64,000 bases of DNA from Escherichia coli. Lineage in GTDB: Bacteria; Pseudomonadota; Gammaproteobacteria; Enterobacterales; Enterobacteriaceae. The notes under the pieces are model-generated. The model did not search any database and was not told where the DNA came from. It was given only the letters and a program-made list of their open reading frames with translations. Below, in pieces: positions 1 to 64,000 of this stretch; the stretch's first letter is position 1; each line of letters begins with the position of its first letter. A program made the position numbers and the translations under genes. The stretch lies in NCBI RefSeq assembly GCF_048403405.1, contig NZ_CP183129.1. The stretch is one strand, 5' to 3'.

Positions 1-920
1 CATACCGCCTCCAGCCGGATACCGTTATCGGCACCGTACTCTGTACCGGTGGGCAGCGTGTCGGGGAAAAACTGAGAAGAGGAAACAGAACGGGGACTGG
101 CCGGAGAAGATAAAGAAGACTCGCGCTGTTTACGGAAGGCTTTCGCCCGCTGCGCCTGTGTGGTCAGCGCCAGATGAAAACGGCGGCCCGCGCCGTCCGT
201 CACCCCCGTCACCGCGCCCGCCGCTTCCCCCTCTGCCGCCCGGTGGAAGGCCAGCGTCCGCCCGAAGCCGTCCACCACGCCCGTCAGCACCCGGTATGCG
301 GGCGGCTCCGGCGGCAGCACCTCGTCCGCCTCCGGCACCCGCTCCGGCCAGCCGAGTATCCACCACGGCCCCTGAAGGCTGTTTGTCGCCAGGTACACAT
401 GCGGGCTTAAGCGGAGACTCTCCGGCAGCACCTGCCAGAGCGCGCTTAGCGGCTGCGAACTGTGCTGCTCCGCCACCCCGCCCCTTGCCAGCCAGAACGA
501 CTCGCTGCGGCTGTAGCTTATCTCGCCGGGAAACAGCGGCTCAAAGTGAATGCTCCTGCCGCCACTGTCGTTGAGTATCAGTTCCCGCTCATGAACCTGT
601 AAGCGGATATCGAAGGGCGCTTTCCAGCCGGGACCAAACACCCCCACCGGCGCGGGTGTCCTGGTCCGGTAGCTGCTGTAGGCGCGGGAAAGAATAAACG
701 GCAACGGGCCGGGCAGCGCAAGATCCGTCTCGCCCGGCAGCACCTTCGCACCCAGTAGCGGGTTCACCGGGTTACCCTTCTGCTCCTCCACCGGGCTGTT
801 GGGACACACCGAGCAGGCCACTCCCGTCGGCGCACCTATCAGCACCCCCGCTGAACCCTGCACAATATCCAGTCCCTTGCGGGTCATATCGCCCTGTCGC
901 GCCGCCGGTTTTCCGCTCAT
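1..920 (-). CDS. Rhs family protein, N-terminal part (partial; continues beyond window start)
   Basis: Minus-strand frame opens with ATG at 918-920 and has no stop to position 1; translation MSGKPAARQGDM...GSAGVLIGAPTGVACSVC...NPVNPLLGAKVLPGETDLALPGPLPFILSRAY is the conserved Rhs N-terminus; GC-rich. Not in ORF track because it runs off the edge. Confidence 0.8.
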   Translation of the reverse strand, partial: MSGKPAARQGDMTRKGLDIVQGSAGVLIGAPTGVACSVCPNSPVEEQKGNPVNPLLGAKVLPGETDLALPGPLPFILSRAYSSYRTRTPAPVGVFGPGWKAPFDIRLQVHERELILNDSGGRSIHFEPLFPGEISYSRSESFWLARGGVAEQHSSQPLSALWQVLPESLRLSPHVYLATNSLQGPWWILGWPERVPEADEVLPPEPPAYRVLTGVVDGFGRTLAFHRAAEGEAAGAVTGVTDGAGRRFHLALTTQAQRAKAFRKQRESSLSSPASPRSVSSSQFFPDTLPTGTEYGADNGIRLEAV

Positions 921-1341
921 GGTTTATTCCTTAAATTATTTATGGTTTTATTCTGAGTGCAATCCATACTGATTCATAACCAGTGAATAAGATTTCCCCG
1001 AATAATCTATATAAATTAGCGAAGTCCTCTTCACTAATTAACCGTAAAATCCCGTACCAATGAAATATAAAAATAACCACCCACACAAATTTATTGCAAA
1101 TATTATTTATTATTGTATATACATCATTCACTGAACGTTCTCAAACTGCATACCTTAGAACCATCAATTAAAGCCACAACAAAAAAAATCGATTACTTTA
1201 TGTCGCATGACAAATATGAATTACATATTAATCAACCTTAAAAACAATCATCTCTTATAATTAACAGCATACCATGAGAAACACAAAATCAATTTACCAT
1301 GCATACCAGGAGCATAATTAACCTCTCACCGCAGGGCGAAA

Positions 1342-2478
1342 TCATGAAGGCCCGCAGCCAGCAAGGATTAGAGAAAGGTATTCATTCTTACGTCCTGCCC
1401 GCTTTTGCTTGCGTTTAATACCCGCTTTAAAGCTATTCTCTGCGGTCAGTAAATTCATCGCGATATGTCGACAAACTGCCAGATTTTCTCCCGCTTCTCC
1501 ACGAACAATCTGGCATTCATCTTCCCGCATCCCCATATCAAGTCGCCAGTGCAGTTGATTTTCTACCGACCAGTGTGCTCGTGTTGCTTCCAGGAGTTCT
1601 TTCGCCGTAAGCGTCACCGAACTTATGTAGTAGCGAAGAATACACTTCTCTGATTTCACCGCTGTTTCTCCTTCCTGTCTGCTCGCCAGCACTATTCCTA
1701 TCGTGCTCAGCTCTGACCATTCATAAGCTAAATCACCCAGAGCGGTTAAATCATGGCTCACAATGCAGCATCGTGTATCTTCCCGTCCATGCCCTTTTTC
1801 CTGCGTGCTGTAACTGTCATACCTCTCACCCAGCCACATTGTCGGCGAGTACCCGTTATCAAACGCCTCCGCTAATTTTCCCTGATTTCCTTTCAGCGCC
1901 AGCAGGTAACCGGCTTTCTTTTTCAGAATTTCACGGGCGATTATATGCTGGCAACCCATTGCATCCAGCGTGACCAGACACCCTTTTAATTCCAGCAACT
2001 GGAGCCGTTCCGGGATCGCCGTTATCTCATTCGATTTTGCCCCTGTTTTCACCTGCCCCAAAACCAGACGATTTTCTGCGCTAAAAGCACTGACCCTATG
2101 GATCACGGCATTACGTTTCGATTTATCGTAAGTACCCCGTAATGACTTACCATCAATCGCCACAACAGAGCCTTCAGACAACGTGTGACAGTCCTTCATC
2201 TACTGGATAAAAAGGGGCTGTAATTGTTTTGCTGAAATCATTCCCATCACTCGGGCAATCGTGTGATGGGAGGGGGTGCCATTTTCAAAATCACCATACA
2301 GGCGTAACCATTCCAGATGCTCCTCACCAAAATCAGCAATTTCTTCCCATCCTTCAGCGCCACCGATAATGGCGGTGATCGTCAGAAAAAGGATATCCGC
2401 CAGGCTGTAACTGGTTTTCCAGGACTGGCGATAATCGTGAATAATTGAAATTTGATCCAAAAGGCTTAGTCCGTTCAT
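1342..2478 (-). pseudogene. ISAs1-family (H-repeat-associated) transposase interrupted by in-frame amber codon
   Basis: Track ORFs 2200..2478 (92 aa) and 1342..2199 (285 aa) are in the same frame, separated only by TAG at 2200-2202; the stop sits where H-rpt homologues have Trp (..FI[NQ]WMRDCH..), so TGG->TAG. Confidence 0.8.
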
Positions 2479-2888
2479 GGTGTGCTATCCATCAAAAAGA
2501 AAGGATAAGATCACACTGAAATAAGATGGTCAAATTGATCGAAAAAAAGATCAACATGATGGGTTTTACGATAAAAGTAATGTCGCGATTTAAAAATTCA
2601 TCATTCACCAAAGTCTTGTGGGGCGCGGGCTTTCATGCTTTTTCCCTGATACGCTACCGCTCTGCCCTGATAACATGATCTGCACGGCGCTATCATATCG
2701 ACATATTTCTCTACATGCGAAAGGATGTTTTATTTTCGGATTATATTAAATTGATATTTCATATAAAAAACGAGATTACATAAATCATATAAATAATTGT
2801 ACCAACTTTAATTACCATTCATAGCAAACAAATGGATGTCCAGTTAACTACGCCAGTGATTTATTAACATTAATCTCCGGCATTATTG

Positions 2889-3495
2889 TTAAATAATGGC
2901 ATTCCTTTTTAGTATTTCTTGTAACGTTGGTATCGGACATACAGCATCAGCAATCGCACTGATATTCGCGGCATTATCTTGAAACCATTCATGCCCCGGT
3001 CCCCATATGCGCATAACGCAGAGATAAGGGTAGCTGATCGCCAAACGCATAAGGTTCAGCAGTGAGCTACGAATTCAACCAGATATAAAACGATTTTCGA
3101 TATTCAATAACATTCTTCTTTAACTGTTCGGGTGCGTCAGGAGCCCAACGCTCAGGGTAATCGGCGAAAGTGAATGTTGGATAGACATTAGCAACCAGCC
3201 AGACCAATAGCCGTTGAAACTGCTGACGTTCGGCGCGCCCAACCGGTGGCGCAAGGTCCGGGCGACGATCGAGAACCATCAATGCAATCGCCGCTGTCTC
3301 CGTCATAATCTCGTCATTTTCCAGCGCCAGTGTCGGAATCTGACACAACGGGTTCAGGGTTTTCAATAACTCGCGTGAGGTTCCCTCGTGGTCAAAACCA
3401 CTGACATCAACGAACTGATAAGGAATATCAGCCAGTGTTAGCATCAGCTCACTGATTGTAGAGCCCCATCCGGGTACGCCATACACCTTAATCAT
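2889..3495 (-). pseudogene. yncG: glutathione S-transferase-like protein YncG, disrupted (nonsense plus frameshift)
   Basis: ORF 3067..3495 gives GST N-domain MIKVYGVPGWGSTISELMLTLADIPYQF... then TAG at 3067-3069 where K-12 has Gln; downstream LTAEPYAFG..WGPGHEWFQDN..LKRNAII still readable but needs a frame change. Confidence 0.75.
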
Positions 3496-3761
3496 ATGCC
3501 CCTCACAATCTTTTAAAGATTAAGTGTAGGACAGTACACAGGTTAACCAGCAAAAGGATTTGTCATTTTTTCGTCAGTTGTATTATTCCCCTTCAGGATT
3601 GTAAGGGGATGTTTTGCATCGTTTATCGATAACGGGTAGGATGCTGCGCCGATAGTTTTATACCCATAAAGAATAATGGTGATAACTATCATCGCCAGGA
3701 TGAATAAACATTGTTCATGGCAACTTATATGACTTTTTCATTAAAGCAATCAGGGAGAGCA

Positions 3762-5261
3762 ATGAGTAAACACGACACCGACACTTCAGATCAACACGCC
3801 GCGAAACGCCGCTGGCTTAATGCCCACGAAGAGGGGTATCACAAAGCGATGGGCAATCGCCAGGTACAGATGATCGCCATTGGCGGCGCGATTGGTACGG
3901 GTTTGTTTTTAGGCGCGGGAGCCCGACTGCAAATGGCGGGGCCAGCACTGGCACTGGTCTATTTGATCTGCGGCCTGTTTTCATTTTTTATTCTGCGTGC
4001 ATTGGGTGAGCTGGTGTTACACCGCCCTTCCAGTGGCAGTTTTGTCTCTTATGCCCGTGAGTTTTTAGGAGAGAAAGCCGCTTACGTTGCAGGCTGGATG
4101 TACTTCATCAACTGGGCGATGACGGGGATTGTCGATATTACCGCCGTCGCTCTGTATATGCATTACTGGGGTGCGTTTGGCGGCGTGCCGCAGTGGGTCT
4201 TTGCGCTCGCTGCGCTGACCATCGTTGGCACCATGAATATGATCGGTGTGAAATGGTTTGCCGAGATGGAGTTCTGGTTTGCGCTTATTAAAGTGCTCGC
4301 CATTGTTACCTTTTTGGTCGTGGGTACAGTGTTCCTCGGTAGTGGTCAGCCGCTGGATGGCAACACCACTGGTTTTCATTTAATTACCGATAACGGCGGC
4401 TTCTTCCCCCACGGTTTGCTGCCTGCGCTGGTGTTGATTCAGGGCGTAGTGTTTGCTTTTGCCTCCATTGAAATGGTGGGTACAGCTGCCGGAGAATGTA
4501 AAGATCCGCAGACCATGGTGCCTAAAGCCATTAACAGTGTGATTTGGCGTATTGGCCTGTTTTACGTCGGCTCCGTGGTGTTGCTGGTTATGTTATTGCC
4601 GTGGAGCGCATATCAGGCGGGGCAAAGTCCGTTCGTGACGTTTTTCTCTAAACTGGGTGTGCCATATATCGGCAGCATTATGAACATTGTGGTGCTGACC
4701 GCTGCCCTCTCCAGCCTGAACTCAGGTCTGTACTGCACCGGACGTATTCTGCGCTCAATGGCGATGGGCGGTTCCGCACCGAGTTTTATGGCGAAAATGA
4801 GTCGTCAGCATGTGCCGTATGCCGGGATTCTGGCGACACTGGTTGTGTATGTCGTCGGCGTATTCCTCAACTATCTGGTGCCGTCGCGCGTATTTGAGAT
4901 TGTGTTGAACTTCGCGTCGCTGGGAATCATCGCCTCATGGGCGTTTATCATCGTGTGCCAGATGCGCCTGCGTAAAGCGATTAAAGAAGGCAAAGCCGCG
5001 GATGTCAGTTTTAAACTGCCTGGCGCGCCCTTCACTTCCTGGCTGACATTACTGTTTTTGCTGAGCGTCCTGGTGCTGATGGCGTTCGATTACCCGAACG
5101 GGACTTATACCATCGCGGCGCTGCCGATTATCGGTATTCTGCTGGTTATAGGCTGGTTTGGTGTGCGCAAACGCGTTGCTGAAATTCACAGCACTGCGCC
5201 AGTCGTCGAGGAAGATGAAGAACAACAGGAAATTGTGTTTAAGCCTGAAACGGCGAGTTAA
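3762..5261 (+). CDS. ansP: L-asparagine permease (APC family)
   Basis: Track ORF 3711..5261; start trimmed to ATG 3762 (MSKHDTDTSDQHAAKRRW..), 499 aa; multi-pass membrane protein with amino-acid permease motifs; position next to yncE. Confidence 0.93.
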   Translation: MSKHDTDTSDQHAAKRRWLNAHEEGYHKAMGNRQVQMIAIGGAIGTGLFLGAGARLQMAGPALALVYLICGLFSFFILRALGELVLHRPSSGSFVSYAREFLGEKAAYVAGWMYFINWAMTGIVDITAVALYMHYWGAFGGVPQWVFALAALTIVGTMNMIGVKWFAEMEFWFALIKVLAIVTFLVVGTVFLGSGQPLDGNTTGFHLITDNGGFFPHGLLPALVLIQGVVFAFASIEMVGTAAGECKDPQTMVPKAINSVIWRIGLFYVGSVVLLVMLLPWSAYQAGQSPFVTFFSKLGVPYIGSIMNIVVLTAALSSLNSGLYCTGRILRSMAMGGSAPSFMAKMSRQHVPYAGILATLVVYVVGVFLNYLVPSRVFEIVLNFASLGIIASWAFIIVCQMRLRKAIKEGKAADVSFKLPGAPFTSWLTLLFLLSVLVLMAFDYPNGTYTIAALPIIGILLVIGWFGVRKRVAEIHSTAPVVEEDEEQQEIVFKPETAS

Positions 5262-5269
5262 TTGCAAAA

Positions 5270-5292
5270 TTGCCCGGCTACGTGCCGGGCAA
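5270..5292. terminator. bidirectional hairpin terminator between convergent ansP and yncE
   Basis: Inverted repeat GCCCGGC-tacgt-GCCGGGC between the two stop codons. Confidence 0.55.
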
Positions 5293-5373
5293 ATTCAAAT
5301 TACTGACGAAGGTGCCGGATACGGCGTGATAAAAGTCAGGCAAGTCTCACCGTTTTCACCCTCGCCATATCTA

Positions 5374-6435
5374 TTACAGCGCAATACGAATCACATCATC
5401 CGGCTGGGTTGCTTCCTGCTGTTTAGTGGATTTTTGTTTCACACTGACATACAGCGTTTTACCATCGGCAGACAGCGCCAGGCTGTTCGGATGAGTCGGC
5501 GTATCGAACGTTTTCACCACTTTATAGCTTTTCGCGTCAATCACACTGACTTTACCTGCCTGACGATGCGTTACGTAGGCTTCATTACGCGCCGGGTTAA
5601 ACAGCACAGCCAGTGATTCCGGTGCCGCAACCTTCGCCAGAATATTGCCATTACGGGTATCGACCACTAACACTTCTGCGGCTTTAGAATCGGTGATAAA
5701 TGCACGCTGCCTGGCGGTATCAAGGCTAATGTTGATAAAGAAGTGCTCTTTGCCGTCATCCAGCAGCTTTTTACGGCTGAGGATTTTATTGTCGGCGGTG
5801 TCGATGGTAATCAATTCGCCGTCAGCGTTAGTGGTGTAAAGACGTTTGCCTTTGCTATCCAGCGCCAGACCGGTACTCATTTTACCGGTGTTCTGGATGG
5901 CGGTTTTCAGTTTGATATTCTCGCCATCAACGACCCAAATCACGCTCTCTTTACCAATACCACTGATGTAAACGGTGTTCGTGGCATCATCAGCTACCAG
6001 CTCACGCGGTTGCAGCGGGCGCACCTCTTCCGTGCGCTTACGATCATCCAGCACCAGACGGCCTTTCACTTCGCCCGTTTTGGCATCTATCGCCGTGACC
6101 GCGCTGTTTACAGTGTTACCAAACCACAACGTCTGAGTCGTGTTATTGATGGTGGCACCAAACGGCTTGAGATCGTTATGGATCGCCTGCGTCACTTCCA
6201 GAGTAACCGGATCAAGACGATAAACCACGCCGCCTTTATCCAGTTTGCGGCTTTGCGAAGTGGCGAGCCACAGCGCGTTCTCCTGCTGGCTATAAGCCAT
6301 TTCGTAGGCACCTTTACCTACCGCTTTACGCAGCATTTCTTCTGCAGCCTGCGTACTGAATGATGAAGCAACAAGCAATGAACCTAACAGTAATGAACCA
6401 CGCAGGCGCGATGAAAACAGATGACGTAAATGCAT
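5374..6435 (-). CDS. yncE: periplasmic beta-propeller protein YncE
   Basis: 353 aa ORF with N-terminal signal peptide (MHLRHLFSSRLRGSLLLGSLLVASSFSTQA) and repeated propeller-like segments; K-12 synteny. Confidence 0.9.
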   Translation of the reverse strand: MHLRHLFSSRLRGSLLLGSLLVASSFSTQAAEEMLRKAVGKGAYEMAYSQQENALWLATSQSRKLDKGGVVYRLDPVTLEVTQAIHNDLKPFGATINNTTQTLWFGNTVNSAVTAIDAKTGEVKGRLVLDDRKRTEEVRPLQPRELVADDATNTVYISGIGKESVIWVVDGENIKLKTAIQNTGKMSTGLALDSKGKRLYTTNADGELITIDTADNKILSRKKLLDDGKEHFFINISLDTARQRAFITDSKAAEVLVVDTRNGNILAKVAAPESLAVLFNPARNEAYVTHRQAGKVSVIDAKSYKVVKTFDTPTHPNSLALSADGKTLYVSVKQKSTKQQEATQPDDVIRIAL

Positions 6436-6522
6436 GACGACTCCCTTTGATGAACCGATATTTTTGCTGCTTCACAATGCTTCGCTAAGCGTAATCATCG
6501 TTACGCTCTTGTTATAAATGGG

Positions 6523-6541
6523 AATGGTAATCATTATTTTC
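6523..6541. promoter_or_regulatory. putative Fur box in yncE/yncD divergent promoter region
   Basis: GGGAATGGTAATCATTATT matches 15 of 19 positions of Fur consensus GATAATGATAATCATTATC; sits between a periplasmic protein gene and a TonB-dependent receptor gene. Confidence 0.4.
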
Positions 6542-6676
6542 TCAAATGTGGAGCATTTCTTGCCGTTACGACTACAATTTTCTCAATTACTTAACGTATC
6601 GTGCCGTTTCGTTTTCCATATATTTACAATTTTATTACCATGGCGGCGTTTTCCCATTCTTAACTTGGCTTTTTTC

Positions 6677-8779
6677 ATGAAGATTTTTTCCGTCCGACAG
6701 ACCGTTTTGCCCGCACTGCTTGTCCTTTCCCCCGTTGTTTTTGCCGCTGATGAACAGACCATGATTGTCAGTGCCGCACCGCAGGTGGTTTCAGAACTGG
6801 ATACCCCAGCAGCCGTGAGCGTGGTGGATGGCGAGGAGATGCGCCTGGCAACACCGCGCATTAACTTGTCCGAATCACTGACCAGCGTGCCTGGTTTGCA
6901 GGTACAAAACCGGCAGAACTATGCGCAAGATTTACAGCTGTCGATTCGCGGATTTGGCTCCCGCTCCACTTACGGAATTCGCGGTATTCGCCTGTATGTG
7001 GACGGTATTCCCGCCACCATGCCCGACGGACAAGGGCAAACATCCAACATCGATTTAAGCAGTGTACAAAATGTGGAAGTGCTGCGCGGCCCCTTCTCTG
7101 CTCTGTATGGCAACGCGTCTGGCGGTGTAATGAATGTCATCACCCAGACCGGACAACAGCCACCAACCATTGAAGCCAGTAGTTACTACGGCAGTTTTGG
7201 CAGCTGGCGCTATGGGCTGAAAGCAACAGGCGCAATGGGCGACGGCACTCAGCCTGGCGATGTCGATTACACCGTCTCAACCACGCGCTTTACGACCCAC
7301 GGCTATCGTGATCATAGTGGCGCACAGAAAAATTTAGCCAATGCCAAACTGGGCGTACGCATTGATGACGCCAGCAAATTAAGCCTGATTTTCAATAGTG
7401 TGGATATCAAAGCAGATGACCCAGGTGGGCTAACCGAAGCAGAATGGAAGGCGAATCCGCAACAAGCGCCACGCGCTGAACAGTACGACACGCGAAAAAC
7501 CATCAAGCAAACTCAGGCTGGGTTGCGCTATGAACGTAGCCTGAGCGCACAAGATGATATGAGTGTGATGATGTATGCCGGGGAGCGAGAAACGACCCAG
7601 TACCAGTCAATCCCGATGGCACCACAACTTAACCCGTCGCATGCGGGCGGCGTGATTACTCTGCAACGCCATTATCAGGGGATAGACAGCCGCTGGACAC
7701 ACCGTGGCGAGCTGGGCGTTCCGCTCACGTTCACTACCGGCCTGAACTACGAAAACATGAGTGAAAATCGCAAAGGCTACAATAACTTCCGCCTGAATAG
7801 CGGCGTGCCGGAATACGGGCAAAAAGGTGAGTTGCGCCGTGACGAACGCAATCTGATGTGGAACGTCGATCCCTATTTGCAGACACAGTGGCAGCTGAGC
7901 GAAAAACTGTCGCTGGATGCTGGCGTGCGCTACAGCTCCGTATGGTTTGATTCCAACGACCATTACGTTACTTCGGGTAACGGCGATGACAGCGGTGATG
8001 CCAGTTATCACAAATGGCTACCTGCCGGTTCGTTAAAATATGCAATGACCGATGCCTGGAATATCTATCTGGCAGCCGGGCGAGGTTTTGAAACGCCGAC
8101 GATTAATGAGCTGTCTTATCGTGCTGACGGTCAAAGCGGTATGAACTTTGGTTTAAAACCATCCACCAACGATACAATTGAGATCGGCAGTAAAACGCGT
8201 ATTGGTGATGGGCTGCTTAGTCTCGCATTGTTCCAGACCGACACCGATGATGAAATTGTAGTCGATAGCAGTAGCGGTGGGCGTACGACTTACAAAAATG
8301 CCGGAAAGACCCGTCGTCAAGGCGCTGAGCTGGCATGGGATCAACGTTTCGCGGGAGATTTTCGTGTAAAAGCGTCCTGGACCTGGCTCGATGCGACCTA
8401 TCGCAGCAATGTTTGCAATGAACAGGATTGTAACGGTAATCGGATGCCAGGGATCGCCCGTAATATGGGCTTTGCGTCGATAGGTTATGTACCGGAGGAT
8501 GGCTGGTATGCAGGTACGGAAGCGCGTTATATGGGCGATATTATGGCAGATGATGAAAATACGGCCAAAGCGCCGTCTTATACTCTCGTCGGCTTATTCA
8601 CCGGGTATAAATACAATTACCACAATTTAACTGTGGATTTATTTGGTCGTGTCGATAATTTATTCGATAAAGAATACGTTGGTTCTGTCATTGTCAATGA
8701 GTCAAACGGGCGATATTACGAACCTGCGCCCGGGCGAAATTATGGTGTCGGCATGAATATTGCATGGCGATTTGAGTAA
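6677..8779 (+). CDS. yncD: TonB-dependent outer membrane receptor YncD
   Basis: Track ORF 6518..8779; start trimmed to ATG 6677 (MKIFSVRQTVLPALLVLSPVVFA signal peptide), 700 aa; C-terminal ..AWRFE with terminal aromatic residue typical of beta-barrels. Confidence 0.9.
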   Translation: MKIFSVRQTVLPALLVLSPVVFAADEQTMIVSAAPQVVSELDTPAAVSVVDGEEMRLATPRINLSESLTSVPGLQVQNRQNYAQDLQLSIRGFGSRSTYGIRGIRLYVDGIPATMPDGQGQTSNIDLSSVQNVEVLRGPFSALYGNASGGVMNVITQTGQQPPTIEASSYYGSFGSWRYGLKATGAMGDGTQPGDVDYTVSTTRFTTHGYRDHSGAQKNLANAKLGVRIDDASKLSLIFNSVDIKADDPGGLTEAEWKANPQQAPRAEQYDTRKTIKQTQAGLRYERSLSAQDDMSVMMYAGERETTQYQSIPMAPQLNPSHAGGVITLQRHYQGIDSRWTHRGELGVPLTFTTGLNYENMSENRKGYNNFRLNSGVPEYGQKGELRRDERNLMWNVDPYLQTQWQLSEKLSLDAGVRYSSVWFDSNDHYVTSGNGDDSGDASYHKWLPAGSLKYAMTDAWNIYLAAGRGFETPTINELSYRADGQSGMNFGLKPSTNDTIEIGSKTRIGDGLLSLALFQTDTDDEIVVDSSSGGRTTYKNAGKTRRQGAELAWDQRFAGDFRVKASWTWLDATYRSNVCNEQDCNGNRMPGIARNMGFASIGYVPEDGWYAGTEARYMGDIMADDENTAKAPSYTLVGLFTGYKYNYHNLTVDLFGRVDNLFDKEYVGSVIVNESNGRYYEPAPGRNYGVGMNIAWRFE

Positions 8780-8786
8780 TTACCTT

Positions 8787-8810
8787 GATGCCCGGTATTT
8801 GCCGGGCATT
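8787..8810 (+). terminator. hairpin downstream of yncD stop (could alternatively be the IS200 left subterminal hairpin)
   Basis: GCCCGG-tattt-GCCGGGC followed by ATTTAATT. Confidence 0.4.
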
Positions 8811-8883
8811 TAATTGTGCACAGAAAACCCCCAGCTAGGCTGGGGGTTCCGGAAAGCTTTCAGCTTTAAGCCAGTTATTAAAA

Positions 8884-8952
8884 CCCCTTTTGATTTGTTA
8901 AAACACCTTGCGGTCTGGCAACTGCAAGTGTCAAACAAGAAATCAAAAGGGG
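8884..8952 (+). promoter_or_regulatory. RBS-sequestering stem-loop of IS200 tnpA
   Basis: CCCCTTTTGATTT (8884-8896) is the exact reverse complement of AAATCAAAAGGGG (8940-8952); the right arm covers the AAGGGGG Shine-Dalgarno 7 nt before ATG 8959. Confidence 0.7.
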
Positions 8953-8958
8953 GTCCCA

Positions 8959-9417
8959 ATGGGGAACGAAAAGAGCTTAGCGCACACCCGATGGAACTGT
9001 AAATATCACATAGTTTTTGCGCCAAAATACCGAAGACAGGTGTTCTACAGAGAGAAGCGTAGAGCAATAGGCAGTATTTTGAGAAAGCTGTGTGAGTGGA
9101 AAAGTGTACGGATTCTGGAAGCTGAATGCTGTGCAGATCATATCCATATGCTTGTGGAGATCCCGCCCAAAATGAGCGTATCCGGCTTTATGGGATATCT
9201 GAAAGGGAAAAGCAGTCTGATGCTTTACGAGCAGTTTGGTGATTTGAAATTCAAATACAGGAACAGGGAGTTCTGGTGCAGAGGGTACTACGTCGATACG
9301 GTGGGTAAGAACACGGCGAAGATACAGGATTACATAAAGCACCAGCTTGAAGAGGATAAAATGGGAGAGCAGTTATCGATTCCCTATCCGGGCAGCCCGT
9401 TTACGGGCCGTAAGTAA
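8959..9417 (+). CDS. tnpA: IS200 transposase TnpA (Y1 HUH transposase)
   Basis: Track ORF 8908..9417 trimmed to ATG 8959: MGNEKSLAHTRWNCKYHIVFAPKYRR...; HxH motif (HIHML) and catalytic Tyr region (RGYYVDTVG); 152 aa. Confidence 0.9.
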   Translation: MGNEKSLAHTRWNCKYHIVFAPKYRRQVFYREKRRAIGSILRKLCEWKSVRILEAECCADHIHMLVEIPPKMSVSGFMGYLKGKSSLMLYEQFGDLKFKYRNREFWCRGYYVDTVGKNTAKIQDYIKHQLEEDKMGEQLSIPYPGSPFTGRK

Positions 9418-9498
9418 CGAAGTTGGATGCAAATGTCAGATCGTGTGCGCCTGTTAGGGCGCGGCTGGTAAGAGAGCCTTATAGGCGCATTTGAAAAA

Positions 9499-9517
9499 CC
9501 TCCGGCTATGCCGGAGG
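9499..9517 (-). terminator. rho-independent terminator of mcbR
   Basis: CCTCCGGC-ata-GCCGGAGG followed on the minus strand by TTTTTC, 9 nt past the mcbR stop. Confidence 0.6.
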
Positions 9518-9525
9518 ATATTTAT

Positions 9526-10191
9526 TTAACGATTGTATTGCTGGTATAAAATAGCAATATTTTGTTGCATAATTTCAGCAAGACAATGTCTGCATCCCTC
9601 TTTGTCTTTTGCTTTTAACGCGGCGAGTAATAGACGATAGTTTTCTATACGTTCCCGTAATTCCGCTGGATTAATCGCTTCATAAAGATAATGTAAACCA
9701 GGTCCCATCCTGACCCACAGTTGCTCAATCATCTCACACAGGATGGGCATATTTGAACGATGATAAATTGCTAAGCGAAATAGCCTGTTCGCATTAATGA
9801 TTTGTTCCATGTCGCCCTTTTCTTGCGCCTGCTGTAATTTCTCGAGCAATTCCTCGAGTTCCGCCAGGTCTTGCGAGGTGAGGTTTTCAACAGCCAGAGT
9901 AACTGCCATTAATTCCAGCTCGTAGCGGATCCGATTGATTTCGTCTAATTGACGTTTCCCCACTTCCGGAACTGTAAATGCTTGCGCTGGTGCGACAGAA
10001 AGCGCATTCACCGAAACCAGACGTAATAATGCTTCACGCACAGGTGTAATACTCATACCTAATTGCTCCGCCAGATTTTTAGTAATCAGGCGTGCGCCAG
10101 GTTTTAGTGCGCCAATACTAAGCTGATGTTTCAGGTCATTCTCAACCTGCAGAGTCAAACTGACATGTTTCATTTTTTCCGTTCCAGGCAT
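9526..10191 (-). CDS. mcbR: GntR/FadR-family transcriptional regulator McbR (YncC)
   Basis: Track ORF 9526..10248 trimmed to ATG 10191 (MPGTEKMKHVSLTLQVEN..), 221 aa; N-terminal winged HTH; K-12 synteny. Confidence 0.9.
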   Translation of the reverse strand: MPGTEKMKHVSLTLQVENDLKHQLSIGALKPGARLITKNLAEQLGMSITPVREALLRLVSVNALSVAPAQAFTVPEVGKRQLDEINRIRYELELMAVTLAVENLTSQDLAELEELLEKLQQAQEKGDMEQIINANRLFRLAIYHRSNMPILCEMIEQLWVRMGPGLHYLYEAINPAELRERIENYRLLLAALKAKDKEGCRHCLAEIMQQNIAILYQQYNR

Positions 10192-10388
10192 TTTAATTCC
10201 TTCGCGTGTTTTCTGTCCAACCCTGCCTGCATGGCAGAAGGAGTTCACCTGGGGTATTAAAGTGAATAATCATAAACCACTCACCTTTATTGTTATTAGC
10301 AGCAGAACAATGACGTAGTTAGTTAATTAAAGCTGAAAATAAGCTTTTTGCCTGGATTTTTATGGCGGCTTACGCCGCCGTCGTATCT

Positions 10389-11426
10389 TTAATCATCACC
10401 CGCCACGCGGATCACCACTTTGCCGAAGTTTTTACCCTTCAGCAGGCCGATAAATGTCTGTGGCGCATTCTCTAAACCGTCAGTAATTTCTTCGCGGTAG
10501 TGGATTTTATCCTCTTTCACCCATTGCCCCATCTCCTTCTGAAACTCATGGATGCGGTGACCATAATCCTGAGCGATAATAAATCCTTGCAAGCGAATAC
10601 GTTTTTTCAGCACCGTAGCCATCAGCAGAGGTAAACGATCCGGGCCGGGTGGTAGCTCTGTAGCGTTATAGCTGCTCACTAAGCCGCAGACGGGAATGCG
10701 CGCAGATGTATTAAGTAACGGTAGCACCGCATCAAATACTTTACCGCCCACGTTTTCATAATAGATATCAACGCCTTTTGGGCACGCTTTCGCCAGTTGT
10801 TCGGCAAAATCATCCGCGTGATGGTCAAGACAAACATCGAAGCCCTGCACCTCAGTAGCATGGCGGCATTTTTCCGCGCCACCGGCCACCCCAACCACTC
10901 TACAACCTTTAAGTTTGCCGATTTGACCCACCGTCGCCCCTACTGGTCCTGTCGCCGCAGCTACCACCAGCGTTTCGCCCTCTTTAGGCTGGCCGATATC
11001 CAGTAGGCCCATATAAGCAGTAAAGCCTGGCATCCCCAGCACACCCAGCGACCACGATGGATTTTGCGGATGATCGCCAAGTTTCACCAAATCATCACCA
11101 CTGGATATGTCATAGTCCTGCCATCCACTGTAGCCCAGCACCCAGTCGCCAGGCTGATAATCAGGATGATTCGACTCCACGACACGGCTCACCGTGCCGC
11201 CGACCATCACGCCGCCAATATCAACAGGCGGTGAATAAGATGGCTCATCGCTCATACGTCCACGCATATACGGGTCCAGGGACAAATAAACTGTGCGCAG
11301 TAACACCTGTCCTTCACCCGGTGTGGCGACATCATCTTCTTCAAGACGGAAATTCTCCGGAACCGGTGCGCCATGCGGACGCGAGGCCAGAACCCAACGG
11401 CGGTTACGCTGCTTTTGTTGCCCCAT
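10389..11426 (-). CDS. curA: NADPH-dependent curcumin/dihydrocurcumin reductase (medium-chain dehydrogenase)
   Basis: Track ORF 10389..11519 trimmed to ATG 11426 (MGQQKQRNRRWVLAS..), 345 aa; Rossmann AATGPVGATVGQ motif. Confidence 0.9.
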   Translation of the reverse strand: MGQQKQRNRRWVLASRPHGAPVPENFRLEEDDVATPGEGQVLLRTVYLSLDPYMRGRMSDEPSYSPPVDIGGVMVGGTVSRVVESNHPDYQPGDWVLGYSGWQDYDISSGDDLVKLGDHPQNPSWSLGVLGMPGFTAYMGLLDIGQPKEGETLVVAAATGPVGATVGQIGKLKGCRVVGVAGGAEKCRHATEVQGFDVCLDHHADDFAEQLAKACPKGVDIYYENVGGKVFDAVLPLLNTSARIPVCGLVSSYNATELPPGPDRLPLLMATVLKKRIRLQGFIIAQDYGHRIHEFQKEMGQWVKEDKIHYREEITDGLENAPQTFIGLLKGKNFGKVVIRVAGDD

Positions 11427-11606
11427 AATGCTCTCCTGTGCTTTTGGCATGAATCCATCAATAGTAGCAGGCTCACGGGATTGGTTTTGTTTGCAGCCGT
11501 CACATCCCCTCTGCAACACGCAATAATTTCATCGAGGAATCCGTTGCTTCGGGCTGTTTTCGATAGTATTGATAACATCATCATCATTATTTTATCGAGG
11601 CCAGAC

Positions 11607-12125
11607 ATGTCCATCCGTTTTGCCCGCAAAGCCGACTGTGCTGCCATTGCGGAAATTTATAACCACGCCGTGTTGTATACGGCGGCTATCTGGAATGACC
11701 AAACGGTGGATGCAGATAACCGCATTGCCTGGTTCGAAGCGCGGACTTTAGCAGGTTATCCGGTGCTGGTGAGTGAAGAAGATGGCGTCGTTACAGGATA
11801 TGCCTCGTTTGGCGACTGGCGTAGTTTCGATGGTTTTCGCCATACCGTGGAACATTCGGTTTATGTCCATCCCGATCATCAGGGCAAAGGTCTTGGGCGT
11901 AAATTGTTAAGCCGATTGATTGATGAAGCGCGGGATTGCGGGAAGCATGTCATGGTCGCCGGGATCGAATCGCAAAATCAGGCGTCTTTGCATCTGCACC
12001 AGTCGTTGGGATTTGTCGTCACCGCACAAATGCCGCAGGTAGGCACTAAATTTGGGCGCTGGCTGGATCTGACATTTATGCAGTTGCAACTCGACGAGCG
12101 CACTGAACCGGACGCGATTGGATGA
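11607..12125 (+). CDS. mnaT: GNAT-family L-amino acid N-acyltransferase MnaT (YncA)
   Basis: Track ORF 11373..12125 trimmed to ATG 11607 (MSIRFARKADCAAIAEIYNHAV..), 172 aa; acetyl-CoA binding motif Q/HQGKGLGRKLL. Confidence 0.9.
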   Translation: MSIRFARKADCAAIAEIYNHAVLYTAAIWNDQTVDADNRIAWFEARTLAGYPVLVSEEDGVVTGYASFGDWRSFDGFRHTVEHSVYVHPDHQGKGLGRKLLSRLIDEARDCGKHVMVAGIESQNQASLHLHQSLGFVVTAQMPQVGTKFGRWLDLTFMQLQLDERTEPDAIG

Positions 12126-12571
12126 ATCAGTCGCTTACCCTTGCTTTTTTGATTGCCGCCGGAATTGGTCTGGTAGTCCAGAACACGCTGATGGTGCGCA
12201 TCACCCAGACCTCCTCTACCATTCTCATCGCCATGTTGCTGAACTCTTTGGTAGGAATTGTGCTGTTCGTTTCTATTTTATGGTTTAAACAAGGCATGGC
12301 GGGGTTTGGCGAACTGGTGTCCAGCGTGCGCTGGTGGACACTTATACCTGGCTTGCTGGGATCGTTTTTTGTCTTCGCCAGTATCAGCGGATATCAGAAT
12401 GTGGGAGCGGCGACAACTATTGCGGCACTGGTCGCCAGCCAGCTGATTGGCGGTCTGGTGCTGGATATCTTCCGCAGCCATGGCGTACCACTACGGGCGT
12501 TGATCGGCCCAATTTGTGGCGCAATTTTACTTGTGGTTGGTGCCTGGCTGGTGGCCAGGCGCACATTTTAA
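12122..12571 (+). CDS. ydcZ: inner membrane protein YdcZ (DMT-like)
   Basis: 149 aa hydrophobic ORF; start overlaps mnaT stop by 4 nt (ATGA). Confidence 0.85.
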   Translation: MNQSLTLAFLIAAGIGLVVQNTLMVRITQTSSTILIAMLLNSLVGIVLFVSILWFKQGMAGFGELVSSVRWWTLIPGLLGSFFVFASISGYQNVGAATTIAALVASQLIGGLVLDIFRSHGVPLRALIGPICGAILLVVGAWLVARRTF

Positions 12572-12805
12572 TCAGAGGATGGTGCCACCTTTGGTTAACT
12601 GTTCGTGGCGCGCTTCCATATCTTCTTTATGCTTGCGACCGTGATGGGCGATCGCTGTGCGCAGACGCTGCTGCTGGGTGTAGCGATCTTCCCGACTTAA
12701 CTCCGCGTCATCGCTCAGGGCGATTAATAATTCGTTCATATGGGCAATGACGCTCTCTTCAATCGCGGCATCCACGCGCGCGATGACTTCATCCAGATGC
12801 GACAT
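12572..12805 (-). CDS. ydcY: small protein YdcY
   Basis: 77 aa ORF MSHLDEVIARVDAAIEES..; its stop codon directly abuts the ydcZ stop. Confidence 0.8.
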   Translation of the reverse strand: MSHLDEVIARVDAAIEESVIAHMNELLIALSDDAELSREDRYTQQQRLRTAIAHHGRKHKEDMEARHEQLTKGGTIL

Positions 12806-12890
12806 ACTTTCTCCTTAGCCACTTGTGAAATTTATCGATTCATCCAAATGATATAAGTCTGCGTGGTGCCGTCAAGCCAGTGAGTAAGAT

Positions 12891-13064
12891 TTAAAACAGT
12901 GAAAACAACAGCGCCACCGGGAAACTCATCGGCCATGTTGCCCCCACCAGAAAGGCGCTTAAGAAACGGATGCGTTTCTTATCGTGAGAAAGAAACCAGG
13001 TGATAAGAAATGCGATTGCTGCCATAACCGCATAAAAAACAAGCATGTGTTGATAGAGAGACAT
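12891..13064 (-). CDS. ortT: small membrane toxin OrtT (YdcX)
   Basis: Track ORF 12891..13139 trimmed to MSLYQHMLVFYAVMAAIAFLITWFLSHDKKRIRFLSAFLVGATWPMSFPVALLFSLF, 57 aa, two predicted TM helices. Confidence 0.75.
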   Translation of the reverse strand: MSLYQHMLVFYAVMAAIAFLITWFLSHDKKRIRFLSAFLVGATWPMSFPVALLFSLF

Positions 13065-13258
13065 GTACGGGCGTCCAGCCAGATGAATAAAACGCGCGCA
13101 AATATGCGTCATTTTTTGACGTGCATCAAGTTTTATCACCAGTTTGAGAAAAAATCATCAAACAGCAACTTGCCCTTATCCATCTTCAGAATGAGTATTA
13201 TTGCGGATTTTCTTAACCCGTACTATACACATAGGGGCAATGATAAAAGGTGGCAAAA

Positions 13259-13354
13259 ATGAATGTTTCCAGTAGAACTGTAGTACTGATAAATGTCTTT
13301 GCTGCTGTTGGTTTGTTTACTCTTATCTCTATGAGATTTGGCTGGTTTATTTGA
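13259..13354 (+). CDS. yncL: small membrane protein YncL (31 aa)
   Basis: ATG 13259..TGA 13354: MNVSSRTVVLINVFAAVGLFTLISMRFGWFI; below the ORF-track size cutoff; followed by a strong terminator. Confidence 0.75.
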   Translation: MNVSSRTVVLINVFAAVGLFTLISMRFGWFI

Positions 13355-13385
13355 TGTAGTGATTTTGCACGCAGCACGTACTGTC

Positions 13386-13420
13386 AGAGAAATCAGTGCT
13401 CTGACAGTACGCAAGATCTT
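13386..13420. terminator. bidirectional terminator between yncL and patD
   Basis: Perfect 13-bp stem CGTACTGTCAGAG / CTCTGACAGTACG with 9-nt loop. Confidence 0.7.
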
Positions 13421-13450
13421 CTCATACTCTTACGATCTGCAATATTATCC

Positions 13451-14875
13451 TTAATGTTTAACCATGACGTGGCGGACGACGGTGTAATCCTCCAGCCCAT
13501 AAAGTGACATATCCTTGCCGTAACCAGAAAGTTTCTGCCCACCGTGCGGCATTTCACTTACCAGCATGAAATGGGTATTGACCCAGGTACAACCATATTG
13601 CAGCCGCGCGCTGACGCGATGCGCCCTGCCCACATCTTTCGTCCATACCGAGGATGCAAGTCCGTACTGGCTGTCATTCGCCCAGTTCACCACCTGTTCT
13701 TCGTTGTCGAAGAGCGTAACACTCACTACCGGACCAAATACCTCTTTTTGCACGATGGCATCGTCCTGTAATGCGCCAGCCAGCAACGTCGGTGCATAGT
13801 AATAGCCATTACCCTTGCGCTTTTCACCACCGGTGATCACTTTGATGTGCCCTGTCGCTTTCGCCTCTTCTACCGCCTTGCTGACGCGTTCGAGATGCGC
13901 CAGCGAGCTTAAAGGTCCAAGCTCCGTAGACTCGTCATCCGGTGCACCCGATTTTAACGTTGCCACTGCAGCACCGAGTTTTTCCACCAGCGTATCGTAA
14001 ATACCTTTTTGCGCGTAGATCCGACAAGCCGCAGTACAATCCTGTCCGGCATTGTAATAGCCAAAAGTACGTACACCTTCGACCACCGCTTCAATATCCG
14101 CATCATCAAAAACTATCACTGGCGCTTTGCCTCCAAGTTCCATATGAGTACGCTTTATGGACGGCGCGGTATGGCTGATGATGTGCTCGCCAGTGGCGAT
14201 AGAGCCCGTCAGCGACACCATCCGTACTTTGGGATGTCCGGTCAGCGGATCTCCCACCGTTTTGCCTCTGCCAAACAGTACGTTAATCACGCCTGCCGGG
14301 AAGATATCTTTCGCCAGCTCTGCCAACTTCAACGCGGTCAGCGGGGTAATTTCTGATGGTTTAAGCACTACACAGTTCCCTGCCGCCAGCGCCGGAGCCA
14401 GTTTCCACGCGGCCATCATCAGCGGATAATTCCACGGTGCGATCGAAGCCACGACCCCCAACGGATCGCGACGGATCATCGAAGTATGACCTTCAAGATA
14501 TTCACCTGCCGCCAGACCATTCAGACAGCGCGCCGCACCAGCGAAAAAGCGAAAAACATCGACAATCGCCGGGATTTCATCATTGAACGCACTATGCAGC
14601 GGTTTGCCACAATTACGGGACTCCAGTTCGGCAAAAACCTGACCATTTTCTTCGATAACATCAGCCAGTTTCAGCAGACATTCCGCACGCACTTTCGGCG
14701 TGGTTTGCCCCCATTCGGCAAATGCTGCATCTGCCGCGCGCACAGCAGCATCGACCTGCTCTGCGGATGCCTCGGCAATCTCCAGTAAAACGTCCCCCGT
14801 TGCCGGATTATAGACAGGCTGTTTTTCCCCTTCGCCGCTAACCAGTTCTCCGTTAATCAGTAACTTATGTTGCAT
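13451..14875 (-). CDS. patD: gamma-aminobutyraldehyde dehydrogenase (YdcW/Prr)
   Basis: 474 aa aldehyde dehydrogenase; catalytic Cys region GQDCTAAC and Glu region MELGGKAP; last gene of the ydcSTUV-patD cluster. Confidence 0.93.
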
Positions 14876-14896
14876 AGCATATTCCTGTATCAGTGG

Positions 14897-15691
14897 TTAT
14901 TGACCATTGTCGCCTTCGCGGGTTAGCCACCAGGCCCCCAGGATCGGCAAGGTTGTTACCAACATAACCAGCAGTGCCACCACGTTGGTTACCGGTACAT
15001 CACGCGGTCGCCCAAGCTGATTGAGCAACCACAACGGTAACGTTCGTTCATGACCTGCCGTAAAGGTCGTCACGATGATTTCATCGAACGACAAGGCAAA
15101 CGCCAGCATTCCTCCTGCCAGTAACGCCGAACTGAGATTCGGCAACACTACGTAGCGGAAGGTTTGCCAGCCATTGGCCCCAAGATCCATTGACGCCTCA
15201 ACCAGACTCCACGAGGTGCGGCGAAAACGGGCGATGACATTGTTAAACACCACAACTACACAAAAAGTCGCATGACCGACCACGATGGTGAAAAATCCCG
15301 GCTCCAGATTGATGGTTTTAAAGGCGGTTAACAACGCCAGACCAGTGACAATGCCCGGCAGCGCAATGGGCAGCAGCAGTAACAGCGAAATGGCGTTTTT
15401 GCCGAAAAAGTCTCGTCGCCACAGCGCGGCAGCGGCCAGCGTCCCTAACACCAGCGCCATTAATGTCGCCAGCGCCGCCACTTTAAGTGACAGTGTCACG
15501 GCATCAAGAATATCACTACGCTGTGCTGCCACGCTAAACCAGCGCAGCGTCAGGCCCTGCGGTGGAAAACTAAACGCCGCATCTTCAGTGTTAAACGCAT
15601 AGGCGGCGATAATCAGGATGGGAAAATGTAGGAAAACCACGCCGCCCCAGGCCGCCAGTTTGAGGAAAAACGGTGCGCGTTCAGAGTGCAT
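14897..15691 (-). CDS. ydcV: ABC transporter permease YdcV
   Basis: 264 aa polytopic membrane protein, overlaps ydcU by 11 nt. Confidence 0.9.
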
Positions 15692-16622
15692 CGAACGCTC
15701 CCAGACGTTTCACGAACGCCAGGTACAGTGCGATGAGAACAATCGGCACCAGGGTGAATGCCGCCGCCATCGGCATATTGCCAATCGCTCCCTGCTGGGA
15801 ATAAACCATATTGCCGATAAAATATCCTGGAGGGCCAACCAGCTGCGGAACAATAAAATCGCCCAGTGTGAGTGAAAAGGTAAAGATAGAGCCAGCGGCA
15901 ATACCAGGGATTGCCAGCGGCAGCACCACATAGCGAAAGGTTTGCCGTGGACGCGCGCCAAGATCAGCCGACGCCTGCAACAATGACGGCGGCAAACGCT
16001 CAAGCGCCGCCTGCACGGGCAGGATCATGAACGGCAGCCAGATATAGAGAAACACCAGAAAGCGCCCCAGCCCGGAAGTTGACAGCGTATTGCCGCCCAC
16101 CGCAGGTAATGTAAGGAACGCAGTCAGCAGTGGTTCCAGCCCAAGATGTTGTAAAAACCACTGAGCCACGCCATCTTTTGCCAGCAATAACGTCCAGGCA
16201 TAGGCTTTAACAATGTAGCTCGCCCACATCGGCAACATTACCGCAATATAAAAAAACGCTTTCATTTTCCCGCTGGTATAGCGCGCCATATACCACGCCA
16301 TTGGAAAAGCCAGAATGGCGCTGGCGATAGTGACTGCCACAGCCATAGTCAGCGTGCGGAGAATGATGTCGTAATTCGCCGGATTAAACAGCGCACGGAT
16401 ATTCGCCAGCGTCAGTTCCGGCGTTACCGACATGGTGAAATCGTCAAAGGTATAAAATCCCTGCCATAACAGTGTCAGCAGCGAGCCGAAATAGACAATG
16501 CCAAACCACATTAGCGGGCCAAGCAGCAGTAAAAACAGCCCCAGCCCCGGATTACGCCAGAAGAAACCGGACACCTTACCCAGACCTGGACGTGAAGGTG
16601 ATTGCAATACATTCATCGCCAT
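15681..16622 (-). CDS. ydcU: ABC transporter permease YdcU
   Basis: 313 aa polytopic membrane protein in operon with ydcT/ydcS. Confidence 0.9.
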
Positions 16623-17636
16623 TCACCTCTCCTCAACCAGCGGCACCATCACATCACGCGACCAGGAAACCATCACCTGTTGTCCGGGCGTGAGCGTGGC
16701 AGGCAGTTCTTCGCCTGTCATATTGGCCTGACTCACAAGCAGTTTTTCACCGCCGTTCAATTTCAGTTCAAAACGTGTTGCCGCGCCCTGATATTGCACC
16801 GCCTGGATCGTGCCATTGGTCTGCAGTTCACCAGGGGTGTTGAGGCGGATATGTTCCGGTCGCAGGGCGAAGCTTCCCGTCATGCCACAAAGTTTCTCTG
16901 CCATCAGTCCATCAAAAACGTTGGATGTCCCGACGAATCCGGCAACAAACGGCGTGCGCGGGCGCATATAGAGATCGCGCGGGGAATCGACCTGCTCAAT
17001 GCGTCCATTATTGAAAACCGCCACACGATCGGACATCGATAACGCTTCGCCCTGATCGTGGGTAACGAAGATAAAAGTGATACCGAGAGACTGTTGCAGT
17101 TTTTTCAGTTCCAGCTGCATCTGCTCACGCAATTTGAGATCCAGTGCGCCGAGCGGTTCATCCAACAGCAATACGCGCGGTTCATTCACCAATGCTCTGG
17201 CGATAGCAACCCGCTGGCGCTGACCACCAGAAAGTTGTGACGGTTTACGTTGATGTACAAACCCCAACGCCACTTTCTCCAGCGCCTCTTGCGCCATTGC
17301 GTGCCGCTGCTTTTTATTCACGCCTTTGACCATCAGCCCATAGGCGACATTGTCAAGAATCGACATATGCGGAAATAGCGCGTAGTCCTGAAAGACAGTA
17401 TTCACGTCCCGCTCCCACGGTGGCAGATTGCTGGCGGGTTTACCAAAGATAGAGATAGCCCCGCCGGAAAGCTGTTCGAAGCCAGCAATCAGGCGCAGGC
17501 AGGTGGTTTTGCCGGAGCCGGACGGCCCCAGCATAGAGAAGAACTCACCATCTTTTATCGCAATACTGACGCCATCTACTGCGCGCACGTCACCGTACAA
17601 CCGCGAGACGTTGTCAAACTCCACTGCGTACGTCAT
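16623..17636 (-). CDS. ydcT: ABC transporter ATP-binding protein YdcT
   Basis: 337 aa; Walker A GPSGSGKTT, ABC signature LSGGQRQR, Walker B LLLDEP. Confidence 0.92.
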   Translation of the reverse strand: MTYAVEFDNVSRLYGDVRAVDGVSIAIKDGEFFSMLGPSGSGKTTCLRLIAGFEQLSGGAISIFGKPASNLPPWERDVNTVFQDYALFPHMSILDNVAYGLMVKGVNKKQRHAMAQEALEKVALGFVHQRKPSQLSGGQRQRVAIARALVNEPRVLLLDEPLGALDLKLREQMQLELKKLQQSLGITFIFVTHDQGEALSMSDRVAVFNNGRIEQVDSPRDLYMRPRTPFVAGFVGTSNVFDGLMAEKLCGMTGSFALRPEHIRLNTPGELQTNGTIQAVQYQGAATRFELKLNGGEKLLVSQANMTGEELPATLTPGQQVMVSWSRDVMVPLVEER

Positions 17637-17653
17637 AAAGCACCCCAGCGAAG

Positions 17654-18799
17654 TTAGCGACCGCCCATAATGGCAATGTAATCCTGCGTCCAGCGACTGT
17701 AGGGAACAAACTTGCCCCCTTCTGCTATAGGCGTTTTCCAGAAGGCGATTTTGTCGAAATAGTTAAAACCGTTGGTTTCACAACCTTTTTCGCCTAATAA
17801 CGGACTGGCTTTACACCCTTCCGGCACTACCGGTAACGAGCCAAACCAGGCCGCCACATCGCCCTGCACTTTTGGCGTTAATGACCAGTTCATCCATTTG
17901 TAGGCGCAAACCGGATGTTTCGCTTCGCTATGCAGCATGGTGGTATCAGCCCAACCGGTAACACCCTCCTTCGGGAAAACGGTAGCAACAGGCTGGCCTT
18001 CGGCTTTCAGGGCGTTGGCCTGATAGGGCCAGGCACTGGAAGCAACCACACCCTCGTTTTTGAAATCGCTCATTTGCACGGTAGTGTCATGCCAGTAGCG
18101 ATGGATCAAACTGTGTTGAGCGCGCAGCACTTTCAGCACCGCCTGGTACTGTTCTTCGGTTAGTTGATACGGATCGCTGATGCCCAACTGCGGCTGAGTG
18201 GCTTTAACGAACAACGCAGCGTCCGCAATGTAGATAGGGCCATCATAAGCCTGAACGCGGCCTTTATTGCTCTTGCCGTCCGGCAGATTTTGCTCAACAA
18301 AAACCACTTGCCAGCTATCCGGCGGCGTCGGGAAGGTTTTAGTGTTGTACATCAGCAGGTTCGGCCCCCATTGGTAAGGTGTGCCGTAAACTTTGCCGCC
18401 AACATTAAACCAGTCGCCTTTAACCACGCGCGGATCGAGCGTTTTCCAGTTGGGAATCAAGGCGGTATTAATCGGCTGCACGCGTTTGCCCATAATCAAA
18501 CGCAGCGAGGCATCGCCGGATGCCGTAACCAGATCGTAACCCCCTTTGGTCATCAGACTGACCATTTCATCGGAAGTCGCGGCGGTTTTCACATTCACCG
18601 CGCAGCCTGTCTCTTTTTCAAATTGCGTTACCCAGTCGTATTGTTTATCAGTTTGTCCGCGTTCGATGTATCCCGGCCAGGCGATAATATCCAGTCGCCC
18701 TTCCGGTTTATCTAAATTGGTAGGTGGTTCGGCGGCGTGAGCGGTCATTATTGTCATGGTGAGCGCACACAGGCTGCTGCGGGCAAATGTCTTGCTCAT
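17654..18799 (-). CDS. ydcS: periplasmic substrate-binding protein YdcS (polyamine-type)
   Basis: 381 aa with signal peptide MSKTFARSSLCALTMTIMTAHA; first gene of the transporter operon. Confidence 0.9.
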   Translation of the reverse strand: MSKTFARSSLCALTMTIMTAHAAEPPTNLDKPEGRLDIIAWPGYIERGQTDKQYDWVTQFEKETGCAVNVKTAATSDEMVSLMTKGGYDLVTASGDASLRLIMGKRVQPINTALIPNWKTLDPRVVKGDWFNVGGKVYGTPYQWGPNLLMYNTKTFPTPPDSWQVVFVEQNLPDGKSNKGRVQAYDGPIYIADAALFVKATQPQLGISDPYQLTEEQYQAVLKVLRAQHSLIHRYWHDTTVQMSDFKNEGVVASSAWPYQANALKAEGQPVATVFPKEGVTGWADTTMLHSEAKHPVCAYKWMNWSLTPKVQGDVAAWFGSLPVVPEGCKASPLLGEKGCETNGFNYFDKIAFWKTPIAEGGKFVPYSRWTQDYIAIMGGR

Positions 18800-19043
18800 A
18801 AGGTCTTACTCCTGTCGTAATTAATTGTTCAGCCGCCGTGCCGTAAAAATATCTCCTTGTTTAACCATAGACGGCGGCTAGCAGGCACACCTTCGCCCCT
18901 GAGAAAATTTAATCAGGTTGTGAGCTACCGCGCATTATGCCGTCTGTAAGGTTATCTTCTGGAGTATAGACAAGGAGTTAGGAAATATGACTGCTATTCG
19001 AAATTCATATTACCCAACCTGAGAGGAATTTAATTAAACGCTA

Positions 19044-20450
19044 TTACAGCCGTTCTTGAATAAGTTTGCCTAATTGTTTAACCGCCTGTTCTTCACGTTC
19101 TCCCCACTGCCACGCGGTATTAAAACGGAAAAAACGTGACCAGTTTTCACCGGTAGAAAACATTTTACCCGGCGCAATACTGATATGATGCGCCAGTGCC
19201 GCCAGGCTTAATTCGCCCGCATCTAACGGTTCGGGAAGCTCCAGCCAGAGAAAATAACCGCTGTCATTATGATGAATTTTCACTTCCGCAGGCAGATAAC
19301 GCAGCAGTGCTTGCCAGGCACGTTGTTTACGTTCCGCAAGCTGGCGACGCAGGCGACGAAGATGGGCGTCGTATCGGCGCGTGGAAAGGTAATCCACCAG
19401 AGCAAGCTGCATCGGTGAGCTGGTGGAAAGCGTACTCATCAACTGCAAGCGTTGAATTTTACGTGCATGTTTTCCGGCGGCGACCCAACCAATACGAAAA
19501 CCAGGCACCAGACATTTCGAAAACGAAGAGCAATGCAAAACACCATCGTGGTGATCCCACGCTTTCGCAGGCAGCGGTTTTTCCCGTCCAAAATAAAGTT
19601 CGCTGTAAACGTCATCTTCAATCAGCGTTACGTTGTACTGATTGAGCAACGCTACCAGCCGCGCTTTTTTCTGCGGCGTTAAGGTAAATCCGAGTGGATT
19701 CTGGCTATTAGTCATCAGCCAGCACGCTTTCACCGGATACTCCTGCAACGCCAGTTCCAGCGCCTTGAGATCAATCCCTTCTTTAACGTCCGTCGCCACC
19801 GATAACGCCTTCAGCCGTAACCGCTCCAGCGCCTGCAACGCGCCGTAGAAACAAGGATTCTCTACTATCACCCAATCGCCCGGTTCAGTGACCGCTTGTA
19901 AACTGAGGTTTAATGCCTCTAACGCCCCGGCGGTAATGACAATTTCATCAGGAGAAATAGTGATGCCCTGTAAGGCATAACGACGAGCAATAGCCTGACG
20001 CAGTTCTGCGTTTCCTGGCGGTAAGTTTTCAATCACGCTCATCGCCGTGGCGGTTTTGCTTACCTGCGCCAGCGAGCGGTTTAGTTGTTGGAGGGGGAAA
20101 AGTCGCGGGTCGGGAAAGGCCGAGGCAAACGGAACTACCGACGGATCGCGACTGGCCTGCAACATATCAAAAATATAGGTGTTGATATCGACTGCTTCAT
20201 CTCGAGTGACAGGAATGACTGGCGCTTTCGGCATTTTTATTGCCTGTGGCGCAACGTAATAACCCGACTGCGGTCGAGCGATAATATGTCCCTGACTTTC
20301 GAGCAACTGATAGGCATGGCTGACAGTCATAAAGCTCATGCCAGAAAGCGCCACCTGGTCACGCAACGAAGGCAAACGATCGCCAGGTTGCCAGATACCC
20401 GACGCAATCTGCTCGCGTAATTGTTCTGCAAGCTGCTGGTATTTTTTCAT
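19044..20450 (-). CDS. ydcR: MocR-family regulator YdcR (HTH fused to PLP aminotransferase-like domain)
   Basis: 468 aa; N-terminal GntR-type HTH then aminotransferase class I fold with Lys-containing SFSKCLVPGFRIGW. Confidence 0.9.
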   Translation of the reverse strand: MKKYQQLAEQLREQIASGIWQPGDRLPSLRDQVALSGMSFMTVSHAYQLLESQGHIIARPQSGYYVAPQAIKMPKAPVIPVTRDEAVDINTYIFDMLQASRDPSVVPFASAFPDPRLFPLQQLNRSLAQVSKTATAMSVIENLPPGNAELRQAIARRYALQGITISPDEIVITAGALEALNLSLQAVTEPGDWVIVENPCFYGALQALERLRLKALSVATDVKEGIDLKALELALQEYPVKACWLMTNSQNPLGFTLTPQKKARLVALLNQYNVTLIEDDVYSELYFGREKPLPAKAWDHHDGVLHCSSFSKCLVPGFRIGWVAAGKHARKIQRLQLMSTLSTSSPMQLALVDYLSTRRYDAHLRRLRRQLAERKQRAWQALLRYLPAEVKIHHNDSGYFLWLELPEPLDAGELSLAALAHHISIAPGKMFSTGENWSRFFRFNTAWQWGEREEQAVKQLGKLIQERL

Positions 20451-20528
20451 TATCGAATCGTAATTATGTGCAGATGATTCGGCAGTCTATATCAGTTGTT
20501 AAAAATGACAACTTTTCGTTAACTGTAA

Positions 20529-20966
<438 letters not shown>

Positions 20967-20990
20967 GTCATTAACCTTTTTAATTGGCGA

Positions 20991-21167
20991 TTAACTCAAA
21001 CCGAGTTGCTTCAGGATTGCTTTACGCAATGGTTCTTTTATCTCATCACTGGGGTGACGCGGCATGACACTGCGTCGCCCTTGAAACCTGAGTTTCAAAT
21101 GGTTGCTGCCATTCGCCACATCGACGCCCTGAGATTCGAGCCAACGTCTGAACTCGCTTTGTTTCAC
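20991..21167 (-). CDS. hicA: HicA mRNA interferase toxin
   Basis: 58-codon frame from GTG 21165-21167 to TAA 20991-20993: (M)KQSEFRRWLESQGVDVANGSNHLKLRFQGRRSVMPRHPSDEIKEPLRKAILKQLGLS; below ORF-track cutoff, found by hand. Confidence 0.8.
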   Translation of the reverse strand: MKQSEFRRWLESQGVDVANGSNHLKLRFQGRRSVMPRHPSDEIKEPLRKAILKQLGLS

Positions 21168-21388
21168 ATCACCTCCCTGCCGCTGAGTATATCAACAAAG
21201 TAAACATTAGTGTTTACCTCCGTGTGTAATTTGCTCGAAAATAGCACTAAATCGCCGCAACGGCAGAATGCAATGCAAAATCAGGAAGGAAGATTCCAGA
21301 ATTTCTTTGCGCTAATTTGCAAAACTGAATAATAACCTCAAGAAACGATCGGCATCATAGCGGCAAAAGGTCAGAAAAAGGTGGTGGG

Positions 21389-21619
21389 ATGTTTTCGAAG
21401 GTGTTATCGGTTGTCTTATTAACGTGTGCGCTGTTCTCAGGACAACTCATGGCAGGGCACAAAGGACATGAATTTGTGTGGGTAAAGAATGTGGATCATC
21501 AGCTGCGTCATGAAGCGGACAGCGATGAATTGCGTGCTGTGGCGGAAGAGTCGGCGGAAGGTTTGCGCGAGCATTTTTACTGGCAAAAATCGCGCAAACC
21601 AGAAGCGGGACAGCGTTGA
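21389..21619 (+). CDS. yncJ: small secreted protein YncJ
   Basis: 76 aa ORF with signal peptide MFSKVLSVVLLTCALFSGQLMA. Confidence 0.8.
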   Translation: MFSKVLSVVLLTCALFSGQLMAGHKGHEFVWVKNVDHQLRHEADSDELRAVAEESAEGLREHFYWQKSRKPEAGQR

Positions 21620-21628
21620 GTCATTTGT

Positions 21629-21662
21629 TGCCGGATGCGGCATGACGCCTTACCCGGCAGGC
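21629..21662. repeat. REP (repetitive extragenic palindrome) element
   Basis: TGCCGGATGCGGCATGACGCCTTACCCGGCAGG closely matches REP consensus GCCGGATGCGGCGTGAACGCCTTATCCGGCCTAC; lies between convergent yncJ and ydcP. Confidence 0.6.
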
Positions 21663-21710
21663 AATATCATGCAGATTTGATGAGTTGTGAGTAACCAGAA
21701 AACTGGCGTT

Positions 21711-23672
21711 TTACCCTTTTCGCTTCGGTAAAGTTTTCAGCAGCTCATCCGGACTTACGGATGCCACTACGCTTCCCGGTAACGGCATTTTCAGTATGTG
21801 ATTTTTGATTTTGCCAATGACGTGCATCTCGCATGGGCGGCAATCAAACTTTAGCGTTAACACTTCATCACCGTTAACCAGTTGCATTGGCGTCGCCTTC
21901 CAGCTTTTGATATTGCCTTTCGCCTGTTTCGGGCACAGATTGAAGGCAAAGCGCAGACAATGCTTAGTGATCATCACCGGGACTTCGCCCTTCTCTTCAT
22001 GTGCCTCATACGCCGCGTCAATCAGCTGCACACCATAGCGATGATAAAATTCACGCGCTTTCTGGTTGTATACGTTCGCGAGGAAACTCAGATGCGTTTG
22101 CGGATAAACCGGCGCAGGATCAGCAACCGGTTTACGGCTGCCCCGCTGGTAACAGGCTAGACGTGCAGCATCCAGCATGTCGGCGGCTTCACGGCGGAAC
22201 TGGTTTAACAGACTGTTTGGTACAAACAGCGCCCCGGGCAAATTAATTTGCACATCGCGGGCGTAATAGATGGTTTGCCCCAGTTTTGCCAGACCATCCT
22301 TCAGATTGTTCATTGCTTTTTCGGCGTTATTGGCTTCGTCGAATTGCCCGTCCAGGGTATGCGTGACGCTGACACCCTCTTCACTGGTGAGGGTCAGAAT
22401 CAGTTGTTCCTGCCAGCCGCCCAGTTCAATGTCTACCGCCACCCGACGTTCGCTGGATGTTTTTGTCAGTGCCTGCTGCCAGTTATGATCAAGATTACGG
22501 TTTAGTGGGTGATGCGGGCGAATTTTGTGCAAATCTGCTGGCATTTCATTTGGCCAGACGCGGTACTGATTTTCTCCGGTTTTCTCTACCGTATTGGCAC
22601 GAAAACCGACTACTTCACGTTTAATCATCACGTTCAGGCCATCGCCATTTGCCAGTGGCTCGGTGACGGCAACATCAAGATGATCTTTCGCCACTTTCAA
22701 TACTTCACCCACCGGCAGGCCGATAAATTTCGGCGAATCGAACGCGCCAATATCGCCTTTACGGGCATTCACAAAATAATCTGTGCTACCACGGTGGAAA
22801 GTCTTTTCCGTCGATGGAACAAAGAAATGTTCAGTACGACCTGATGAAGCACGCGCCAGATCGCCACGTTCTTCAATAATGGCATCCAGCATTTGGCGAT
22901 AATGCGCGGTGATATTCTTCACGTAGCTCATATCTTTGTAACGCCCTTCAATCTTGAAGGAGCGCACGCCAGCATCAATCAGCGCGCCAAGGTTGGCAGT
23001 CTGATCGTTATCTTTCATCGACAGCAGATGTTTTTCATAAGAAACCACCCGCCCCTGATCGTCTTTCAATGTGTATGGCAAACGGCATGCCTGCGAGCAA
23101 TCGCCACGGTTGGCGCTACGCCCTGTTTGCGCATGAGAAATGTAGCACTGACCAGAATAGGCCACGCACAATGCACCATGAATAAAGAATTCAATGGTCG
23201 CGTCCGTGGCCTGGTGAATCGCGCGGATCTGCTCAAGATTCAGCTCTCGCGCTAGCACTATCTGCGTGAAACCAACATCAGAGAGGAACTTCGCTTTTTC
23301 TACTGTGCGAATATCGCACTGCGTACTGGCGTGAAGTTCAATCGGCGGAATATCAAGTTCCAGAATCCCCATATCCTGAACAATCAGCGCATCGACGCCA
23401 GTCTGGTAGAGGTCGGTAATCAGCCGTTGCGCAGGTTCCAGCTCATCATCATGCAAAATGGTGTTAAGCGTGACGAAAATTTTTGCACCATAACGATGGG
23501 CAAATGGCACCAGTTCGGCAATATCTTTCAGGCTATTACTGGCATTATGACGGGCACCAAAACCAGGGCCGCCGATATAAACAGCATCGGCACCGTGCAA
23601 AATAGCTTCGCGGGCAATGGCGGCATCGCGTGCCGGGCTTAACAGTTCAAGTCGATGAGAAGATACGGTCAC
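21711..23672 (-). CDS. ydcP: peptidase U32-family protein YdcP (RlhA)
   Basis: Track ORF 21711..23714; start provisionally GTG at 23670-23672 to give 653 aa as I recall for K-12; U32 family Cys-rich C-terminus. Confidence 0.8.
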   Translation of the reverse strand: MTVSSHRLELLSPARDAAIAREAILHGADAVYIGGPGFGARHNASNSLKDIAELVPFAHRYGAKIFVTLNTILHDDELEPAQRLITDLYQTGVDALIVQDMGILELDIPPIELHASTQCDIRTVEKAKFLSDVGFTQIVLARELNLEQIRAIHQATDATIEFFIHGALCVAYSGQCYISHAQTGRSANRGDCSQACRLPYTLKDDQGRVVSYEKHLLSMKDNDQTANLGALIDAGVRSFKIEGRYKDMSYVKNITAHYRQMLDAIIEERGDLARASSGRTEHFFVPSTEKTFHRGSTDYFVNARKGDIGAFDSPKFIGLPVGEVLKVAKDHLDVAVTEPLANGDGLNVMIKREVVGFRANTVEKTGENQYRVWPNEMPADLHKIRPHHPLNRNLDHNWQQALTKTSSERRVAVDIELGGWQEQLILTLTSEEGVSVTHTLDGQFDEANNAEKAMNNLKDGLAKLGQTIYYARDVQINLPGALFVPNSLLNQFRREAADMLDAARLACYQRGSRKPVADPAPVYPQTHLSFLANVYNQKAREFYHRYGVQLIDAAYEAHEEKGEVPVMITKHCLRFAFNLCPKQAKGNIKSWKATPMQLVNGDEVLTLKFDCRPCEMHVIGKIKNHILKMPLPGSVVASVSPDELLKTLPKRKG

Positions 23673-23744
23673 ATTCTTATCCAGTAGCTGAAAAATGGCG
23701 GCTATTTTAGCCACAAGCGCGACGTTGCGAAATAGTTTTCCCGC

Positions 23745-24281
23745 TTAACTGCGTGGGTAATGGATGAGGGAATGAAAATGTACGATTTGCTCCCCACCAT
23801 TACGATAGATATGCGTAACGTCTGCAGCAAATCGAGCGCCTTCTCCACAATTAAGGCTCTGCCATTCACCATCAACGCACAGATCAAGTTGCCCATCAAT
23901 GACGACAACATGTTCGATTACTCCCTTCTCATGGGGCGTCGATTCACTTATTGCACCAGGTGCCATCTGAATCGAGAAGTGTTCAAAGCAGAGTTGTGGA
24001 TCATAAGGAAACAGTGAAGTGATCACCATCGCCTGCTGTTGTGGATCATAAACTGAAGGCGTAGCGGACTGTGGCGGAGAAATAAATGTCGAAAATGGCA
24101 CGTTCAACCCGGTGGCAATTTTCCATAATGTCGCGACCGTCGGGCTGGATTCATTACGCTCAATCTGCCCTAACATCGCTTTAGAAACGCCCGTCGCTTC
24201 TGCCAGTCGCGAAAGACTCCAGCCGCGCTGCTGACGTAGTTGTTTAAGTGTGGTGGATAAAAAGCGAGTGAGATTTTCCAT
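23745..24281 (-). CDS. sutR: XRE-family HTH / cupin regulator SutR (YdcN)
   Basis: 178 aa; N-terminal HTH (RQQRGWSLSRLAEATGVSKAMLGQIER) and C-terminal cupin-like domain. Confidence 0.85.
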   Translation of the reverse strand: MENLTRFLSTTLKQLRQQRGWSLSRLAEATGVSKAMLGQIERNESSPTVATLWKIATGLNVPFSTFISPPQSATPSVYDPQQQAMVITSLFPYDPQLCFEHFSIQMAPGAISESTPHEKGVIEHVVVIDGQLDLCVDGEWQSLNCGEGARFAADVTHIYRNGGEQIVHFHSLIHYPRS

Positions 24282-24372
24282 GTGACTCCTCCGGCAAAGC
24301 GGAAGTTTATCACTTGTGCGTTATAACGGACAAATGCTACGGTGCCTGTATGCTATAACGCACGAGGTGACT

Positions 24373-25545
24373 ATGCGTCTGTTTTCTATTCCTCCACCCA
24401 CGCTACTGGCGGGGTTTCTGGCGGTATTAATTGGCTACGCCAGTTCAGCGGCAATAATCTGGCAAGCAGCGATTGTCGCCGGAGCCACCACTGCACAAAT
24501 CTCTGGCTGGATGACGGCGCTGGGGCTGGCAATGGGCGTCAGTACGCTGGCTCTGACATTATGGTATCGCGTACCTGTTCTCACCGCATGGTCAACGCCT
24601 GGCGCGGCTTTGTTGGTCACCGGATTACAGGGACTAACACTTAACGAAGCCATCGGCGTTTTTATTGTCACCAACGCGTTAATAGTCCTCTGCGGCATAA
24701 CGGGACTCTTTGCTCGTCTGATGCGCATTATTCCGCACTCGCTTGCGGCGGCAATGCTTGCCGGGATTTTATTACGCTTTGGTTTACAGGCGTTTGCCAG
24801 TCTGGATGATCAATTTACGTTGTGTGGCAGTATGTTGCTGGTATGGCTGGCAACCAGGGCCGTTGCGCCGCGCTATGCGGTAATTGCCGCGATGATTATT
24901 GGGATCGTCATCGTTATCGCGCAAGGTGACGTTGTCACAAATGATGTTGTCTTTAAACCCGTTCTCCCCACTTATATTACCCCTGATTTTTCGTTTGCTC
25001 ACAGTCTGAGCGTTGCACTCCCCCTTTTTCTGGTGACGATGGCATCGCAAAACGCACCGGGTATCGCAGCAATGAAAGCTGCCGGGTATTCGGCTCCTGT
25101 TTCGCCGTTGATTGTGTTTACTGGATTGCTGGCGCTTGTTTTTTCCCCTTTCGGCGTTTATTCCGTCGGTATTGCGGCAATCACCGCAGCTATTTGTCAA
25201 AGCCCGGAAGCGCATCCAGATAAAGATCAACGTTGGCTGGCAGCTGCCGTTGCCGGCATTTTTTATTTGCTCGCAGGTCTTTTTGGTAGTGCTATTACCG
25301 GGATGATGGCTGCCCTGCCCGTAAGTTGGATCCAGATGCTGGCAGGTCTGGCGCTGTTAAGTACCATTGGCGGCAGTTTGTATCAGGCGCTGCATAATGA
25401 GCGTGAGCGAGACGCGGCGGTGGTGGCATTTCTGGTAACGGCAAGTGGATTGACGCTGGTCGGGATTGGTTCTGCGTTCTGGGGATTAATTGCCGGAGGC
25501 GTTTGTTACGTGGTGTTGAATTTAATCGCTCACAGAAACCGATAA
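24373..25545 (+). CDS. ydcO: BenE-family inner membrane transporter YdcO
   Basis: Track ORF 24316..25545 trimmed to ATG 24373 (MRLFSIPPPTLLAGFLAVLIGY..), 390 aa, highly hydrophobic. Confidence 0.85.
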   Translation: MRLFSIPPPTLLAGFLAVLIGYASSAAIIWQAAIVAGATTAQISGWMTALGLAMGVSTLALTLWYRVPVLTAWSTPGAALLVTGLQGLTLNEAIGVFIVTNALIVLCGITGLFARLMRIIPHSLAAAMLAGILLRFGLQAFASLDDQFTLCGSMLLVWLATRAVAPRYAVIAAMIIGIVIVIAQGDVVTNDVVFKPVLPTYITPDFSFAHSLSVALPLFLVTMASQNAPGIAAMKAAGYSAPVSPLIVFTGLLALVFSPFGVYSVGIAAITAAICQSPEAHPDKDQRWLAAAVAGIFYLLAGLFGSAITGMMAALPVSWIQMLAGLALLSTIGGSLYQALHNERERDAAVVAFLVTASGLTLVGIGSAFWGLIAGGVCYVVLNLIAHRNR

Positions 25546-25579
25546 TAAAAAGCGCCATCTTACGATGGCGCGGCTGGAA

Positions 25580-26248
25580 TTACTTTTTGTTAACGTCAAA
25601 CATAGTGGCATCGGTCGCCATGTCATCAATAACTTGTTTAATATTTTCGAAAGCCATTGGCGTACTTTCGTTATTCAGGTCTTTACCTTCGCCCTGACGA
25701 ACGACTTTGATAACCGGTTTATTAGTCGCTGCATCAATCAGCTCACCTTCAAAATAGAGGCGAGTATCCATGGTACGGTGGCCTGTAGCCATTTGCGTCC
25801 CCGCAACCACTAATGCAACAGGAACCACTTCATAGAATTGCAGCCCTTCTTTGCTGGTATCTACACCGGTAATGGCCCCACGGAAAATCAGACTACGCGG
25901 CCCAGCGGTGGTAACCAGTGGTTTACGCTGCGCTATCGCTTCTTTCATTTCGGTGTTGGTATAGTTCAAAATTTTATCCAGAACTTTCTGCCCTACCTGG
26001 GTAGAAGGTTTTGGCACCGGATAATAAGTGATTGGGTTCCAGACGATGCTGTCATATTTGCTTTGATCAAAACTCGGGTCTACCCAACGTAAAACAGGTT
26101 TACCTGTTGCTGAGGTTGTTTCTTTTAAATCAGAGTAATTGTTTAAAAAACCAGAATATTTATCTGGCTGGGTGATTTTAGAGGCACAACCAGACAGAGC
26201 CAACAAGCCGCATAAAGCTGCAACTTTCGCAAATGATGTAGTACGCAT
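25580..26248 (-). CDS. ydcL: lipoprotein YdcL
   Basis: 222 aa with lipobox LLALSGC in the signal peptide. Confidence 0.85.
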   Translation of the reverse strand: MRTTSFAKVAALCGLLALSGCASKITQPDKYSGFLNNYSDLKETTSATGKPVLRWVDPSFDQSKYDSIVWNPITYYPVPKPSTQVGQKVLDKILNYTNTEMKEAIAQRKPLVTTAGPRSLIFRGAITGVDTSKEGLQFYEVVPVALVVAGTQMATGHRTMDTRLYFEGELIDAATNKPVIKVVRQGEGKDLNNESTPMAFENIKQVIDDMATDATMFDVNKK

Positions 26249-26550
26249 GAATAGTTTCCTGAGATGATTATATTACTTTCTAAGTTATAGCAAAAAGCGC
26301 CGCTTCGTGTTGTGGCAAAAAAAGTGTTGGTGAAAATAAATTTTTTAGCCCCTTTTCAGACGACATAGTCAATGCCGAAAAAGGGGCTAAGTCAATCATC
26401 AGTAGTTAAATTTCAGTAAGTTAAGCGGCTAAAAAACTTCGACTACTGTGATTGATTTCACATCCCTTCGATAAAAAATATGCTTACCGAAAAGAAGAAC
26501 AGTAAACCATCTCAGCGTGGGGAATTTTCACGCGCTTTGTTCTTACCGGA

Positions 26551-27144
26551 TCATTTTTTACGTGCCAGCATCGTGGCGAAACGCAGTTTAATACGATTAC
26601 CGTTGGCGTCGGTGCGGTGCAGCTCGCCGACGTCTTCATTGTATTTCACCCTCTCCCAGCCTTCGTAATATCGACGTAATTCTCCCTCTTTGAAGGCAAA
26701 CGGGAAGCCGACGGTACATGGATAATCAGCGGTATCCATCGCCGCCACAATCAGGTTGTAACCGCCAGGTTTAGTGCAACGTTGCATATTGGCAATCAGC
26801 CCTGGGATGGTTTTAGCCTCAAGGAACATCAGCACCACAGTCGAAAGAATAAAATCGTATTGCCCATCAAACGTGAGGTTATTCAGATCAACGACCCGGG
26901 TGTGTAAATTATCCAGATTTTCAATGGATTTAATGCGCTCGACGTTGGCGATACTCATGGCATTTTTATCCCATGCGTCAACTTCATAACCATTGGCTGC
27001 CAGGTAAAGACTGTTACGACCATTGCCACAGCCCAGATCCAGCGTTTTACCGGGTTTAACCACTTTCACCGCTTCCAGTACTTCAGAGTGTGTGCGGGTT
27101 AATTCATACTTATCAGTAAAATAGTTTTCGTCACGAATGATCAT
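26551..27144 (-). CDS. tehB: tellurite methyltransferase TehB (SAM-dependent)
   Basis: 197 aa; SAM motif [15 protein letters not shown]; overlaps tehA stop by 4 nt. Confidence 0.92.
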
Positions 27145-28133
27145 TCTTTGTCCTCTGCTTTCATTAAAACGGCGCGCTCGGTTCTGATTAACAATTTTCC
27201 TTGCATCAGAAGCGCAAAAGTACGGATGAGCAGTATTGCAATAATAAAATTGGTAAAGATAAACAGCGGCACCGCCAGCGTATGGAAAAATCCATTATCG
27301 CTGCCACTCCCCAGATGCAAACCGGTGGTTGCCAGTGCAGATACGCCGAACGAGAAACTCCAGAATGAAGCATTAAATGGCTGGGAGAGATACCATGGCA
27401 TCAGACGTAGCATAAACAGCAGTTGCAGCAGCCCATAACCGAAAAGCATTTTCGCCAGCGTGTCACCCTCGCCGCCGTTGACGCTCAGCCAGGCACTACA
27501 GGCCACGAGCGCAGGAGCGAGCTGAATGCCGAGTGATGTCCGCAGCGCCGTGGGTAATTCTCCCGAACTGCGCAGACGCTGCAAGATCACCGGTTCCAGG
27601 CTTAACCATGAGAAAACGCCTGCGCCTAAAAACACCAGACCGGCGTCGGTGTAGCCCAATGCACCACAGGCCATTGCGCTGATAAAGTTGTTGGCAACTG
27701 TCGGCAGATACAGTCCAGGCGTGGTAGCTTCTTCAGGGTGAGATCCGCGCCATAATCCCGCAGTTTGCCATGCGGCATAAGCCAGTTGCACCACGACACC
27801 AAAACTGAACAGGCACACCGCCAGTGGGCGAAACCACGGAACAAAACCAATCGCCACCAGCATCGTCGTTGCCGGAAACAAACTCACAAAACTGCTCAGC
27901 ACTGGATGGCGCACTTCCGCCAGCACGCTATGCGGAAAGCGTATGAGTCGGGTAATAAATGCGCCAGTCAATAATCCCCAGATGATCATCGCCAGAATCA
28001 CCAGCCCATCCCCTAACCAGTGGCTGACCTGCCAAACCTGGCTGGCATAGCGCCAGGCAAATCCCATCCCTATCGTCCCCAACACAATACCAAAATAGCC
28101 TGCCGGCAAATTGAGCACTTTATCGCTCTGCAT
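27141..28133 (-). CDS. tehA: tellurite resistance / C4-dicarboxylate transporter family protein TehA
   Basis: Track ORF 27141..28241 trimmed to ATG 28133 ([27 protein letters not shown]..), 330 aa, polytopic. Confidence 0.9.
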
Positions 28134-28256
28134 CTTCTTACTCATTTTGTTTAATTTATAAAGTATATTTGAAATGCATTTTATGGAATTTTCTCGAGCA
28201 TAGCCAGAGCCGCAGAATTTGCTACGGTTATAGTAAGTCACCTGTGGGAAAACGCT

Positions 28257-29237
28257 ATGCGCAAATATCGTCTAAGTGAAGAACAGCGAGCCTTTAGTTA
28301 TCAGGAAGATGGCACTAAAAAAAATGTGTTATTACGGCAGATTATCGCCATTAGCGATTTTAACGATGTGATAGCAGGAACCGCTGGCGGCTGGATCGAT
28401 CGCGAAACGGTGTTAGCACAGGAAGGAAATTGCTGGATTTACGACCAGAATGCTATTGCGTTCGGCGGAACGGTGATTTCCGGTAATACGCGTATCACCG
28501 GCACCAGCGTGCTGTGGGGAGAGGTTTACGCAACGGATAACGTCTGGATCGATAATAGTGAAATCAGCCAGGGTGCATATATAAGTGACAGTGTCACCAT
28601 TCATGACTCATTAGTTTACGGGCAATGTAGAATATTTGGTCACGCCTTAATTGATCAACATTCTATGATCGTCGCCGCACAAGGCTTAACGCCCGACCAT
28701 CAACTCCTGCTACAAATTTATGATCGCGCAAGGGTTAGCGCCTCGCGTATTGTTCACCAGGCACAAATTTATGGCGATGCCGTCGTCCGGTATGCTTTTA
28801 TTGAACATCGCGCCGAAGTTTTTGATTTTGCCAGCGTTGAAGGTAATGAAGAGAACAACGTCTGGCTATGCGATTGCGCTAAAGTCTACGGTCACGCGCA
28901 GGTGAAAGCTGGCATAGAAGAAGATGCCATTCCGACGATTCATTACAGTTCGCAGGTGGCGGAATATGCCATTGTGGAAGGTAATTGTGTGTTAAAACAT
29001 CATGTCTTGATTGGCGGAAATGCCGTGGTACGTGGCGGACCGATTCTGCTCGACGAGCACGTTGTAATACAAGGTGAGAGCCGTATTACAGGTGCGGTGA
29101 TAATTGAAAAACATGTGGAGTTAACCGACCACGCCGTCGTTGAAGCCTTTGATGGCGACACGGTTCATGTCCGTGGTCCAAAAGTCATTAACGGCGAGGA
29201 GCGCATTACGCGAACGCCGCTGGCAGGGTTATTGTGA
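28257..29237 (+). CDS. ydcK: uncharacterised protein YdcK (left-handed beta-helix repeats)
   Basis: 326 aa with repeated hexapeptide-like segments; K-12 synteny. Confidence 0.85.
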
Positions 29238-29768
29238 ATCGATAATACGCGCGTATAAGTTCACATCATCATAGGCATCATTCAGGAACTCAGCCTGTTT
29301 CAGACAACCTTCAAGGATAAAACCATTGCGCAAAGCGACCTGGTTGCTTTGCGGATTGTCCACCCGACATTTGATCACGAAGCGTCTAAGTTCACCAGAC
29401 TGAGCGTAATGATGAATCAATGCCTGCAGCGCCTGAGAAATGATCCCCTGCCCCTGATGAGATTCGTCCAGCCAGTAGCCGATTTCAGCGGTTTTATTCA
29501 GTGGTTCAATACGATTAAACGAGATAACGCCGATAAGTTCATCTTCTTTGAAAATCATGAACATTTTGGCATATCCGCGTTGATGCAACATTACATTGCC
29601 CTGCACCGTTTTTCGCGTGTCCTCTTCACTTTGAACAAACTGCGGCCAGTTTAGCGACTGCTGTAACCAGGTTCTATTTTTACAGATTAACTGATAAAGA
29701 GGTGTGACATGACTTTCTGCAACAGCATGTAATTCAAGTGATTCACTTACTTTTATCGTTTCGGTCAT
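29229..29768 (-). CDS. rimL: ribosomal protein L7/L12 serine N-acetyltransferase
   Basis: Track ORF 29229..29783 trimmed to ATG 29768 ([16 protein letters not shown]..), 179 aa GNAT fold. Confidence 0.9.
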
Positions 29769-29797
29769 CTTATCTCCAGTCAATCCATGCAGTTGTT

Positions 29798-29822
29798 AAA
29801 AAAGCCGCCTGGCTGGCGGCTT
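29798..29822 (-). terminator. rho-independent terminator of ydcH
   Basis: GCCGCC-tggct-GGCGGC followed on the minus strand by TTTTTT. Confidence 0.6.
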
Positions 29823-29830
29823 AGGAAAGT

Positions 29831-30061
29831 TTACACCTCTTTGACGCTCTCCTGCTGCAGGATTTTGAGCATCTCATCTTTTAACTGTAGCTTTTGTTTT
29901 TTCATGCGGACCACTTCCGCATTGTACCCTCGACCGTCGGAACCTTCCTTTCTGGCAATTTCATGATCAAGTTTATTGTGTTTATCGAACAAGGACATAA
30001 AGCGAGGATTTTCGTTTTTCAGACGGGATATTAAATCTCGGTATTCTGGAAACATACGCAC
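29831..30061 (-). CDS. ydcH: small protein YdcH (DUF465-like)
   Basis: 76-codon ORF MRMFPEYRDLISRLKNENPRF..; start may be the second Met. Confidence 0.8.
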   Translation of the reverse strand: MRMFPEYRDLISRLKNENPRFMSLFDKHNKLDHEIARKEGSDGRGYNAEVVRMKKQKLQLKDEMLKILQQESVKEV

Positions 30062-30194
30062 TCCCTGTTAGTGGCTGACAAGGTGTATCTGAAATACACA
30101 CTATCAGATTACTCATTTAACTTAGGGAAAAATGCGAGCGGGATCGTGTTTAACCAGACGGCACCTCCCGAAGAAGGTGCCGAAGAAAAAACGA

Positions 30195-31850
30195 TTAACT
30201 CATCACGCGGTCGTCAACATACTGACGTTTATCCGGCGCTGGCGGGAAATACTGATACAGCCATGTTTCACTGATAGCGTCGCCCTGACAACGCAGATAC
30301 ATCCGCATATCGACCGGATCAGTGGAGTCCGAAGTCGGATACCAGTCAAACTGAATACGATAACCATCAATGGGTTCAATATAGAGAATTTCGATTTGCT
30401 TCGCTTCCCCACTGGAAAGCGTAATCACCGGCTCAATGCCTTTTGGTGCGGCAGCTTTCAGATCACCACCAACGAAATCGACGGCAAAACGACGCGCCCA
30501 TTTTTCGGGATAGTGTTCACCTGGCGCCCAACCTTCCGGGAAACCGCCCATGCCGGTACGCGTCGCCATAACGCGCGCTAATGGGCAATGAACAGGCGGT
30601 TGCGCACTCCAGTACAGACGATACTGGAATGCAAACTCATCACCCGCTTTTACAGCTTTTTCTGGCTGCCAGAAGCAGACAATGTTATCCAGCGTTTCGC
30701 CCGTTGTTGGGATTTCCATCAGGCCGATGGTGCCCTTACCCCACTTGTTACGCGGTTCCACCCACAGACTTGGGCGTTTGTTATACCAGCCCATAATGTC
30801 CTGATAATGAGAGAAATCACGATCCAGTTGCAATAGACCAAACCCTTTCGGGTTGTTGTCGGTGTAAGCATTGAACTGCAATTTTTGCGGATTATTCAGC
30901 GGACGGCAAATCCACTCGCCATTGCCCCGCCACATGGACAGACGATCTGAGTCATGGATTTGCGGATGAATGGTGTCGCACATCCGACGTTCATTAGTAC
31001 CGCAGCTGAACATGCTGGTCATCGGCGCAATGCCCAGCTGTTTAATGTCTTTGCGCGCATACAGGTGATTTTCCACATCCATAATCACCTGACTTTTCTC
31101 ACAATGGATAGTGAACTTATAGGCACCAGTAATGCTGGCGCTATCGAGCAACGCATAAACGGTAAAGGTGGTTGCCCCCGGTTTTACCGTATCAAACCAG
31201 AAGGCAGTAAAGTCGGGGAACTCTTCTTTACTGTCGGTGTAAGTGTCGATCGCCAGGCCGCGAGCCGACAAACCGTATTGATATGTATCATCAACCGCGC
31301 GGAAATAACTCGCGCCGAGGAATGATACGACATCACGGCGCGCCAGTTCGGGGGCTTTAAACACGCGAAAACCGGCAAAACCGAGATCGCTTTGCCCTTC
31401 TAATTGTTTGGTATCAACACCCGCATCGTTGTATTTGAACAACTCCGGGCGAAAGTGAATTTCACGCGCCAGATGTGTTGCGGGATCAACAGAAAACATA
31501 CGAACGCGGCGACGGAATCCCATTCCCATATGGAAGAACTGAGCGTCCAGTTGACGGTTCTCAACGTTATGCCAGAGCGATTTTTCGGCGTCGTATTGAA
31601 TACTGTTATAAGCCTGCGGCGTCATTGTCGCCAGAGTGTCAGGTAACGGACGCGGCGCACCACGCCACGCGGTTTGCGCTAAGTCGTGCGCCATTGACTG
31701 TAGAATGGAGAAGTCAAAACGCTGGGTTTGCCCGTCGGCGATATCAGAATCTGCCGCGAATGCCGCCTGAGAAAAAAGAGAAGCAATGCCGCTGGTACCG
31801 CACACGGCGGCCATAGCCATTGAACCTTTAATAAATCGTCTACGATCCAT
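30195..31850 (-). CDS. opgD: glucans biosynthesis protein D (periplasmic, Tat-exported)
   Basis: 551 aa; twin-arginine signal [32 protein letters not shown]. Confidence 0.92.
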
Positions 31851-32074
31851 ACCTGAAAGTGAGTCCTTCTGGTGTTGTGAATGGTCCCGCGCTGGTCGTT
31901 TTCAGCGGCAAGAAAGTGCTTATTTATGACCGCTCACTCTAGACAATATTTATTAATAATCCAATTGTTGAACTCAGAGAATATGCATTAATCGGCAATT
32001 TTTTTATGTCGATGGGATGAGCCTGATTCGTTTGTAAAATCAGGCAAATTTTTGCAAAGGCGGATGGTCAGAAT

Positions 32075-33418
32075 TTAAAGCAAACCACAGCGACGTTTAC
32101 TGCGATCTTCCGCTTCCTGATAAAGCTGGAACTCATCCAAAACCGGGCAGCCCAACGCCTGCTCAAATGTTTCGCGACTGGCATTACCGTGACTGCGTGC
32201 CTGCGTTTCATTACCCAGATTTGACTGGAAGATCCCCGCCGCGCTAACGGGCAAGAAATCTTCATAGGTAATGGGTTGCGCCACTATCCAACCACGTTCA
32301 ATTAAGGGCTGTGGATCGTCTCCGGGATGAATCGCCTGACGATGCGCCTCACCTGAAGGCGTCAGACGGTACCGGAACCATGCCAACCCTTGCTGACGCA
32401 TTAAAAACTCACTGTCAGGAAAAGTGCGGAAGGTTTCCTGTAAATGCATTTGGTGAGTGAGATTATCCTGCCCGGTTCCAGCGTTACGCAGAAGATCATC
32501 ATACAGTTGTCGCCCTTTCGGCGTTAATGCCACACCACGCTGCTCTATTTCACCAAAGCGCGCGGTATGCGTACCCTGTTTCTGCCCTGCAAACAACACC
32601 GTCTCTTCCAGTGCTTTAAAGCTGGTCTGGCGTAGTAAAATCGGTACCTCGCGGCGCGGCGGCCCTTCGATCAGAATTTTGGGTTCAATCCCGCATTCAG
32701 GCATCATCGACTGCACCCGGTCAATATCCAGCGTACGTGGCGTCAGGTGGTTGATATGGCATCCAGGAAAACAGACCACATCAGCAATCAACCGATGTTC
32801 GTTGTGCAAGGCGCGATAGGTTTCTTCATCTACCGTTGCTGACTGGTGCCAACGAAACGTTTCCAGGGCTTCCTGCACAAACTCCTGTGCGTGTGTTTCG
32901 TTAAAACCGCCCCGCTGCTCATATTCCTCTAACAGTTGTCGACAACGTGGGGTGAAGATATCGCGCTGACGCAGAATCTCCTCCGCTTTCTGGCGCAAAA
33001 TTTCGTTCTCGATAAGCTCAAGGCGGAGTAATGAAGTAAAAACGCGGAAGGGATTACGCGCCAGAGAAGCATCATCAATGGGCCGAAATGCTGTCGAATG
33101 TACCGGCACCCCCGCCCGCGAGAGATCGTAATAGCTCACCGGGTACATCCCCATAATGGCAAACATCCGCCGAAGAGTAGCAAGCTCTTGTGCAGTCCCA
33201 ACACGAATCGCCCCATGACGTTCAACATTCAGTCGCGCCAGCTCGTCTGCATTTACCATTTTTTCGTGCAGTTGAGGATTGTTTTCCAGCACAGCCAGAT
33301 TCACATCAGCTACCAGTTCCAGCAGCGTGCCGTACTGCGGAACTTCTTGCTGGTACATGGCTGACATTGCCTGCGAAAACTGTTCCCGAATCTCATCCGC
33401 CGTGATGCTGTTCGCCAT
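32075..33418 (-). CDS. ydcJ: uncharacterised protein YdcJ (DUF1338 / VOC-like)
   Basis: 447 aa ORF; K-12 synteny between opgD and ydcI. Confidence 0.88.
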   Translation of the reverse strand: MANSITADEIREQFSQAMSAMYQQEVPQYGTLLELVADVNLAVLENNPQLHEKMVNADELARLNVERHGAIRVGTAQELATLRRMFAIMGMYPVSYYDLSRAGVPVHSTAFRPIDDASLARNPFRVFTSLLRLELIENEILRQKAEEILRQRDIFTPRCRQLLEEYEQRGGFNETHAQEFVQEALETFRWHQSATVDEETYRALHNEHRLIADVVCFPGCHINHLTPRTLDIDRVQSMMPECGIEPKILIEGPPRREVPILLRQTSFKALEETVLFAGQKQGTHTARFGEIEQRGVALTPKGRQLYDDLLRNAGTGQDNLTHQMHLQETFRTFPDSEFLMRQQGLAWFRYRLTPSGEAHRQAIHPGDDPQPLIERGWIVAQPITYEDFLPVSAAGIFQSNLGNETQARSHGNASRETFEQALGCPVLDEFQLYQEAEDRSKRRCGLL

Positions 33419-33634
33419 AGTGTCTGCCTCCAGTGGTCAGTAATCTGGAGTGTAGGTAACCGCATTCACTCCGGCGGGAAGAATTTACAAACTGTGATCT
33501 CGCCGCTAAAACATCAATATTATCCATTTTGCTGTAACATAATTGCTTTAATTGTTAATAATATTTTGCAATCAAGTTATCATAATCAAACAACTTCACT
33601 TGTCAGCGACACCGCTTCGTTTTTAACATCGCTT

Positions 33635-34558
33635 ATGGAAAAAAATAGTCTGTTTAGTCAGCGCATCCGTTTGCGCCACCTTCATACATTCGTAGCTGTC
33701 GCACAACAAGGAACTTTGGGGCGCGCGGCTGAAACCCTTAATTTGAGTCAACCTGCGCTCTCTAAGACATTGAATGAACTGGAGCAGCTGACGGGCGCTC
33801 GCTTGTTTGAGCGTGGTCGTCAGGGGGCGCAACTTACCTTACCCGGCGAACAATTTTTAACGCATGCAGTCAGAGTTCTTGACGCCATCAACACTGCCGG
33901 ACAGTCGCTTCATCGTAAAGAAGGTCTTAATAATGATGTCGTCAGGGTTGGTGCACTACCTACTGCGGCACTGGGGATATTACCTTCGGTTATAGGTCAG
34001 TTTCATCAGCAACAAAAAGAGACGACCTTGCAAGTTGCGACAATGAGTAACCCTATGATTCTTGCGGGTTTAAAAACCGGGGAAATCGATATCGGCATTG
34101 GTCGGATGTCAGATCCTGAACTGATGACCGGACTTAATTACGAACTGCTGTTTCTTGAATCGCTGAAGCTGGTCGTCCGCCCTAATCACCCGCTACTTCA
34201 GGAGAACGTAACGCTAAGCCGGGTGCTGGAATGGCCGGTCGTTGTATCACCAGAAGGCACTGCGCCACGCCAGCATTCAGATGCATTAGTGCAGAGCCAG
34301 GGCTGTAAAATTCCTTCGGGTTGTATCGAAACGCTGTCTGCTTCGCTATCTCGTCAACTTACGGTTGAATACGACTACGTGTGGTTTGTCCCTTCTGGCG
34401 CTGTAAAAGACGACCTGCGTCATGCCACGCTGGTGGCCCTGCCTGTTCCAGGGCATGGTGCAGGCGAACCGATTGGAATACTGACCCGCGTAGATGCGAC
34501 GTTCTCTTCTGGTTGCCAGTTGATGATTAACGCTATTCGAAAATCAATGCCGTTCTGA
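33635..34558 (+). CDS. ydcI: LysR-family transcriptional regulator YdcI
   Basis: Track ORF 33494..34558 trimmed to ATG 33635 (MEKNSLFSQRIRLRHLHTFVAVAQQGTLGRAAE..), 307 aa, LysR HTH. Confidence 0.88.
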   Translation: MEKNSLFSQRIRLRHLHTFVAVAQQGTLGRAAETLNLSQPALSKTLNELEQLTGARLFERGRQGAQLTLPGEQFLTHAVRVLDAINTAGQSLHRKEGLNNDVVRVGALPTAALGILPSVIGQFHQQQKETTLQVATMSNPMILAGLKTGEIDIGIGRMSDPELMTGLNYELLFLESLKLVVRPNHPLLQENVTLSRVLEWPVVVSPEGTAPRQHSDALVQSQGCKIPSGCIETLSASLSRQLTVEYDYVWFVPSGAVKDDLRHATLVALPVPGHGAGEPIGILTRVDATFSSGCQLMINAIRKSMPF

Positions 34559-34563
34559 AAGGT

Positions 34564-34585
34564 GAAGGGATCTGTCGATCCCTCC
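34564..34585. terminator. bidirectional hairpin between convergent ydcI and trg
   Basis: AAGGGATC-tgtc-GATCCCTCC right after the ydcI stop. Confidence 0.5.
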
Positions 34586-34595
34586 TTGAACATTT

Positions 34596-36236
34596 TCACA
34601 CTGTAGCGAAACTAACTGGTTCACCCGCTCCGCGAGGTTCTGCCGACACAGAATGTTTGTTCAGACGGAATACGTCCACCGCCTCAGTTAATCGTGCCGC
34701 CTGTTCTTCAAGGGACACCGCCGCCGCTGAGGCCTCTTCTACCAGAGAAGCATTCTGTTGCGTCACCTTATCCATTTCAGAAATCGCCTGGCTAACCTGA
34801 GTTATGCCTCTGCTTTGTTCATCCGAGGCAGCGGCGATTTCCTGCATGATATGTGTGACACTCGCGACGGCATCAACAATAGTGCTCATGGTTTTCCCTG
34901 CCATTGCCACCTCATCCGACCCCAGGTCAATTAACCTGACTGATTCACTGATCAAGCCTTCAATCTCTTTCGTCGCCTGAGCGCTGCGGCTTGCGAGTGT
35001 CCGTACTTCGCTGGCGACAACGGCAAATCCACGCCCTTGCTCACCCGCTCGCGCGGCTTCAACGGCAGCATTCAGTGCCAGAATATTCGTCTGGAAAGCA
35101 ATACTGTTGATGACGGAAGTGATCTCGGAAATTTTCTTCGAACTCGTGGAGATAGCGCCCATCGTTTTTACTACACCGGAAACCGTCTGCCCGCCATCGC
35201 TGGCTTTAATAGAAGCCTCCTGCGCCAGTTTGCTGGCATGATGCGCGTTATCCGCATTCTGTTTCACCGTCGCAGTGAGTTGCTCCATGCTGGCGGCAGT
35301 TTGTTCAATTGCCGCCGCTTGTTCTTCGGTGCGAGATGACAGGTCCGCATTGCCAGAGGAAATTTCGCTGGTGCCACGATAAATCTCTTCCGCGCCCTGT
35401 CGAACGGTCCCTACTGTCATCCCCAGTGAATGCTGCATTTGCTGTAAATGACGACTTAAGCGACCGATTTCATTACGACCTGCCGGATCATCATTCATCG
35501 TCAGATCGCCACTGGCGATTTTTTCAATCCGTTGTGCGGCATGTTGCAGTGGACGAATGACGATCCGACGTAGCACTATAAATGTTATCAGCGTCATGAC
35601 CAGGGCAAGCACAAACGCGCCAATCATGAACATCCCACCCAGGCGGGTGCGCTGATGGGCCAGTTCCGCCAGTTGGTTGGCTCTGGTGCTACGTATCTTA
35701 ACGGCTTTGCTCAAAATATCGGTATAAGCATTATCCAGCGGTCGGATCTGCTCACTTTCATGATTGATAATCGCTTCAAACATGCCATTTTTGGCATATT
35801 TCAACATCGGTTGCATACCCGTGATATAAGCCTGGAAGCGTTGATTTAATTCAGTGTCGAGGGCTTCATCAGCAGGTGTTTTCACCGACCGATTCTGATA
35901 AGCACGATAACCTTGCTGCGACTGTTTAATCTCCGATTCGGCTTGCGCAATATTTCGCTTCATTGCTTCCATTTCAGCAATACGACTCGCAGCACCAGCC
36001 TGAATCATATTGATCCGGGCTGAACGCAAAAAATCTGAACTGTTCGCTAACCCGGTCCGAATCTCAATCTCCGCAGTAACATCACGCTGATCGCGATCGG
36101 CCTGCCAAAGGAAATAGCCGGCCAGGGCTGAACTTAATGCGAATAGAACTAAGATACCGCCAAGAATGCAGGCAAATAACGGAACCAGCCTGATGTGATG
36201 CAAAAAACCTAATCGCTGTGAGGGAGTTGTATTCAT
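34596..36236 (-). CDS. trg: methyl-accepting chemotaxis protein III (ribose/galactose sensor)
   Basis: 546 aa; two TM segments flanking a periplasmic domain, HAMP, and the conserved MCP signalling segment (..[21 protein letters not shown]..). Confidence 0.93.
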
Positions 36237-36274
36237 TACCGTTGTCTCTCTTCCAGGTTTACTCCTGATAGAAA

Positions 36275-36304
36275 GTCATCGGCACTTGACGGTAATTTCT
36301 TACG
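36275..36304 (-). promoter_or_regulatory. putative sigma-28 (FliA) promoter of trg
   Basis: Minus strand reads TAAGAAAT-N11-GCCGATGA, close to sigma-28 consensus TAAAGTTT-N11-GCCGATAA, about 40 nt upstream of the trg ATG. Confidence 0.4.
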
Positions 36305-36611
36305 ACCAAAAACCTCTTTGCGTCACATTTTTACAACAATTATGGCAGAGAAGAATAATGCCATTGGAATGAAGAGAGTAACGAATGATTAAACTGGCTA
36401 AACCGAATGACGAAAAATTCTGGAAAACAGCACGCAATTTCGTGAAGTGATTATTTTCGTCCCTAAGGAAACCTCATAGGATGCCTGCGGGTGCCTGAGA
36501 CTTTCTGTTTTCAGGCTAACCGGGAATCAGAAAGACGAAGGCCCCGACCGATATTTCTATCAACTGTACTGCACCCATTTTGTTGGACGATGAAATGGAA
36601 TAGCCCCTAAT

Positions 36612-37133
36612 ATGTCAAAGCCAAAATACCCTTTTGAAAAGCGCCTTGAAGTCGTGAATCACTACTTCACAACTGATGATGGTTACAGGATCATCTCGGC
36701 ACGTTTTGGTGTCCCCCGAACCCAGGTCAGGACATGGGTTGCCCTCTATGAAAAACATGGAGAAAAAGGTTTAATTCCCAAACCTAAAGGCGTTAGTGCT
36801 GATCCAGAGTTGCGTATTAAGGTCGTGAAAGCTGTGATCGAGCAGCACATGTCCCTTAATCAGGCTGCTGCTCACTTTATGCTTGCTGGTAGTGGTTCTG
36901 TAGCCAGGTGGCTGAAGGTCTATGAAGAGCGCGGAGAAGCTGGTTTACGCGCGCTCAAGATTGGCACCAAAAGAAACATTGCAATATCAGTTGATCCAGA
37001 AAAAGCGGCATCAGCATTGGAGCTGTCAAAAGACCGACGCATTGAGGATCTTGAAAGGCAAGTTCGATTTCTTGAAACGCGGCTTATGTATCTAAAAAAG
37101 CTGAAAGCCTTAGCTCATCCCACGAAAAAGTAA
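36612..37133 (+). CDS. insJ: IS150 OrfA (InsJ), HTH DNA-binding protein
   Basis: 173 aa MSKPKYPFEKRLEVVNHYFTTDDGYRIISARFGVPRTQVRTWV..; slippery heptamer A_AAA_AAG at 37094-37100 near its 3' end. Confidence 0.9.
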   Translation: MSKPKYPFEKRLEVVNHYFTTDDGYRIISARFGVPRTQVRTWVALYEKHGEKGLIPKPKGVSADPELRIKVVKAVIEQHMSLNQAAAHFMLAGSGSVARWLKVYEERGEAGLRALKIGTKRNIAISVDPEKAASALELSKDRRIEDLERQVRFLETRLMYLKKLKALAHPTKK

Positions 37134-37981
37134 AAGTACTCAACGAGCTAAGGCAGTTTTATCCTCTTGATGAGCTTCTCAGGGCTGCGGAGATACCGCG
37201 CAGTACGTTTTATTACCATCTAAAGGCTCTCAGCAAGCCTGACAAGTATGCGGACGTTAAAAAGCGTATTGGTGAGATTTATCACGAGAATAGAGGCCGA
37301 TACGGATACCGTAGGGTAACGCTGTCTCTTCATCGAGAAGGGAAACAGATTAACCATAAAGCTGTTCAGCGCCTGATGGGAACCCTCTCACTTAAAGCAG
37401 CGATTAAGGTCAAGCGATACCGCTCTTACAGAGGAGAGGTAGGGCAAACCGCCCCTAATGTTCTCCAAAGAGATTTCAAGGCTACGCGGCCAAACGAGAA
37501 GTGGGTTACCGATGTTACTGAATTTGCAGTCAATGGGCGCAAGCTGTATTTGTCTCCAGTAATAGATCTCTTCAACAACGAAGTTATTTCTTACAGCCTT
37601 TCGGAAAGACCAGTGATGAACATGGTTGAGAATATGCTCGATCAGGCATTCAAAAAGCTTAATCCTCACGAGCATCCTGTTCTGCACTCTGACCAGGGAT
37701 GGCAGTATCGTATGAGAAGATATCAAAATATCCTTAAAGAACATGGTATTAAACAAAGCATGTCCAGAAAAGGCAATTGTCTGGATAATGCTGTGGTGGA
37801 GTGTTTCTTTGGAACCTTAAAGTCGGAGTGTTTTTATCTTGATGAGTTCAGTAATATAAGCGAACTGAAGGATGCTGTTACGGAATATATTGAATACTAC
37901 AACAGCAGAAGAATTAGCCTGAAATTAAAAGGTCTGACTCCAATTGAATATCGGAATCAGACCTATATGCCTCGTGTTTAA
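37130..37981 (+). CDS. insK: IS150 OrfB (InsK), DDE transposase; made as OrfAB fusion by -1 frameshift
   Basis: Open -1 frame from the slippery site to 37981 (..[60 protein letters not shown]..); the track shows only the part after the first Met (37376). Confidence 0.8.
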
Positions 37982-38023
37982 CTGTCCAACTTTTTGGGGT
38001 CAGTACACAACCGAGGCCAACGA

Positions 38024-38231
<208 letters not shown>

Positions 38232-38302
38232 GGGCAAGCGCGGGGATTTTCCCCGCGCATCTGACTAGCAGATTCATTTTCTCATGGCACCCCTTTTACA
38301 CT

Positions 38303-38476
38303 TCAGTTAGTGCATGTTTTTTTCGATGCACTAATAGAACCATCATTACAGACAAATTTGCCGCCTGCCGTACAGTGTGAGATCCCCCCTTTCGAACCAG
38401 AACAGGGTTTGCGCCCGGCATCGGCATAAAAGGAAACAAGCGTTCCCATAAACAAGATAAGTGCCAGTTTTTTCAT
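38303..38476 (-). CDS. ydcA: small secreted protein YdcA
   Basis: 57 aa MKKLALILFMGTLVSFYADAGRKPCSGSKGGISHCTAGGKFVCNDGSISASKKTCTN with signal peptide; below ORF-track cutoff. Confidence 0.8.
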   Translation of the reverse strand: MKKLALILFMGTLVSFYADAGRKPCSGSKGGISHCTAGGKFVCNDGSISASKKTCTN

Positions 38477-38647
38477 ATAACCTCCATGGTTTATCGAATC
38501 TTATGTTCGATTTGAACGTTATACGCTGGTTTATTTTGATACCGTTGATGAGATCAAAGATCGGGCGAATTGATTAAAGATAAGCCAGATGGACGTATGG
38601 ATAAGGATTATGGTTTTATTTGTCATACAAATAAATATAATAGGCGC

Positions 38648-38711
38648 TTCCGATGTAGACCCGTATTCTTCGCCTGTACCACGGGTCGGTTTTAGTACAG
38701 GCGTTTTCTTT
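38648..38711 (+). ncRNA. rydC: RydC small regulatory RNA (Hfq-dependent)
   Basis: CTTCCGATGTAGACCCGTATTCTTCGCCTGTACCACGGGTCGGTTTTAGTACAGGCGTTTTCTT recognised from memory as RydC; TATAAT at 38634-38639 upstream; ends in GCCTGTAC..GTACAGGC hairpin plus U-run. Confidence 0.8.
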
Positions 38712-38720
38712 AAATATCCT

Positions 38721-39251
38721 TCAGGAACGTTTACGCGGCATCATGCGTAGAAGTGTGTTGTCCTTCCAGAAATAGTGGTGTGCCAGTGCAGCCGCAGCGT
38801 GCAACCCGATGACAAAATATCCCAGATTCGCCAGCATTTCATGCCACGACTTTAAGCTATCAACCCGTTCGAAATTGGCCTCTGATGCATAAGGCATCGT
38901 CAAACCAAACGCAAACCACGGGTTGCCTCGGTTATACATCATCACCAAACCAATCACTGGCAGCGCAATAAACAGGAGATAAATCACCAAATGTCCCAAA
39001 TGCGCCAGTCCCGTCATCATCGGTTTTGGCTTAGGTATAATCGGCGGGGTTGGGTATTTCAGCCTTAACAAAAGACGAACGACCATCAGCACGAGAATTG
39101 ATATGCCACAGGAAACATGAATCATGTTGATGAGTGGCCGATCGCTACGTGGGAAGAAACCCCGAAACTCCATTGCGCAATACGCTGCGATAACCAGCAT
39201 AAAGACCAGCCAGTGAATGCTGATTTGTAACCTTGAGTATTTATTTCCCAT
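38721..39251 (-). CDS. cybB: cytochrome b561
   Basis: Track ORF 38721..39287 trimmed to ATG 39251 (MGNKYSRLQISIHWLVF..), 176 aa, four TM helices with conserved His. Confidence 0.9.
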   Translation of the reverse strand: MGNKYSRLQISIHWLVFMLVIAAYCAMEFRGFFPRSDRPLINMIHVSCGISILVLMVVRLLLRLKYPTPPIIPKPKPMMTGLAHLGHLVIYLLFIALPVIGLVMMYNRGNPWFAFGLTMPYASEANFERVDSLKSWHEMLANLGYFVIGLHAAAALAHHYFWKDNTLLRMMPRKRS

Positions 39252-39439
39252 AACATTTCCTGCTTTAACATAATTTTCCGTTAACATAACGGGCTTTTCT
39301 TAAAATTTCATTAAATATTGTTCACCCGTTTTCAGTACGTTACGTTTCACGGCAAGAATGTAGATTGCCCATCCCGCCATCGTGGTCTAAGCCTGGAAAG
39401 GATCAATTTTCATCCGAACGTTCCTGACAGGAGAAGACC

Positions 39440-40441
39440 ATGAGTAAAGTTGGTATTAATGGTTTTGGTCGTATCGGTCGACTGGTGTTGCGTCGATTAC
39501 TTGAAGTCAAAAGCAACATAGACATTGTTGCTATTAATGATCTCACTTCCCCAAAAATTCTCGCCTACCTGTTGAAACATGATTCAAACTACGGACCGTT
39601 CCCCTGGAGCGTTGATTTTACGGAAGATTCACTTATCGTTGATGGAAAAAGTATCGCGGTTTACGCCGAAAAAGAGGCTAAAAATATTCCGTGGAAAGCG
39701 AAAGGCGCAGAAATCATTGTCGAATGTACTGGCTTTTATACCTCCGCCGAGAAATCGCAGGCGCATCTTGATGCTGGTGCGAAGAAGGTGTTGATTTCCG
39801 CCCCTGCCGGTGAAATGAAAACCATCGTTTATAACGTCAATGACGACACACTGGATGGCAACGACACCATTGTTTCCGTGGCGTCATGCACCACTAATTG
39901 TCTTGCACCGATGGCCAAAGCCTTGCACGACAGTTTCGGAATAGAAGTCGGCACGATGACGACCATTCATGCCTATACCGGCACTCAGTCACTGGTGGAT
40001 GGCCCGCGTGGTAAAGATCTACGCGCTTCACGTGCAGCGGCAGAAAATATCATTCCCCACACTACGGGGGCGGCAAAAGCCATTGGTCTGGTGATCCCAG
40101 AACTGAGCGGCAAACTGAAAGGTCATGCACAACGCGTACCCGTGAAAACCGGTTCGGTGACTGAACTGGTGTCTATTCTTGGAAAAAAAGTGACTGCCGA
40201 AGAGGTGAACAACGCGCTTAAAAACGCGACAAACAATAACGAGTCATTTGGTTATACCGATGAAGAAATAGTCTCTTCCGATATCATTGGCAGCCATTTC
40301 GGTTCGGTGTTTGATGCCACGCAAACCGAAATTACCGCCGTGGGCGATTTACAACTGGTGAAAACGGTCGCCTGGTACGATAACGAATATGGCTTCGTCA
40401 CGCAGCTTATTCGCACCCTCGAAAAATTCGCTAAACTCTGA
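39440..40441 (+). CDS. gapC: glyceraldehyde-3-phosphate dehydrogenase GapC, full length
   Basis: 333 aa uninterrupted ORF with NAD-binding INGFGRIGR and active-site SCTTNCLAP; good Shine-Dalgarno (AGGAGAA) before ATG 39440. Confidence 0.9.
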
Positions 40442-40448
40442 CGCGCAC

Positions 40449-40472
40449 AGGCGGAGGAAAAAACCTCCGCCT
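40449..40472. terminator. bidirectional terminator between convergent gapC and aldA
   Basis: AGGCGGAGG-aaaaaa-CCTCCGCCT. Confidence 0.6.
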
Positions 40473-40482
40473 CTTTCACTCA

Positions 40483-41922
40483 TTAAGACTGTAAATAAAC
40501 CACCTGGGTCTGCAGATATTCATGCAGGCCATGTTTACCATCTGCGCCGCCAATACCGGATTTACGCCATCCGGCGTGGAAGCCTTGCATAGCTTCGAAG
40601 TTTTCACGGTTGATGTAAGTTTCACCAAACTTCAGCCCTTTAATGGCTTTCATCGCGACGTTCAGATTTTGGGTATAGATTGATGAGGTCAGGCCGTAAT
40701 CACTGTCATTCGCCATTGCGATAGCATCTTCCAGCGTGTCAAATGCGACCACCGGCAGAACCGGGCCAAAGGTTTCCTCATGCATAATCGACATTTCCTG
40801 GCGAACATCCAGCAGCAATGTCGGCGGATAATAATATCCTTTCCCCTCTACCGCTTTGCCACCCAACGCCACTCTCGCCCCTTCTTCTACTGCGCGCGCC
40901 ACTTTTTGCTCGACCCTTTCCAGCGCCGCGGCGTTAATCAACGGCCCCATCGCAATGTCGTTGCGTTCTGCGGGGTTACCAAATTGAACCGCCTGCAACG
41001 CTTCACCCAGCCGATTGACGAACTGATCATAAATGCCTTTCTGTACATAAACACGTTCTGCACAGTTACACACTTGCCCACTATTAATGACGCGTGAATC
41101 AACGATGGCTTTGACTGCCAGTTCAAGATCGGCATCGTCCATTACGATAGCTGGTGCTTTACCCCCCAATTCCAGGCACACTTTGGTGATGTTTTTCGCC
41201 GCAGTCGCCATGATCTTTTCACCTGCAGAGACGCTGCCTGTCATACTGACCATTGCGACCTTTGGGTTACCCGCCAGTTCTTGCCCAACGGTTTCACCAC
41301 GCCCCAGAACAAGGTTAAACACGCCGCGCGGAAGGCCTATTTCATCGACGATTTTGGCGAATGCAATCGCATTGTTTGGCGTAAATTCACTGGGTTTAAT
41401 GACAATGGTATTACCAGTCAAAAGAGCGGGAGCCATTTTGCGGGCAATGAGGAAGAACGGGAAGTTCCACGGCAGAATGCCGGTAGTCACACCAAGCGCA
41501 CGTTTAAACAGAAGAATATTTTCTCCTGGACGATCGCTTTGAATAATCTCGCCCTCGTAACGCCGTGCCCACTCCGCCATGTAATCGATATAGTCCGCAG
41601 TAAAAGCCACTTCGACTTCAGCCAGCTGCTGGATCTTGCCCCCTTCTTCAACAATCAGCGCACTGATTTCACTGGCGCGTTCGCGGATCCCGACGGAGAT
41701 TTTGCGCAACCAACTGGCGCGTTCAATAGCAGGCAACGCTTCCCATTCTGGTTGTGCACGTTCTGCTGCATCGATTGCCTTACGGGCATCCTCGGCCTGA
41801 CCATCGGGAATGCGGGAAATGACAGCCTCTGTAGCAGGGTTTACCACATCAATCCATGCGTCTCCACGCCAGGTAACAAACTGTCCATCAATATACATAG
41901 GATGTTGAACGGGTACTGACAT
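40483..41922 (-). CDS. aldA: lactaldehyde dehydrogenase (NAD-dependent aldehyde dehydrogenase A)
   Basis: 479 aa; ALDH motifs LELGGKAP and catalytic Cys region SGQVCNCAER. Confidence 0.95.
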   Translation of the reverse strand: MSVPVQHPMYIDGQFVTWRGDAWIDVVNPATEAVISRIPDGQAEDARKAIDAAERAQPEWEALPAIERASWLRKISVGIRERASEISALIVEEGGKIQQLAEVEVAFTADYIDYMAEWARRYEGEIIQSDRPGENILLFKRALGVTTGILPWNFPFFLIARKMAPALLTGNTIVIKPSEFTPNNAIAFAKIVDEIGLPRGVFNLVLGRGETVGQELAGNPKVAMVSMTGSVSAGEKIMATAAKNITKVCLELGGKAPAIVMDDADLELAVKAIVDSRVINSGQVCNCAERVYVQKGIYDQFVNRLGEALQAVQFGNPAERNDIAMGPLINAAALERVEQKVARAVEEGARVALGGKAVEGKGYYYPPTLLLDVRQEMSIMHEETFGPVLPVVAFDTLEDAIAMANDSDYGLTSSIYTQNLNVAMKAIKGLKFGETYINRENFEAMQGFHAGWRKSGIGGADGKHGLHEYLQTQVVYLQS

Positions 41923-42118
41923 GAGCGGCTCCTGTGATTTATATGTTTGTTTTTGGTAAATACATTGTTAATTAACATCAATCATCAGAGAGACGGCATC
42001 ATGAAAGGACAATTCTGTGAAGGGCTTCATAAAAACAAGTGTAAAAGGAATAAGAGGCAGAAATAAAAGGCAGGAGTTATGCCCGTTTGCAAACAAGTGG
42101 TTCACAAACGGGCAATTT

Positions 42119-42919
42119 TTAACGTAACGAGCGACTTTCCATCGCCTCGATGAGCACCGCATCGTGTTTCAGCGTTTGCCATGCATGGATGACTTCTGCC
42201 GGAAAATCAACGTGAACGATAAAATCTCGCCCGCGGGGACCGTAGCCATCGCTATCATCGCGTAAACGCGGCAGCTCGCCAGTGAGTAGTGAGAGATAAC
42301 GCTCAACCGGCCATAATCCTTGCAACGGATTAACAAAGATTACACTGTCTGCGTTGTTTCCTAGCTGAGGAACGAATCCGGGATAACTTAACCAGCGAGG
42401 TGCATCTGGATTGTCCCCGGTCATACGGCGGAACGTCGCCATCGTGCGCCGCTGCATGGTGGGGTCCTGAACAACGATAGCCGTATGAACTCGTTCTACG
42501 GCCTGATTCAATAGCGCGATGCTAAAGCGTGCGTTTTCACCGCAGTTTGTTGACTGGTCTTCAATCCAGATTTTTTCATGCGGAATATGCCAGAACTGAT
42601 GAGCGATATCGGCCAGGATGGTGGCTTCTGCTCTGCCAGTGGTGCGGATAGTGTTGTAGTGCGGATGCTGTGCGATAGCGCTATACAAAAAAGTTGTCGA
42701 GTGACCGATACCACCACTAATCAGTAGAGGAATTTGCTGATCGCGGGCAATCTTACATGCCGCATCGATAGTCGGCATAACCGCATTGCCTGCAAGGATC
42801 ACGCAATCGGCCTGATACGGCATCTCACCGGAGAAATCATCCTGCGCCAGCCACTGTCCGATAACATTTATGGCATCTATAGTTGCCGTCGAAAGCGTCG
42901 GAAACGGGGTAATGTTCAT
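42119..42919 (-). CDS. ydcF: DUF218-family protein YdcF
   Basis: 266 aa ORF; strong Shine-Dalgarno (AAGGAGGAACC) before ATG; K-12 synteny next to aldA. Confidence 0.9.
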
Positions 42920-43034
42920 GGTTCCTCCTTATCGTTCCCTTAAGAATACTGCGTGAGATAATAATGAGAAGCGGAGCACTCTGAAAGGAAGATGATGCTT
43001 TTTCTACCTCGCCATCGCGAACCAGACACTGGTT

Positions 43035-64000: not shown

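Follow-up and report, generated by a model that had tools for sequence, protein, structure and literature searches.

A complete gapC gene in Escherichia coli, encoding a probable second glyceraldehyde-3-phosphate dehydrogenase

In Escherichia coli K-12, gapC is an annotated pseudogene of 1001 nt (b4493 of MG1655, 1489713-1490713). We analysed a stretch of 64,000 nucleotides from another E. coli genome (contig NZ_CP183129.1 of assembly GCF_048403405.1; "the window"), in which the same locus holds an uninterrupted reading frame. This raises two questions: does the window gene encode a working second glyceraldehyde-3-phosphate dehydrogenase (GAPDH), and is it the window or K-12 that represents the usual state of the species? 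Our preferred reading, to which we assign a probability of about 0.9, is that the window carries a normal intact gapC whose product would be a second NAD-dependent phosphorylating type I GAPDH, a minor conditional isoenzyme beside GapA.

The gapC locus and its reading frame

All 1002 nt of the gapC frame were read (Table 1), and they contain no internal stop codon and no frameshift. The earlier note, made from the letters of the window alone, had described an uninterrupted ORF of 333 amino acids with a strong Shine-Dalgarno sequence and with intact NAD-binding and catalytic-cysteine motifs. This description held throughout: no missed lesion came to light and identical sequence occurs in other genomes (see below), the Shine-Dalgarno sequence is a good site, and both residues 5-14 of the glycine-rich motif and Cys150 are present in the translation, as are Asp34 (in AINDL), Cys154, His177 and Arg232.

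Aligned with the window gene, K-12 gapC is 96.1% identical at the nucleotide level and differs at 39 sites, two of which are disabling: (i) A115T, which converts the AAA of Lys39 to TAA, and (ii) a 1-nt deletion that shortens the A7 run to A6, which leads to an immediate TGA at codon 251. K-12 gapC further carries R18G, and all three changes are absent from the window allele. The note had described K-12 gapC as a split pseudogene, which is right, and older K-12 annotations list the gene in two pieces, gapC_1 (b1417) and gapC_2 (b1416) (PMC4512719, PMC2759082). It had also proposed an alignment to K-12 gapC and gapA as a check, and the outcome bears it out: both K-12 lesions are absent from the window gene, and GapA is 47% identical to its product.

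The gene lies between a divergent cybB and a convergent aldA, an order shared by K-12, strain 7/2 and eight other genomes, and the BLAST matches to K-12 are collinear. In both position and identity to b4493 the window gene corresponds to the K-12 locus; it is gapC, an ordinary intact allele at its usual chromosomal position. A GapC of 383 residues, 50 longer than the window protein at 99% identity, appears in several metagenome gene calls (P0002-P0005, P0007, P0024 and P0027). The window has no in-frame start codon (ATG, GTG or TTG) between the preceding stop codon and 39440, so the longer calls are probably artefacts of the gene caller or derive from strains with a different flank.

Table 1. 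Positions in the window of gapC and its features, of the neighbouring genes and of other elements
Feature	Position	Strand	Remarks and basis
gapC CDS	39440..40441	+	333 codons plus TGA, starts with ATG; ORF list and sequence
Shine-Dalgarno AGGAG	39429..39433	+	6 nt 5' of the gapC ATG; direct reading; kept in K-12
NAD-binding glycine-rich motif, GapC residues 5-14	39452..39481	+	translation; aligned with GapA and 7C5F
Codon 39 of gapC	39554..39556	+	AAA (Lys) in the window, TAA (stop) in K-12; pairwise and multiple alignment
Catalytic Cys150 (TGC), SCTTNC motif	39887..39889	+	sequence reading, VASCTTN
Catalytic His177 (CAT)	39968..39970	+	sequence reading, TTIHAYT
A7 run, gene nt 744-750, codons 248-250	40183..40189	+	A6 in K-12; alignments
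cybB-gapC spacer, 188 nt	39252..39439	+	presumed site of divergent promoters; 180/188 nt as in K-12
G+C-rich hairpin GGCGGAGG-AAAAAA-CCTCCGCC	40450..40471	.	between convergent gapC and aldA; folding
cybB	38721..39251		divergent from gapC
aldA	40483..41922		convergent with gapC
IS150	36565..38007		complete, 1443 bp; CAAC on both flanks
sok, Rfam match	36489..36641		ends at or over the left IS150 end
hokB ORF	38082..38231		intact, to the right of IS150
RydC sRNA	38647..38710	+	full-length Rfam match, 92.5 bits
STnc490 Hfq-binding sRNA	8826..8949	+	full-length Rfam match, 146 bits
Segment between ydcF and hrpA	42990..44527		about 1.5 kb, without K-12 counterpart

Frequency, loss and selection across E. 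coli

Of 5426 complete E. coli genomes, 5417 gave a gapC match, which in 5325 was 95-100% identical to the window gene. The 32-mer that spans codon 39 matched exactly in its K-12 TAA form in 1154 of the 5426 genomes (21%) and in its AAA form in 3711, the rest carrying other SNPs in that word. For the second lesion, the low-complexity filter of BLAST would mask an A7 run in a short query, so the A6 haplotype and the match spans were used. The 34-mer of the K-12 A6 haplotype occurred in 1046 of the 5426 complete genomes, and in a rank-spread sample of 39 full-length gapC matches the span was 1002 nt in 32 and 1001 nt in 7. When we read non-K-12-type alleles in nine other genomes (including NRG857C, O104:H4 and O157:H7), all nine proved intact, each with a CDS annotation. 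This puts the share of E. coli with an intact gapC at about three quarters or higher.

The surprise that the earlier note implied at finding gapC intact is not supported: most E. coli have an intact gene, and this had been documented before. That the gene is intact outside K-12 has been known since the 1990s; a 2010 paper reported an intact gene in isolates from the environment and a truncated one in laboratory strains (PMC2949598), UniProt P58072 is the GapC of O157:H7, and gapC is in use as a qPCR marker for E. coli.

Carriers of the K-12 stop allele are found well beyond the laboratory. We sampled 40 of them evenly through the 1154: 28 were natural isolates (from people, pigs, dogs, chickens, food, marine sediment and a frog), 8 were clear laboratory strains and 4 were ambiguous. 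With 28 of 40 sampled carriers being natural, the loss of gapC is a natural lineage polymorphism that is not confined to laboratory strains. The usual account needs correcting in this respect, as the broken gene of about 21% of complete genomes does not stem only from laboratory culture. One of the natural carriers, CP53, has a third lesion, a 1-nt deletion near the 3' end, indicating that decay of its gapC is continuing. With its stop at codon 39 and its frameshift at codon 248, the K-12 allele would represent a derived loss, shared by about one in five sequenced E. coli. About a fifth of E. coli lack an intact gapC, so any contribution that GapC makes can be done without in some niches at least.

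Where gapC is intact, its protein sequence is constrained. Eight intact alleles that differ from the window allele gave pairwise dN/dS values against it of 0.03-0.05, the ratio of means over 44 pairs of intact alleles was 0.037, and 65 of the 76 polymorphic sites are third codon positions. A dN/dS of about 0.04 indicates strong purifying selection on the GapC protein. At synonymous sites the gapC alleles have diverged strongly (mean dS 0.12, up to 0.20), whereas gapA, found in 5425 genomes, is at least 99% identical to the K-12 gene in 5424. The codon adaptation index (CAI) is 0.32 for gapC, 0.22-0.34 for its neighbours and 0.84 for gapA. Three observations point to a minor role of GapC: its low CAI relative to gapA, its high dS against a nearly invariant gapA, and its natural loss in 21% of genomes.

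We tentatively raise the possibility that the polymorphism is ecological, and not a matter of laboratory domestication, with the double-lesion allele fixed in a large natural lineage and purifying selection acting elsewhere; this goes further than our main reading and we would not yet favour it. Should GapC be a GAPDH for low temperature or for starvation (sigma-S) on which cells depend outside the host, then a lineage that has lost it would be one that has abandoned this part of the life cycle, and if the ecological explanation were true, the source strain of the window would be a gapC-proficient representative. K-12 metabolic models and the essentiality of gapA should not be transferred blindly to wild E. 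coli, the majority of which keep a second, potentially active GAPDH.

Beyond E. coli, annotated full-length orthologues of gapC, 87-96% identical, are present in E. albertii, Citrobacter, Trabulsiella, Klebsiella (oxytoca group), Enterobacter and others. Lateral transfer has been claimed for gapC (PMC1796617); the spread of these orthologues across the Enterobacteriaceae is at least compatible with a long residence of the gene in the family. Within E. coli the alleles look mosaic: in the alignment, strain 980-2 follows the window allele over about the first 560 nt and then an allele of the O104:H4/O8:H8 type, which suggests intragenic recombination at gapC. Five gapC matches and two gapA matches fell on records labelled as plasmids, which are probably mislabelled or chimeric replicons.

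Expression of gapC

The divergent promoters of cybB and gapC are presumed to lie in the spacer between the two genes. A scan for the sigma-70 consensus over 39150-40650 returned one weak match, inside the 5' end of cybB, versus 2.0 expected by chance, and we rejected this match as a gapC promoter. Published work points to sigma-S. In K-12, a ChIP-seq peak of sigma-S RNA polymerase lies on the gapC/cybB spacer (PMC4447067), and gapC transcripts are rpoS-dependent and raised under carbon limitation (PMC2759082, PMC4512719). The gapC promoter is active in fresh water, and laboratory strains retain this environment-specific promoter while mutations truncate the protein (PMC2949598). EPEC, which has an intact gapC, does transcribe it, at a reduced level in a csrA mutant (PMC6333774). 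Most likely, then, the window gene would be transcribed from a sigma-S-dependent promoter in the spacer, with its expression tied by the literature to carbon limitation, stationary phase or fresh water, and GapA would stay the main glycolytic enzyme. The low CAI of gapC fits a conditionally expressed, sigma-S-dependent isoenzyme better than it fits a main glycolytic enzyme.

Downstream, the G+C-rich hairpin between gapC and aldA has a folding energy of -18.5 kcal/mol (z = -4.8 versus shuffled sequences) and is followed by a weak T tail, TCTTTCAC. A simple terminator scan did not list this hairpin; it listed seven others, of which six fall within gapC and the seventh in the cybB-gapC spacer. 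The hairpin is likely a shared terminator of the two convergent genes, a function suggested by its fold and position.

The same data bear on a second possibility: gapC of the window may be intact yet cryptic, expressed too weakly for meaningful GAPDH activity, which would leave the strain with a single working GAPDH in practice, and on its way to the loss seen in K-12. A CAI of 0.32, no sigma-70 match above chance, natural loss in at least 1154 genomes and the further decay in CP53 would all agree with such a state. However, the dN/dS of about 0.04 was obtained over divergent intact alleles and full-length orthologues are present in several genera, which shows that selection has kept the protein, and both sigma-S binding and regulated transcripts have been published for the gene (PMC4447067, PMC2759082, PMC6333774). 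We consider a cryptic gapC unlikely and continue to favour a gene that serves, under particular conditions, as a minor second GAPDH.

Enzymatic identity of GapC and other features of the window

The window protein scored 446.2 bits against TIGR01534 (type I GAPDH; curated NCBIfam cut-off 367.2), with residues 3-325 aligned to positions 1-330 of the 330-position profile. Precomputed annotation placed both PF00044 and PF02800 in P0001, the representative of its 98%-identical cluster, and in all listed homologues. The window protein has the acidic residue of type I GAPDH that favours NAD over NADP (Asp34) as well as the cysteine of SCTTNC and the catalytic histidine (Cys150 and His177). We rejected three narrower assignments: (i) a GapA-type GAPDH (NF011954 / PRK15425), at 302.4 bits versus a cut-off of 662; (ii) Epd (TIGR01532 / NF010058), at 277.4 bits versus 530.55 and 279.9 versus 539; and (iii) an ArsJ-associated GAPDH, whose model score was far under its cut-off. 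GapA (b1779), the main glycolytic GAPDH, shares fold, chemistry, catalytic Cys and His and type I class with GapC; it differs in more than half of its residues, in codon adaptation and in being nearly invariant across E. coli.

A search of the PDB connected the window protein to a characterised enzyme. Entry 7C5F and related entries are an E. coli GAPDH with 330 of 333 residues identical to window GapC. This protein, EcGAPDH1 (7C5F and the 7C5G-7C5R series; P58072), is the product of the same gene, has the same length, and matches at Cys150, His177 and the NAD-binding residues. The differences are I29V and two Asn near 262-265 that become Gln and Thr, each of which also occurs among the other natural alleles that we read. 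Purified wild-type EcGAPDH1 had a KM of 0.73 mM for glyceraldehyde-3-phosphate (G3P) and a high turnover, in assays at 50 C and pH 10 that are far from physiological; C150A abolished activity, C150S lowered it about 3.8 x 10^4-fold and H177A about 8 x 10^3-fold, and structures with NAD, G3P, the thioacyl intermediate and 1,3-bisphosphoglycerate (BPG) were solved (PMC8615399).

The claim of the earlier note that the gene is apparently functional gains from this match, as an intact frame here encodes a protein all but three of whose residues are those of a purified, catalytically active E. coli GAPDH; on this likeness, window GapC is predicted to be active. It would form the standard GAPDH tetramer and, by analogy with the near-identical enzyme, would oxidise G3P to BPG with NAD as acceptor; Cys150 would carry the thioacyl intermediate and His177 would act as the base.

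Among the GAPDH paralogues of E. coli, Epd has changed its substrate. Epd (GapB), the erythrose-4-phosphate dehydrogenase of the same superfamily, could serve as a precedent for a GapC that does something other than glycolytic oxidation of G3P, whether by running in the gluconeogenic direction, by using an Epd-like aldehyde phosphate or by a moonlighting function at the cell surface. The modest identity to GapA would leave room for this, and gapC has been placed among putative gluconeogenic genes (PMC2759082). On the other side, the 99%-identical characterised enzyme uses G3P, turns it over with NAD at a high rate and binds both G3P and BPG in crystals (PMC8615399), and the Epd models stay far below their cut-offs. 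Gluconeogenic use would in any case leave the GAPDH reaction itself unchanged. In the literature that we searched on secreted GAPDH of EHEC and EPEC, gapC is not mentioned. A different role is thus quite improbable in our judgement, and glyceraldehyde-3-phosphate dehydrogenase remains the activity that we would expect of the window protein.

Finally, the chance is negligible that a fault of sequencing or assembly, such as a miscounted homopolymer, has masked a K-12-type lesion in the window gene: the K-12 frameshift does lie at a classic error site (A7 versus A6), but the independently assembled complete genome of strain 7/2 has the same 1002 nt at 100% identity (RefSeq CDS WP_000048645.1) and a match of 100.0% extends over the 12 kb around gapC in four or more other complete genomes, from independently sequenced human isolates, which excludes a sequencing artefact, while codon 39 lacks the other K-12 lesion too and 37 further sites differ from K-12, so this is no misread K-12 allele.

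We noted several other features in the window (Table 1). Upstream of gapC, IS150 is inserted in the hokB/sokB toxin-antitoxin locus, where it cuts the toxin reading frame off from sok and the regulatory 5' part of the hok mRNA. The junction between IS150 and hokB/sokB occurs in 556 of 5426 complete genomes, and CP53 has the same junction but no intact gapC. RydC occupies the interval from ydcA to cybB, its location in K-12 too, and a second sRNA, STnc490, lies in the first part of the window. At the place of the segment between ydcF and hrpA, strain 7/2 has three hypothetical CDS and a gene fragment annotated.
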